A stretch of DNA of 64,000 nucleotides, from NCBI GenBank assembly GCA_018240585.1, contig JAFEFM010000540.1, positions 5,198 to 69,197 on the forward strand, given 5' to 3'. Origin of the DNA: Pseudomonadota bacterium (GTDB lineage Bacteria > Pseudomonadota > Gammaproteobacteria > Burkholderiales > Rhodocyclaceae). How positions within the stretch are numbered: the first letter of the stretch is position 1; each line of letters begins with the position of its first letter. Below are positions 1 through 64,000 of the stretch, piece after piece. Position numbers and translations under genes: made by a program. Below the pieces are notes generated by a model. It was not told where the DNA came from. It ran no database searches and worked only from the letters and a program-made list of their open reading frames with translations.

Positions 1-1977
1 GCGGGCCGGGCGATCGGCAGCCTGCCGCCGCCTTCGCTGACGCTGCAGCAGGGACTGTGGCTGCTTGCCGCGGCCGGCGTCACACTTGCGCCTCACGCCG
101 GCTATCTGCCGTGGTGGATCATCGCCGCCTGCGCGTCCCTGCTGGGCTGGCGCGCGTGGCTGCTGTGGCAGCGCCGCCAGCCGCCGCACCGCCTGCTGCT
201 GTTGCTGCTCACGCTGGCCTGCGGTGTTGCGGTGCGACAGACATACGGGCACTTCTTCGGCAAGGATCCCGGCGTCGCGCTGCTCGCCCTGCTGCTGTGC
301 CTCAAGTTGCTCGAGATCCGCCGCTCACGGGATGTCCGCGCCGCCGTGCTGCTGTGCTTCTTCCTGCAGATGGCGGTGTTCTTCGAGGATCAGTCGCCGC
401 CGGTCGCTCTGGCGGCGCTGTCGGGCACGTGGCTTGCCGTCGTCGCGCTGCTTGCGCTGGCCGACCCGACCGCGGCGCACCGCGAACAGATGCGCACCGC
501 CGCGCTGCTGCTGGCACAGGGCCTGCCCTTCATGTTGATGCTGTTCCTGCTCTTCCCCCGCGTGCAGGGGCCGCTCTGGGGGTTGCCCGCGGATGCGGCG
601 AGCGCGCGCTCGGGCCTGTCCGACACGATGAGCCCGGGGTCCATCAGTGACCTGATTGCCTCACCCGACATCGCCTTTCGCGTCGAATTCAGCGGATCAC
701 CGCCCGAACCGTCGGCGCGCTACTGGCGCGGCCCGGTATTCACCCGCTTCGACGGACGCACCTGGCGAGCGGAACGACCCCTCGAGGCCAGCACGCCGTT
801 CTATACCCCATCCGGGCGCCGCTTCGACTACCGCATCACGCTCGAGCCTCACGACCAGCGCTGGCTGCTGGCGCTCGATTTCCCGGGTGCCGGTGCGGAC
901 GCTGGCGTGGGCCCGGTTCGCTTCACCAGCTTCGCGCAGGCGCTGCTGGCGCGCCCCCTGCAGAACCGCAGCCGCTTCGACCTCAGTTCCTGGCCTGACA
1001 CCACGACCGGCCTGCAGGACGCGCAAGCAACGCTGGCTGCTGCACTTGCCCTGCCAGACGGCGTCAACCCCCGCAGCCGCGACCTTGCCCGCCAGCTCGC
1101 GGCAGGCGCCGGTTCGGACGCAGTGATCTTGGAACGCGTCCTCGCCTACCTGCGCAGCAGCCGCCTCACCTACACGCTGAAGCCCCCTCTGCTCGGCCAT
1201 GATTCGGTCGATGAATTCCTTTTCGACGTTCGCCGCGGCTTCTGCGAGCACTTCGCGTCGGCCTTCACCGTGCTGATGCGGGCCGCGGGCGTGCCGGCAC
1301 GCGTGGTGGCCGGCTATCAGGGCGGCGAGATCAACCCGATCGACGGCCATCTCGTCGTGCGCCAATCCGACGCGCACGCCTGGGCGGAGGTGTGGCTTGC
1401 CGGGCGTGGCTGGGTCCGGGTGGATCCCACCGCGCTGGCTGCCCCTCAGCGCATCGAGGCCGGCCTGGCGGCCGCGCTGCCGGAAGGCGAGGCGCTGCCG
1501 CTGATGATGCGTCAGGATCTGGGCTGGCTTCGCAGCCTTCGTCACCGCTGGGAGGCGCTCGCCAATGCCTGGGATCAGCGCGTTCTTGGCTACAATCCGG
1601 AGAAGCAGCGAGAGCTGCTCGCGCGGCTGGGCTTCCGCGAGGTCGACTGGCCCCAGCTCGTCGCGATGATGTCGGGTGCTGGCCTGAGCCTGCTCGGCAT
1701 CCTGATGGCCTGGGCGAGCTGGCAGCGCCGGACGCGTGACCCGCTCGAACGAAGCTGGCAGACCTTCTGCAACCGACTCGCCCGCGCCGGTCATCCTCGG
1801 GCCCCCTGGGAAGGCCCGCGCGATTACGGCCGCAGGCTGGCCGCTGCCCTGCCCCGGCAGGCGGACGAGCTGCTGCGCCTCACCGAACTCTATGGGCGCC
1901 TGCGCTACGGCGCAGCCGCCGACCGCGCGGAGATCCGCGCGCTGAACCGACAGATACGCAAATTCGAACTGCAATGA
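1..1977 (+). CDS. tgpA: Transglutaminase-like membrane protein TgpA family (DUF3488 + transglutaminase core), 5'-partial
   Basis: Frame 1 is open from base 1. Multi-TM N-terminus; catalytic triad motifs GFCEHFASAF (Cys), DAHAWAEV (His), RVDPT (Asp). Confidence 0.85.
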   Translation, partial: AGRAIGSLPPPSLTLQQGLWLLAAAGVTLAPHAGYLPWWIIAACASLLGWRAWLLWQRRQPPHRLLLLLLTLACGVAVRQTYGHFFGKDPGVALLALLLCLKLLEIRRSRDVRAAVLLCFFLQMAVFFEDQSPPVALAALSGTWLAVVALLALADPTAAHREQMRTAALLLAQGLPFMLMLFLLFPRVQGPLWGLPADAASARSGLSDTMSPGSISDLIASPDIAFRVEFSGSPPEPSARYWRGPVFTRFDGRTWRAERPLEASTPFYTPSGRRFDYRITLEPHDQRWLLALDFPGAGADAGVGPVRFTSFAQALLARPLQNRSRFDLSSWPDTTTGLQDAQATLAAALALPDGVNPRSRDLARQLAAGAGSDAVILERVLAYLRSSRLTYTLKPPLLGHDSVDEFLFDVRRGFCEHFASAFTVLMRAAGVPARVVAGYQGGEINPIDGHLVVRQSDAHAWAEVWLAGRGWVRVDPTALAAPQRIEAGLAAALPEGEALPLMMRQDLGWLRSLRHRWEALANAWDQRVLGYNPEKQRELLARLGFREVDWPQLVAMMSGAGLSLLGILMAWASWQRRTRDPLERSWQTFCNRLARAGHPRAPWEGPRDYGRRLAAALPRQADELLRLTELYGRLRYGAAADRAEIRALNRQIRKFELQ

Positions 1978-3017
1978 AAAACTCCGTTCGCACCTCAATC
2001 GTCGCGTTCGCGCTCGTCACCGGCTCCTTCGCGACGGCCCTGCCAAGCACCGCGGAGGCGTCGTTCCTCGAGCAGGACGACGCACAGGCCTTCGTGCGCG
2101 AGATGGTCGAGAAGCATGGCTTCGACGCCGCGGCCGTCACTGCCGCGCTTGGCCTCGCCCAGCACGAACCGCAGGTGATCCGCCTCATCTCGCCACCGAG
2201 TCGCCCTGGCGTCCGCTCGTGGCAGAAGTATCGCGCGCGCTTCCTCGACCGACTGCGCATCGACGGCGGGCTGGCCTTCTGGGCGGAGAACGAAGCCGAC
2301 CTGCAGCGCGCCTCCGAACGCTACGGCGTGCCCATCGAGTTCATCGTCGCCATCATCGGCGTCGAGACCGTCTATGGCCGCAACACGGGCAATTTCGAGA
2401 CCTTGTCCGCACTGGCGACGCTCGCCTTCGACTACCCGCCGCGCGCATCGCTCTTTCGCCGCGAACTCGAGGCACTGCTGCTGCTCGCACGCGACCAGGG
2501 CCGCGCACCACAGAGCTTTTACGGCTCCTACGCCGGCGCGCTTGGCTATCCGCAATTCCTGCCCAGCAGCGTGCGCAATTTTGGCGTGGATTTCGACGGC
2601 GACGGCCACATCGACTTCGACGCCAGCCCGGCCGATGCGATCGGCAGCGTCGCCAACTACCTGCATGTGCACGGCTGGCGCAGCGGCGAGCCGGTCGCCG
2701 AGCGCGCGCGTTTCAGCGCCGTGGTGGATCCCGGACCGCTGGTGGCTGCAGGCATCGAGCCGAGCCTCGAACCCAGCGCGCTGGCCGACGCCGGCGTGAC
2801 GACGATCAGCGGTGCACCAGCGGCCGCCACCGCCACTCTCGTCGATCTCGTGACGCCGGGCGCGACCACCGAGTACTGGCTCGGCTACCGCAACTTCTAC
2901 GTCATCACGCGCTACAACCGCAGCAGCTTCTACGCGATGTCGGTATTCGAGCTGGCCGAAGCGCTGCGTGCGCGCCGCACCACCCAGCTCGCGCAACAGC
3001 CTGACGCCACCCGGTAG
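1974..3017 (+). CDS. mltB: Lytic murein transglycosylase B family (Slt35/SltB1-like; signal peptide without lipobox Cys)
   Basis: IIGVETVYG (catalytic Glu), GSYAGALGYPQFLPSS, DFDGDG EF-hand-like loop, YVITRYNRSSFYAM; ATGA overlap with the tgpA stop. Confidence 0.9.
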   Translation: MKNSVRTSIVAFALVTGSFATALPSTAEASFLEQDDAQAFVREMVEKHGFDAAAVTAALGLAQHEPQVIRLISPPSRPGVRSWQKYRARFLDRLRIDGGLAFWAENEADLQRASERYGVPIEFIVAIIGVETVYGRNTGNFETLSALATLAFDYPPRASLFRRELEALLLLARDQGRAPQSFYGSYAGALGYPQFLPSSVRNFGVDFDGDGHIDFDASPADAIGSVANYLHVHGWRSGEPVAERARFSAVVDPGPLVAAGIEPSLEPSALADAGVTTISGAPAAATATLVDLVTPGATTEYWLGYRNFYVITRYNRSSFYAMSVFELAEALRARRTTQLAQQPDATR

Positions 3018-3070
3018 TTCCCCGCGGGGCCGCCCGCCACGGCTGTGCCACCTGCAGGCGGGCCGACGAA

Positions 3071-3112
3071 GTGATGCGGGTCAAGGCGACGTGGCCGGGC
3101 AGCGCCGAGAAT
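3071..3112 (+). promoter_or_regulatory. Putative FNR/ANR-type box with downstream -10 (class II promoter)
   Basis: GTGAT-GCGG-GTCAA at 3071-3084 (reverse complement TTGAC-N4-ATCAC) and GAGAAT at 3107-3112. Confidence 0.5.
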
Positions 3113-3135
3113 CATGGCGTCGGGAAGGAGGCGCC

Positions 3136-3975
3136 ATGATCATCCAGCCGCTGTTCGATTCATTTTCGCCGCTCGCCGGCGCGGACATGCCATCCACGGC
3201 GCTTGGCCTGGTGCTCGCACTCGGGCTGGACCCCACCGCCAGCCTGCGACCGGCGCGCGTGGGCATGCGCGACATCGCAGCCGCGCTGCGCGAGGGGCAC
3301 GCGACATTTCGCGCAACCATTTCCCTGAGCATGGCCTGTGCGGCCCTCTTCGCCGTGGTCGGCGCCGTGCTTTTCCTGACGCTGGAGTGGCTGTCCATCG
3401 CACCGCTGAGCGTGTCCGCCGCCGGCGGTTTCGTGCTGATCGGGCCGGCCATCCTCGCCGGCTTCTTTGCCATCGCCGATCGGCACGATGCAGGCGGCAA
3501 GCCCGCGCTCGCGGACGTGTCGCGCGGCTTTCGCAGCCTGCCACGCGGCGGCTGGGTCGTGTCCTTCGTGTGCGCCCTGCTGCTGCTGATCTGGCTCACC
3601 GACGCGGGAACGCTATACGGCTTCATGGTCGCCCACTCGCCCCGCGGCTTCCGCGAATTCCTGCGCGGCGAAGCGGATGTCATGAGCTTTCTCGGCTTCA
3701 GCGCGCTGATGGGGGCCGGTCTTGCCTTCATCCTGTTCTGCGTCACGGCGTTCTCGATCCCGCTGATCCACGAACGGCGAGCCAACCTGGTGTCGGGGGT
3801 GGTCGCCAGCGTGCGAGCGGTATTCGGTCGCTTCCAGGTGATGATCTGCTGGGGCCTGCTGATCGCGGGCGTGATGCTGCTCAGTGCATGGCTGCTGCCG
3901 CTGCTGCTGTACTCGCTGCCGACGATGGCCTACGCGAGCCGCGCATTCTATCGCCGCGTGTTTCCGCCCGACTGA
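3136..3975 (+). CDS. DUF2189-like integral membrane protein
   Basis: AAGGAG RBS at 3125-3130 before ATG 3136. About 6 TM helices; motifs GPAILAGFF, FSIPLIHER, AYASRAFYRR. Confidence 0.7.
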   Translation: MIIQPLFDSFSPLAGADMPSTALGLVLALGLDPTASLRPARVGMRDIAAALREGHATFRATISLSMACAALFAVVGAVLFLTLEWLSIAPLSVSAAGGFVLIGPAILAGFFAIADRHDAGGKPALADVSRGFRSLPRGGWVVSFVCALLLLIWLTDAGTLYGFMVAHSPRGFREFLRGEADVMSFLGFSALMGAGLAFILFCVTAFSIPLIHERRANLVSGVVASVRAVFGRFQVMICWGLLIAGVMLLSAWLLPLLLYSLPTMAYASRAFYRRVFPPD

Positions 3976-4012
3976 ACGCCGCGGCTGCGGGAGCTTCCGA
4001 ACGAGGACGCGC

Positions 4013-4951
4013 TCAGAGCAGCGCGTCGCGGCCAATGCCACGACGCTTCAGGATGCGCCGCAACTGGCTGAGGGCCTCGAGCTGGATCTGGCGCACACGT
4101 TCGCGGGTGAGTTCGAGGCGCAGCGCGAGTTCCTCCAGCGTCAGCAGCTCGCATTCGTCGATGCCATAACGGTGCCGGATCACGAGCCGCTGTTTGTCGC
4201 TGAGCATCTTGATCCAGTCGCGCACGAGATGCTCGACCTCGGACGAGTGAATCTGAAGGTCGGGCGTCTCGACATGGTCGTCTGCCAGCGACTCGCCGAT
4301 CGACAGCGTCGGGTCGATGTCCAGTGGCGCATCGAGCGAGGCGGTGTGCTCGCTCAGCGCCAGCACCGCACGCACCTCCTCCACCGGCTTGTTCAGGCGC
4401 TGCGCGATGCCTTCCGGCGTCGACTCGCCATTTGAAGCAGCCTCCAGCGAACGCTGCGCACGCAGCACCTGGTTGAGCTCCTTCACGACATGGACCGGGA
4501 GCCGGATGGTGCGCGACTGGTTCATGATCGCGCGCTCGATGTTCTGCCGGATCCACCAGGTGGCATAGGTGGAAAAACGGAAACCGCGCTCGGGGTCGAA
4601 CTTTTCGAGCGCATGCATGAGCCCGAGGTTGCCCTCCTCCACGAGATCGAGCAACGGAATGCCGCGGTTAAGGTAATGCTTGGCGATATTGACGACCAGC
4701 CGCAGGTTGCGCTCGATCATCGTCTGCCGCGCAGCGAAATCGCCGCCGCGCACCTGCCTGGCCAGCCGCAGTTCTTCGTCGGGCGTGAGCAGCGGATTGG
4801 CGCCGATCTCGTTCAGATAGAGCTGCGTGACATCGCTGAGGAAGTCGTTCTCGACCGCCGGGCCCTGCTGCGGGCTGGCGAAGACTTCCACTTCCAGAGG
4901 AAGATCCGGCTCCTGACTTTCGAGATCGTCCAGATCGACCGGTTCTTCCAT
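4013..4951 (-). CDS. rpoS: RNA polymerase sigma factor RpoS
   Basis: Sigma70 regions ([44 protein letters not shown]); directly downstream of nlpD. Confidence 0.95.
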
Positions 4952-4962
4952 CCGTCACTCCT

Positions 4963-5853
4963 TCAGCGCGCCGGGAGATATTTCATCGGATCGACCGCCT
5001 TGCCCTGTTTGCGGATCTCGAAATGCAGTTTGGGGCGATCGGCTTCGGTGTTTCCAAGTTCGGCAATTTGCTGCCCCTTGGCGACGACATCGTCCTCCTT
5101 CACGAGCAGCTTCTGGTTGTGAGCATAAACGGAGTTGTACTCTTGGTTATGCTTGATCACAACCAGCTTGCCGTAGCCGCGAAGGCCACTGCCGGCATAG
5201 ACGACCTTGCCCGCCGCGGAGGCGTAAACCGGGTCGCCAGGGTTACCGGAGATGTCCACACCCTTGTTCGTGCTTTCGTTGAAACCGGCGATCGGCTTGC
5301 CCTTCGCCGGCCAGAGCCAGTCGCCATTGCCCTGCGCCGGCCCCACCGCCGGGGCAGCGGGCTGCGCCGGCTGGGGTGCAGCGCCGGCATTGAGCTTCGC
5401 CCATGCGTCATCCGAATACGGCTGGCGCCCGCCGAGCGGCGCCTGCTTGATCGGCACCGAGGCACCTTCACCGCCAGTGGGCGCAACCGGCGTGACCGCG
5501 ACACCGGAGGGGGCGACCGGAATCGCGGTGGCGACTTCGCCACCCGCCTCACCCGTACCCGGCGGCAGGACGCGCAGGCTCTGCCCCACATGGATCTGGT
5601 TCGGATCGGTGAGGCCATTCCATGCAACCAGGTTCGGAATCGTCTGCCCATACTGGCGCGCGATGCCGATCAGCGTTTCGCCCGGACGGACGACGTGCAT
5701 TCCGGCCGCCTGCGGCGCGGCAGCAGAAGGCGGCGCCCCGCCATCGCGTACCGGCGCGGTGACGCGCGACGCGCAACCGGACAACATGAGGACGGCAATA
5801 AGCAGCGCGGCCGTCGTGTGCTTTCGTTTCATGAATCGATCGAAGTGTTTCAT
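4963..5853 (-). CDS. nlpD: LysM/M23 peptidase lipoprotein NlpD
   Basis: Lipobox LSGC, LysM ([13 protein letters not shown]), C-terminal M23 domain; surE-pcm-nlpD-rpoS synteny. Confidence 0.92.
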
Positions 5854-6503
5854 TCCGTACCAGCAAGGAGCGGCACGAATCGAACCGCCTCGTGCCAGCT
5901 TTCCCTGAATATGTTTCCCTGTCGCTCGACGAGCAGCAGGCGCTGCTCCGCCGAACCTACCGGGACGATGAGACGACCGCCCGGCGCGAGTTGTTCCTTC
6001 AGTGCCTGCGGCAGGCCGATTGCGGCTGCAGCGACGATGATGCTGTCGAACGGTGCCGCTTCGGGCAAGCCCAGGCTACCGTCGGCAAGTTTCAGCCGTA
6101 CGTTGGGCAGTCTCAGCGGGCGCAGGTTGGCACGCGCCCGATCGAGCAAGGGCCGGATGCGCTCCACCGCATAGACCTCGTTGGCCAGTTGCGACAGGAC
6201 TGCTGCCTGATAGCCGCAACCCGCTCCGACCTCCAGCGTCTTGCCCAACTCGCGGCCCACGCGCAGCAACTCGATCATCCGCGCGACGACGAATGGCTGC
6301 GAGATCGTCTGCTGGAATCCGATCGGCAACGGCGTGTCGTCGTAGGCACTGTAAGCGAGCCCTTCCTCGACGAACTGATGACGCGGCACGCCCTGCATCG
6401 CAGCCAGCACCCGCTCGTCACGAATCCCCTGGACACGCAGGCGCTCGACCATGCGCGCACGCGCACGCGTTGCCTGTCCCGCGTCCGCACTGCGTATCGT
6501 CAC
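5850..6503 (-). CDS. pcm: Protein-L-isoaspartate O-methyltransferase
   Basis: [21 protein letters not shown]-binding motif, VRFVPL. Confidence 0.95.
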
Positions 6504-7243
6504 AGCTTCAACCAGTCGTTGACTGGCCCGATGAGGCCAGTATGGGTCAGATCCAATTGCAGGGGCGTGACCGACACGAAGCCGTTGGCCACCGCGTGGA
6601 AGTCCGTCCCTTCACCCGCATCGGCTGCCCCACCCGCTGCACCGACCCAATACACCGTTTCGTTGCGTGGGGTCACGCTGCGCACCACCGGTTCGGCCTT
6701 GTGACGCCTGCCCAGTCGGGTGACCCTGATCTCCCCCAGGTTTTCGTAGGGAAGATCGGGCACATTGACGTTGAGCAACACCGGCTGGCGGAACGGAGCG
6801 CGCATGAAGCGCTCGGCAAGATCGCGCGCGACTCTGGCCGCCGCCGAGAAATCGGACGCCGACTTGCTCACCAGCGACACGGCAATCGACGGCACGCCGA
6901 GCAGAAACCCTTCGGTGGCCGCCGCCACAGTGCCCGAATACACGGTGTCGTCCCCCATGTTGGCGCCATGGTTGACGCCGGACACGACCATGTCCGGAAG
7001 GTGGTCGAGCATGCCGGTGACGGCCAGATGGACGCAATCGGTCGGCGTGCCGTTCACAAAATGAAATCCGTTCGCGGCGCGCCGCAGCGACAGCGGGCGA
7101 TCCAGCGTGAGCGAGTTGCTCGCACCGCTGCGATCGCGCTCCGGGGCAACGACCGTGACCTCGCCGAGCGTGCCGAGCGCTTCCGCAAGCGCGGCGATCC
7201 CCGGGGCGAAATAACCGTCGTCGTTACTGACCAGAATGCGCAT
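6500..7243 (-). CDS. surE: 5'/3'-nucleotidase SurE
   Basis: Starts [10 protein letters not shown] at 7243; [26 protein letters not shown]. Confidence 0.95.
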
Positions 7244-7500
7244 TTCGAGTCCATGCAGAGCATTGACGAACACGGCGGATATGCAGATCCGCTCACTGAG
7301 AGGCGAAAATTCTAGCACAGGGAAACGAACTGTCCGGCGCGCCACCGCAGACAAGGGCCTGCGGGTCCTGCATTCGCCGTCTGCGTTGCTGCGCTTCCGC
7401 CCGTCGGCAGCGAGGCAGGCGGGCGCCGTCAGCGACACGCCCGTGCGCGAGGAAGGCGCCGCCTGTGAGGGGTCCCCTGCTCTGGCCGTTGCCAGCGGTG

Positions 7501-7530
7501 ATTTGAATCAATTATATTGTTCCAAATATT
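7501..7530. promoter_or_regulatory. AT-rich dyad element in the surE / antiporter divergent control region
   Basis: ATTTGAATCAATTATATTGTTCCAAAT: ATTTG...CAAAT outer arms and CAAT..ATTG inner arms in otherwise GC-rich DNA. Confidence 0.4.
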
Positions 7531-7623
7531 CCGAGCTCGACGCAGCTCGTATTTCCCAGCCGTCCCGCGCAAGGCGGGCGCGTGACGATCCTTCGACCGT
7601 CACCCCTAACTGGAACGCTTCCG

Positions 7624-8823
7624 ATGGATTTTCCTATCTGGCCCGACTGGCCACCCCGCTTCGGCGCACTCCTGCCGGTCGGCCTTGCGCTGATCCTGAC
7701 CGCCCTGGCTGGCGAGGCCAGCCGGCGCGCCAGGCTCCCGACGGTCAGCGGCTATGCAGCCGCCGGACTGCTGCTCGGTCCCGTGCTGCTCGGTTCCTTC
7801 GATGCGTCGGAACTGGCTGGCTATCGCAGCGCACTCGAGCTGTGCCTGGCGCTGCTGCTGTTCGAGCTGGGCATGCGCCTCGACGTGCGCTGGTTCAGCG
7901 CCAACCCGTGGCTGTTCGCGACCAGCCTGGCGGAGATCGCCCTCAGCTTCCTGCTGACGTTCTCCGCCCTGCAGGCAATCAGCGGCGACACGATGCTCGC
8001 CCTGGCCATCGCGGCGATATCGGTCGGCACTTCGCCGGTGGTCGTGATGCGGGTCGTGGCCGAACAGCGGGCCAGCGGACAGGTGACCGATCGCCTGCTG
8101 GCGCTGTGCGCCCTCAACGCAGCGGCATCGGTCGTGCTTCTCAAGCTCGTGATGGGCGGGTTGCATGGCGTCCATGGCGGCGGAGGCATCGCGCTGCTGC
8201 ATCCGCTCTATCTGCTCGTCGGCTCCATCGTGGGCGGCATGCTGATCGCCGCCGCATATGCCGGATTGCGCAAGATCGTCGGCGCCGAATCCGAGCAGGG
8301 CCCTGCAGCGACCATCGCCCTTCTGGTCGTGGCCGTTGCGGTGCTGCACGCACTCAGGCTGCCGCTCGCACTCGCGCCATTGATCGGCGGCGCACTGGTG
8401 AGATGGCTCGACCCCCGGCCCCATCTGTGGGCTTCACAGTTCGGCAGCGTGACCAGCACGCTGGTGATCGTCGCCTTCATCCTGGCTGGCGCGACTGCGA
8501 ACCTGAGCCACCTGGCTCTGGGCGCAGGCCTTGCCCTCGTGGCGATCGCCGCACGGGCCCTCGGCAAACTCGGCGGCACGCTCGCCTTCGGCGACCGCAG
8601 CGGTCTGGATCGGTCCAGGAGTTTCGCGCTCGGCATGGCGCTGATGCCGCTTTCCGTGCTGGCCCTGCTCCAGGTCGAGGACGTCCGCCAGGTTTTTCCG
8701 GAATTCGGCGAGCGCATTCAGGCAGTCGTGCTCGCAATGACGGCGGTACTGGGCGCGCTCGGCGCCATCGCCACGCGCTGGGCGCTGTTGCACAGCCGTG
8801 AAAGTCGTATCGGAGACAGGTGA
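7624..8823 (+). CDS. Cation:proton antiporter (CPA)-fold membrane protein, no RCK/KTN domain
   Basis: About 12-13 hydrophobic segments; [15 protein letters not shown] and ARALGK match CPA-family motifs. Start MDFPIW chosen at 7624. Confidence 0.8.
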
Positions 8824-9950
8824 TGAGACTCGAATCGTTCGCGCCATCACGCGCATTGTCCATCGGCGTGGAACTGGAGCTGCAACTGGTCGGCACCCAT
8901 GATTACGATCTCGCGCCGGTGGCGGAGGACTTGCTGCGCGCGTTGTCACGCACCGAACTGCAGGGTGACATCAAACCCGAGATGACCTGCTCCATGATCG
9001 AGCTGTCGACCGGGGTCTGCGACCAGTACGAGACGATCTGCGCGCAGCTCGAATCCCTGCGCGACGCGCTCGGGTCCGCAGCGCGCCGGCTCAATGTGGG
9101 CATCTGCGGTGGCGGCACCCACGCCTTCCAGAACTGGGGCGAGAGGCGCATCTTCGACGGCCCCCGTTTCCAGTATCTGTCCGACCTCTATGGCTACCTC
9201 GCCAAGCAGTTCACCGTGTTCGGGCAGCACGTGCATGTCGGCTGCCCCAGCCCCGACATCGCGCTCTACCTGCTGCATGGGCTTTCACGCTATATCCCGC
9301 ATCTGATCGCGCTGTCCGCCTCCTCGCCATTCGTCCAGGGACAGGACACCGGGTTCGAATCCGCGCGGCTCAACTCCGTACTCGCCTTCCCGCTTTCCGG
9401 CCGCGCACCCTTCGTCGACAACTGGCGTGATTTCGAGCGCTACTTCGAGAAGATGGCCAGCACCGGCGTGGTCAGCAGCATGAAGGATTTCTACTGGGAC
9501 ATCCGCCCCAAGCCCGAGTACGGGACGATCGAGATCCGCGTCATGGATACCCCGCTGACGGTGCAGCGGGCAGCCGCCGTGGCCGCCTACATCCAGACCC
9601 TGGCACGCTATCTGATGATCGAGCGGCCGCTGCGGCTCGCCGAGGACGATTACCTCGTCTACACCTTCAATCGTTTTCAGGCCTGCCGCTTCGGCTACCA
9701 AGGCGTCTATGTGCACCCGGAAACGCACGAGCACACGCCGATCGCCGAAGCGATCGCATCGAGCATCGAATGCATCGAACAGCACGCCATCGAGCTCGGC
9801 ACCGACGCAGTGCTCGCCGGTCTGAGGGCCGACGCGCTCGCCGGCCGCAACGACGCCCGCTGGCTGCGCGCGCAGCATGAGGACGGGGCGCCGCTGGCCG
9901 AAGTGGTGATGGCCCAATGCACGCGCTGGGCGCAGGGAGGCGCGATGTGA
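8823..9950 (+). CDS. ybdK: YbdK/GCS2-family carboxylate-amine (glutamate--cysteine-type) ligase
   Basis: [45 protein letters not shown]; TGATG overlap with the upstream stop. Confidence 0.88.
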
Positions 9951-10729
9951 GCCGCCAGCCGCTGCGCATCGGCCTGTCGGCCCGCCTGATGCACAGCCCG
10001 CCGGCCGAACTCGGCTTTCCGGGCAAGACGCTGCAGTACCTCGAGCAATCGATGGCGCACTGGATCATGTCCCACGGTGCGCTGGCGCTCATGGTCCCGA
10101 CCATCGGCGAGCACCTGGGATTGCGGCGCGCGCAGATCTCGGTGCGCGACTATGTCAGCAGCCTCGACGGGCTGGTGCTGCAGGGCGGCGCGGACGTGAG
10201 CCCGTCGACTTACCACGAGGAGGCCCTGCGGCCGGACTGGACCGGCGATCGCGTGCGCGACCTCTACGAGATCGAACTGCTTTGGGAGTTTGTCATCCAG
10301 GGCAAGCCCGTTCTGGGCGTCTGCCGCGGGGCGCAACTCATCAATGTGGCCTGTGGCGGCACGCTGTGGCAGGACATCACGGAATATGTGCCAGGAGCGA
10401 TCGCACACCGCAGCGAGGACCTCTACGATCGACACTACCACTGCGTCGACTTCGCGCCCGGCAGCCGGCTTGCGAATCTGTACCCGGAGCGCACGGGCGG
10501 CCGCGTCAACAGCATCCACCATCAGGCTGTGCGCGAACTTGGCGCCGACCTGCAGGTCGAGGCCCGCTCGGCGGGTGACGGCGTGATCGAGGCGATCCGC
10601 TGGCGGGGCTCCAGCTACCTCTTCGGCTGCCAGTGGCATCCCGAGTTCCAGCGCGGAGACGGCGATCTGCTGGACGGCAGCCCCATCATGCAGGACTTCC
10701 TCGAGGCTGCGGAACACGCACGCGCGTGA
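9947..10729 (+). CDS. Gamma-glutamyl-gamma-aminobutyrate hydrolase-like (peptidase C26, class I GATase)
   Basis: GGAGG RBS then GTG overlapping the ybdK stop; [15 protein letters not shown] (Cys), NSIHHQ, QWHPE (His-Glu). Confidence 0.88.
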
Positions 10730-10857
10730 TCGCAGTCACACCCCAGAACGCGACCGATTCCGTACCGGAGCGCTATGAGGATCGAACCGCTGGGGCACGC
10801 CCGTCATCCCCGCGGCGCCCTGCAAGGCTCATCCCACCTGCGGCCTCAAATGCGGGC

Positions 10858-10942
10858 GCCCCCAATCTGGCCCCCAAACCAAAATCGGCGGAGGAAAAGC
10901 AAAAAGGCCAGTCTTTCGACTGGCCTAAGTGCTTGATTCTAT
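10858..10942 (-). other. att-arm-like scar downstream of tRNA-Pro (IHF site, hairpin, direct repeats)
   Basis: AATCAAGCACTTA on the minus strand at 10926-10938 matches WATCAANNNNTTR; GGCCAGTC-TTTC-GACTGGCC hairpin with T-tract on minus; GCCCCCAA repeated at 10858 and 10870. Confidence 0.5.
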
Positions 10943-11020
<78 letters not shown>

Positions 11021-11032
11021 CACAGAAGCCGC

Positions 11033-11060
11033 ATTATAGCAGGCTATTCACGAATATCCA
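11033..11060 (-). promoter_or_regulatory. sigma70 promoter of tRNA-Pro
   Basis: TGGATA-16 nt-TATAAT followed by a GC-rich discriminator. Confidence 0.6.
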
Positions 11061-11079
11061 GTGCTTTAGGCCTAAACGT

Positions 11080-11460
11080 TCAACCCTTCAGCTCGGCCAA
11101 CGCGTCCGCCACATCGATCCGAAGTTCGGCCAGCAGTGCCTTGTAGCGTTCCACCTCGGTAAGTTCCTCCTGACGCTGGATCGCCGCCTCGCCCAGCCTG
11201 TTGCGCGCACCGGAGATCGTGAAACCCTCCTCGTACAGCAACTGCCGGATGCGCCGGATCAGGAGCACCTCATGGTGCTGGTAATAGCGGCGATTGCCCC
11301 GCCGCTTCACCGGCTTGAGCTGGGTGAATTCCTGCTCCCAGTAGCGCAGCACATGCGGTTTGACGCCGCACAACTCCGACACTTCGCCGATCGTGAAGTA
11401 ACGCTTGGCAGGAATCGGCGGCAACTGTGCCGAACTGACTTCAGGGCTGCTTGCTTGCAT
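11080..11460 (-). CDS. MerR-family transcriptional regulator (ihfA-linked)
   Basis: [28 protein letters not shown]; position between ihfA and tRNA-Pro. Confidence 0.9.
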
Positions 11461-11746
11461 CGCTGAGTTGCTCCACTGCGGCCTTCAGCTTCTGACTGGC
11501 ATGGAAGGTTACGACACGACGGGCAGTGATGGGAATCTCCTCGCCCGTCTTGGGATTCCGCCCCGGGCGCTGCGGCTTGTCGCGCAACTGGAAATTGCCG
11601 AAACCGGAAAGCTTGACGCTGTCTCCGCGCTCGAGGGCGGTGCGGATTTCCTCGAAGAAACCCTCCACCATGTCCTTGGCTTCACGCTTGTTCAATCCGA
11701 CCTGCTCGAACAACAGATCGGCCAGTTCTGCCTTCGTCAGGGTCAC
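11441..11746 (-). CDS. ihfA: Integration host factor alpha
   Basis: GTG start (V)TLTKAEL; [16 protein letters not shown]. Confidence 0.95.
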
Positions 11747-11747
11747 G

Positions 11748-14138
11748 TCATTCTCCCGACCCACGCAGGCGTGCACCGAGCACGGATTCGGCCTGACGGA
11801 CGAGCGCCGACACCGCAGCATCGACCTCGGCGTCTTCGAGAGTGCGCTGAGTATCTTGCATCAACACCCTGAAAGCAAGGCTCTTCTTGTCCGGATCAAT
11901 GCCCTTGCCATGATAGACGTCGAACAGCGCGATCTCGCGCACGACGGCCGGCGCAGCCTCGCGCAGCACCTCGAGGGCACGCGCCACGCCGACGTCGAGC
12001 GCGACGACCAGCGCGAGGTCGCGAGTCACCGCGGGCATGCGGGAAATCTCGGCGTAGGCCGGCACCGTCGCGCCGAGCACAGCTTCCAGTTCGAGTTCGA
12101 ACACCACCGGCGCGCTGCCCATGTCGTAGCGCTGCACCCACACCGGATGCAGTTCGCCGACCATGCCGATGCTGCGGCCATCGAGCCGCACGGTGGCGGC
12201 CCGTCCCGGATGAAGCGCGGGATGCGACAGACGCTCGAAGCTCAGGGTTCGCGGCGCGAACAAGGCCTCGAGGTCGCCCTTCACGTCGTAGAAATCCACC
12301 TGGCGTGAGCGCTCACCCCACTGCTCGGGCAGCGCCGAGCCGGCGGCGAGGCCCGCCACCATCAGCGACTGATGAAACCCCGCCACCGGCACGCCGTCGG
12401 CCTTGCGCTCGAAGCACCGGCCGATCTCGAACACGCGCACGCGGTCGATCTGGCGCTTGCGGTTGGTCACCAGGTTCGCGGCGAGGCCGGGGATCAGGCT
12501 CGAGCGCATCACGCTCAATTGACTGGCGATCGGGTTGGCGAGGCGGATGGCGTTGTCGTTGGCGCAGAAGTCGCGTTCCCAAGCCTCCTCGACGAAGGCG
12601 AAGTTCACCACCTCCTGGTAGCCACGTGCGGCCAGCCGATGACGCACATCCCACACCGGTCGGCGATCCTCGGCGCTCGGCAGCATCATCAGCGATCCCT
12701 GCGGCGCCACCGCCGGGATGTTGTCGTAGCCATGCAGACGCGCGAGTTCTTCGATCAGGTCCTCCTCGATCTCGATGTCGAAGCGGAACGAAGGCGGCGT
12801 GACGAGGAAATCATCGCCCTCGCGCACAACCTGCAGATGCACTCGCTCGAGCAGCGCCTGGATGCCGCCGTCGTCGAGATGGATGCCCAGCAGGCGCCGT
12901 GCCCGTGCCGGACGCAGTCGCACGGCGGGCCGCAGCGGCAGATGGTCCCGGGCGACGGCCTCCTCAACCGGGCCGGCCTCGCCGCCACAGATGTCGAGGA
13001 TGAGCTGCGTGGCGCGCTCCAGCGCGGTGCGCGCGAGTTCGAAATCCACGCCACGTTCGAAGCGATGCGAGGCATCCGACGTGAAACCATAGGCGCGCGC
13101 GCGCCCGGCAATCGCCGCCGGAGCAAAGAAGGCGCTCTCGAGGAAGACTTCGGTCGTCTCGAGCGTGATGCCACTGTCCTCGCCACCCATGATGCCGGCC
13201 AACGCCAGCGCGCGGCGCTCGTCGGCGATGAGCAGGGTGTCGGCAGCCGGCGTGACCGTCTGCTCGTTGAGCAGCAGCACTTGCTCACCTGAAGCCGGAT
13301 AGCGCACGTGAATCGCACCGGCAAGTTTCGTATTGTCGAAGGCGTGCAGCGGCTGGCCGAGTTCCAGCATCACGTAGTTGGTGATGTCCACCAGCGCGCT
13401 GATGCTGCGGATTCCGCTGCGCACCAGGCGGCGCGCCATCCACTCGGGCGTCGCCGCCTTGGCGTCGACGCCACGCAGGATGCGGCCACAGTAGCGCGGG
13501 CAGGCATCCTGCGCGTCAAGGATGATCGCGCGGCGCGCATCGATGCTCGGCGCGACGGGAGCAACTTCAGGGAGATTCAGCGGCCGGCCGGTGATCGCCG
13601 CAAGCTCGCGCGCAACGCCGCTCAGGCTCAGGCAGTCGGCCCGGTTGGGCGTGAGCTTGATCGTGAACAGCGTGTCGTCCAGCCCGAGATAGTCGCGAAT
13701 GTCGGTGCCGACCGGCGCATCGGCGGGCAACGCATACAAGCCACCATGGTCGTCCGACAGGCCCAGCTCGCGTGCCGAGCACAGCATGCCGAAAGATTCG
13801 ACGCCGCGCAGCTTGGCCGCCTTGATCTCGAAGTCACCCGGCAGGCGCGCGCCCACCCGGGCACACGGCACCTTCATCCCGGCCGCGGCATTCGGCGCAC
13901 CGCAGACGATCTGCAGCAGCGCGCCGGTACCGGCGTCGACCTTGCACAGCTTGAGCTTGTCGGCGTTCGGGTGTTTGTCGGCCTCGACGATCTGCGCCAC
14001 CACCACGCCCGTGAACGCGGGCGCAGCGGGGTCGGCTTCTTCCACCTCGAGACCGGCCATCGTCAGCAGATGGCCGAGTTCGGCGCTGTCGAGTTGCGGA
14101 TCGACGAAAGTCCGCAGCCACTGTTCGGAGAATTGCAT
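11748..14138 (-). CDS. pheT: Phenylalanyl-tRNA synthetase beta subunit
   Basis: [30 protein letters not shown]-terminal anticodon-binding domain. Confidence 0.97.
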
Positions 14139-14191
14139 GATTCGTTTACCTGGATGGGCTTGCCTTGATGCGGATGCCGGGGCGGGCGCGG

Positions 14192-15298
<1,107 letters not shown>

Positions 15299-15318
15299 TC
15301 ATGCCGAGTAGAGTCGGC

Positions 15319-15678
15319 TTACGCAGCGAGTTTGGCCTTGGCTTGTTCGGCAATCGCCGCAAAAGCGGACTTGTCGAACACGGCCAGGTCGGCCAGGACC
15401 TTGCGGTCGATTTCGATCGCAGCCTTCTTCAGGCCATTCATGAAGGTGCTGTAGGTCAGGCCCAGTTCGCGGGCAGCAGCGTTGATACGCGCGATCCACA
15501 GGGCGCGGAACTGACGCTTGCGCTGACGGCGGTCGCGGTAGGCATACTGACCCGCCTTCATCACCGCCTGTTTGGCGATGCGATAGACGTTCTTGCGACG
15601 GCCGCGGTAGCCCTTGGCCTGGGAGAGGACTTTCTTGTGACGGGCGCGGGCGGTTACACCACGTTTAACGCGAGGCAT
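15319..15678 (-). CDS. rplT: 50S ribosomal protein L20
   Basis: [16 protein letters not shown]...DRKVLADLA. Confidence 0.98.
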
Positions 15679-15690
15679 TGCGGTCTCCTA

Positions 15691-15888
15691 TCAAGCGTAA
15701 GGCAGCATGGCGCGGATCAGCTTCTCGTCGGCGACGTGCACTTCCGTCATGCCGCGAAGCTGGCGCTTGCTCTTGGTGGTCTTCTTGGTAAGGATGTGGC
15801 GCTTGAACGCCTGGGACCGCTTGATCCCACCGCTGGAGCGGACCTTGAAGCGCTTCTTCGCTCCGCTCTTGGTCTTCATCTTGGGCAT
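15691..15888 (-). CDS. rpmI: 50S ribosomal protein L35
   Basis: [14 protein letters not shown]...MLPYA. Confidence 0.98.
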
Positions 15889-16034
15889 TGCTAAGACTCC
15901 GTGTTTTTGGATGCCGCCAGGTAGCGCCGAAACCAGCCGGCACGTTTTCAGACCTTGCAGCACTTGTTTTCCGTCGCACCGGTTTCCCGAAGCGCCGGTC
16001 TTGCCCCGTTACCGGGGCAGATCCTGCGAGCCGC

Positions 16035-16556
16035 TCAGCGGCTCTTCTTGGGCGCGATGACCATGATCATCTGGCGCCCTTCCATCTTGGGCATCTGCTC
16101 GACCTGACCCAGTTCTTCCAGGTCGGCCTTGATGCGCTCGAGCTGTCGCAGACCGAACTCCTGGTGCGCCATCTCGCGCCCGCGGAAACGCAAGGTCACC
16201 TTGCACTTGTCGCCTTCTTCCAGGAAGCGCTTCAGGTTGCGAAGCTTGATCTGATAGTCGTTCTCGTCGGTGCCGGGCCGGAGCTTGACCTCCTTCACCT
16301 GCACCTGCTTCTGCTTGAGTCGGGCTTCGTGGGCCTTCTTCTGTTCCTGATACTTGAACTTGCCGAAATCCATCAGCTTGCACACCGGCGGCTTGGCCAG
16401 GGGCGCGATTTCGACAAGGTCCAGCCCGGCCTCTTCAGCCATGCTTAGGGCCGCATGCACGGAAACGATACCGAGCTGTTCGCCTTCCTCGCCAACCAGC
16501 CGGATCTCAGGCGCGTTGATCTCCCCGTTTACGCGCTGCTTTTTTTCTTGAGCGAT
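16035..16556 (-). CDS. infC: Translation initiation factor IF-3 (non-AUG start ATC)
   Basis: In-frame [13 protein letters not shown]... begins at ATC 16556 downstream of GGAGAG; [25 protein letters not shown]. Confidence 0.92.
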
Positions 16557-16583
16557 GGTTCAACTCTCCACGAAAACCAAAAA

Positions 16584-18500
16584 TCAGACCGTGCCGGCTT
16601 TCGCTTGAAGTTCGCGACGCCAACGTTCGATCAGCGAATCGAGGGACATTTGGCCAAGATCCTGGCCGCCTCGGGCGCGCACGGCAACGAGGCCCGCCGC
16701 CTTTTCCTTGTCGCCGATGACGATCTGGTACGGCAGCTTCTGCACGCTATGTTCTCGAATTTTATAGTTAATCTTCTCGTTGCGCAAATCGGCCTCGACG
16801 CGAAAGCCCGCCTTTTTCAGGGCTGCGACCACGCCGAGGGTGTAATCGGCCTGCGCTTCGGTGATGTTCATCACGGCAGCCTGCACCGGCGCCAGCCACA
16901 AGGGCATCGCGCCGGCGTGATGCTCGATCAGGATGCCGATGAAGCGCTCCATCGAGCCGACGATGGCGCGATGCAGCATGACGGGGAATTTCTTGGTGTT
17001 GTCCTCGGCGACGTATTCCGCCCCCAGGCGCACCGGCAGGTTGAAATCGAGCTGCAACGTGCCGCACTGCCACACGCGCTCGAGGCAGTCCTTCAGCGAA
17101 AACTCGATCTTGGGGCCGTAGAACGCGCCCTCGCCCGGCTGAAGCTCGTAGGCCAGCCCCTGGGCGTCGAGCGCCGCAGCCAGCGCAGCCTCGGCAGCGT
17201 CCCACTGCTCGTCCGAGCCGACACGCTTCTCCGGCCGCGTCGACAGCTTCACCAGAATGTCCTTGAAACCGAAATCCGCGTAGACCTTCTGCAGCAGCTC
17301 GATGAAGGCGGCGGATTCGGACTGCACCTGGCTTTCAGCGCAGAAGATGTGCGCATCGTCCTGTACGAAGTTGCGCACGCGCATGATGCCGTGCAGCGAG
17401 CCCGAGGGCTCGTTGCGATGGCAGGAGCCGAACTCGGCCATGCGCAGCGGCAGGTCGCGATAGCTCTTGAGCCCCTGATTGAAGATCTGGATGTGACACG
17501 GGCAGTTCATCGGCTTGACCGCGTAGTCGCGCTTTTCCGACTGCGTGGTGAACATGAGGTCGGAATACATGCCCCAGTGGCCCGACTTCTCCCACAGCGA
17601 GCGATCGACGATCTGCGGCGTCTTCACTTCCTGATAGCCGTGCTCGGCGATCGTGCGACGCAAATACTGCTCGACCTGCTGCCACAGCGTCCAACCCTTG
17701 GCATGCCAGAACACCATGCCCGGCGCCTCTTCCTGGATGTGAAAGAGATCGAGCGCACGACCGAGCTTGCGGTGGTCACGCTTCTCGGCCTCCTCGAGCA
17801 TGTGCAGGTAGCTGTCGAGTTCGTCCTTTTTTGCCCACGCCGTGCCGTAGACGCGCTGCAGCATCTCGTTTTTCGAATCGCCGCGCCAGTACGCACCCGC
17901 GAGCTTGGTGAGTTTGAACACCTTCAGCTTGCCGGTCGAGGGCACGTGGGGGCCACGGCACAGGTCGATGAAATCGCCCTGACGGTACAGGGACACGTCT
18001 TCGGCGGCCGGAATCGAGGCGATGATCTCCGCCTTGTAGTGCTCGCCGATGCCCTTGAAGAACGCCACCGCCTTGTCTCGAGGCCACACTTCACGGTGCA
18101 CCTGGATCTCGCGCCTGGCGATTTCCGTCATGCGCTTTTCGATCGCCTCGAGATCCTCCGGAGTGAATGGGCGCTTGTACGAGAAATCGTAGTAGAAGCC
18201 GTTGTCGATGACTGGACCGATCGTCACCTGGGCATCCGGGAACAACTCCTTGACCGCATGCGCCAGCAGGTGGGCCGTCGAGTGGCGAATGATCTCGAGG
18301 CCCTCGGCATTCTTGTCGGTGATGATGGCCAGCTCGGCATCGACATCGATGCGATGCGACAGGTCCACCAGCTTGCCGCCGAGGCGACCGGCAAGCGCTG
18401 CCTTGGCCAGGCCCGCCCCGATCGAGGAGGCCACCTCGAACACCGTCACCGGATGATCGAAGCTGCGGACGGAGCCATCGGGGAGTGTGATGTTGGGCAT
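16584..18500 (-). CDS. thrS: Threonyl-tRNA synthetase
   Basis: [12 protein letters not shown] domain, [30 protein letters not shown]. Confidence 0.97.
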
Positions 18501-18582
18501 GATTACGTGGCCTCGGAGCGTGATAGTGCTTTGGTGCTTTGTCTTCCAGACATCCGGCTCGATCACCGGATCGCCGTGGACG

Positions 18583-18613
18583 AAAAAAAAGCGCGGTCGA
18601 GGCGCGCTTTTTT
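18583..18613 (-). terminator. Intrinsic terminator downstream of tRNA-Val
   Basis: GCGCG-7 nt-CGCGC stem with A/T tracts on both sides. Confidence 0.65.
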
Positions 18614-18694
18614 CTCTAGCAGACAAGCGGAGCCGACCTGTTCAGTTTCCGGCCGTGAAACGAGTTCGGAACATGAAGATCAACCCCAGATGTT

Positions 18695-18771
18695 TGGTAG
18701 GCGCGATTGGATTCGAACCAACGACCCCCACCATGTCAAGGTGGTGCTCTAACCAACTGAGCTACGCGCCT
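18695..18771 (-). tRNA. tRNA-Val(GAC)
   Basis: 77 nt AGGCGCGTAGCTCAGTTGGTTAGAGC...GTTCGAATCC...CCA; anticodon loop TTGACAT. Confidence 0.97.
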
Positions 18772-18784
18772 GCTGAAGTCCCGC

Positions 18785-18812
18785 ATTATAGACATCGAAG
18801 AAGTCTTGTCAA
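18785..18812 (-). promoter_or_regulatory. Consensus sigma70 promoter of tRNA-Val
   Basis: TTGACA-16 nt-TATAAT plus GCGGG discriminator. Confidence 0.85.
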
Positions 18813-18854
18813 AGACTTTTTGCAATGTTGCAAGGCGCCCCAGCAACGCCCCGC

Positions 18855-19097
18855 TCACCTCTTCAGACGCGTCACCACGACGAGGATGATGATCGCACCG
18901 ACCACCGCGCCGACGAAGCCTGCCGGCTGCCCCGCCTGATAGATGCCGATCGCCTGGCCACCGAAGGTGGCGAGCATGGCGCCGGCGATGCCGAGAAGTG
19001 CAGTCATGATCAGGCCGACGCCGTCCTTGCCCGGGTGCAGCAGGCGAGCGACGAGGCCGACGATGAGGCCGATGATGATGGTACCGATGATGGACAT
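18855..19097 (-). CDS. GlsB/YeaQ/YmgE family stress-response membrane protein
   Basis: 80 aa, three Gly-rich TM helices (IIIGLIVGLVARLLHPG...GAVVGAIIIL); GGAG RBS. Confidence 0.85.
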   Translation of the reverse strand: MSIIGTIIIGLIVGLVARLLHPGKDGVGLIMTALLGIAGAMLATFGGQAIGIYQAGQPAGFVGAVVGAIIILVVVTRLKR

Positions 19098-19128
19098 GGA
19101 CGTTCTCCAGTGAGGGGGTTTTGTTGCG

Positions 19129-19917
19129 TCATGCCGCCGGCCATGCGGCCAGGAACTGCTTCCAGTGCGGCGCATCGATGCGCGCCAGCGTGTCGCGCAC
19201 CACCTGCACCTCCTGCGCCCAGGCCGTCGCGTCGAGGTGGCCGCGCATGCGCTGGAAGCGCAGATAGACGAGGTAGGTATTCACCACGTCGGTTTCGCAA
19301 TAATCGCGGATCTCGGCGATGCGGCCCTCCTGCCATGCCTGCCACACCGCCGACCCATCCATGCCGAGCTTGCCCGGATATCCCATCAGTTTGGCGAGCT
19401 CGTCGAGCGGCGCGTTGGCGCGCGGCTGATACATCGCCAGCAGGTCCATCAGGTCCAGATGCCGGGCGTGATATCGGCTGATGTAGTTGTTCCACTTGAA
19501 ATCGCGCGAATCGTTGTAGTCGCCTTCGCCCTGATCCCAGTAGCGCGACGCCGCCACCCCGTGCAGCATGCCGCGATAGTGCAGCACCGGGAGGTCGAAT
19601 CCCCCGCCGTTCCACGACACGATCTGTGGCGTATAGCGCTCGATGCCGTCGAAGAAGCGCTGGATGATCTGCCCCTCGCCACAATCCGGTTCGGACAGCG
19701 AGAACACGCGAAAATGGCTCGCATCGCGCAGGACGCAGGAAATCGTCACCACGCGCTGCAGGTGATGCGGCAGGAAGTCGCTGCCGTGGCTGACACGCCG
19801 CTGCTGAAAGGCGAACTCCGCCACCTCGGTCTCGGGAAGGTCCGCGGCAAGGTCGTTCAGCGCACGGATGCCGGAAATGTCCGGAATCGTCTCGATGTCG
19901 AAGACCAGCACCGGCAT
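19129..19917 (-). CDS. PolB-like stand-alone 3'-5' exonuclease (DEDDy)
   Basis: VFDIET (ExoI), WNGGGFDLPVL (ExoII), YCETDV (ExoIII). Confidence 0.85.
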   Translation of the reverse strand: MPVLVFDIETIPDISGIRALNDLAADLPETEVAEFAFQQRRVSHGSDFLPHHLQRVVTISCVLRDASHFRVFSLSEPDCGEGQIIQRFFDGIERYTPQIVSWNGGGFDLPVLHYRGMLHGVAASRYWDQGEGDYNDSRDFKWNNYISRYHARHLDLMDLLAMYQPRANAPLDELAKLMGYPGKLGMDGSAVWQAWQEGRIAEIRDYCETDVVNTYLVYLRFQRMRGHLDATAWAQEVQVVRDTLARIDAPHWKQFLAAWPAA

Positions 19918-20339
19918 CACTTCCTCACCCAGTTGCCGCCCGCCTGCACCCACCAGCCTGCCTGGGCGCGCTCGATCCATCGCTGTGCGAATGTCCGGCG
20001 CACGTCCGCCTCCCACTCGGGATGGCCGTTGGCACGCGCGATCTCCCGATAAAGCGCAGCGCGATCCGCGTTCTCCGCCGCCACCAGATTGCTCACCTGC
20101 CCGCGCTGGGCCAGCGGCACGCCTGACGCATCCCGCAGCGCGACCGTACCGTCCCCCGCAAGGCCGACGGCGCCCGAGGCGTAAAGCGGCGCAAGCTGGA
20201 GGTGCCTTTGCTGCATCGAGGTCCGCAACGCGGCGATGGCGGGAGTATCGATGTCGAGATTGCCCTGCGCACCTGCGGCACCGGGGAGCAGGCCTGCGAA
20301 AGCCAGCCACAGGATGCCGATCCATACCCTCACGCTCAT
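19917..20339 (-). CDS. YdbL-like (DUF1318) periplasmic protein
   Basis: Signal peptide; GAVGL..DG, VAAENADRAALYREIA, FAQRWIERA..GWWVQ..GNW. Confidence 0.8.
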   Translation of the reverse strand: MSVRVWIGILWLAFAGLLPGAAGAQGNLDIDTPAIAALRTSMQQRHLQLAPLYASGAVGLAGDGTVALRDASGVPLAQRGQVSNLVAAENADRAALYREIARANGHPEWEADVRRTFAQRWIERAQAGWWVQAGGNWVRK

Positions 20340-20566
20340 GGCTTCGCTCCTTCCGCATTCGAGCCCTGACCAGCCGGTTGTGCTTCGGACGGGCGCGGCG
20401 TCCTTCGGCCGTCCTGCAACTGCCAGACTTCGTCGATGATTTTGTCCGCAGCCTTCTCGGCGGCCGCCGCCGGGAAGTAGATGTTGATCGTGACGCAACC
20501 GGCCAGCAGAAGCAGCACGACCACGCCGGCGAGACGAGACAGCCGACGAGGCTTCATGTATGACAT
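20336..20566 (-). CDS. Small lipoprotein, YnbE-like
   Basis: Lipobox LAGC then VTINIYFPAAAAEKAADKII; sits between YdbH-like and YdbL-like genes. Confidence 0.7.
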   Translation of the reverse strand: MSYMKPRRLSRLAGVVVLLLLAGCVTINIYFPAAAAEKAADKIIDEVWQLQDGRRTPRPSEAQPAGQGSNAEGAKP

Positions 20567-20608
20567 CGAGTTCCCCCTTCCAGCCGCAAGGCATCGATCC
20601 GGTCGCCA

Positions 20609-22714
20609 TCAGCGCAACTCGGGTGCGACCTTGCCGCTGATGACGCGCTGCAGCCGTTCGATGAGCTCGTTCCAGTCGATGCGTCGATTGTAGCCGATGA
20701 CATCCAGCGCCGGGACGCCGCCGCCGCGCACGATCACGAAGCCATCATCGGCGCGCCGGGCACCGGCAATGCCATCCGCCAGGCATACGTCCGCGCGCAG
20801 CACGCAGTGAAAGCCAAGCTCGCTATAGCCGAAGGTGTCGAACAGGCCGATCACGCCGCGCTGGATCGCTGCCGATGCGCCAGCACCGCCCAGCGCGCTG
20901 ATGTTCTGCACCGCCCGCTGGCTGATGCGGCGCGGATAGGAACCCGCGCTGCTGGCGATGCGCGCATCGAAGCGCACCGGCCGCCAGTGCATCAGCTCCA
21001 GCCCTCGGACATCCGCGTCGACGAAGCCGGTGATGCTGCCGAAACGGAAGGTATCGGTGAGTTGGGCAAGGTCGATATGCCGCGCCTCGATGTCGGCCGA
21101 CAGATGGGACGCAACGCCGAAAGGCTCGCGCACGCGCAGACCCGTCGCCTGCACGTAGCCGTCGAAAACCGACACCAGCAGCGCCCCCTCGAGCGCAATC
21201 TCGCCCGGGTGCAGTTTGAGCGCCGGAATGGAGGCGGCCAGCACGCCACCCATCGACGGCAGGCCGAGCGCCTCGGTGAGCAGGCGCATCGACACCGGCT
21301 CGACCACGACCTGGCCGCTACCGCGCCAGCCGTCGGTGCCACGCTGCATCGCCAGTCCGTCGAGGACCACTGCGCCGTCCAGCAACGGAATCGAACTGCG
21401 TGCGAACGCCAAGCGGTCTCCCTGAAGTTCGGCAGCAAGGGAGAACGGCCCGAGCGTCAGCCTCTCCCAACGCCCGCCGGCGACACTCACTTCAGCGCGC
21501 GACCCGGCCTTCGCCCGCCAGGGCACATGGCCGCTGACCGGCCCCAGTGCCAGCCCGCCACCGGCTGCACCCGGCAGGCTGAAGCCGGCTTGATCGAATG
21601 CCGCATCGACCTCGTCCAGCACGCCGTCGCGAACGTGCACGCCGGCACTGACATGCCCGGCGAAGCGCAGGCGCTCGGCCGCCTGCGGCGCGACCAGCGG
21701 TGCGATCCAGCGCGGCCCGACGATGGCGAGATCCGCACGTGATACCGTCAAGGCGCCATTGACCAGGTGCCGCCGCCGCAGGTCGATCACCGCCGTCGCG
21801 GCAAGCGCATCGACGCCCTCGAGCCGCAGTGAAGCGCGCTGCAGCTCGAGTCGATCGCCCTGCATCGTCCCTGCCACATCCAGCCTTGCACCGGCTTCGA
21901 GGAAGAACGGATGCCAGTAGGCCGCGCCCGAGCGCCAGTCGATGGAGCCCGCACCGCGCCAGCGCCCGCGCTGACGCGAGGCGTCGAAGCGGAAATCGAC
22001 ACCCAGCTTCTCGCCCGCGTGCAAACCGTCCGCACTGCCGAAGCTTCCACCGTCGATCGTGCCATGCACGATCAGGCGGCCGTCCGGCGCGGCGGCATCC
22101 TTCACCGCTCCGGGCGTCAGCCACTCGATCTCGCCATCCACGACCCCGCCCGCCTTCCATGCTGCAGGAGCGGCGACCAAGGGCTGCAGTAGCACCGCGG
22201 CGTCGGCGAGGGGTAGTCGTGCGATGCGTCCGTGGAGACGTCCATTGGCGTCGGCGTGAAAATCCGCGCGCGCCGCGCCCTCACCGCGGGCGATTGCGCT
22301 CGCCTTGCCCGTCTCGAGGTCGAGGTCGACGTCGATCCGCCAGGGCAGGTCTTCGCTGCCGATGCGCAGGCGCCCACCGCGACAGGAGATGAAGGGATAA
22401 CCGAGTTCTCCCTGCGCGCACCGCAGGGTCAGGCGGCGGAACTCGCTGGCGCCGATGCGCAATTGTGCGATCTCGAGTGTGAGGCTTGCAGCACCGCCAG
22501 CGGCATGCAGCGACAGATCGCGGATGGCAAACGCTGGATGGTCGACGCGGCTCACCGCCAGCGCCAGCCGGCCTGCACCAATCGTCATGGGTTCGGCGCG
22601 CGCCACCACCCAGAGCAAGCACGCGGCAAGGGCGATCGCGAACGCTCGCCACGCGCCGCGCAGGCGCCAGCCGTCAGGCGGGGAAGACACCCGTGGACAG
22701 ATAACGATCGCCAC
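20609..22714 (-). CDS. YdbH-like (AsmA-like) beta-rich intermembrane bridge protein; start uncertain (22714 or 22690)
   Basis: About 700 aa of amphipathic beta-strands; C-terminal FGYSELG...IGYNRRIDWNELIERL; followed by a lipoprotein and DUF1318 gene. Confidence 0.65.
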   Translation of the reverse strand: MAIVICPRVSSPPDGWRLRGAWRAFAIALAACLLWVVARAEPMTIGAGRLALAVSRVDHPAFAIRDLSLHAAGGAASLTLEIAQLRIGASEFRRLTLRCAQGELGYPFISCRGGRLRIGSEDLPWRIDVDLDLETGKASAIARGEGAARADFHADANGRLHGRIARLPLADAAVLLQPLVAAPAAWKAGGVVDGEIEWLTPGAVKDAAAPDGRLIVHGTIDGGSFGSADGLHAGEKLGVDFRFDASRQRGRWRGAGSIDWRSGAAYWHPFFLEAGARLDVAGTMQGDRLELQRASLRLEGVDALAATAVIDLRRRHLVNGALTVSRADLAIVGPRWIAPLVAPQAAERLRFAGHVSAGVHVRDGVLDEVDAAFDQAGFSLPGAAGGGLALGPVSGHVPWRAKAGSRAEVSVAGGRWERLTLGPFSLAAELQGDRLAFARSSIPLLDGAVVLDGLAMQRGTDGWRGSGQVVVEPVSMRLLTEALGLPSMGGVLAASIPALKLHPGEIALEGALLVSVFDGYVQATGLRVREPFGVASHLSADIEARHIDLAQLTDTFRFGSITGFVDADVRGLELMHWRPVRFDARIASSAGSYPRRISQRAVQNISALGGAGASAAIQRGVIGLFDTFGYSELGFHCVLRADVCLADGIAGARRADDGFVIVRGGGVPALDVIGYNRRIDWNELIERLQRVISGKVAPELR

Positions 22715-23564
22715 GGTCGCAAACGATGGTGACGATCACCGCGTTCTCGACCTCGGCTGCGATGCGCGTCGCCACATGCAGCGCACCGCCCGACGAGATG
22801 CCCGCGAAGATGCCTTCCTCGCGCGCCAGGCGGCGCGTCATCTCCTCGGCCGCGGCCTGGCTGACATTTTCGATCCGGTCCAGACGCGGGCGCTCGAAGA
22901 TGCGGGGCATGTAGGCTTCCGGCCATTTGCGGATGCCCGGAATCTGCGACCCTTCCTCAGGCTGGCAGCCGACGATCTGGATCGCCGGATTCCTTTCCTT
23001 CAGGAAACGCGAGGTGCCCATGATGGTGCCCGTCGTTCCCATGGAGCTGACGAAATGCGTGATGCGCCCGCCCGTCTGCTCCCACAGCTCCGGCCCCGTC
23101 CCCTCGTAATGCGCGAGCGGATTGTCGGGATTGCCGAACTGGTCGAGGATGATCCCCTTGCCTTCGTCACGCATGCGGTCGGCGATGTCGCGCGCCAGCT
23201 CCATGCCGCCCGATGTGGGCGTCAGCACGAGCTCGGCGCCGAAGGCGCGCATCGTCTGCCGGCGCTCCACGCTCTGGTTCTCGGGCATCACCAGGATCAT
23301 GCGGTAGCCGCGCATCGCCGCCGCCATCGCCAGAGCGATGCCGGTGTTGCCGCTGGTCGCTTCGATCAGCGTGTCGCCCGGCTTGATGTCGCCGCGCGCC
23401 TCGGCGCGCTGGATCATCGACAGCGCCGGCCTGTCCTTCACCGAACCGGCTGGGTTGTTGCCCTCGAGCTTGGCGAGGATGACGTTGTTGCGGCCGGCAT
23501 TGATGCGCTTGAGCCGCACCAGCGGCGTACCGCCTACGTAGTCTTCGAGCGTCCTGAATTCCAT
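22674..23564 (-). CDS. cysM: Cysteine synthase B
   Basis: KLEGNNPAGSVKDR (PLP Lys), EATSGNTG, DRGDRYLSTGVF. Confidence 0.95.
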   Translation of the reverse strand: MEFRTLEDYVGGTPLVRLKRINAGRNNVILAKLEGNNPAGSVKDRPALSMIQRAEARGDIKPGDTLIEATSGNTGIALAMAAAMRGYRMILVMPENQSVERRQTMRAFGAELVLTPTSGGMELARDIADRMRDEGKGIILDQFGNPDNPLAHYEGTGPELWEQTGGRITHFVSSMGTTGTIMGTSRFLKERNPAIQIVGCQPEEGSQIPGIRKWPEAYMPRIFERPRLDRIENVSQAAAEEMTRRLAREEGIFAGISSGGALHVATRIAAEVENAVIVTIVCDRGDRYLSTGVFPA

Positions 23565-23606
23565 TCCGGTTCCGATGTTCGCGTCCTTTGCAGCTTCGAC
23601 CACGGA

Positions 23607-24929
23607 TCAGCCGCGTCCGATCCCGTGATATTCGACTCCCGCCTCTCGCATCACCGCCGGGTCGTACATGTTGCGCCCGTCGAAGATCACCGGATGCTTC
23701 AGCGCACGGAGGATGCGCTCGAAATCCGGACTGCGGAACTCTTTCCACTCGGTCACGATCACCAGGGCGTCGGCACCGTCGACCGCCGCCATCGGACGCT
23801 CCACGTAGTCCAGGCGCGGCTCGTCGCCGAAGATGCGACGCGCCTCGTCCATCGCCACCGGGTCGTAGGCCACCGCCGTCGCACCGCGCCGGAAAAGCTC
23901 GGCCAGGATCACGCGACTGGGCGCATCGCGCATGTCGTCGGTGTTGGGTTTGAACGCCAGCCCCCACAGCGCGAAGCGCATGCCGCTCAGGTCCTCGCCG
24001 AAGCGGGCGACGATCTTGTCCACCAGGCGCAGCTTCTGCGCATCGTTGGCCGCCTCGACGGCATTGAGGAGCAGCAGGTCGTGGCCGTTCTCGTGGCCGG
24101 TACGCACCAGCGCCTTGACGTCCTTCGGGAAGCACGATCCGCCATAGCCGCAGCCGGCGTAGAGGAAGTGCCAGCCGATGCGCGGATCGGAGCCGATGCC
24201 CTGGCGCACCAGCTCGATGTCCGCGCCCAGCGTCTCGGCCAGGTTGGCGAGTTCGTTCATGAAGCTGATGCGGGTTGCCAGCATCGCGTTGGCGGCGTAC
24301 TTGGTCAGCTCCGCGCTGCGCACGTCCATCACCAGCAGCTTCTCGTGGCTGCGCTGGAAGGGGCCGTAGAGCTGGCGCATCAGCTCGATCGCGCGCTTGT
24401 CGTCGGCCCCCACGATGATGCGGTCGGGGCGCATGAAGTCCTCGACCGCGGCGCCCTCCTTGAGAAACTCGGGATTCGAGACGACCGCGAACGCCATGTC
24501 GGCACCGCGCCTGGCGAGTTCCTCGGCGATCACTGCCCTGACCTTGTCACCCGTTCCCACCGGCACGGTGGATTTGTCCACCACGACACGGTAGCCATCC
24601 ATGAAGCGGCCGATATTGCGCGCTGCCGCGAGGACGTATTGCAGATCCGCCGAGCCATCTTCGTCGGGCGGCGTGCCGACGGCAATGAACTGGATGGCGC
24701 CGTACTTCGCAGCGTGTTCGATGTCGGTGGTGAAGGACAGGCGGCCCGCGGCCACGTTGCGCCGCACGATCTCGAGCAGACCCGGCTCGTGGATGGGGAT
24801 TCCGCCTTCTTCGAGGATGCGGATCTTGTTCGGATCGACGTCGAGGCACAGCACGTCGTTGCCGACGTCCGCCAGGCAGGCGCCACTGACGAGGCCCACA
24901 TAGCCGGTACCAACCACGGTGATTTTCAT
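23607..24929 (-). CDS. ugd: UDP-glucose 6-dehydrogenase
   Basis: [35 protein letters not shown]. Confidence 0.93.
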
Positions 24930-24974
24930 GCTGGACAGATCCTGAAGAAATTGAATGTCGGTGACCGCCGCCGC

Positions 24975-26150
24975 TCAGGGCATCAGATCGAATTCTTCGG
25001 TCCGGCGCGGCGGATAGGTTTCCCAGCCACCGCAGGCCGGACAGCGCCAGTGGAACTGGCGCGCCTTGAAGCCGCACGCATCGCAACGATAGCGCGCAAC
25101 CTTGCGCGTGTGACCATGGATGAGCTGCTTGACGAGCTCGATGTCGGAGCGCTGGTCCGCCGGCGCGGTCAGCAACGCGGCTTCCAGCAGCTTGTCGAGG
25201 CCGAGCAGCGTCGGGTTGCGCTTGAGTTCCTCGCGCACCAGTTCATAAGCGGTCTTGGCGCCATGCTTTTCCAGCTCCCAGCGGAACAGCTCGTCGAGCA
25301 GGTCCAGCGAGGCATGGTTCTCGAGCCAGGCGCGCAGCAACTGGTGGCCCTGCTCGAGGCGGCCGAGGCGCCCGTATGCGTCCATCACCCGCTCGGCCAC
25401 CAGCGCGAGGTAAACCGGGTCTTGCGTTTCGATCCGCTTCCACGCCTCAAGCGCATCTTCGTCGCGCCCTTCGGCCACCAGCAGGTCGCCCAGCAGCAGG
25501 CTGGCACGCACGCTGCGCCGGTTGACCGCCAGCGCCTCATCGAGATGAGGACGCACTTCGTCGAAGCGCGAGTTGGCGAGCGCACTCGCGGCGAGCTCAC
25601 AGTGGAAGTTGGCCACTTCACGCCGCCACATCACGCTTTCGTGATTGGGCAGGGCACGCGCGATGTCGATTGCCTTGGCCCAGTCCTTCTCCTGCTGGTA
25701 AATCTCGAGCAGGTACTGAAGCGCCACCGCGTCGGCACGCGTGTCGCGCAACTTGAGGAACACCGCCTCGGCACGATCGAGCAGCCCCGCCTTGAGGAAG
25801 TCCTGCCCCAGTTCGCTCAGCGCTTGCAGCCGCTGCTCCTCGTCGAGGTCCTCGCGATCGACCAGCAGTTGATGGATGCGGATCGCACGATCGGTTTCAC
25901 CCCGGCGCCGGAACAGGCTGCCGAGCGCAAAATGCAGCTCGACCGTCTGTGGATCGATGCGCACCGCCTCGACGAACGCATCGATCGCCTTGTCGGGCTG
26001 CTCGTTGAGCAGGAAGTTCAGTCCGTTGAGGTAGGAACGCGGCAAGGCGCGCGATTCCTGCACCACCTGCCGGATGTCGATGCGTGCGGCCAGCCAGCCC
26101 AGGGCGAAGAAAAGGGGCAGCGCGAGCAGCCACCAGAATTCGATGTCCAT
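24975..26150 (-). CDS. lapB: LPS assembly/regulatory protein LapB (YciM)
   Basis: N-terminal TM, TPR array, C-terminal rubredoxin CDACG...CPACG. Confidence 0.93.
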   Translation of the reverse strand: MDIEFWWLLALPLFFALGWLAARIDIRQVVQESRALPRSYLNGLNFLLNEQPDKAIDAFVEAVRIDPQTVELHFALGSLFRRRGETDRAIRIHQLLVDREDLDEEQRLQALSELGQDFLKAGLLDRAEAVFLKLRDTRADAVALQYLLEIYQQEKDWAKAIDIARALPNHESVMWRREVANFHCELAASALANSRFDEVRPHLDEALAVNRRSVRASLLLGDLLVAEGRDEDALEAWKRIETQDPVYLALVAERVMDAYGRLGRLEQGHQLLRAWLENHASLDLLDELFRWELEKHGAKTAYELVREELKRNPTLLGLDKLLEAALLTAPADQRSDIELVKQLIHGHTRKVARYRCDACGFKARQFHWRCPACGGWETYPPRRTEEFDLMP

Positions 26151-26156
26151 GCTTGC

Positions 26157-26462
26157 TCAGAGCGGTTCGGCAGTAACCGCGTCGGCAGCCGGCGCGACGG
26201 GTTCGGTCTGGCTGCGTTCCATGCGCTCGACCTGGCGGCGCAGCCGGCGGATCTCGCGGTGCTTGCGCAGCAACGAAGCGAACGTGGCCGTTACGCCGAG
26301 CAGGGCACCCGCAGCGAAACTCAGCAGGATCACGAACACCAGCGGCAACTGCCATTGCCAGCCGAAAAAGAAGAACAGGTTCGCCAGGTGGTCGTTCTTG
26401 ACCGCGAACCCGAACAGCAGGAAGAACAGCAGCAGGCGGAGAATCCAGATCAATGCGCGCAT
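26157..26462 (-). CDS. lapA: LPS assembly protein LapA
   Basis: Two TM segments, FAVKND, QLPL; upstream of lapB. Confidence 0.85.
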   Translation of the reverse strand: MRALIWILRLLLFFLLFGFAVKNDHLANLFFFFGWQWQLPLVFVILLSFAAGALLGVTATFASLLRKHREIRRLRRQVERMERSQTEPVAPAADAVTAEPL

Positions 26463-26490
26463 GGGTCCGCATTATCCCCGAGCAAATGAC

Positions 26491-26518
26491 AAAAAAGAAG
26501 GCGGCCGTAGCCGCCTTC
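26491..26518 (-). terminator. Intrinsic terminator after ihfB
   Basis: GAAGGCGGC-TACG-GCCGCCTTC followed by TTTTTT on minus. Confidence 0.8.
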
Positions 26519-26553
26519 CAGAACATCAACAAAAACAACCCGTCGCCGCGCGG

Positions 26554-26838
26554 TCACTCGCAGAGGTCCACCCGCTCGCGCAACTCCTTGCCGGCCTTGA
26601 AATGCGGCACGTACTTTTCCGGCACATGCACCTTCTCGCCCGATTTCGGATTGCGCCCCACGCGGGGTGGACGGTAATTCAGTGCGAAACTTCCGAACCC
26701 GCGGATCTCGATGCGATCACCGCGCGCAAGCGCGTCGGACATCGCATCGAGGATCATCTTGACCGCGTAATCGGCATCCTTAGCAACCAGTTGCGGAAAA
26801 CGAGCCGCAAGCTGGGCGATCAGCTCCGATTTGGTCAT
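26554..26838 (-). CDS. ihfB: Integration host factor beta
   Basis: [24 protein letters not shown]. Confidence 0.97.
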
Positions 26839-26849
26839 GACGGGGTGAA

Positions 26850-28553
<1,704 letters not shown>

Positions 28554-28638
28554 AAAGGAAAAGATCCGGAACCGCCGTGCGACGGCAAACTAGGTTGGTT
28601 TAGGGACAGTGCCGGGCAACCGTCCGTCTCCCGGCAAG

Positions 28639-30591
28639 CTAACCGGCGGCCCGCCCCCGACCCCGCACGAGATCGAGAACGAAAGCCACGGCCGCGTCGA
28701 CATCCATGCTGGTCGTGTCGAGCAGCGCCGCATCCGGCAACTTCTGCAGCGGCGCCACGGTGCGGGCGGCATCGCGCGCATCCCGTTCCCGCAGGTCCTG
28801 CAGAAGACTTTCCATGTTAGCAGGCAAACCCTTTTCCATCAACTGCTTATGGCGCCGTTCGGCGCGGGCTTCGACCGAGGCGGTAAGAAAGATCTTGACC
28901 GGCGCATCGGGGAAGATCACCGAGCCCATGTCCCGCCCTTCGGCCACCAGCCCGGGCCCGGCCCGGTAGTCGCGCTGGCGGTCGAAAAGCGCTTCGCGCA
29001 CGGCCGGCAGCACGGCGACGCGGGAGGCGCCTGCCGAACAGGCCTCGCTGCGGATCGCGTCGGTGACGTCGTCGCCCGCCAGCCACACACGCCCGTCGGC
29101 GAAACGTGCCTGCAGCGACGCCGCGACCGGCCCCAGTGCAGCCTCGTCGTCGAGCGAGACACCCGCGCGGCTCGCTGCGAGCGCCACGAGGCGGTACAGA
29201 GAGCCGCTGTCCAGGTAGTGCCAGCCCAGCGCCGCAGCGACTGCTGCCGCCACGGTGCCCTTGCCCGATGCGGACGGCCCGTCGATGGCGACCACCGGCA
29301 CCGGATGCGCCACCGAGCCGAAGGCGACGAAATAATCGGGAAAAGTCTTATTGACGCACTTCGGGTCGTTGATGCGCACCCGGCAGGCGCCCAGGCTGAC
29401 GAGCGAGAAGCACATCGCCATGCGATGGTCGTCGTAGGTGTCGATCGCTGCGGGCACGAGCTTCGCCGGCGGCGACACGCGCAGAAAATCGGCTCCCTCC
29501 TCCACCTCGGCACCCACCTTGCGCAGTTCGTTCGCCATCGCGGCGATGCGGTCGGTCTCCTTGACGCGCCAGCTCGCGATGTTGCGCAGCGTGCACGGCC
29601 CGTCCGCGAACAGCGCGGCCACGGCGAGCGTCATCGCCGCATCCGGAATGTGGTTGAGGTCGAGGTCGAAAGCACGCAGCCGGCCATCGGCCGGTGCGGC
29701 GGCCTCGATCCAGTTGTCTCCCATCGCGATGCGAGCGCCGAGCTGCTGCAGCGCCTCTGCAAACAGCACGTCGCCCTGGATGCTGCCGCGCCCGACCCCC
29801 TCCACGCGCACCGGCCCACCGCCGATCGCACCGGCGGCAAGGAAGTAGGACGCCGAGGACGCATCGCCTTCCACGTACACCGTGCCCGGGCTGCGGTAGC
29901 GCACCCCGCCCGGCACCACGAAGCGGGACCAGCCCTCGCGCTTCACGTCGACGCCGAAGCGCGTCATCAGCTCCAGCGTGATCGCGATGTAGGGCCTGGA
30001 AATCAGCTCGCCCACGACCTCGATCGTCGTCTCCACGCCGGTCAGCGGCAGCGCCATCAACAGCGCGGTGAGGAACTGGCTCGACACGTCGCCGCGCACC
30101 CGCACGACGCCACCCGGACGGATCGCAGCCGGCTTCAGGTGCAGCGGCGGATAGCCTTCATTCGCGGTGCAGGTGATGTCGGCGCCGAGTTGGCGCAGCG
30201 CATGGACCAGATCACCGATCGGCCGCTCGTGCATGCGTGGCACGCCGGACAGGCGATATTCGCCGCCCGACAGCGCGAGCGCCGCCGTCAGCGGCCGGAA
30301 GGCGGTGCCGGCGTTGCCCAGGAACAGGTCGGCCGACTTCACCGGAAAAGGCCCGCCGACACCCGCCACACGGTAGTTCAGGCTGTCGCCCTCGCGCCGC
30401 CAGGCCACTCCCAGGGTCCGCAGCGCGTCGAGCATGCGATCGACGTCGTCCGACGACAGCAGGTCGCGGATGTCGGTTTCGCCTTCGGCCAGCGCAGCCA
30501 GCAGCAGCACGCGATTGGAGATGCTCTTGGAGCCGGGCAGACGCACCGTGCCCGCGGCGCCCAGCATCGGGGGCAGATCGAGAAATTCCAT
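28639..30591 (-). CDS. aroA-cmk: Bifunctional EPSP synthase / cytidylate kinase
   Basis: [30 protein letters not shown] (AroA) fused in frame to [18 protein letters not shown] (Cmk). Confidence 0.93.
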
Positions 30592-30644
30592 CATCACCTC
30601 GGAAGGAAACACGCGGCGGGACGGCGCTGATGCGCCGCACCCCG

Positions 30645-31538
30645 TCATTCGGCCGTCTGGACGGGCAACCCCTCGGCCCAGGCGTTACGCGCACGCCGCG
30701 CGTTGTCGAAAACCGCCTCGAGCCCTGCCCCATCGCGCGCTGCAAGCAGGCGCCTGAGCTGGGCCAGCTCGGCGACGTACTGGTCGAGCTCGACGAGCAG
30801 CGCCTCGCCATTGGCCAAGCAGATGTCGCGCCACATCTCGGGATGGCTGCCGGCGATGCGGGTGAAATCGCGAAAGCCTCCCGCGGCGTGCGAGAACAGC
30901 AGCTCCGCATTGGGCCGCCGCGCCAGGTCGTCGACCAGGCCGAACGCCAGCAGATGCGGCAGATGGCTCACGGCGGCAAAGACGCGGTCATGCTCCTGCG
31001 GCGAGGCCGCGCTGACGCCAGCCCCGCACGCGATCCACGCTGCGCGCACCATGTCCACTGCCTGCGGCACGTTTTCGGGCAAGGGCGTCACCACCACGCG
31101 GCGCTTGTCGTAGAGCCCGGCAAAGGCCGCATCCACCCCGCTCTTCTCGGCACCGGCGATGGGATGGGCCGGCACCACCGTGGGGAGCTGCGCGCCGAGG
31201 TGGCGATACACCGCGTCGACCACGTCGCGCTTGGTGCTGCCGGCATCGGTGACGATGGTCCCCGGCCGCAGGTGCGGCGCCATCGCCGCCATGATGGCGT
31301 CCATCTGGCCGACGGGCGTCGCGAGCAGCACCATGTCGGCACCGTCGAGCGCATCCGCCCAGCCCACGGCGATTTCGTCGATCACGCCGAGCGCCAGGGC
31401 ACGTTCGAGCGGCGCACGGCTGCGGCCGATGCCGACCACGCGGCCGACCTCGCCGGCGCGTTTCAGGGCCAGCGCGAACGAGCCGCCAATCAGGCCGACG
31501 CCGCACACCACCAGCTTGCCGATCAGGGGCATGACCAT
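30645..31538 (-). CDS. tyrA: Prephenate/arogenate dehydrogenase
   Basis: [37 protein letters not shown]. Confidence 0.92.
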
Positions 31539-31553
31539 CGACCTCCGCGAAAG

Positions 31554-32651
31554 TCAGGCGAGCGCCTGCTCGAGCGCCTCGATGAAGCGCGCGTTTTCCT
31601 CGGGCAGGCCGATCGACACGCGCAACCACTGCGGCATGCCGTAGCCGGCGATCGGGCGCACGATGACGCCCTGGCGCAGCAGCGACTGGTTGACCGCTGC
31701 GGCATCACCCACCTTGACGGTGACGAAGTTGCCGGCCGACGGGATCCACTCCAGACCCAGCGCCGCAAAGGCTGCGGTGAGCTGCGCCATGCCACGGCGA
31801 TTGATGTCGGCGCTGCGGGCGAGAAACTCCTCATCCGCCAGCACTGCCTCGGCCGCTGCCAGAGCGATATTGGACACGTTGAACGGCTGACGCACACGGT
31901 TCATCAGGTCGGCGACGTCAGGATGGGCGATGGCGTAGCCGACGCGCAGCCCCGCCAGGCCATAGGCCTTGGACAGCGTGCGCGACACCAGCAGGTTGGG
32001 GTAGCGGTCGACCCAGGCGATGGCGTCGTAGCGTTGATCGTCGGCCAGGTATTCGGTGTAGGCCTCGTCCAGCACCACCAGCACGTCCTGCGGCACCTTG
32101 CGCAGGAAAGCCTCGATCTGCGGCCCGGGGATGAAGGTACCGGTGGGGTTGTTCGGGTTGGCGATGAACACGATGCGCGTGTCGGGCGCGATGGCCGCCG
32201 CCATGGCGTCGAGATCGTGGCCGAAGTTCCTTGCCGGCACTTCGATGCCGCGCGCGCCCCGGGCGTTGGTCGCCAACGGATACACGGCGAAGGCGTGCTG
32301 CGCATACACCGCAGACAGACCCGGCGCGAGGAAGGCCTGGGTGGCGATCTCCAGCACGTCGTTCGAGCCGTTACCGACCACGAGCTGTTCTTGGCGCACG
32401 CCGAACTTGCGGCACAGCGCGGCCTTGAACGCGAACGCGCTGCCATCCGGATAGCGCGCCCCCTCGCACAGCGCGCGCTTCGCGGCTTCGCGGGCTGCAG
32501 CGCTCATGCCCAACGGATTCTCGTTGGAGGCGAGCTTGACGATGCCGGCCTCGGGAATGCCCATCTCGCGCGCCAGCTCGGAAATCGGCTTGCCCGGCTG
32601 GTAGGGCATGATGGAACGGATGTAGGAAGGGGCCTGACTGGCAACGCTCAT
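31554..32651 (-). CDS. hisC: Histidinol-phosphate aminotransferase
   Basis: KLASNENP, ANPNNPTG, DEAY, RTLSKAYGLAGLRVG. Confidence 0.92.
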   Translation of the reverse strand: MSVASQAPSYIRSIMPYQPGKPISELAREMGIPEAGIVKLASNENPLGMSAAAREAAKRALCEGARYPDGSAFAFKAALCRKFGVRQEQLVVGNGSNDVLEIATQAFLAPGLSAVYAQHAFAVYPLATNARGARGIEVPARNFGHDLDAMAAAIAPDTRIVFIANPNNPTGTFIPGPQIEAFLRKVPQDVLVVLDEAYTEYLADDQRYDAIAWVDRYPNLLVSRTLSKAYGLAGLRVGYAIAHPDVADLMNRVRQPFNVSNIALAAAEAVLADEEFLARSADINRRGMAQLTAAFAALGLEWIPSAGNFVTVKVGDAAAVNQSLLRQGVIVRPIAGYGMPQWLRVSIGLPEENARFIEALEQALA

Positions 32652-32672
32652 GAGCTGCTCCCGGAAATCAGT

Positions 32673-33740
32673 TCAGATCGCGGCGATCGGGTAGGACCCG
32701 AGCACCTTGAGGAAAGCCGCACGCTCGCCCAGCTCGTTCAGCGCTGCGGCGACCGGGGCGTCCTGCTGATGGCCGTTGATGTCGGCGTAGAAGACGTATT
32801 CCCACAAGCCGGACTGGGCCGGACGCGACTGCAGCTTGGTCATGTCCACGCCGTGGCGGGCAAGCGGCTCGAGCAGGCTGTGGATCGCGCCCGGACGGTT
32901 GGCCGCGGAGAACACCAGCGAGGTGCGGTCCTTGCCCGACGGGCCGGCGTCGTGGTCGGCGATGACCAGAAAGCGCGTCGTATTGTTGGGGTCGTCCTCG
33001 ATGTTGGGCGCGAGGATGTTGAGCCCGTAGAGTTGCGCCGCCGATTCGCCGGCAATGGCGCAGGATTCGGCATCCTCGGCTGCCATGCGCGCAGCCTCGG
33101 CGTTGCTCGCCACCGGGATGCGCGGCAGGTGCGGCAGGTTGCGGTTGAGCCATTCGTGGCACTGCGCCAGCGACTGCGAGTGCGAGTAGATGCGCTTTGC
33201 CGCCCCAATGCCATCGGCGCGCGACATGAGTTGCTGATGGATGCGCAGGCGCACCTCGCCGCACACTTTCAGCGGATTCGCGAGCAGCAGATCGAGCGTA
33301 CCGCCCACGGCACCCTCGGTGGAGTTCTCCACCGGTACCACGCCATAGTTGGCATTGCCGGCCTCGACCGCACGGAACACGTCGTCGATAGCGGCCATCG
33401 GCATGAAATTGGGCGCGGAGCCGAAGTGCTTGCGGCTGGCACTCTCGGAGAAGGTGCCAGCGGGGCCGAGATAGGCAACCCGCAACGGCTGCTCCAGCCC
33501 CAGGCAGGCCGACATGATCTCGCGGAAGATCGTTTTCACCGCGTCGGACGACAGCGGCCCGGGATTGAGTTCGGCCAGCCGGCGCAGCACCTGCGCCTCG
33601 CGCTCCGGGCGGTAGTACATCACGCCGCGCTTGATCTCGCCCACGCGCTGCGCGCAGCGCGCGCGCTCGGCCAGACGGGCGAGGATCTCCTCGTCGATGC
33701 GGTCGATCTCGTTGCGCAGTTTCAGCAGTTCGTCACTCAT
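32673..33740 (-). CDS. pheA: Chorismate mutase / prephenate dehydratase
   Basis: N-terminal CM (LRNEIDRID), PVENSTEG, NTTRF, ACT domain. Confidence 0.95.
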   Translation of the reverse strand: MSDELLKLRNEIDRIDEEILARLAERARCAQRVGEIKRGVMYYRPEREAQVLRRLAELNPGPLSSDAVKTIFREIMSACLGLEQPLRVAYLGPAGTFSESASRKHFGSAPNFMPMAAIDDVFRAVEAGNANYGVVPVENSTEGAVGGTLDLLLANPLKVCGEVRLRIHQQLMSRADGIGAAKRIYSHSQSLAQCHEWLNRNLPHLPRIPVASNAEAARMAAEDAESCAIAGESAAQLYGLNILAPNIEDDPNNTTRFLVIADHDAGPSGKDRTSLVFSAANRPGAIHSLLEPLARHGVDMTKLQSRPAQSGLWEYVFYADINGHQQDAPVAAALNELGERAAFLKVLGSYPIAAI

Positions 33741-33816
33741 GCTCGGCCCGTGGCCCCTCCAGCTTCAGCGTTGGTGTTGTCCCTGTTCCCGCCCCGAGGG
33801 CGGCGCCTGCCCGGCC

Positions 33817-34913
33817 TCAGCCGCGGCGCGCGGCGAAGTCACGCATGAAGTCGATCAGCGCCTGCACCCCGGCAAGCGGCATCGCGTTGTAGATCGACGC
33901 ACGCATGCCGCCCACCGACTTGTGGCCCTTCAACTGCAGCAGACCAGCCGCCCTCGACTCGGTGAGGAAGGCGTCGTTGAGCGCCTCGTCCTTGAGGAAG
34001 AAAGGCACATTCATGCGCGAGCGGCACTCGGGATCGACACGATTCTCGTAGAAATCGCTGCCGTCGAGGAAGTCGTACAGCAGCTTTGCCTTGGCGACGT
34101 TCCGCGCCTCGATCGCCGCCACGCCGCCCTCGCGCTTGAGCCACTGGAACACCAGCCCGGCGATATAGATCGCGTAGGTCGGTGGCGTGTTGTACATCGA
34201 GTGGTTGTCGGCGACGATGCGGAAATCGAAGGCGGTCGGGCAATGCGCCATGGCGTGACCGATCAGGTCGTCGCGCACGATGACCAGGGTGAGCCCCGCC
34301 GGGCCGATGTTCTTCTGCGCGCCGCCGAAGATCAGCCCGTACTTCGACACATCGATGGCGCGCGACAGGATGTGTGACGACATGTCGGCCACCACCGGCA
34401 CTTCGCCACGGCCGACTTGCGCGAGGTCGGGCTCGAACGGGTACTCGACGCCGCCGATGGTCTCGTTGGTGCATGTGAAGACGTATGCCGGATCGGCCGA
34501 CAGCGCCCATTCACCGATCGGCGGCACGGTGGTGAAACCGCTCGCCTCGGACGTCGCGGCGATGTTCACTTCGCCGTACTTGCGCGCTTCCTTCTGCGAC
34601 TTCACCGACCACGAACCGGTGACGACGTAGTCGGCAACACCCTTGGAGCCCAGCAGGTTCATCGGAATGATCGCGTTCTCGGCGATCGCGCCACCCTGCA
34701 TGAACAGCACGCGGTAGTTCGGCGGAACGACGAGCAGTTCGCGAAGGTCGGCCTCGGCCTGCTCGGCGATCGAGATGAATTCCTTTCCGCGATGGCTCAT
34801 CTCCATCACGCTCATGCCCGAGCCATGCCAGTCGAGCATCTCGTCGGCAGCCTCGCGCAGCACGTCCTCCGGCAGCACCGCCGGACCGGCGCTGAAATTC
34901 CAAACGCGACTCA

Positions 34914-34914
<1 letters not shown>
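33817..34914 (-). CDS. serC: Phosphoserine aminotransferase
   Basis: [37 protein letters not shown]. Confidence 0.96.
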
Positions 34915-37559
<2,645 letters not shown>

Positions 37560-37877
37560 GCTCGAAGGCGGCAAATCCGCGTCAATCAAAAACGTGCAAT
37601 GTTACCACGCCCCACCCCACCCCCGCCGCACGTCGGCACCGCGAAACCGCACGTCGTGGAGGCGGGCGGGATTTGCCCGCGTATGGCATGTTGCAGGACG
37701 TGACCGCAAGCGGTTGCTGACGCAGAATGTGGCGTGCCCAGCGGCTTTCCCCGTCATCGCCCTTCCAGAATGGCGGAATGTTCGGAGCGACGGCCTGGCA
37801 ACCCGCGGCCACTCGCTGCGCAACAGCAAAGCGCGTGCGGCTCAACAACGACGTGCCACGAACTGCCGGCCACCACC

Positions 37878-39845
37878 ATGCCGCTGCCTCACGCCACCGC
37901 GCCGCGAGACCCGCCCCGTCTTCTGGAACGGGACGCCGTCGCATGGCTGATCTTCGTCCTGAGCACGACACTCACCCTCGTGTTGTGGGACTACTCGCTC
38001 AGCCATCGCGCGGCACGCGCTCAGGAGCGATTCGAATACCGCTCCGAGAAGGAACTCAGCATCCTGCGCAGCCGCCTGCAAGCCTACGAACAGGTCCTTC
38101 TTGGCGGAGCGGCATTCTTCAATGCGAGCGACGACGTGTCGCGCAAGGAGTGGCACGACTACATCGAGCAGCTCAACCTGGATGCCACCCTGCCCGGCAT
38201 CCAGGGCACCGGCTTCACCCTCATCGTGCGCGCGCGCGACAAATCCGCACACGAACAGGCAATGCGTGCGGCGGGATTCGCCGACTACAGGATCCATCCG
38301 GACGGCAATCGCGACCCCTACTCCAGCGTCACTTACCTCGAGCCGTTCACCGGCCGCAACCTGCGCGCCTTCGGCTACGACATGTACTCCGAAGCCGTGC
38401 GACGCGAGGCCATGGATCGCGCGCGCGACACCGGCACCCTCGCGCTGTCCGGGAAAGTCACGCTCGTGCAGGAGACCGAATCCGACATCCAGCCCGGATT
38501 CCTGATGTACGTGCCGGTGTATGCCAAGTCCGTGCAGATCGACGACCCCACCAGCCGCCGCGAGCACATCCTCGGCTTCGTATACAGTCCCTTTCGCGCC
38601 CGCGACCTGATGCGTACCATCTTCGGCGACAGCAACAAGGACATCGAGATCGAGATCTTCGACCAGAGCCCGACTCCGGAAAACCTGCTGTTTGCCTCGA
38701 GGTACGCGCGCAGGGCGGCGGCACACCAACGCGACCTTGCGCTCGTCTTCGGCGGGCGAGACTGGATCGCGCGCCTGCGCAGCAGCGCTGAATTCGAGGA
38801 AGCGACGAACAGCGACGAGCCGCTGCTGATCCTGGTCGGCGGGCTGGCACTCGACACGCTGCTGTTCGCGGTGATCCTTGGCAGCGCCCGCTATCGCCGC
38901 CGCATGCAGGCCGCCGCCGCATTGATTGCCGAAAGCCGCGACCGCTTCCAGGCGCTGGTGGAAAACGTCCCGGGCACCGTCTTCCGCACCGAACCGACGC
39001 CGCCATGGCACGCGCTGCACGTCAGCCGCGGCATCGAAGCCCTGACCGGGGAGCCGCCCGAGCGATTCCTGTCGGGCGCAACCACTTGCCGCGCGCACCT
39101 GCATCCGGACGATGCCGCGGACGTCCTGAAAGCCATCACCCAGGCAGTGGCGGAGCACGGCACCTACAACGTCGAATACCGTGTCCGCAGCACCGACGGC
39201 GCAGTGCGCTGGGCCAGCGAACGCGGGCGCGCGAGCTACGATGCGGGCGGAACGCCGCTGTGGATCGACGGCGTCATCCTGGACGTCACCGACCGCAAGA
39301 TCGCCGAACTCGCGATCCGCGATCTCGCCTTCTACGATCCGCTGACCGGATTGCCGAACCGACGCCTGCTCATTGATCGCCTGCATCAGCAGCTCGCCGT
39401 CAGCGCGCGCTCCGGCCTATACGGCGCCCTGTTGTTCGTCGATCTGGACAAGTTCAAGACGATCAACGACACGCTCGGACACCAGATCGGCGACCGGCTC
39501 CTCGTCGAGGTCGCGCATCGCCTGCGCACCACGGTGCGCGAGGGCGATACCGTGGCACGCCTGGGCGGGGACGAGTTCGTCGTCATGCTGGACGATCTCG
39601 GCCGCGAGCGCGACGAGGCCACGGCGGTGGCAGAAAGCATCGGCACCAAGCTCCTGAACAACCTTGCCCGCCCCTATGCACTGACGAAGCAGGCCGTGCA
39701 ATGTACGCCCAGCATCGGCCTGACCACCTTCCGCGGGCAGGATCTGTCGGTCGACGAGCTGATCCGGCGTGCCGACGAGGCGATGTACCGAGCCAAGGCA
39801 GAAGGTCGAAACTGCCTCCACGTCTTCGGGGCGAACGACCACTGA
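37878..39845 (+). CDS. Diguanylate cyclase, TM-CHASE-TM-PAS-GGDEF
   Basis: CHASE motifs (YLEPFTGRNLRAFGYDM, GFVYSPFR), PAS/PAC, intact GGDEF with RxxD I-site (REGD); start uncertain. Confidence 0.88.
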   Translation: MPLPHATAPRDPPRLLERDAVAWLIFVLSTTLTLVLWDYSLSHRAARAQERFEYRSEKELSILRSRLQAYEQVLLGGAAFFNASDDVSRKEWHDYIEQLNLDATLPGIQGTGFTLIVRARDKSAHEQAMRAAGFADYRIHPDGNRDPYSSVTYLEPFTGRNLRAFGYDMYSEAVRREAMDRARDTGTLALSGKVTLVQETESDIQPGFLMYVPVYAKSVQIDDPTSRREHILGFVYSPFRARDLMRTIFGDSNKDIEIEIFDQSPTPENLLFASRYARRAAAHQRDLALVFGGRDWIARLRSSAEFEEATNSDEPLLILVGGLALDTLLFAVILGSARYRRRMQAAAALIAESRDRFQALVENVPGTVFRTEPTPPWHALHVSRGIEALTGEPPERFLSGATTCRAHLHPDDAADVLKAITQAVAEHGTYNVEYRVRSTDGAVRWASERGRASYDAGGTPLWIDGVILDVTDRKIAELAIRDLAFYDPLTGLPNRRLLIDRLHQQLAVSARSGLYGALLFVDLDKFKTINDTLGHQIGDRLLVEVAHRLRTTVREGDTVARLGGDEFVVMLDDLGRERDEATAVAESIGTKLLNNLARPYALTKQAVQCTPSIGLTTFRGQDLSVDELIRRADEAMYRAKAEGRNCLHVFGANDH

Positions 39846-39886
39846 TCCGCCCGCGTTCATGCCACGGATATTTTTCCGCAGCAGCG

Positions 39887-39915
39887 CTTGAAAAAATCCG
39901 GCGTCGCCCCTACAT
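39887..39915 (+). promoter_or_regulatory. sigma32 heat-shock promoter of grpE
   Basis: CTTGAAA-13 nt-CCCCTACAT. Confidence 0.75.
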
Positions 39916-39936
39916 GGCCTGCGAAGCGCATTCACC

Positions 39937-40527
39937 ATGGAGCAACGACCGATGCAGGATCCCAATCTGACCCCGGAAATCCCGCCCGCCGCCGAACAGC
40001 AGCCCGTCCAGGAGGCGGCCCCTGCTGCCACGGACACCGCGCCCGAACCCACGGTGGAAGTGATGCCCGGGCTGGCGGAAGCGCTGCGCCTGGCGGAACT
40101 GAAGGCGGCCGAGCATCACGACGCCTGGCTGCGCGCCAAGGCCGAGGGCGAGAACATCCGCCGCCGGGCGCAGGAAGACATCGCCAAGGCATCCAAATTC
40201 GCGGCGGAGAAGTTCGCCACCGCGATGCTGCCGGTGAAGGACAGCCTGGAAGCCGCGCTGTCAGTCGAAAACCAGACCGTAGAGAAACTGCGCGAAGGCG
40301 TCGAACTGACCCTGAGACAGCTCGTCTCGGCCTTCGAAGGCGCCAACCTGGCCGAGGAACATCCGCTCGGCCGGAAGTTCGACCCCAACAAGCACCAGGC
40401 GATCAGCACCGTCGAAGCGGACGCGGAGCCCAACACCGTCGTCACCGTGCTGCAGAAGGGCTATCTGCTCAACGAGCGCGTCATCCGCCCTGCCCTGGTG
40501 ATGGTTGCCAAGGCCAGGAGCCAGTAA
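39937..40527 (+). CDS. grpE: Nucleotide exchange factor GrpE
   Basis: [37 protein letters not shown]. Confidence 0.96.
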
Positions 40528-40545
40528 GGAATCCGAGTGCGGCCG

Positions 40546-40573
40546 CTTGAAAGCGGGCGGCCGCGCCCCATAT
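40546..40573 (+). promoter_or_regulatory. sigma32 heat-shock promoter of dnaK
   Basis: CTTGAAA-13 nt-CCCCATAT, consensus match. Confidence 0.88.
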
Positions 40574-40635
40574 TCGAACCAGAACGGCGCACTGCGGCTC
40601 GCGCCCCCACGAATACAGACTGAAGAGGAACTCTC

Positions 40636-42564
<1,929 letters not shown>

Positions 42565-42588
42565 TCGTCACTCTGGCGAATCCTTCGC

Positions 42589-42633
42589 GGCCGAGCCCCG
42601 CCGGAGCCTCGCTCCGGCGCCGGCTCGGCCTTT
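42589..42633 (+). terminator. Stem-loop between dnaK and dnaJ
   Basis: GGCCGAGCC...GGCTCGGCC enclosing CGCCGGAGC-CTC-GCTCCGGCG, then TTT. Confidence 0.55.
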
Positions 42634-42659
42634 GCATGAGACCAGACTGAGCGCAGCAC

Positions 42660-43778
<1,119 letters not shown>

Positions 43779-43806
43779 GCCTTACCGGCCACTCGCGCAC
43801 TATCAA

Positions 43807-43845
43807 CGACAACGCCCGCCATCATGACGATGGCGGGCGTTGTCG
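43807..43845. terminator. 17-bp hairpin between convergent dnaJ and cysS
   Basis: CGACAACGCCCGCCATC-ATGAC-GATGGCGGGCGTTGTCG. Confidence 0.8.
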
Positions 43846-43864
43846 CTTTGACTCTGCGAACGCC

Positions 43865-45250
43865 TCAGGCGCGGCGCCAGGTCGTGCCGCCCGGGCCATC
43901 CTCGAGGATGATGCCCGCGGCGGTCAGCTCGGCGCGGATGCGGTCCGCCTCGGCGTAGTTCTTCGCCTTCTTCGCTGCGCCACGGGCGGCGATCCGAGCC
44001 TCGATGGCATCGGCATCCAGCCCGCCGGCATCGGGCGCACCCGCCTGCAGGAAAGCCTGCGGCTCACGAGCGAGCAGGCCCAGCACGCCGCCCAGCGCCT
44101 TCAACTGCGCAGCCAGCGGCGGCGAAGCGCCGCGATTGACCTCATTGGCCAGTTCGAACAGCACCGCCACGGCTTCGGCGGTGTTGAAGTCGTCGTCCAT
44201 CGCTGCACGGAAACGCTGCGCAAAGGGCTCGTCCCAATCGAGCGCCGCTTCGCTCCGCGGCGGCGCGTTCTTCAGCGCGGTGTACAGGCGGGTCAGCGCG
44301 TTGCGGGCGTCCTCGAGATGCGCGTCGGAGTAGTTCAGCGCGCTGCGGTAGTGGGCACGCAGGATGAAGAAGCGCACCACCTCCGGGTCGTACTTCTGCA
44401 GCACCTCGCGGATGGTGAAGAAGTTGCCGAGCGACTTCGACATCTTCTCGTCATCGACACGGACGAAGCCGTTGTGCATCCAGTAATTGACGAAGGCGTG
44501 GCCGTGCGCGCCTTCCGACTGGGCGATCTCGTTCTCGTGGTGCGGGAACTGCAGGTCCATGCCGCCGCCGTGGATGTCGAAATGATCGCCGAGCAGGTCC
44601 GAGCTCATCGCCGAGCACTCGATGTGCCAGCCCGGCCGGCCCTCGCCCCAGGGCGAGGCCCACTTGACCTCGCCCGGCTCTTCGACCTTGGCGTGCTTCC
44701 ACAGCACGAAGTCGAGCGGATCGTTCTTGTCCTGCGCCACGTCGACGCGCTCGCCGGCACGCAGCTCGTCGAGCGACTTGCCCGACAGCTTGCCGTAGCC
44801 GTCGAACTTGCGCACCGCGTAGCACACGTCGCGGTTGGCGGCGACGTAGGCCAGGCCCTTCTGCTCCAGACGCGAGATCAGCGACTGCATCTGCGCGACG
44901 TATTCGGTGGCGCGCGGCTCGTGGTCGGGACGCAGCACGCCCAGGGCGTCGGCGTCCTCGTGCATGGCGGCGATGAAGCGGTCGGTCAGCGCACGGATCG
45001 TCTCGCCATTCTCCTGCGCGCGACGGATGATCTTGTCGTCGATGTCGGTGATGTTGCGCACATAGGTCACGTGCAAGCCGCTCGCCCGCAGCCAGCGTGC
45101 CACCATGTCGAACACCACCATCACGCGCGCGTGACCGAGGTGGCAGAAGTCGTACACCGTCATGCCGCATACGTACATGCGCACCTTGCCAGGCTCGATG
45201 GGACGAAATGCTTCCTTGCTGCGCGAGAGCGTGTTGTAGATCGTCAGCAT
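43865..45250 (-). CDS. cysS: Cysteinyl-tRNA synthetase
   Basis: [25 protein letters not shown]. Confidence 0.97.
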
Positions 45251-45487
45251 GTCGATGGAGGGTGAGAAGTTTCGGGAATCGCGCTTCGGCAATCAAGCCG
45301 GGCACGTGACACGCCAGATGTGCGGCGATCGCGCTGCCCACGCTGCCGGTTTGTGACGCGCCAAGGGATACGGGTAAAATGCGGGGCGGCCCTGGCCATG
45401 CGCCGAGCGCCCGAAAATCGGGCCGGAGTATACCACGGGGCCAGCACCGCCCAGCCCACGCCGGATTCCGCAGATCCCGGAGAAACC

Positions 45488-46051
45488 ATGAAAAAACAGT
45501 GGCTCGCCTTCGCCGCACTCGCCTCGGTCGCGCTATCCGCTATCGCCGCCAATCCGACGGTTGAACTGCACACGACCCAGGGCGACGTGGTCGTCGAGGT
45601 CTTCGCCGACAAGGCGCCAAAATCGGCCGAGAATTTCATCCGGTACGTGAAGGATGGCCATTACGACGGCACGATCTTCCACCGCGTAATCGACGGCTTC
45701 ATGGTCCAGGGCGGCGGCTTCGACGCGGCGATGAACCAGAAGCCGACCCGCGCGCCGATCGAGAACGAGGCAAAGAACGGCCTGAAGAACGTGCCCGGCA
45801 CGCTGGCGATGGCGCGCACGCAGGATCCGCACTCGGCCACCGCGCAGTTCTTCATCAACCTGGTGCCGAACACCTTCCTCGACTACCCTTCGCGCGACGG
45901 CTGGGGCTATGCGGTGTTCGGCAAGGTCGTGAAGGGCATGGACGTGGTGGAGAAGATCGGCAAGGTGCCGGTCAGGAATACCGGGCTCCATCAGAACGTC
46001 CCCGTCGAGCCCGTCGTGATCCAGTCCGCCCGCGTGATCGAGGACAAGTGA
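45488..46051 (+). CDS. ppiA: Periplasmic cyclophilin-type PPIase
   Basis: Signal peptide MKKQWLAF...AIA; [21 protein letters not shown]-equivalent AQFFIN. Confidence 0.88.
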
Positions 46052-46107
46052 TCGCGCCCCATCCATCCACATACCCATAACCCCCGCCCGCCAACAGGAG
46101 CCCACGA

Positions 46108-46602
46108 ATGGCCGTCAAACTGCACACCAACCATGGCGTCATCACCCTCGAACTCGACGCCGAAAAGGCGCCCGTCACCGTCGAGAACTTCCTCGGCTAC
46201 GTAAAGGCCGGCCACTACGACAACACCGTCTTCCACCGCGTGATCGACGGCTTCATGATCCAGGGCGGCGGCTTCGAGCCCGGCATGACGCAGAAGCCCA
46301 CCGGCGAACAGATCAAGAACGAGGCCGACAACGGCCTCAAGAACGATCGCGGCACCATCGCCATGGCGCGCACCCAGGCGCCGCACTCGGCCACCGCGCA
46401 GTTCTTCATCAACGTCGCCGACAACGACTTCCTGAACTTCCGCTCGCCCGACCTGCAAGGCTGGGGCTACTGCGTGTTCGGCCGCGTGACCGAAGGCATG
46501 GACGTCGTTGACAGCATCCGCAAGGTCAAGACCGGCTCCAGCGGCTTCCACCAGGATGTGCCGAAGGAAGACGTGATCATCGAGCGCGCCGAAGTTGTCT
46601 GA
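46108..46602 (+). CDS. ppiB: Cytoplasmic cyclophilin-type PPIase
   Basis: [22 protein letters not shown]; no signal peptide; upstream of lpxH. Confidence 0.93.
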
Positions 46603-47410
46603 CCGCAGCATCCCGGCCGCCGACGGCGGCCGCGCCACGCTGATGCCGGAAGCCGCCCGCGCGGCGCTTCCGGCATTGTTCATTTCCGACCTTCACCTGA
46701 GCGAGGACGAGCCCGCCAACGTCGCCGCCTTCCTCGCCTTCCTGCAGGGGCCGGCGCGGCAGGCGGCGAGTGTCTTCATCCTCGGTGACCTGTTCGAATA
46801 CTGGGCGGGCGATGACGATCTCGCGACGCCATTCAACGCCAGCATCGCCGAGGCCATCCGCGCGCTTGCCGACAGCGGCACCGCGGTCTTCTTCATGACC
46901 GGCAACCGCGACCTGCTCGCCGGACCGGCGTTCGCCGCGGCGATCGGCGCGACTCTGCTCGAGGATCCGGCGCGGGTGCGCTTCGCCGGCGACGACAATG
47001 AGCATGCACCGGTGCTGCTGCTCGCCCACGGCGACGCACTATGCACCGACGACGTGGCTTACCAGGCCTATCGACGCCAGGTGCGCGACCCCGCGTGGCA
47101 GGCCGGTTTCCTCGCCCAGCCGCTGGCCGCACGCAAGGCCTTCATCGCCGGCCTGCGGCAGAAGAGCGAAGCGGCGAAGGCCGGCAAGTCGATGGAGATC
47201 ATGGACGTCAATGCGGAGGCGGTCGCCGCGTTGCTGCGCGACAACGCGTACCCGACGCTGGTGCACGGCCACACGCATCGGCCTGCCCGCCACCACCTGC
47301 AGGTCGACGGTCGCGACTGCGCACGCTGGGTCCTTCCCGACTGGCGCGGCGCTGCCTGCTGGCTTCGCTACGACGGCCACGACATCACGCCCGAGTCGGG
47401 CGCTGCCTGA
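46595..47410 (+). CDS. lpxH: UDP-2,3-diacylglucosamine diphosphatase (start 46595 or 46643)
   Basis: SDLH, GDLF, GNRD, HGD, HGHTH metallophosphoesterase motifs. Confidence 0.92.
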
Positions 47411-47497
47411 ACGAGCGGACCGTCGCACGCCTTGCCTGGGCTCAGGTGGGCCCGCAGGCGAGATCAAGCGCGACGGGGCCGTCTCGGCTATGGAGTC

Positions 47498-48670
47498 TTA
47501 GCGCGCCAGTCCGCGCGCAAGGTCCTGCTTGAGGTCGTCGACGCTTTCGAGGCCCACCGCGATGCGCAGCAGGCCTTCGCCGATGCCGGACGCCGCCCGC
47601 GCCTCCGCGGAGATGCGGCCGTGGGTGGTCGATGCCGGGTGCGTGATCGTGCTCTTCGTGTCGCCGAGATTGGCGGTGATCGAGATCAGGCGTGTCGAGT
47701 CGATCACCTTCCAAGCCGCCTCGCGCCCGCCTTCGACGTCGAAACTCACGATCGCGCCGCCTGATTTCTGCTGCTGCATCGCCAGCGCATGCTGCGGATG
47801 CGACGGCAGCCCCGGGTAATAGACGCGCGACACACCGGGTTGAGCCTCGAGCCAGCGTGCGAGTTCCAGCGCGTTGGCCGACTGCGCTTCCATGCGGATG
47901 CGCAAGGTCTCGAGCCCCTTGAGGATGATCCAGGCATTGAATGGCGACAACGTCGGCCCGGCGGTGCGCAGGAACTTCAACACTTCATCGGTGATCGCCT
48001 TGCGGCCCGCCACCGCGCCGCCCAGCACACGCCCCTGGCCGTCGAGGTATTTGGTCGCCGAATGCACGACGACATCGGCGCCGAGTTGCAGCGGCCGCTG
48101 CAGGACCGGAGTGCAGAAGCAGTTGTCCACCGCGAGGATCGCGCCCGCCTCATGCGCGATCGCCGCAACGCCGGCGATATCGACGACCTCGGTGAGCGGA
48201 TTGGACGGTGTCTCGATGAAGAACAGCCGGGTGCGTGGTCGTACCGCGCCACGATAGGCCTCCAGATCGGTCGCCGGCACGAAGCTCGTCTCGACGCCGA
48301 ACTTGCTCAGGATGTTGCCGAACAGCTGCTGGGTGGCGCCGAACAGGCCGTTCGAGGCCACGACATGGTCGCCCGCCTGCAGCAACGCCATCGCCAGGGA
48401 CAGGATGGCGGACATACCCGATGCGGTGGCGACACAGGCCTCCGCGCCTTCCAGCGCGGCAAGCCGGGTCTGCATCGCGGTGACGGTCGGGTTGGTGAAG
48501 CGGGCGTAGACGTTGCCCTCCTCCGCACCCGAGAAGCGGGCCGCCGCCTTGGCCGCGCTTTCGAAGACGAAGCTCGAGGTCAGGTACAGCGCTTCACTGT
48601 GCTCGTTGAACTGGCTGCGTTCGATCCCGGCGCGAATCGCCAGGGTGTCGGGGTCGAGATGCTCATTCAT
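47498..48670 (-). CDS. metZ: O-succinylhomoserine sulfhydrylase
   Basis: YARFTNPT, SGMSA, HSATKY (PLP Lys), NLGDTKS; downstream of purF. Confidence 0.9.
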   Translation of the reverse strand: MNEHLDPDTLAIRAGIERSQFNEHSEALYLTSSFVFESAAKAAARFSGAEEGNVYARFTNPTVTAMQTRLAALEGAEACVATASGMSAILSLAMALLQAGDHVVASNGLFGATQQLFGNILSKFGVETSFVPATDLEAYRGAVRPRTRLFFIETPSNPLTEVVDIAGVAAIAHEAGAILAVDNCFCTPVLQRPLQLGADVVVHSATKYLDGQGRVLGGAVAGRKAITDEVLKFLRTAGPTLSPFNAWIILKGLETLRIRMEAQSANALELARWLEAQPGVSRVYYPGLPSHPQHALAMQQQKSGGAIVSFDVEGGREAAWKVIDSTRLISITANLGDTKSTITHPASTTHGRISAEARAASGIGEGLLRIAVGLESVDDLKQDLARGLAR

Positions 48671-48697
48671 TTGTGGTATTCGGCGCCTCGCGCCGGA

Positions 48698-50245
48698 TCA
48701 GTTTTCGCCGCCGGAAGCAAGGTTGAGATCGAGCTGACCGCCGTCGGCGTCGTCACTGCTGTCATTGTTGTCGCTGGTGGCAGGCTTGACCTCGCCACGC
48801 TGGTTCTCGACCCCGTTCAGGTATTCGACGGTGATGTCGCCGGTGATGTAGGAACCGTCGAAGCAGGACGTTTCGAAGAAGTTGATTGCCGGATTGACTG
48901 CGCGCACCGCGGCCTTCAGGTCATCCAGGTCCTGGTAGATCAGCCCGTCGGCACCGATCGCCTGGCAGATTTCCGCCTCGGTACGATCCGACGCGATCAG
49001 CTCCGAGCGCGTCGGCATGTCGATGCCATAGACGTTGGCGTGGCGCACCGGCGGCGCGGCCGACGCCAGGTACACCTTGGTCGCGCCCGCCTCGCGCGCC
49101 ATCGTGACGATCTCCTTGCTCGTGGTCCCGCGCACGATGGAATCGTCGACCAGCAGCACGCGCTTGCCGCGGAACTCCTGCGGAATGGTGTTCAGCTTCT
49201 GGCGCACCGACTTCCGCCGCGTGGCCTGGCCCGGCATGATGAAGGTGCGACCGATGTAGCGGTTCTTCACGAACCCCTCGCGGTACGGCAACCCGAGCCT
49301 GTGCGCCAGCTCCATGGCCGAAGGCCGGCTGGAGTCGGGGATCGGGATGACCACGTCGATGTCGAGATGCGGCTGGGTACGCTTCACCTTCTCCGCCAGG
49401 AACTCGCCCATCTTCACCCGCGATTCGTACACCGAGACGCCGTCGATGATCGAATCGGGCCGCGCGAGGTAGACGAACTCGAACATGCACGGCGCCTCGA
49501 CCGTCTTGGTGGCGCACTGACGGCTGTGGAAGTTGCCCTGGGTATCCACCAGCACCGCCTCGCCGGGTGCGACGTCGCGCAGCAACTTGAAACCTAGCAC
49601 ATCGACCGCCACCGATTCCGATGCGACCAGCCACTCGGTGCCCGCGCCGGTATCGTTGCGGCCGATGACCAGCGGACGGATGCCGTACGGATCACGGAAG
49701 GCCAGCAGGCCGTAGCCGGCAATCATCACCACCACCGCGTACGCGCCACGACAGCGCCGATGGACGCCCGCCACCGCGCGGAAAACCGCCTCCTCGTCGA
49801 GTTTGAGGCCGTTGCAGGCTGCCTGAAGCTCGTGCGCCAGCACGTTGAGCAGCACTTCCGAGTCGGAATTGGTGTTGATGTGGCGCAGGTCGGACAGGAA
49901 CATCTCGCGCTTGAGCGCGACGGAGTTCGTCAGGTTGCCGTTGTGCGCCAGCAGCAGGCCGAAGGGCGAATTCACGTAGAAAGGCTGCGCCTCCGCCGCG
50001 TTGTACGCCGAACCCGCGGTCGGATAGCGTACATGGGCAATGCCCCAGTTGCCGGCGAGGTTGCGCATGTTGCGGGTACGGAACACGTCCCGCACCAGGC
50101 CAGAACCCTTGTGCATGTGAAAGCGCCCGCCCTCGGACGTTGCGATCCCCGCAGCATCCTGGCCGCGATGCTGCAACACCTGCAGGCCGTCATACAGCAG
50201 TTGATTGACCGGAGAGGTGGCGACGACCCCAAGAATTCCGCACAT
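48698..50245 (-). CDS. purF: Amidophosphoribosyltransferase
   Basis: N-terminal MCG, QHRGQDAAG, LVDDSIVRGTT. Confidence 0.97.
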   Translation of the reverse strand: MCGILGVVATSPVNQLLYDGLQVLQHRGQDAAGIATSEGGRFHMHKGSGLVRDVFRTRNMRNLAGNWGIAHVRYPTAGSAYNAAEAQPFYVNSPFGLLLAHNGNLTNSVALKREMFLSDLRHINTNSDSEVLLNVLAHELQAACNGLKLDEEAVFRAVAGVHRRCRGAYAVVVMIAGYGLLAFRDPYGIRPLVIGRNDTGAGTEWLVASESVAVDVLGFKLLRDVAPGEAVLVDTQGNFHSRQCATKTVEAPCMFEFVYLARPDSIIDGVSVYESRVKMGEFLAEKVKRTQPHLDIDVVIPIPDSSRPSAMELAHRLGLPYREGFVKNRYIGRTFIMPGQATRRKSVRQKLNTIPQEFRGKRVLLVDDSIVRGTTSKEIVTMAREAGATKVYLASAAPPVRHANVYGIDMPTRSELIASDRTEAEICQAIGADGLIYQDLDDLKAAVRAVNPAINFFETSCFDGSYITGDITVEYLNGVENQRGEVKPATSDNNDSSDDADGGQLDLNLASGGEN

Positions 50246-50255
50246 GAAAACCTGC

Positions 50256-50747
50256 CTATCTGAAACGAACTTTGTCAGCTACCGCTTGCGGCAACCAGGG
50301 TTTGGCGGCGACCACCGCCGCTTCCATCGGCGGTGAGAACATCGCCTGAGTCCACCACGGCTGCGTCGACAGGCCGGCTAGCCCGCCGATCAGCACCGCG
50401 ATGAAGGCAACGGCAAGGCCGCGCAGGATCCCGAACAACGCACCGAAGAATCGATCCGCAGCACCCAGGCCGGCGGCCTGCAGCAGCTTGCGCAGCAGGA
50501 AACGAAGCAATGCCGCGACGAACAGCACACCGATGACGATCAGGGCGACCCCTGCGACCTGACGCCACACCGGCTCAGTGATGAAGCCGCTGAAAAGCTG
50601 CGCGGCGCTCTCGTTGTAACGCCACGCGGCGACCAGCGCAAGCACCCAGGCAAGCAAGGCCATCACTTCGCTGACGATACCCCGCCACAAACCGACCGCT
50701 GCCGAAACGCCGAGCACTCCCAGGAAGACGTAGTCGAAGGCCGTCAT
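50256..50747 (-). CDS. cvpA: Colicin V production protein CvpA
   Basis: MTAFDY, RGIVSE, DRFFGALFG; dedD-cvpA-purF synteny. Confidence 0.9.
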   Translation of the reverse strand: MTAFDYVFLGVLGVSAAVGLWRGIVSEVMALLAWVLALVAAWRYNESAAQLFSGFITEPVWRQVAGVALIVIGVLFVAALLRFLLRKLLQAAGLGAADRFFGALFGILRGLAVAFIAVLIGGLAGLSTQPWWTQAMFSPPMEAAVVAAKPWLPQAVADKVRFR

Positions 50748-50755
50748 GACTCAGC

Positions 50756-51475
50756 TCAGCGCGGGCTCACTGCCGGCGAATATCCCTGTGCCTTGAGCCT
50801 TGCCGCCATCTTCTCGGCAGCATCGCGGCCATCCGGCGCGCCGATGCGCACGCGCGTTACGCTGCCGGCCCTTTCGGTGTAGGCGGCGAACCCCTGCTTC
50901 TTGAGTTCGGCGGCGATGCGGGCAGCCTTTTCGGCATCGCCGAAGGCACCGACCTGTACGACGTAGGCATCGCGGCGCGGTGCGGGTTCCTCGCCGCCAA
51001 GCGCTGCACGCGCCCTTGCCGCCTCCGCAGCGGCCGCCTCGGGAGGCACTGGCTTCGCAGGCTTGGGCTCGACCTTCGGCTCGGGCTTGGGATCACTGCG
51101 CACGTCGGACTTTACGGGCGGCTTGACCTCGGGCCTGGACTCGACCCGGGCAGCGGACCGTGGCACTTCGGCAGGCACAGGGCCCGGCGGCGCCTTGGCC
51201 GCGGGTTCGTCCGGCACCGCACTCGTGGCCGGCACCTCCTCCGGAGGCGAGGCGACGGCGTCGGTCGCCGCCTGCTCGGTGCTGCCGATGGGTCGCGACA
51301 GCGCGCTGTCCGCGTCCCGGTCGGGGATGGAGACCTGAATGTCCTGGCTCACCGGACGGGGCTCCTGGTCCATCATCATCGGCAGCACGACGGCGGCCAG
51401 CAGCGCGAGCGCCGCTGCGCCGACAAGGCGCCTGCGCGCGCGCTTCTTGATCTCTAGATTGTCTGCGTCGCTCAC
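50756..51475 (-). CDS. dedD: SPOR-domain cell division protein (DedD-like)
   Basis: RRRLVGA TM start, Pro-rich linker, VQVGAF SPOR domain. Confidence 0.85.
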   Translation of the reverse strand: MSDADNLEIKKRARRRLVGAAALALLAAVVLPMMMDQEPRPVSQDIQVSIPDRDADSALSRPIGSTEQAATDAVASPPEEVPATSAVPDEPAAKAPPGPVPAEVPRSAARVESRPEVKPPVKSDVRSDPKPEPKVEPKPAKPVPPEAAAAEAARARAALGGEEPAPRRDAYVVQVGAFGDAEKAARIAAELKKQGFAAYTERAGSVTRVRIGAPDGRDAAEKMAARLKAQGYSPAVSPR

Positions 51476-51487
51476 CGGAGCACTCTG

Positions 51488-52798
51488 TCAGTGACGTTCG
51501 GCCCGGATCGCCGCGAGCACGTCCGCGACAGTCAGGAAAGAGCCGAAAACCACAATTCTATCACCCTCGGCAGCACTCTTTTGCGCTGCGGCATAAGCTT
51601 CCGCAGGCGCGCCGAAACAGCGAATGTCGGCGTCGATCCCAGCGGCGCGCAGGCGCAGCGCCAGCTCCTCGGCCTTGAGCCCGCGCGGCCCGGGCAGATC
51701 AGCGAGCAGCCAGTGGTCGACACGTCCGCGCATCAGCGCGATGACGCCGTCCACATCCTTGTCGCGCAGCATCCCGAGGACGGCATGGGTCTCCGGATAG
51801 AAGCCCATGCTGCCGAGGTTCTCGACCAGCACCCCTGCCGCCTGCGGGTTGTGCGCGACGTCGAGCACCACGGCGGGGCGGCCGGGCAACACCTGAAAGC
51901 GACCAGGGACGTCGACCAGCATCAAGCCCTGCCGGATCGCCTGCATGGAAACCGGGGCGCGGTCACGCAGCGTATCCAGGGCGGTGATCACTGCCGCCGC
52001 ATTGAGCAACTGGTTGGCGCCGCGCAGGGACGGATAGGCCAGCCCGGCGCGCTTGACCAGCGCGCCTTGCGCGGGCGGCTCACCGTAGCGCCAGTAGCCC
52101 CATTGCTGCCGGTCGCCACCGAAACCGAAGTCGCGCCCGCTGACCCACAATCGCGCCCCGATCGCCTCCGCATGTGCCATCAGCGAGGCCGGTGGCTGCG
52201 GATCGCCGCATACGGCCGGGCGCCCGGCGCGGAAGATGCCTGCCTTCTCGTACCCGATCGCCTCGCGCGTGTCGCCGAGATAATCCATATGGTCCATCGC
52301 CACACTGGTGACGATGGCGCAGTCGGCGTCGAAGACATTGACGGCGTCGAGCCGCCCGCCCAGGCCGACCTCGAGGATGATCACGTCCGGCGCCGACTGC
52401 TGGAAGACCGACCACGCCGCCAGCGTGCCGTGTTCGAAATAGGTCAGCGGCGTGTCGCCACGTGCCGCCTCGACGCGGGCAAAGGCCGCGACGAGCTGCT
52501 CGTCGCCCACCTCCTTGCCATCGATGCGGACCCGCTCGTTGTAGCGCAGCAGGTGCGGCGAGGTGTAGCAGCCAACGCGGTAGCCTTCGGCGAGCAGGAT
52601 CGACTCGAGCATGGCACAGGTCGAGCCCTTGCCATTGGTGCCACCGACCGTGATGATCACCGACTCCCGGTCGGCACCGAGCGCCGCCCTGACTGCACGG
52701 ACGCGTTCCAGCCCGAGCTTGATGGTTTGTACGTGCCGCCCTTCGAGGAGGGCGAGCCATTGGTCCAGCGTTTGCGGCAACGACATCTGCGGCATCAC
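51488..52798 (-). CDS. folC: Folylpolyglutamate/dihydrofolate synthase
   Basis: GTNGKGS, TSPHL, LEVGLGGRLDA, DVAHN. Confidence 0.95.
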   Translation of the reverse strand: MMPQMSLPQTLDQWLALLEGRHVQTIKLGLERVRAVRAALGADRESVIITVGGTNGKGSTCAMLESILLAEGYRVGCYTSPHLLRYNERVRIDGKEVGDEQLVAAFARVEAARGDTPLTYFEHGTLAAWSVFQQSAPDVIILEVGLGGRLDAVNVFDADCAIVTSVAMDHMDYLGDTREAIGYEKAGIFRAGRPAVCGDPQPPASLMAHAEAIGARLWVSGRDFGFGGDRQQWGYWRYGEPPAQGALVKRAGLAYPSLRGANQLLNAAAVITALDTLRDRAPVSMQAIRQGLMLVDVPGRFQVLPGRPAVVLDVAHNPQAAGVLVENLGSMGFYPETHAVLGMLRDKDVDGVIALMRGRVDHWLLADLPGPRGLKAEELALRLRAAGIDADIRCFGAPAEAYAAAQKSAAEGDRIVVFGSFLTVADVLAAIRAERH

Positions 52799-52807
52799 CC
52801 TCGCGCG

Positions 52808-53680
52808 TCAGGAGCCGACGGGCGCCTGCCGCATGAGCAGGGCCAGCAGCTTGGCCAGTTGGTCGCGCATCTGGCGGCGATCGACGATCATGTCGATCGC
52901 GCCCTTCTCGAGCAGGAACTCCGAGCGCTGGAAGCCCTCCGGCAATTTCTCGCGCACCGTCTGCTCGATCACGCGCGGACCGGCGAAGCCGATCAGCGCA
53001 CCCGGTTCGGCAATGACCACGTCGCCCATGAAGGCAAAGCTCGCCGACACGCCGCCCATCGTCGGATCGGTCAGCACAGTCACGAAGGGCAGCTTGCGCT
53101 CCGCGAGCTGGGTGATGGAGGCAGTGGTCTTGGCCATCTGCATCAGCGAAAAGAGCCCTTCCTGCATGCGCGCGCCGCCCGAGGCGGTGACGCAGATGAA
53201 GGGCACGCGCTGCTCGAGGGCCGCACGCACGCCGCGCACGAAACGCTCGCCGACGACGGACCCCATGGAGCCGCCGAGAAATTCGAACTCGAAGCAGGCA
53301 ACGACCACCGGCACCGTCAGGATCGCGCCCTGCATCACGACCATCGCGTCCGCCTCTCCCGTGTCGGACACTGCAGCCGAGAGGCGCTCGGGGTATTTGC
53401 GCGAATCCTTGAACTTCAGCGGGTCGACCGGAATGACCTCCGCGCCGATCTCGAAGCGCCCCTCGGCATCGAGCAGCAGATCCAGACGCTGGCGCGCCCG
53501 CAGCCTCTGATGGTGGCCGCACTTGGGGCAGACGTTCAGGTTGCTCTCGAGATCGGAACGGTACAGCACCGCTTCGCAGGCGGAGCACTTGCTCCACAGC
53601 CCTTCCGGAATGGATTTGTTGCGGTTCGCCGATTCGCTGCGCTTGATCTTGGGCGGCAGCAGCTTTTGCAGCCAGCTCAT
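52808..53680 (-). CDS. accD: Acetyl-CoA carboxylase carboxyltransferase beta
   Basis: Zn finger CSAC...[17 protein letters not shown]. Confidence 0.96.
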
Positions 53681-54501
53681 GATTTGGCTCCTGGCGCGGG
53701 CGCAAGCGTGTCGAGCGCCTCGCGAATGCCGCGCATGAACGCGGTGACGTTGGCCACCGCCGCATCCCGCGGGCTCTGTTCGATTTCCTCGATGATGCGG
53801 CTGCCGATCACCACCGCATCGGCCACCGCACCGATGCTCTTCGCGCTCGCCGCATCACGGATGCCGAACCCGACCCCCACCGGCATGCCGACCGCCGAGC
53901 GGATCGCCGGGATGCGACGCGCAACCTCGTCGAGGTCGAGCTTGCCGCTGCCGGTCACGCCCTTCAGCGACACATAGTAGATGTAGCCGCTGCCGGCGCG
54001 CGCCACGTCGGCAAAGCGCTGCTCGGTGGACGTCGGCGCCAGCAGGAAGATCGGATCGAGACCGGCCGCCCTCGCCGAGGCGGCGAACTGCACGCACTCC
54101 TCGGGCGGATAGTCGACCACCAACACGCCATCGACACCCGCCGCCCTCGCGTCGGCGACGAAGCGATCGACGCCCATGGCTTCGATCGGGTTGGCGTAGC
54201 CCATCAGCACCACCGGGGTGTCGGCGTCCTCGGTGCGAAACGTGCGCACGATGTCGAACACCTTGCGCAGGCTCATGCCCTGCGCCAGCGCGCGCTCGGA
54301 AGCGCGCTGTATGGTCGGGCCGTCGGCCATCGGATCGGAAAACGGCACGCCGAGCTCGATGATGTCGGCACCGCCCGCCACCAGGGCGCGCATCAGCGGT
54401 ACCGTGAGCGCGGGATCGGGATCGCCTGCGGTGATGAAGGGGATCAGCGCCTTGCGGCCCGCGCCCTGCAGCCGCTGGAATGTGGATTGAATTTTCGACA
54501 T
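53677..54501 (-). CDS. trpA: Tryptophan synthase alpha
   Basis: [26 protein letters not shown]. Confidence 0.96.
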
Positions 54502-54542
54502 GTCGGAGTCAGGACGGGCCGCATCGCGGCCCGAGAGAATGA

Positions 54543-55757
54543 TCAGAACTGGATGCCCGAACGATCGGCGACCGTGTGCATGTCCTTGTCGCCGCGCCCG
54601 GACAGGTTCACCAGCAGGACACGGTCCCGCGGCAGCGTCGGCGCGAGCTTGGCGGCGTAGGCGAGCGCATGCGAGGACTCCAGCGCCGGAATGATGCCTT
54701 CTAGCCGGCACAGGTCGTGAAAGGCCTGCAGCGCCTCGGCGTCGGTCACCGCAACGTACTCCGCTCGATGGGAATCCTTGAGCCAGGCATGCTCCGGGCC
54801 GACGCCGGGGTAGTCGAGGCCGGCCGAAATCGAATGCGTCTCGATGATCTGGCCGTCGTCGTTCTGCATCAGGTAGGTACGGTTGCCGTGCAGCACGCCA
54901 GGCTTGGCATTGGCGGTGAGCGGCGCGGCGTGGCGCCCGGTGGCGATGCCTTCGCCCGCAGCTTCCACGCCGACGAGCTTGACGCCCGGCACGTCCAGAT
55001 ACGGATGGAAGATCCCGATGGCGTTGGAACCGCCTCCCACGCAGGCAAGCACATAATCAGGCTGGCGGCCGATCAATTCGGGCATCTGCACCAGGCATTC
55101 CTTGCCGATCACCGTCTGGAAGTCGCGCACCATCATCGGATAGGGATGTGGTCCGGCGACGGTACCGATGATGTAGAAGGTGTCTGCGATGTTGGTGACC
55201 CAGTCGCGCATCGCCTCGTTCAGGGCATCCTTCAGCGTCTTCGAGCCGGATTCGACGGGCACCACGGTCGCGCCCAGCAGCTTCATCCGGTAGACGTTTG
55301 CGGCTTGCCGCTTGACGTCCTCCGAGCCCATATAGACCACGCACTGCATGCCGTAGCGCGCGGCGACCGTCGCCGTGGCCACACCGTGCTGCCCCGCACC
55401 GGTCTCGGCGATCACTCGCGGCTTGCCCATGCGGCGCGCGACCAGCGCCTGGCCGATGCAGTTGTTCACCTTGTGCGCGCCGGTGTGATTCAGGTCTTCG
55501 CGCTTCAGATAGATCTGCGCGCCACCGAGTTTTTCCGACAGGCGCCGGGCGTGATAGATCGGGCTCGGACGGCCGACGAAATGCTTCAGCTCATATTCGA
55601 ACTCGGCGGTGAAGGCCGGGTCCTTCTGGCAGGCCTCGTAGGCCCCGCGCAGTTCGACCAGCGCCGGAATCAGGGTTTCGGCAACGAAAATACCGCCATA
55701 AGGCCCAAAGTGGCCGCTGGCGTCGGGAAACTGGTAAGGCGTATCAGCCATCTGCAT
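54543..55757 (-). CDS. trpB: Tryptophan synthase beta
   Basis: [41 protein letters not shown]. Confidence 0.97.
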
Positions 55758-56367
55758 GTCGAACTCCGGCGATGAATGCGGCGATCTTCGCCGCATCCTT
55801 GATTCCCTTTGCACTCTCCACTCCGCTGGACACATCGACTGCCCACGGACGCACGCGACGCACTGCCTCGCCAACGTTGTCGGCATCGAGGCCGCCGGAC
55901 AGGATCAGCGGTCGCCCGAAGGCCGCGGGGATCAGTGACCAGTCGAAGGTCCTGCCGCCTCCGCCATAGCCGTCGACGAAGGCATCCAGGAGAATGCCCC
56001 GCGCACCGGGATGCAAAGTCGAGAATTCTAGCAGATCGACCCCCGCCCGCATCCGTGCCGCCTTGATCCAGGGCCGCCCGTGACGCGCGCAATCGCCCTC
56101 CGATTCTTCCCCGTGGAACTGCAGCAGTTGCAGCGGCACGCGTGACAACGCCTCGGACACGAAAGCCGCCTCGGGGTTCACGAAGAGACCCACCGCAGTC
56201 ACGAACGGCGGCAAGAGCGCAGCGAGTTCCGCCGCGCGGTCGAAGCTCACCGCCCGCGGACTGGGAGGATAGAACACGAAGCCGATGGCGTCGGCCCCCT
56301 GCTCGACGGCCGCGCGCACGTCCTCGGCCCGCGTGAGGCCGCAAATCTTGATTCGGGTTCGGGACAT
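55744..56367 (-). CDS. trpF: Phosphoribosylanthranilate isomerase
   Basis: IKICGLT, QFHGEE, GGLD, DVSSGVE. Confidence 0.95.
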
Positions 56368-57165
56368 TCAGATCAGGGGGAGCTGGGGCAGCGCGATGAT
56401 ACGCCCATCGCCGGGCAGCGGCCATCGCGCGGGATAGCTCACACCGCACAGGTACAGGCCGTCGGGGGCGAAAGTCGGTGCCGCAAGGCTGCGATCGCGG
56501 GCCGCCAGCACTTCGGCCATCCACTCTGGGGCGTACCGGCCCTTGCCCACATAAACCAGTGCGCCAACGAGGTTGCGGATCATGTGATGCAGAAAGCCAT
56601 CGGCGCGGAAGTCGAACACCAGGAAGTCGCCCACACGGCGCACGCTCGCCTCGTGCATCAGCCGGACCGGGCTTCGTGCCTGGCAGCCGGCGGCGCGGAA
56701 GGTCGTGAAATCGTGCGAGCCAAGCAGATGGCGCACCGCTCTGGCCATCGCGGACTCGTCGAGCGGCACATGGAACCACCCCACCCTCCCCGCCAGCAAT
56801 GCCGGCCGCGTGGGGGCATTGAACAGCACGTAGCGGTAGCGCCGCTCGTAGGCGAGGAAACGGGCGTGAAAGTCCTCACCCACCGTCACGGCCCAACGAA
56901 TCACGACCGCCGGCGGCAAATGTGCGTTGACGCCGCGCACCCACGCCGAGTGCGGCCGGGCGGCGGAGGTATCGAAATGCACGACCTGGGCGGTTGCATG
57001 CACCCCGGTGTCGGTACGGCCGGCACAGTGCAGCCGCACCGGCTCCCCCGCGATCCTCATCAGTGCGGTTTCGAGCGCGTCCTGCACCGTGCGCCCGTGC
57101 GCCTGGCTCTGCCAGCCTTCGAAGGCATCACCAGCGTATTCCACGCCCAGCGCGATGCGCGTCAT
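56368..57165 (-). CDS. truA: tRNA pseudouridine(38-40) synthase
   Basis: AGRTDTGVHA, FLHHMIRN, APTF.P.GL. Confidence 0.95.
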   Translation of the reverse strand: MTRIALGVEYAGDAFEGWQSQAHGRTVQDALETALMRIAGEPVRLHCAGRTDTGVHATAQVVHFDTSAARPHSAWVRGVNAHLPPAVVIRWAVTVGEDFHARFLAYERRYRYVLFNAPTRPALLAGRVGWFHVPLDESAMARAVRHLLGSHDFTTFRAAGCQARSPVRLMHEASVRRVGDFLVFDFRADGFLHHMIRNLVGALVYVGKGRYAPEWMAEVLAARDRSLAAPTFAPDGLYLCGVSYPARWPLPGDGRIIALPQLPLI

Positions 57166-57767
57166 GCGAGCCCCCACCACAGCAACCCGCCCAGCACGCA
57201 TGCGCCAAGCACCACGTCGCGCATGCCGATCTGCTCGATTGCGAGATGCAAACGCTCCGCATCGGGGGCGGGCCCTTCGCCGAGCAACCAGGCACGCCAG
57301 TCGCCAAGACCATCTTCAGTCGAGAACTCGACGTAGCGCAGGACGAGAAGCAGACGCACCGACGCACGGTCCGCGGGCAAGCCGACCCAGCCCAATGGAC
57401 GACACAAGGCGCGCAACCCGCCCACCAGCCGCTCTGGCGGGAGCCGCTCGAGGAGCATCGCAACGCTGCTCAGCACCGTGAATAGACGCGCAAGGTGCTC
57501 GGCCGCCAGGCGCAGGCCCTCATGTGTGGGGCTGATGCGCGGCCAGGCGGCAAGGATCGCCTCGCCCGGCGTGAACCACGCAAACAGCACGAAAATCGCA
57601 AGCAGCAGGAAGCGCGTGCGGCGCAACAAGCGCAGCAGACGCGAACGAGCGAGGACACAAGAGAACAGAGCACAGCCGAGCGCGACACCGGCGAGCACAC
57701 TCACCGGCAGGAACTGCACGAGCGCCACACCGACCAGCCAAAGCAGAATAAGGAAGCCGGAATGCAT
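57162..57767 (-). CDS. CbiQ/EcfT-like membrane protein (orphan, short)
   Basis: Multiple TM helices, LLRRTRFLL, FTPGE, EGL..A.EHLARL; stop overlaps the truA start. Confidence 0.6.
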   Translation of the reverse strand: MHSGFLILLWLVGVALVQFLPVSVLAGVALGCALFSCVLARSRLLRLLRRTRFLLLAIFVLFAWFTPGEAILAAWPRISPTHEGLRLAAEHLARLFTVLSSVAMLLERLPPERLVGGLRALCRPLGWVGLPADRASVRLLLVLRYVEFSTEDGLGDWRAWLLGEGPAPDAERLHLAIEQIGMRDVVLGACVLGGLLWWGLA

Positions 57768-57826
57768 CGTCCTGGAGCGGCCGGCGGCGTTCACCCGAAT
57801 GAGGTGTCACACCTTCACGAAGAGGC

Positions 57827-60800
57827 TCAGCCCAGCCTCGCAATCATCTCGCGTGCCACGACCTGCTGTTGCGCGCCACCCTCGCGCAGCACCTCGTCGA
57901 GCAGTTCGAGCGCGCCTTCCTTGTCACCCATCTCCTCGTAAGCGCGCGCCAGTTCGAGCTTCGTCTCGATTTCCTCGAAGTTCCCGGCATCCGCGTCGCT
58001 CATCGCCGGCGCCATCTGGGGGAGATCACGCCCCTCACCCGCGTTGGCCGCTTCGGCATCGTCGAACGCGTTCAGATCAAGATCGAGCGATGTCAGATCG
58101 AGACTGGGCGCAACCGAAGCCGACGCCGCCGTGGCTGCCGGCTCGATGTCGAAGTCGAATTCCAGCAGACCAGGATCGAAACTCGATGCCTCGAGATCCG
58201 TCTCCGGCTGCGCCGCCGGCGACACCTGACCCGCTGCAGCAGACAGTTGCTGCAAGGGCTCAGCGATGCGGTCGGCGGCCAGATCGGGCACGTCGAAATC
58301 CAGGTCGAGCGCAGTGGCGTCGGGATCGAAAGACGGAGCGTCGGGAGCGACGATGGTCGCCTTGAGGTCGGGCACCGTGCCCTCGATGAGCTCGGGTGCC
58401 TCGGCGGCGGATTCGAAATCCATTCCGAGCGCGGTCGTTTCGGGCTCGAAGCGCAAGGGCGCCATGTCGATCATGGTCGCATCGAGATCCGGGACCGCTG
58501 CCTGCTCCGGCTCTAGTTCGAGGTCAGGCAATTCGAAGTCGAAGCCGCTCGCCACCTGATCGGCCCCGACTTCCGCCGGTGCTGCCGCCCCGGCGCCCTG
58601 CGCCTGCACCACCGGGACAGAGGCGCCGACTTCGCCGATGTCGAAGTCAAAGGTCAGGCCCTCGTCCTGCGGTTCAGCCGCCTTCTCAGCCTTGCCGGCC
58701 GCATCCGCGAGTGCGGCCTTCGGCTCGTCCAGACCAAGATCGAAATCGATCACGTCGATCTCTACCGGCAACTCCGCCCCGGCGGCGCTGGGCGAGCCCT
58801 CGTCGGCCGCGGGCACCGCGACGGCATTGGACTCACTCGCGCGCTCGCTGGCGAACTGCGCGAGATCACCGGGACGTGTCCAGGTATCCTTGAGCTGTGA
58901 CTGGGTCGACTCAAGCGGCAGGGAAGCGGTGAAGTCCAGTGCCGACAGCTCTTCGATGGCGTGCCCCGCCTCGGGTTCGGCATGATCAGCTTGCGGGACG
59001 TTGGCAGAGGACGCCGCGACCTGTGCCGATGCCGATGCGACTGCGGCAGCCATCGCAACGCCGGCCACTCCGGCTGCGGTCGCCGCGGGGACGGCTGCAG
59101 GTGCCAGGGTATCGGGCCCCTGCAGGCCTTCCGTACGCGTCGCGGCCTGGTCGCCATACAGCGGATTGTCCGAATCCAGCTTGCGCCCCATCAACGCGGC
59201 GCGCTCCCAATCGGCACCTCTCCCGCCCGTCCGGGCATAAAGCTCGGCGGCCACCATTTCGAACTGCTTCGGGCTCTTGCGTTGGGCGTAGATCTCCAGC
59301 AGCTTGAGATAGATGGCGGCACGGCCGGGATCGGCCTTCATCGCATCCTGCAGGATCTCCTCCGCCTGGGCGTCGCGACCATAGGCCATGTACACGTCGG
59401 CCTCCGCCACGGGATCGACCCCTTCGTCGGCGTCGATCGCCGAAAGCCCGGACTGGCTGAAATCGGTCATCAGCATGCTGTTGCCGGTGTCGACACTCTG
59501 TCCGCCGGTCTCGCCGAACACGGTGCCGGTCTCGGCCGGCTGCGTCGCGCCTGAAAGACCGCTTTCGTCGGCCGCCGAGGAGCCTCCGCTGCGCCGTTGC
59601 CGCAGCCTCAACGCCGCGAGCGCAAGCAGCAAGGCTGCCACGCCGCCCCCGGCCGCGAGCATGGAGGGATCCCCCAGCAGCGAGTCGACGAGACCGGGCT
59701 CCTCGGGTGGCGCAGGCGGAGGCGCAACACGGGCCTTCTTCGGCTCAGGCCTGGGCTCTGCTGCCGGGGCGGGCGCCGGGGCCGGGGCCGCCGCGGGTTC
59801 GGCGGGCTGGGCCGCTGGCGCGCCCTCCGCTGCCTGACTCCTGGCGGCGGCGTCGGCCGGCGCCGATGGTGCGGCCATCGGCTCTGCGGGTGCCGGCGGA
59901 ACAGGCCCGCCTGCGGGCGCCGGCGGTGCAACTGGAGTGCCCGTCTCCGCGCGCGGCGCTCCGCCGGCCTGCTGCTGCGCAAGGGCCAGCGCCCCGCTGC
60001 GAACCTCCAGCAGTTTCTGCATGTCGCGGATGCTCTGCTCGAGCTGGGCGAGCCGCGCGTTCGCGTCCTGCAGCGCCTTTTCGCGCGAGGCAAGCTCCTC
60101 CTCGAGCGCGTGCAGGCGTGTGGTGGTGTCGCCCTCGCCGAGTTTCTCGGAGCGGGAGACGCGCACCTTGTCCTTCGATTCGGCTGCTGGCCGGGCTTCT
60201 TCCACCTTCGGCACGATGCGACCAGCACTTGCCTGCTCGGCCGCAGCCTCGGCAGGCTCCGCACGCGCGGTGACCGCGCCCGCGAGACGCCGGCGGTAGG
60301 CATCGAAATCGGCCGCCTGGGCGAGGATTTCTCGCCTCGCCTCCCCTGCCGTGATCGATTGCACCCGCTCTGCAGAGGGGATGGAAAGGACTGCACCAGC
60401 TTTGAGGCGATTGATGTTGCCGCCTTCGAACGCGGCCGGATTGGCACGAAACAGCGCGATCAGAGTCTGGTCGAGGTTCGCCCCGGCTGGCGCCATGTTG
60501 CTGGCAATGCTGTGGAGCGTGTCGCCACGCCTGACGGTGTAGCGATCCGGAGGCGCCACGCTGGCGGGTATCCGCTCACGCTCGCTGTCACGCACCGCCT
60601 GGACGGGCGTAGCCATTCTCGGCGCGGGGGCGACGGCGGCGGGCCCGATGCGCGCGGCCACCGGCTTCGGCGCCGACAGATCGACCGGATCGAGCAGGAA
60701 AGTGTAGTCGCGCGCCAACTGGCCCGAAGCCCAGTTCAGCTCGACGAGCAGTTCCACGAATGGATCGTTGATGGGCCGTGCGCTGGACAAGCGGATGACC

Positions 60801-61069
60801 GGCCTGCCGCCGCGGGCGTCGAGGCTGGCGCGCACGCCCGCCGCTGCCGCAGAGTATGCGATGTTCGCCGCGCGAAAAGCGTCGGGCGAACCAATTCGGG
60901 CAGAGAGCGACTGCAGCTCCTGCGGCGTGGCATTTACACTGATTTCCGCCCGAAGCGGCTGTCCGAGCCCACTGAAAACGTTGATCTGTCCCAGCCCGGC
61001 CGCTTGGCTACCAACCGGAAACGAGGCGATCGCCAGTGCGATCAGCGAAGCCTTGAGCGACGTTTTCAT
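57827..61069 (-). CDS. fimV: FimV/HubP polar landmark protein
   Basis: Signal peptide, LGQPLRAEI, LysM (YTVRRGDTL), coiled coil, TM, EADVYMAYGR TPR, C-terminal KLELARAYEEMGD. Confidence 0.92.
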   Translation of the reverse strand: MKTSLKASLIALAIASFPVGSQAAGLGQINVFSGLGQPLRAEISVNATPQELQSLSARIGSPDAFRAANIAYSAAAAGVRASLDARGGRPVIRLSSARPINDPFVELLVELNWASGQLARDYTFLLDPVDLSAPKPVAARIGPAAVAPAPRMATPVQAVRDSERERIPASVAPPDRYTVRRGDTLHSIASNMAPAGANLDQTLIALFRANPAAFEGGNINRLKAGAVLSIPSAERVQSITAGEARREILAQAADFDAYRRRLAGAVTARAEPAEAAAEQASAGRIVPKVEEARPAAESKDKVRVSRSEKLGEGDTTTRLHALEEELASREKALQDANARLAQLEQSIRDMQKLLEVRSGALALAQQQAGGAPRAETGTPVAPPAPAGGPVPPAPAEPMAAPSAPADAAARSQAAEGAPAAQPAEPAAAPAPAPAPAAEPRPEPKKARVAPPPAPPEEPGLVDSLLGDPSMLAAGGGVAALLLALAALRLRQRRSGGSSAADESGLSGATQPAETGTVFGETGGQSVDTGNSMLMTDFSQSGLSAIDADEGVDPVAEADVYMAYGRDAQAEEILQDAMKADPGRAAIYLKLLEIYAQRKSPKQFEMVAAELYARTGGRGADWERAALMGRKLDSDNPLYGDQAATRTEGLQGPDTLAPAAVPAATAAGVAGVAMAAAVASASAQVAASSANVPQADHAEPEAGHAIEELSALDFTASLPLESTQSQLKDTWTRPGDLAQFASERASESNAVAVPAADEGSPSAAGAELPVEIDVIDFDLGLDEPKAALADAAGKAEKAAEPQDEGLTFDFDIGEVGASVPVVQAQGAGAAAPAEVGADQVASGFDFELPDLELEPEQAAVPDLDATMIDMAPLRFEPETTALGMDFESAAEAPELIEGTVPDLKATIVAPDAPSFDPDATALDLDFDVPDLAADRIAEPLQQLSAAAGQVSPAAQPETDLEASSFDPGLLEFDFDIEPAATAASASVAPSLDLTSLDLDLNAFDDAEAANAGEGRDLPQMAPAMSDADAGNFEEIETKLELARAYEEMGDKEGALELLDEVLREGGAQQQVVAREMIARLG

Positions 61070-61224
61070 GAGTTTCTTCAACCTGCGTTTCTCCCCAAGC
61101 CTCGTCCCGCGACGCCAGCCAAGGCTATCTGCCTGGCAATCTAGCATCCCATCGTACTTAACGCAGCAACGATTCCATTTGCAATGCCGTTCGCCGTGAC
61201 GAAGTGCCGACTTCAGGCCAGGTG

Positions 61225-61255
61225 CCGCCGGGGATGACCCCGGCGGGCTTTTTTT
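61225..61255 (+). terminator. Intrinsic terminator-like hairpin with U-tract on the + strand
   Basis: CCGCCGGGG-ATGA-CCCCGGCGG then GCTTTTTTT. Confidence 0.6.
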
Positions 61256-61257
61256 GA

Positions 61258-62391
61258 TCAGCGCTCGATCAGGATGCGCAGCATGCGGCGCAGCGGCTCG
61301 GCCGCACCCCACAACAACTGGTCGCCCACCGTGAACGCGCCGAGATAATCGTTACCCATTGCCAGCTTGTGCAGACGACCGACCGGCACCGCCAGCGTAC
61401 CGGTGACGGCGGTCGGTGTCAGTTCGCGCTCGGTGATCTCGCGCTCGTTCGGCACCACCTTCACCCACGAGTTGGCACTGCCGATGATGTCGGCGAGTTC
61501 GTCAAGCGGTGCATCCTTCTTGAGCTTGATCGTCAGCGCCTGCGAGTGGCAGCGCATCGCACCGATGCGCACGCACAGGCCGTCGATCGGAATCGAGCCG
61601 GCGCTGCGGAAAGGCGCATTGCCAAGGATCTTGTTGCACTCCGCGCCGCCCTTCCACTCTTCCTTGCTCTGGCCGTGCTCGACCGGCACGTCGATCCAGG
61701 GAATCAGGCTGCCGGCGAGCGGGGTGTTGCGGAAGTTCTTCTTCGGGAAACCATCCGAACGGATGGTCTCGGCAACCTTGCGGTCGATCTCGAGGATGGC
61801 CGAGGCCGGGTCGGCGAGCAGATCCTTAACCGAGTCGTGGATGGTGCCCATCTGCGCGATCAGCTCACGCATGTTCTGCGCGCCCGCGCCCGATGCAGCC
61901 TGGTAGGTCATCGCCGAGATCCACTCGACGAGGCCATGCCGGAACAGGCCGCCAAGCCCCATCAGCATCAACGAAACGGTGCAGTTGCCGCCGATCCAGT
62001 CGCGACCGCCCTTGGCGAGCGCGGCGTCGATGACGTTGCGGTTGACCGGATCGAGGATGATGACGGCGTTGTCTTCCATGCGCAGCGCGCTGGCAGCGTC
62101 GATCCAGTGCCCGTTCCAGCCGGTGGCGCGCAGCTTCGGATACACCTCCTTGGTGTAATCGCCGCCCTGGCAGGTGATGACGATGTCGCACGCCTTGAGC
62201 GCGTCGATGTTCATCGCGTCCTGCAGCGGCTCGGCCGCATCCTTGCCGCCGAACACCGGCGCCTTGCCACCCGCGTTCGACGTGGAGAAATACACCGGTT
62301 CGATGTGGGCGAAATCGCCCTCTTCCACCATGCGCTGCATCAGCACGGAACCGACCATTCCGCGCCAGCCGACCAGACCGACTCGATTCAT
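61258..62391 (-). CDS. asd: Aspartate-semialdehyde dehydrogenase
   Basis: [15 protein letters not shown] (Cys), [10 protein letters not shown]. Confidence 0.96.
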
Positions 62392-62429
62392 TGTCTTACC
62401 TCTCAAGCTCAGTTTTCAGTTCTTCGCGA

Positions 62430-63494
62430 TCACAGCGCCGCCAGCACGGCATCGCCCATTTCCTTCGTGCCCACGCGGCGCGTACCCGGCTCATAGATGT
62501 CGCCGGTGCGGTAGCCCTGCGCGAGCACTTTCTTGACCGCATTTTCGATGCGCTGCGCCGAGGCCTCGTCGTCGAACGAGTAGCGCAGCATCATCGCCGC
62601 CGACAGCATCGTCGCCAGCGGGTTGGCCAGGTTCTGGCCGGCGATGTCCGGCGCCGATCCGTGCGAAGGCTCGTACATGCCCTTGTTATCGGCGTTGAGC
62701 GATGCCGACGGCAGCATGCCGATCGAGCCGGTCAGCATCGACGCCTCGTCGGACAGGATGTCGCCGAACATGTTGCCGGTCACCATCACGTCGAACTGCT
62801 TCGGGTTGCGCACCAGTTGCATGGCCGCGTTATCGACCAGCATGTGGGTGAGCTCCACCTCCGGGTAATCCTTCTTCACTTCTTCGGCAATATCGCGCCA
62901 AAGTTGAGTGGTTTCGAGCACGTTCATCTTGTCTACCGAGCACAACCTGCGACCGCGCTTCATGGCCGCCTCGAAGGCCACGCGCAGGATGCGGCGGATC
63001 TCGTACTCGGCGTAGATCATCGTGTTCCAGCCAACGCGCTGCTGCTCGCCATTCACCTCGCGCGTCTCGATGCCGCGCGGCTGGCCGAAGTAGATGTCCC
63101 CGGTCAGTTCGCGCACGATCAGGATGTCCAGGCCGGAGACGACTTCGGGCTTCAGCGTGGAGGCATTGGCCAGTTCCGGATACAGGATCGCCGGACGCAG
63201 GTTGGCGAACAGCGCGAGATCCTTGCGGATGCCCAGCAGCCCACGCTCGGGTCGCTGGTCGCGCGGATAAGTGTCCCACTTCGGACCGCCCACCGCCCCC
63301 AGCAGGATCGCGTCGGCTTCACGCGCCAGCTTCAGCGTGGCCTCGGGCAGCGGCGTGCCAGCGGCATCGACGGCGCAGCCACCGACGAGGCCCTCTTCCA
63401 TCTCGAACTGCAGGTCGAGCGCCTTCAGCAGACGCACCGCCTGGGCCATGATCTCCGGACCGATGCCGTCACCCGGCAGGACACAAATCTTCAT
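62430..63494 (-). CDS. leuB: 3-isopropylmalate dehydrogenase
   Basis: [26 protein letters not shown]. Confidence 0.97.
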
Positions 63495-63530
63495 CGATTC
63501 AATTCTCCACAGTAGCCAGCCGCAGTCCGG

Positions 63531-64000
63531 TCAGGCGAAGTAATAGGGATGCTCGGCACGGCGCTGCGCCTCGAAGGCGCGGATCTTGTCGGCATGGCGC
63601 AGCGTGAGGCCGATGTCATCCCAGCCGTTCAGCAGACACTCCTTGCGGAACGGGTCGATGTCGAAGGCGATCACCTTGCCGTCGGGACGCGTGATCGTCT
63701 GCGCCGCCAGATCCACCTTCAGTCGATAAGCTTCGTTCGCCGCGCACTGGCGGAACAGTTCGTCCACCTCGTCGGCACCGAGCTTGATCGGCAGCAGGCC
63801 GTTCTTGAAGCTGTTGTTGAAGAAGATGTCGGCGAAGCTCGGCCCGATCAGCACGCGGAAGCCGTAATCCTCCAGCGCCCAGGGTGCATGCTCGCGCGAG
63901 CTGCCGCAGCCGAAGTTGTCGCGCGTCAGCAGGATCTGCGCGCCCTGGTAGCGCGGCTGGTTGAGCACGAAATCCGGGTTCAGCGGTCGCTGGCTGTTGT
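63531..64000 (-). CDS. leuD: 3-isopropylmalate dehydratase small subunit, 5'-partial
   Basis: [27 protein letters not shown]. Confidence 0.96.

Follow-up and report, generated by a model that had tools for sequence, protein, structure and literature searches.

The crystal structure of YbdK dates from 2004, and the only activity reported for the enzyme, a gamma-glutamyl:cysteine ligation, was described by Lehmann in the same year. The Glu-Cys activity reported for E. coli YbdK is weak. The enterobacterial ybdK gene, judging by the E. coli map, presumably has neither a CPA-fold partner nor a C26 neighbour. To our knowledge, characterised members of the Peptidase C26 family are free-standing gamma-glutamyl hydrolases, and there are no proven organic-solute carriers among the PF00999 proteins. 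An arrangement related to the one described here was noted by Iyer, Burroughs and Aravind in 2008 (PMC2588565), who predicted a pairing, in proteobacteria, of an uncharacterised GCS2-sized carboxylate-amine ligase with a GATase-like thiol peptidase encoded beside it and proposed that the two make glutathione-like peptides. In the full-text, open-access literature we found neither a pairing of YbdK with a membrane protein nor a physiological YbdK substrate.

The locus lies in a stretch of 64,000 nucleotides of DNA, the whole of which is referred to as the window. A first-pass annotation had described three co-oriented, translationally coupled genes encoding a CPA-fold membrane protein, a YbdK/GCS2 ligase with intact motifs and a C26 hydrolase with an intact catalytic triad (Table 1), and all of these elements were recovered. 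At the first junction, TGATG (8821-8825), the gene 1 stop codon (TGA, 8821-8823) has one base in common with the in-frame ATG of gene 2 (8823-8825); at the second, GTGA (9947-9950), the in-frame GTG of gene 3 (9947-9949) overlaps the gene 2 stop codon (TGA, 9948-9950). Shine-Dalgarno-like sequences are found 8 nt 5' of both downstream starts (GGAG, 8811-8814, for gene 2 and GGGAGG, 9934-9939, for gene 3). Alternative open starts exist for gene 1 (GTG 7582) and gene 3 (ATG 9917); the ATG chosen for gene 1 is also where its homologues start. The cassette is flanked by surE-pcm-nlpD-rpoS on one side and by tRNA-Pro/pheT on the other, with a hairpin at 10905-10926 that scored as a minus-strand terminator. 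The tRNA was the sole Rfam match, no riboswitch or other leader RNA of an Rfam family matched the leader, and PADLOC gave no anti-phage defence match for any of the three proteins.

Table 1 Features of the three-gene locus, in window coordinates
Feature	Coordinates	Strand	Remarks
3.7-kb block (leader and three genes)	7262..10940		Present or absent as a whole piece within the genus
Promoter-like site TTGCCA-18-TATATT	7489..7518	+	Consensus scan, 10/12 matches, weak evidence; ~105 nt 5' of gene 1
Gene 1 (CPA-fold membrane protein)	7624..8823	+	Start ATG 7624; 399 aa
Gene 2 (YbdK-family ligase)	8823..9950	+	Start ATG 8823; 375 aa
Gene 3 (Peptidase C26)	9947..10729	+	Start GTG 9947; 260 aa from GTG
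tRNA-Pro(GGG)	10943..11019	-	ARAGORN and Rfam tRNA; downstream edge of the block, outside the module

The product of gene 2 matches the GCS2 family (PF04107, E 1e-56), scores 588 bits against the NCBIfam YbdK equivalog NF010040, whose cut-off is 425, and aligns over its full length with the solved YbdK proteins of Salmonella and E. coli (1tt4, 1r8g; E 1e-103 to 1e-105). It carries the GhExE Mg/ATP signature as defined in PMC2588565, and 8 homologues show no variation in the catalytic motifs, among them GVELELQ and the E/H/R motifs that lie downstream of it. These features mark it as a predicted ATP-dependent carboxylate-amine (gamma-glutamyl) ligase of the YbdK family, and it is encoded by the sole GCS2 gene of the genome. 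By comparison, its scores with the NCBIfam glutamate-cysteine ligase equivalogs do not exceed 256 bits, and none of their cut-offs is lower than 395 (256 against 409 in one case). Elsewhere in this genome, on other contigs, a PF08886-type gshA adjoins gshB, and this pair was also present in 10 of the 12 genomes tested; two YbdK-positive genomes are missing the PF08886 gshA. The first-pass annotation had raised the prospect that gene 2 is simply the main Glu-Cys ligase, a reading that we ruled out in view of the canonical gshA-gshB pair on those other contigs.

For gene 3, the strongest family match is Peptidase_C26 (PF07722, E 1e-52; 179.5 bits against a cut-off of 20.5), accompanied by a match to the class-I GATase family (PF00117, E 2e-12), and among solved structures Lin1909 (3fij) comes closest, followed by a P. 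aeruginosa protein (7d4r) and E. coli PuuD (6vtv). The triad Cys126, His231 and Glu233 (numbered from the GTG start) aligns with the CRG.Q and HPE motifs of the solved C26 proteins and is invariant in 31 orthologues, a pattern that points to a class-I GATase-fold gamma-glutamyl amidohydrolase of the Peptidase C26 family. The score against the PuuD equivalog was only 85 bits, where the cut-off is 266. No Puu-type oxidase or dehydrogenase gene lies near the cassette, in line with what had been stated for the cassette itself, and with this absence and the PuuD score taken together we ruled out a Puu-like catabolic pathway.

The membrane protein encoded by gene 1 is atypical. Its only Pfam match is PF00999 (Na_H_Exchanger, E 6e-26), and it scores 34 bits against the CPA2 monovalent cation:proton antiporter model TIGR00932, whose cut-off is 238. 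Thirteen helices are predicted, and the AF2 model (pLDDT 91, pTM 0.90) has NapA (4bwz) and PaNhaP (4cz8) as its top Foldseek matches with a TM-score of ~0.7; the Foldseek probability is 1.00 to NapA, PaNhaP and KefC, as befits the NhaA/NapA-type 13-helix fold. In alignment with PaNhaP and NHE1, TSP stands in place of TDP and LN-A/T in place of ND. Across 48 YbdK-linked partners, the first canonical ion-binding Asp (TDP/ATD motif) is replaced by Ser in 44 and otherwise by Ala, the second (ND/DD motif) by Thr, Ser, Cys, Ala or Val, and none of these homologues has acidic residues at the two positions; the TM3-motif Glu is kept, as is the Arg/Lys of TM10/11. Because both canonical ion-binding Asp residues are replaced in these 48 partners, gated K+/H+ exchange is unlikely. 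The defining residues of cation/proton exchange are likewise missing from six more distant family members, and since this holds for all members examined (48 and 6), the "cation:proton antiporter" label routinely given to the group is probably wrong. The family comprises 987 representative clusters at E at most 1e-30, with representatives of ~400 aa. In the gene 1 product the membrane domain covers nearly all of the sequence, and there is no KTN/RCK domain. The analogy with glutathione gating of KefC, drawn in the first-pass annotation, is weakened accordingly, because the KTN/RCK domain is where glutathione binds the Kef proteins, and the two ion-binding Asp residues are also missing. A cytoplasmic loop motif, G-Q-V/L-T/S-D/E-R (residues 152-157 in gene 1), is kept in YbdK-linked members and missing from two unlinked sister proteins, the contrast being with these two, and is a possible contact site for YbdK. 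The top 150 family representatives include no transporter-ligase fusion, and two longer members of the family (534 and 685 aa) have no GCS2 domain.

To see how far the arrangement extends, we retrieved related loci with the YbdK alignment as query and took adjacency counts from tblastn coordinates; greedy ORF calling was noisy in high-GC loci. The membrane-protein gene lies directly 5' of ybdK in 80 of 80 named Burkholderiales loci, many of them from related Burkholderiaceae and hence not independent counts. The same adjacency is found in 9/9 YbdK-positive relatives, in 4/4 further class-level genomes with a YbdK of at least 54% identity, and in 8 of 9 informative distant metagenomic loci, which span 31-68% GC and have otherwise unrelated flanks; 44 of 84 transporter-ybdK junctions overlap or are at most 20 nt long. 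Presence and absence were scored in two genome samples. Among 41 relatives, the transporter subfamily (at least 416 bits) occurs in all 9 YbdK-positive and none of the 32 YbdK-negative genomes; among 300 genomes of the class, the figures at the same threshold are 5/5 and 0/295, and three YbdK-like genes of 42-49% identity in this sample have no CPA-fold partner. The rarity of co-occurrence that had been envisaged as speaking against a common function thus did not materialise. The three genes are confirmed as a real, widely conserved functional unit, recurring more than by chance because the arrangement returns in every related locus examined. What has to be revised is the composition of the unit: the invariant core is two genes, the membrane protein and the YbdK ligase, and the C26 gene is a frequent third component, adjacent in 19 of the 80 loci, one of them with a different order.

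This alternative order, C26-CPA-ybdK, is seen in one family. C26 adjacency is confined to part of the Burkholderiales, the gene being unlinked or absent elsewhere, and changes state at least six times on the YbdK tree. Of 27 YbdK-positive genomes without adjacency, 21 nonetheless have an unlinked C26 orthologue, with no conserved neighbours beyond close relatives, and 6 have none. The orthologue is present in 8 of 9 YbdK-positive relatives compared with 0 of 32 YbdK-negative ones, and in the class sample it occurs in only two genomes, both YbdK-positive. Since the orthologue is missing in 6/27 genomes and adjacent to none (0/8) of the distant metagenomic transporter-ybdK pairs, the C26 gene is dispensable for the core function.

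Within the genus, the leader and the three genes behave as one block. Nine same-genus genomes without the three genes have surE ~100 bp from tRNA-Pro, and their matches to the window end on the surE side at ~7245-7261 and resume on the tRNA-Pro side at 10941; in three other genomes of the genus the block sits at this site. In Aromatoleum, only 7623-10724 of the window is held in common and the flanks differ. The block is therefore gained or lost as one piece, and no flanking direct repeats or mobile-element signature were found around it.

As the best explanation, which we hold tentatively and with slightly more doubt than confidence, we propose that a solute carrier is coupled to gamma-glutamylation by an ATP-dependent enzyme of the cytoplasm, and that the hydrolase contributes a release or recycling step which the system can do without. 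The membrane protein would carry a small amine- or amino-acid-type solute rather than exchange Na+/K+ for H+, and at the cytoplasmic face YbdK would use ATP to join this solute to the gamma-carboxylate of glutamate, which would either trap an imported solute or yield the exported form. The cytoplasmic C26 enzyme could then cleave the gamma-glutamyl amide, releasing the solute, recycling the glutamate and setting the pool size. What we infer in this scheme is the chemistry on a substrate common to the proteins, the way in which transport runs and any physical contact of one protein with another. One objection is that a ligase and a hydrolase acting on the same bond side by side in the same compartment would, if unregulated, consume ATP to no purpose. 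The presumed lack of such a partner for enterobacterial YbdK, its absence beside the three YbdK-like genes, the dispensability of C26, the absence of fusions among the top 150 family representatives and the want of proven organic-solute carriers in PF00999 also count against the proposal. One could also speculate that the Asp-less CPA-fold protein and YbdK carry out ligation-coupled transport, in which the solute is gamma-glutamylated in passage by a ligase docked at the loop; we regard this as unlikely, but if true it would be a group-translocation-like mechanism undescribed for any transporter family, and would show what the YbdK enzymes, orphans for so long, truly act on.

A cysteine-specific version of our best explanation, which we consider possible but rather doubtful, would make the locus an auxiliary thiol module: YbdK would produce gamma-Glu-Cys, either by way of a second route used under particular conditions or to buffer free cysteine, which is toxic, C26 would degrade gamma-Glu-Cys or glutathione in the manner of plant GGP1, and the membrane protein would move cysteine, gamma-Glu-Cys or glutathione. 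Gamma-glutamyl:cysteine ligation is the sole activity that YbdK reportedly has, a YbdK-like gene of 49% identity adjoins gshB in one gammaproteobacterium, and the two YbdK-positive genomes without PF08886 gshA would fit as well. In Burkholderia, genes for MarR, a class-I GATase and an old-yellow-enzyme reductase come after the pair; this neighbourhood is of redox or electrophile type, although only one clade has it and it may reflect inherited synteny. The gshA-gshB pair already present in this and most YbdK-positive genomes argues against a thiol role, as do the weakness of the E. coli activity and a glutamate-cysteine ligase equivalog score far under its cut-off. It is less probable still that, along the lines of the gating idea in the first-pass annotation, YbdK serves as a cytoplasmic ancillary subunit of a channel-like ion or solute carrier, comparable to KefF/KefG for KefC/KefB or KhtT for KhtU, with the ligase product or nucleotide state gating the carrier and C26 resetting the ligand. 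The strict adjacency and the many stop-start overlaps suggest that the two proteins are made in stoichiometric amounts, the membrane protein lacks a regulatory domain of its own, the conserved loop motif is specific to YbdK-linked members, and KefC binds glutathione (PDB 8by2); but the fully conserved catalytic residues of YbdK indicate that it works as an enzyme and is more than a scaffold, a KTN/RCK domain for a glutathione-type ligand is lacking, the missing cation-binding Asp makes Kef-like K+/H+ activity unlikely, and the search of the top 150 family representatives gave no fusion proteins.

The class-I GATase match of gene 3, together with the occurrence in Burkholderia of another class-I GATase two genes 3' of ybdK, could be taken to mean that C26 is the glutaminase subunit of a glutamine-dependent amidoligase, passing ammonia to YbdK, which would amidate a carboxylate. 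This seems very improbable to us: the Peptidase_C26 match is far stronger, the characterised members of that family work as free-standing hydrolases, and C26 is unlinked or absent at most YbdK loci, unlike obligate amidotransferase subunits. The shared ancestry of many of the 80 loci could, finally, be invoked for a reading in which the genes have no functional link and are neighbours through inherited synteny alone. The distribution data contradict it and leave it scarcely credible, because the pair recurs amid unrelated flanks in lineages of widely differing GC content, the gene order differs in one family, phyletic co-occurrence is perfect in two samples, and the block moves as one piece.

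In a large clade, YbdK is thus tied to one membrane protein and, phyletically, to one gamma-glutamyl hydrolase, so that an orphan enzyme becomes part of a three-component system open to testing, with a handle on its substrate. Paraburkholderia, Burkholderia, Aromatoleum and Azoarcus, all amenable to laboratory work, are among the organisms that carry the module, which makes it directly accessible to genetics and metabolomics.

Compared with described systems, the ligase is closest to the YbdK of E. coli and Salmonella (1r8g, 1tt4), with which gene 2 shares the NCBIfam equivalog, a full-length alignment and all catalytic motifs. The pairing reported in PMC2588565 likewise joins a predicted GCS2-sized ligase to a glutamine-amidotransferase-like peptidase, but its ligase family is separate from the YbdK found here, and the paper has no mention of "antiporter". 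The Puu/Spu systems (PuuA-PuuD, SpuA) also combine an ATP-dependent gamma-glutamyl ligase and, for removal of the gamma-glutamyl group, a C26 hydrolase, and PuuD and the P. aeruginosa homologue are among the nearest solved relatives of gene 3; their ligase, however, is of the glutamine-synthetase type where the present one has the GCS2 fold, and here no oxidase or dehydrogenase stands between the two steps and the constant partner is a dedicated membrane protein. That membrane protein finds its best structural matches in NapA and NhaP (4bwz, 4cz8), with which it shares the 13-helix architecture at a TM-score of ~0.7, whereas its family, across the 48 homologues, lacks Asp at the TDP and ND/DD motifs. 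With KefC/KefB and their partners KefF/KefG, and with KhtTU, it has in common the CPA fold (Foldseek: KefC 8bxg, 8by2), the overlap of the membrane-protein gene with that of a soluble partner and a gamma-glutamyl thiol theme. It differs from them in the absent KTN/RCK domain, in the replacement of both ion-binding Asp residues and in the nature of the partner, which in Kef and KhtTU is a quinone reductase or RCK protein and here is an ATP-dependent ligase.

Profile searches upheld the families named in the first-pass annotation for the three co-oriented plus-strand genes, which were read from the ORF listing, the sequence and the translations: the hits are PF00999 Na_H_Exchanger (E 6e-26) for gene 1, PF04107 GCS2 (E 1e-56) for gene 2 and PF07722 Peptidase_C26 (E 1e-52) for gene 3; gene 2 also scores 588 bits, against a cut-off of 425, with the NCBIfam YbdK equivalog NF010040. 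By sequence, the second product is thus assigned to the YbdK family and the third to C26, as a member other than PuuD. The claim of intact active sites also held, the ligase motifs being invariant among homologues and the Cys126-His231-Glu233 triad invariant in 31 hydrolase orthologues. Both noted stop-start overlaps are real: the TGA of gene 1 (8821-8823) overlaps the in-frame ATG of gene 2 (8823-8825) in TGATG at 8821-8825, and the TGA of gene 2 (9948-9950) overlaps the in-frame GTG of gene 3 (9947-9949) in GTGA at 9947-9950, with GGAG (8811-8814) and GGGAGG (9934-9939) read 8 nt 5' of the respective starts. Judging from where close homologues begin, gene 1 most likely starts at the 7624 ATG. 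No Puu-type oxidase, dehydrogenase or glutamine-synthetase-type ligase lies near the cassette.

Features of the cassette and its surroundings in the window
Feature	Position	Strand	Remark
TgpA-like transglutaminase	1-1977		TgpA_N, Transglut_core, DUF4129; runs off window start
SLT_2 lytic transglycosylase	1974-3017		after TgpA-like transglutaminase
surE, pcm, nlpD, rpoS	4013-7438	-	upstream of cassette
Promoter-like site	7489-7518		5' of cassette
Gene 1, CPA-fold membrane protein	7624-8823	+
Gene 2, YbdK ligase	8823-9950	+
Gene 3, C26 hydrolase	9947-10729	+
GC-rich 9-bp hairpin	10905-10926		between C26 stop codon and tRNA-Pro
tRNA-Pro(GGG)	10943-11019	-	downstream of cassette
pheT			beyond tRNA-Pro, downstream of cassette

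The block of leader and three genes occupies the same site in three same-genus genomes (G006, G012 and G019), and in G006 and G019, for which long flanks were compared, divergence of the cassette tracks that of the flanks. Nine genomes of the genus lack the genes, and in these surE lies ~100 bp from tRNA-Pro, so that the 3.7 kb at ~7262-10940 is a clean presence/absence difference; no flanking repeats were found around it, and its leader matched no Rfam family. The hairpin has a terminator score for the minus strand only, with no T-run on the plus side, and may end the plus-strand operon too. Among named organisms, the cassette has its closest relatives in Aromatoleum and Azoarcus (Rhodocyclaceae/Zoogloeaceae); Aromatoleum has only 7623-10724 in common, at 75-76% DNA identity and in different surroundings.

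The proposed check of co-occurrence bore out the pairing of membrane protein and ligase. In a search whose first pass was loose, YbdK was found in 9 of 41 relatives (5 of 25 within the genus), all nine with a CPA-fold gene directly upstream, and a transporter-subfamily profile scores at least 416 bits in exactly those nine, the next best match reaching 310 bits and ordinary Kef-like proteins ~55 bits. By our own arithmetic the split of 9/9 versus 0/32 has hypergeometric odds of ~3e-9, a figure that ignores the ancestry shared by the sampled genomes. At class level, 5 of 300 genomes carry YbdK at 54% identity or more, each with the upstream partner, and the subfamily again reaches at least 416 bits in exactly these five; on named genome contigs the partner is upstream in all 80 of the best YbdK loci. 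Transporter-ybdK junctions overlap or are within 20 nt in 44 of 84 cases, and the remainder are all at most 171 nt except for two artefactual estimates (one locus where no stop was found, one misplaced start). The transporter family comprises 987 clusters at E<=1e-30 in the representative library, nearly all of ~400 aa. Ten distant members were sampled at 262-323 bits, and ybdK lies directly downstream in eight of the nine informative contigs; since the flanks are unrelated and the GC range is wide (31-68%), these pairs speak for a link kept by selection and against inheritance by chance.

The neighbours of the pair vary. Third genes of distant pairs (L188 4001-7275, L194, L195, L192 and L193) include an MscS-type mechanosensitive channel, with Tae4/Tai4 after it, and a 395-aa gene without a Pfam match beyond which a cyanophycin synthetase gene lies on the opposite strand; distant pairs also occur with a NUDIX hydrolase overlapping ybdK, with CorA and rhodanese upstream, or with an MtN3/SWEET-like gene that overlaps the start of the transporter gene. 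In Burkholderia, Paraburkholderia, Caballeronia and Trinickia (L038-L099), mnmC and cobW lie upstream, and downstream of ybdK come genes for a MarR regulator, a class-I glutamine amidotransferase (237 aa, PF00117, weak C26 match), an old-yellow-enzyme NADH:flavin oxidoreductase and a SET-domain protein, which may reflect a functional redox/electrophile theme or only clade synteny. The partner gene of one genome (G030:C12:89118-90308) carries one in-frame TAA, possibly a pseudogene or a sequencing error.

As a three-gene unit, the cassette stood for the membrane protein and ybdK, whose core is conserved, but not for the C26 gene, which is optional: it is adjacent downstream in only 19 of the 80 best named loci and in 6 of 9 relatives, is adjacent to none of eight distant pairs, and one family has the gene order C26-CPA-ybdK. 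On the YbdK tree its adjacency changes at least six times, three of them forced by well-supported branches. A non-adjacent orthologue (237-330 bits, 49-59% identity) is present elsewhere in 21 of 27 tested genomes, and also in G030 (G030:C13:131309-132088, on a different contig from the transporter gene); these unlinked copies had no conserved neighbours. An orthologue occurs in 8 of 9 YbdK-positive and 0 of 32 YbdK-negative relatives, and in only two genomes of the class sample, both YbdK-positive, with one more distant 186-bit match in another genome. Because of this phyletic match, and because the gene is so often unlinked or missing, the hydrolase subfamily is phyletically tied to the transporter-ybdK pair without being obligatory.

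The AF2 model of the membrane protein (pLDDT 91, pTM 0.90) has NapA, PaNhaP, SOS1 and NHA2 as its best structural matches. In the family profile, TSP aligns to the TDP motif of PaNhaP, and L-N-(A/T) to the N-D motif of PaNhaP and NHE1. In NhaP, NapA and NhaA the aspartates of these motifs are essential and bind the cation that is transported; of 48 partners, 44 have Ser and 4 have Ala at the first position, and at the second Thr, Ser, Cys, Ala, Val, Leu, Asn or Met occurs, never an acidic residue. The protein keeps E81, which aligns to PaNhaP Glu73, together with E104, R311 and K315. Six more distant members aligned to the profile also all lack the aspartates, the distant members aligned being four YbdK-linked, one uninformative and two without ybdK beside them. 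A loop motif, G-Q-V/L-T/S-D/E-R (residues 152-157), which the positive-inside rule, applied to the model, places where the crossing helices end on the cytoplasmic side, is present in YbdK-linked members and missing from the two unlinked ones examined, a small sample that makes this contrast a lead and not a result. A sister Asp-less CPA protein without YbdK (L136, G195:C8, 5280-6485, ~299 bits) sits in an amino-acid catabolism setting, between phenylalanine hydroxylase and aminotransferase on one side and methylcrotonyl-CoA carboxylase and HMG-CoA lyase on the other.

The first-pass annotation had allowed that the ligase might simply be the main Glu-Cys ligase. This is ruled out by a PF08886-type GshA directly beside gshB in the same genome; the locus is split over two contig ends (C525 and C538) of the 543-contig assembly, in which absence calls need care. 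No PF04262 GshA was found in this genome, and the cassette ligase is its sole GCS2 gene. PF08886-type gshA is present in 10 of 12 tested genomes, including same-genus genomes without the cassette. In another gammaproteobacterium (L141, G196:C35, 1010-3873), a YbdK-like GCS2 gene (49% identity) without a CPA partner may be the real gshA, because gshB is ~800 bp away, on the far side of a Rieske gene.

An atypical carrier is thus tightly coupled in the genome to an intact ATP-dependent gamma-glutamyl-type ligase, an intact gamma-glutamyl hydrolase is phyletically associated with the pair, and a separate glutathione pathway exists in the same genome. We tentatively favour, at somewhat under even chances, a scheme in which the membrane protein would carry not Na+ or K+ but a small solute, an amine or of amino-acid type, which YbdK would gamma-glutamylate in the cytoplasm for trapping or export, and the C26 enzyme would undo this modification. 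The main difficulty for any such scheme is that ligase and hydrolase form an ATP-wasting cycle unless regulated; the hydrolase, being dispensable, fits salvage or reset better than a step that is always required. A version of the same scheme with cysteine or gamma-Glu-Cys seems unlikely. One could also speculate that YbdK is a gating subunit of the carrier, in the manner of KefF or KhtT, which we consider slightly less probable still; a glutamine-dependent amidoligase is very improbable, and mere synteny with no functional link is hardly credible, as the unrelated flanks and 31-68% GC range around the pair argue selection.

The finding is real, and the main inference of the first-pass annotation stands once corrected on two points: the module has a core of two genes, for membrane protein and ligase, to which the hydrolase is an optional addition, and the analogy with KefC gating is weak. 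No description of the transporter-ybdK pairing was found in open-access full text. The closest published idea (PMC2588565, 2008) concerns another family of carboxylate-amine ligases, which is encoded next to a GATase-like thiol peptidase, and mentions no antiporter partner. The membrane protein shares its fold with CPA2 antiporters such as NapA and PaNhaP but differs in having neither ion-binding aspartate; KefC stands lower in the list of fold matches, and the protein differs from Kef systems in that no KTN/RCK domain was found in it and in its TIGR00932 score (34 bits against a cut-off of 238), so that it has the CPA fold yet qualifies neither as a CPA2 antiporter nor as a Kef system. The cassette is thus an uncharacterised arrangement of known families.

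Follow-up and report, generated by a model that had tools for sequence, protein, structure and literature searches.

The window, by which is meant the whole 64,000-nucleotide stretch of DNA that was analysed, carries on its forward strand a gene for a membrane protein (referred to below as the carrier) that is followed directly by ybdK and then by a gene for a C26 peptidase-like protein. The features on which the analysis rests are the following.

7489..7518, + strand: sigma-70-like promoter candidate TTGCCA-18-TATATT, from a consensus scan only (10/12 matches), some 100 nt upstream from where the carrier starts
7624..8823, + strand: the carrier, a CPA2 membrane protein of predicted NapA fold that lacks the ion-binding Asp; 399 aa, without a KTN/RCK domain (PF00999, profile, AlphaFold2 and Foldseek)
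7933..7935, + strand: E104 in TM3, a near-invariant acidic residue and the probable salt-bridge partner of K315; aligned to NapA G94
8026..8037, + strand: G135-T136-S137-P138, the unwound TM4 break (a DSSP break in the model); aligned to NapA A125-T126-S127
8116..8121, + strand: N165-A166 (AAC-GCA) in the middle of TM5, CPA motif positions 6-7, which read DD, ND or QD in canonical antiporters
8554..8568, + strand: R311...K315 in TM10, within ARALGK; K315 is CPA motif position 8 and is aligned to NapA K305
8647..8658, + strand: P342-L343-S344-V345, the TM11 break (also a DSSP break); aligned to NapA P330-R331-G332-E333
8823..9950, + strand: ybdK, a GCS2 carboxylate-amine ligase (NF010040, 588 bits; PF04107), whose ATG overlaps the TGA of the carrier by one base (TGATG)
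9947..10729, + strand: Peptidase C26/class-I GATase-like protein (PF07722, 179 bits), starting at GTG 9947, which overlaps the ybdK stop, or at ATG 9917

The open reading frame of the carrier extends over 7582-8823 on the forward strand and would encode 413 aa if it began at GTG 7582, but ATG 7624 is the likelier start and was preferred, since the resulting 399-aa product fits the lengths of the closest homologues (399-402 aa); residue numbers refer throughout to this 399-aa form. The only domain matched is PF00999 (91.6 bits, where 26.2 is the cut-off; the match covers residues 39-362 in the 413-aa frame). In a search of NCBIfam no model reached its cut-off, the CPA2 model TIGR00932 scoring 34 bits against a cut-off of 238. 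Judged by these matches, the carrier is a divergent member of CPA2/PF00999 that has no specific NCBIfam model. Its homologues bear the database names “cation:proton antiporter”, “sodium:proton antiporter” and “Kef-type K+ transport”, and the matches in the ESM Atlas are to generic “cation:proton antiporter” clusters only. A search of the leader against Rfam found no element or riboswitch, and visual inspection of 46 upstream regions found no leader motif common to the families. The gene downstream encodes a true YbdK, which matches that of E. coli (1R8G) at E 6e-103, and the best NCBIfam match of the C26 gene, below its cut-off, is to gamma-glutamyl-GABA hydrolase.

The assignment of a PF00999 protein to the cation/proton antiporters turns on three positions of the CPA motif: a polar or acidic residue (D, N or Q) at position 6, an Asp or rarely a Glu at position 7, and, at position 8 in TM10, one that is basic. 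The carrier has N165 at the first of these and K315 at the last, but at position 7 it has A166. The original prediction had read N-A at 8116-8121 in the helix after GTSPVVV and had noted that the basic ARALGK motif is retained, and this reading of the sequence is correct: GTSPVVV lies at 8026-8046, the stretch of 13 residues in the next helix holds N165-A166, and ARALGK lies at 8551-8568, with K315 aligned to NapA K305. The weight placed on the missing residue was also well founded. Asp occupies motif position 7 in 94% of CPAs and is called a fingerprint of the superfamily in the accessible text of the survey by Masrati et al. (PMC6181914), and in KefC, where D156 is strictly conserved, the substitution D156N abolishes the K+ density (PMC11150392).

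The assignment of an absent residue requires that the alignment register be secure, and an alignment with NapA or a structural model had been proposed as the check. A single-sequence phmmer search of the PDB with the carrier matched no antiporter, so that a profile was needed, and one was built from 48 homologues. Aligned with NapA (E 2e-12), this profile places N165 opposite D156, A166 opposite D157, K315 opposite K305 and T136-S137 opposite T126-S127; aligned with PaNhaP (1.5e-5), it places N165 opposite N158 and A166 opposite D159; and aligned with the Kef-type paralogue of the same genome, it places N165 and A166 opposite the Q and D of “FQD”. The register rests on these three alignments, in all of which a non-acidic residue stands at the Asp site; hhalign returned no alignment to E. 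coli NhaA, and its alignment to the single KefC sequence was unreliable in TM5. A shifted register that restores an Asp was considered and rejected: D and E are absent throughout residues 163-172, so no plausible shift yields one. The comparison thus confirms, at the level of aligned sequences, that the ion-binding Asp is replaced by Ala and that the Arg and Glu of NapA TM11 are missing as well.

The predicted structure of the carrier places it in the same fold. An AlphaFold2 model built on the alignment (pLDDT 92.6, pTM 0.91) has the 13 helices of the NapA type with two discontinuous crossing helices, TM4 and TM11, whose breaks DSSP locates at 134-137 (G135-T136-S137) and 340-344 (M341-P342-L343-S344). 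The top Foldseek matches of the model are NapA, NHA2, PaNhaP, SOS1 and KefC, all of which are cation/proton antiporters, with TM-scores of 0.69-0.75 to NapA and NHA2. On the evidence of this model, the carrier is a confident homologue of NapA and Kef in fold within CPA2. NapA of Thermus thermophilus (CPA2; PDB 4BWZ, 5BZ2) is the best match by both profile and fold, also with 13 helices, and its T-S break in TM4 and its TM10 Lys are kept in the carrier. The differences from NapA are that D156-D157 have become N-A, that R331 and E333 of TM11 have become Leu and Val, and that the carrier adds the invariant Arg311 and the TM3 residue Glu104. The glutathione-gated K+/H+ exchangers KefC and KefB (PDB 8BXG) resemble the carrier in their CPA2 membrane domain, in the amide at position 6 (Q in Kef, N in the carrier) and in the Lys of TM10/11, and they share with it a thematic tie to gamma-glutamyl chemistry; the carrier, unlike them, lacks a KTN/RCK domain, a KefF/G partner, D156 and the TM12 Glu (E337). 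Neither the C-terminal KTN/RCK domain nor the Q-D motif of a Kef-type protein is found in its 399 aa, which have PF00999 only and N-A, and the genome encodes a separate canonical Kef paralogue (an open frame of 683 aa with the FQD motif). By descent the carrier is a CPA2/PF00999 protein of NapA fold that lacks the position-7 carboxylate of the cation/proton antiporters.

In order to evaluate the conservation of the motif, 1.84 billion cluster representatives were scanned with HMMER, with 1331 proteins found at E <= 1e-30 and the top 150 all at E <= 1e-73, and residues were counted in 137 full-length representatives clustered at 50% identity. Position 7 is N in 60 of these, T in 32, S in 19, C in 13, A in 7, V in 3 and G in 3, and it is never D or E; position 6 is Asn in 110/137. 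A sequencing error or a pseudogene was rejected as the cause of the missing Asp, since the reading frame is intact and the trait extends over the whole clade; on these counts the missing Asp is a trait of the family and not an error. Other parts of the core are strongly conserved: R311 occurs in 136/136 representatives, K315 in 116/137 (K or R in 118/137), S137 in 125/137, P138 in 128/137 and P342 in 134/137, and the consensus at the TM11 break is P-[ML]-[SA]-[GAS]. The more distant members of the family include Myxococcaceae and mine-drainage sequences.

The conservation of S137, P138 and P342, each kept in more than 90% of representatives, indicates that selection still acts on a substrate site at the crossover, and the preserved broken helices argue, as far as residue conservation can, for a crossover site that still functions. 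This bears on the possibility that the protein has ceased to transport altogether and serves YbdK as a membrane anchor, sensor or regulator. The loss of the catalytic Asp would be expected of such a protein, and translational coupling often marks proteins that interact physically; the strong conservation of the break residues is not expected of it, nor is the persistence of an unlinked paralogue clade in genomes without YbdK (described below). A search among longer proteins found no carrier fused to YbdK or to a soluble domain, which is weak evidence against this role, and Pfam shows no additional domain in the longer representatives. A non-transporting protein is thus judged to be very improbable.

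The genomic linkage of the carrier to ybdK was determined in a sample of 151 Burkholderiales genomes (in the GTDB sense), in which a member of the carrier family occurs in 67/151, YbdK in 56/151 and both in 52/151. The counts come from a genome collection in which related genomes are not independent. The carrier is thus present in 52/56 of the YbdK-positive genomes, and in 52/52 of the genomes that have both it directly precedes a co-oriented ybdK, at intergenic distances of -4 to 83 nt. At the level of individual loci, ybdK lies directly downstream in 30/30 loci and in 13 further loci from a phylum-wide sample. The TM5 motifs of these linked loci are N-[T/S/C/A/G/N], S-[T/A/S] and once D-C. 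The original prediction had asked whether ybdK-linked orthologues all lack the Asp, and they do so in 43/43 of the loci in which the TM5 motif was read, the Burkholderiales sample comprising 52 linked genomes. The combination that defines the clade, namely a non-acidic position 7, the invariant Arg of TM10 and a co-oriented ybdK as the next gene downstream, is found in the window and in 43/43 linked loci. Within the phylum sample, the closest relatives without linkage to ybdK carry the canonical D-D, once N-D, and the genomes that bear YbdK genes of the enterobacterial type (42-45% identical) contain no such carrier.

The surroundings of the pair are not conserved. The C26 gene adjoins it in about 8/43 short loci and 4/21 long loci, sometimes upstream, so that of the “cassette” originally proposed the unit of carrier and ybdK stands, while the C26 hydrolase, present in about 20% of loci, is not a core member. 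The conserved unit is the two genes, carrier and ybdK, and C26 is an accessory addition. MscS-type channel genes occur in 4/21 long loci, and PntAB, CitMHS and TRAP genes occur sporadically around the pair.

In a maximum-likelihood tree that comprises 80 sequences and takes distant A-D members as its root, the betaproteobacterial Asp-less proteins form one clade with support of 0.80, the support of the deep nodes ranging from 0.26 to 0.80. The absence of the Asp first noticed in one protein therefore extends across a monophyletic and widely conserved clade. Outside the clade lie D-D proteins and a separate N-N/D-N group with C-terminal EIIA or Usp domains. Within it, every early branch is ybdK-linked, and an unlinked subclade (support 1.00; motifs SSSP, N-N and PMAG) is nested among the linked members. 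To it belong the family members of the 15 genomes that lack YbdK, as well as the second copies in genomes that bear the pair; no conserved neighbours of the unlinked N-N paralogue were found. The ybdK linkage of the early branches, together with the nesting of the unlinked subclade, implies a single loss of the Asp, no later than the time at which the pairing with ybdK arose, and the N-N paralogue would have become independent of ybdK afterwards.

If the Asp is absent, it must be asked whether another carboxylate has taken its place, as would be the case if the carrier were a cation/proton exchanger in which E104 of TM3 and K315 replace the NapA pair D156-K305. The original prediction had held that another acidic residue at the ion site would refute it, and E104, which is near-invariant and close by, partly touches this condition. 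Its position is acidic (E or D) in 119/137 representatives and covaries with K315: an acidic residue at 104 and a basic one at 315 occur together in 115 representatives, neither occurs in 15 and 7 are mixed (Fisher p 7e-14, without correction for relatedness); on the tree, both were lost jointly in about 7 independent events. E104 aligns with NapA G94, one helical turn from P98, the NapA equivalent of E214 of NHA2, which contacts the TM10 basic residue (PMC8850199), and in NhaA and NapA protons can be carried by pairs of an acidic residue and a Lys, according to the accessible text of PMC6181914. The same observations can be turned against a relocated site. In NHA2 (SLC9B2), whose Glu214-Arg431 pair likewise joins a Glu of TM3/4 to a basic residue of TM10/11, the bridge between E214, equated with NapA P98, and the TM11 Arg is structural, and NHA2, a Na+(Li+)/H+ exchanger, keeps both aspartates, unlike the carrier, in which a comparable bridge is suggested by the covariation (PMC8850199). 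Roughly 11% of the representatives have lost both members of the pair, including two ybdK-linked proteins in which both are replaced by neutral residues (S/M in L035, Q/T in L045), which is unexpected if the pair were the sole carrier of the ion and proton. Since E104 is lost together with K315, it is read as a structural partner and not as an ion site; the covariation points to a salt bridge of structural function, which can be exchanged as a whole, and away from an ion site that has moved. The refuting residue is therefore present in part, but its behaviour fits a structural salt bridge better, and exchange through a relocated carboxylate is considered unlikely.

The remaining charges of the core point in the same direction. 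Compared with Asp-bearing relatives, the Asp-less clade has lost acidic residues at alignment positions 143, 197, 274 and 295, a loss of four further acidic positions that also tells against a relocated cation site, and has gained basic residues at positions 85, 157 and 260. The mean net charge is +3.8 in the Asp-less clade and +0.1 in the Asp-bearing relatives, a comparison that is crude because it draws on only 15 heterogeneous relatives and on positions that were not mapped to the cavity. In the core itself, NapA sets D156, D157 and E333 against K305 and R331, while the carrier sets E104 against R311 and K315, so that the net charge of the core would have turned from negative to positive. 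The D-D relatives, which bear the Asp, have R311 too, and it is accordingly an inherited structural feature, not a newly gained anion-binding residue; perhaps it takes the dipole-neutralising role of NapA R331 and was left uncompensated once the aspartates were gone.

A core of this kind raises the possibility that cations still pass, without coupling to protons, through a uniporter or channel-like pathway for K+ or for NH4+ or an amine, lined by carbonyl, hydroxyl and amide ligands and serving osmotic or K+-glutamate homeostasis. Channels have K+ sites without carboxylates, the MscS-type channel genes adjoin the pair in some of the long loci, and an amine is suggested as the substrate by the C26/PuuD-like partners. 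Against a cation pathway weigh the invariant Arg and the Lys of the core, the loss of acidic residues along the protein and the observation that KefC D156N no longer binds K+ (PMC11150392), and the probability assigned to it is small.

Taken together, the missing carboxylates and the altered charges make it likely that the carrier is something other than a classical cation/H+ exchanger. The model preferred here for what it does instead, held tentatively and at somewhat less than an even chance, is that of an elevator-type carrier for a carboxylate-bearing solute tied to the chemistry of YbdK, the solute and the direction of transport both being inferred. The carrier would descend from CPA2 antiporters, having kept the NapA fold and both broken helices and lost the carboxylates that bind cations and protons. 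In place of D-D or Q-D and the TM11 Glu, its centre would hold Asn165 and a small neutral residue in TM5, with the Thr/Ser of the TM4 break and the Ser of the TM11 break acting as uncharged polar ligands (N165, T136, S137, S344), together with the invariant Arg311 and with Lys315 neutralised internally by Glu104. The helix N-termini at the crossover would be left unneutralised, and such a site would be unsuited to Na+, K+ or H+ and suited to an anion or zwitterion that bears a carboxylate.

Much of this argument applies equally to a carrier of a small inorganic anion such as chloride, bicarbonate or phosphate, for which the linkage to ybdK would reflect the balance of charge or pH and not a shared substrate. 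The charge arguments are the same, and unneutralised N-terminal helix dipoles, which are a classic small-anion site, would be present at the crossover without the TM11 Glu; the unlinked N-N paralogues without conserved neighbours fit as well. A general ion carrier would hardly be expected to be co-translated so strictly with a ligase (52/52 genomes), and an inorganic substrate accordingly seems improbable.

That the solute is organic, perhaps a gamma-glutamyl conjugate as first suggested, is a proposal drawn from the operon and the charge pattern. Enzymes of the YbdK type couple an amine to a carboxylate that they have activated, in most cases the one in the gamma position of glutamate. Lehmann et al. 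in 2004 reportedly found weak in vitro activity for YbdK, and to our knowledge only such weak in vitro activity has been reported. Because YbdK activates carboxylates and the translational coupling is strict, the carrier is proposed to supply a substrate of YbdK or to export its product; the solute moved through the inner membrane would be L-glutamate, its amine or amino-acid partner, or the gamma-glutamyl amide. Co-translation would couple transport and ligation stoichiometrically, and the optional C26 amidohydrolase would recycle or process the gamma-glutamyl amide. The canonical Q-D Kef paralogue for K+/H+ exchange in the same genome is counted in favour of the organic-solute model. Counted against the organic-carboxylate model are that E104, which is acidic and close by, might in principle be a cation ligand, that R311 occurs outside the Asp-less clade as well, that position 7 is variable (N/T/S/C/A/V/G) and may contact no substrate, and that the N-N paralogue is present in 15 genomes without YbdK. 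This last point implies that the function of the fold does not strictly depend on YbdK, and it tips the balance slightly from a product specific to YbdK towards a common metabolite, such as glutamate or some other amino acid.

Proteins of the NhaA-like fold that carry organic anions are known. In the bile-acid symporters of the ASBT/BASS group and the PIN auxin exporters, a crossover of two broken helices binds an organic anion that bears a carboxylate, and the carrier's own broken-helix crossover is proposed to be functionally analogous; these proteins are members of other Pfam families than the carrier, and no similarity to it in sequence is detectable. Of the analogies first suggested, that with ASBT (and with PIN) is therefore apt, while that with CitS is not: the crystal structure of CitS has a different fold, though it belongs to the same Pfam clan. 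The arrangement of the genes in the window, in which a transporter stands with an ATP-dependent gamma-glutamyl ligase and a C26 hydrolase, resembles the Puu/Pau pathway (the importer PuuP, the ligase PuuA and the C26 hydrolase PuuD). It differs from that pathway in that the ligase is of the GCS2/YbdK type and not a GS-like PuuA, the transporter has the CPA and not the APC fold, oxidase and dehydrogenase genes are absent, and C26 is found in only about 20% of loci.

Proteins without the usual Asp have been noted before: Masrati et al. (2018) found that 6% of CPAs lack Asp at position 7, and described a “Class III” G-E group and an “Uncharacterized” ninth clade of CPA2 (PMC6181914, accessible text). 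The G-E group, unlike the carrier, keeps a carboxylate, and the accessible text of that study describes neither an N-x clade nor a linkage to YbdK (PMC6181914). Literature searches on YbdK, on carboxylate-amine ligases together with antiporters and on CPA motifs found no paper on the carrier-YbdK pair or the clade. It is possible, though doubtful, that the clade is the first PF00999 lineage to have gone over from cation/proton exchange to carrying an organic carboxylate, whether glutamate, an amino acid or a gamma-glutamyl amide, and that its obligate pairing with YbdK constitutes a new transport-plus-ligation module.

The annotation as an antiporter or Kef-type protein is probably wrong for the whole clade. 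A clade without the Asp that is present in about one third of the Burkholderiales genomes sampled would mean that the elevator scaffold can be re-used for another substrate, and it offers a natural test of which residues define the coupling of cations to protons. Because the pairing is near-obligate, the solute of the carrier would probably show what YbdK ligates, and the transport-plus-ligation module, if it exists, would give YbdK a physiological role.

The unit formed by the gene for the Asp-less carrier, the carboxylate-amine ligase gene ybdK and the gene for a Peptidase C26/GATase-like protein (C26) is followed in the window by two features just downstream of the C26 gene:

10905-10926 (-): terminator-like hairpin, which accompanies the tRNA gene
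10946-11019 (-): tRNA gene (Rfam, 57.9 bits), on the strand opposite to C26

The tRNA gene, with its hairpin, delimits the three-gene unit. The start of the C26 gene within the unit is ambiguous (9917-9950), since an ATG at 9917 produces a 34-nt overlap with ybdK and a longer protein in which the Pfam match starts at residue 33, while the alternative GTG at 9947 reduces the overlap to the ybdK stop codon (GTGA).

The covarying carrier residues E104 (TM3) and K315 (TM10) are both lost in two ybdK-linked carriers, where they are replaced by S and M (L035, genome G069; the YbdK match at this locus spans only 289 residues by tblastn) and by Q and T (L045, genome G486), and R311 is kept in both.

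In 4 of the 21 long loci (L058, L066, L071 and L074) the carrier-ybdK pair has a gene for an MscS-family mechanosensitive channel a few genes away at most, and one of these channels includes a cyclic-nucleotide-binding domain. E. coli ybdK lies near ybdG, also an MscS-family gene. A link between the pair and osmotic stress is possible given these neighbours.

Other PF00999 (Na_H_Exchanger) genes occur in the same genome as the window, namely a canonical Kef-type K+/H+ exchanger (L093, G000:C416:862-1947) and two fragments at contig ends (L094, L096). The Kef-type gene has an open frame of 683 aa, and its product carries FQD in TM5 and, in TM11, G-G-E-F. In another genome (G130:C7:58088-62492) the carrier-ybdK pair is immediately preceded by a second family member, in a tandem arrangement.

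A derived paralogue clade of the carrier (L078-L092, L034, L036 and L039, in other genomes), characterized by SSSP in TM4, N-N in TM5 and PMAG-x-AIG in TM11, is found in 15 YbdK-less Burkholderiales genomes; none of these paralogues adjoins ybdK, and no conserved neighbour genes were found around them. In G057 the paralogue (L034) stands in tandem with a canonical NapA-like D-D gene.

N-N or D-N also replaces D-D in a second CPA2 lineage outside the ybdK-linked clade, whose representatives carry a C-terminal fusion to a PTS EIIA-2 domain (P0074, P0079) or a universal-stress (Usp) domain (P0080). Because this separate lineage has likewise departed from the D-D motif, loss of the ion-binding Asp may have happened more than once.
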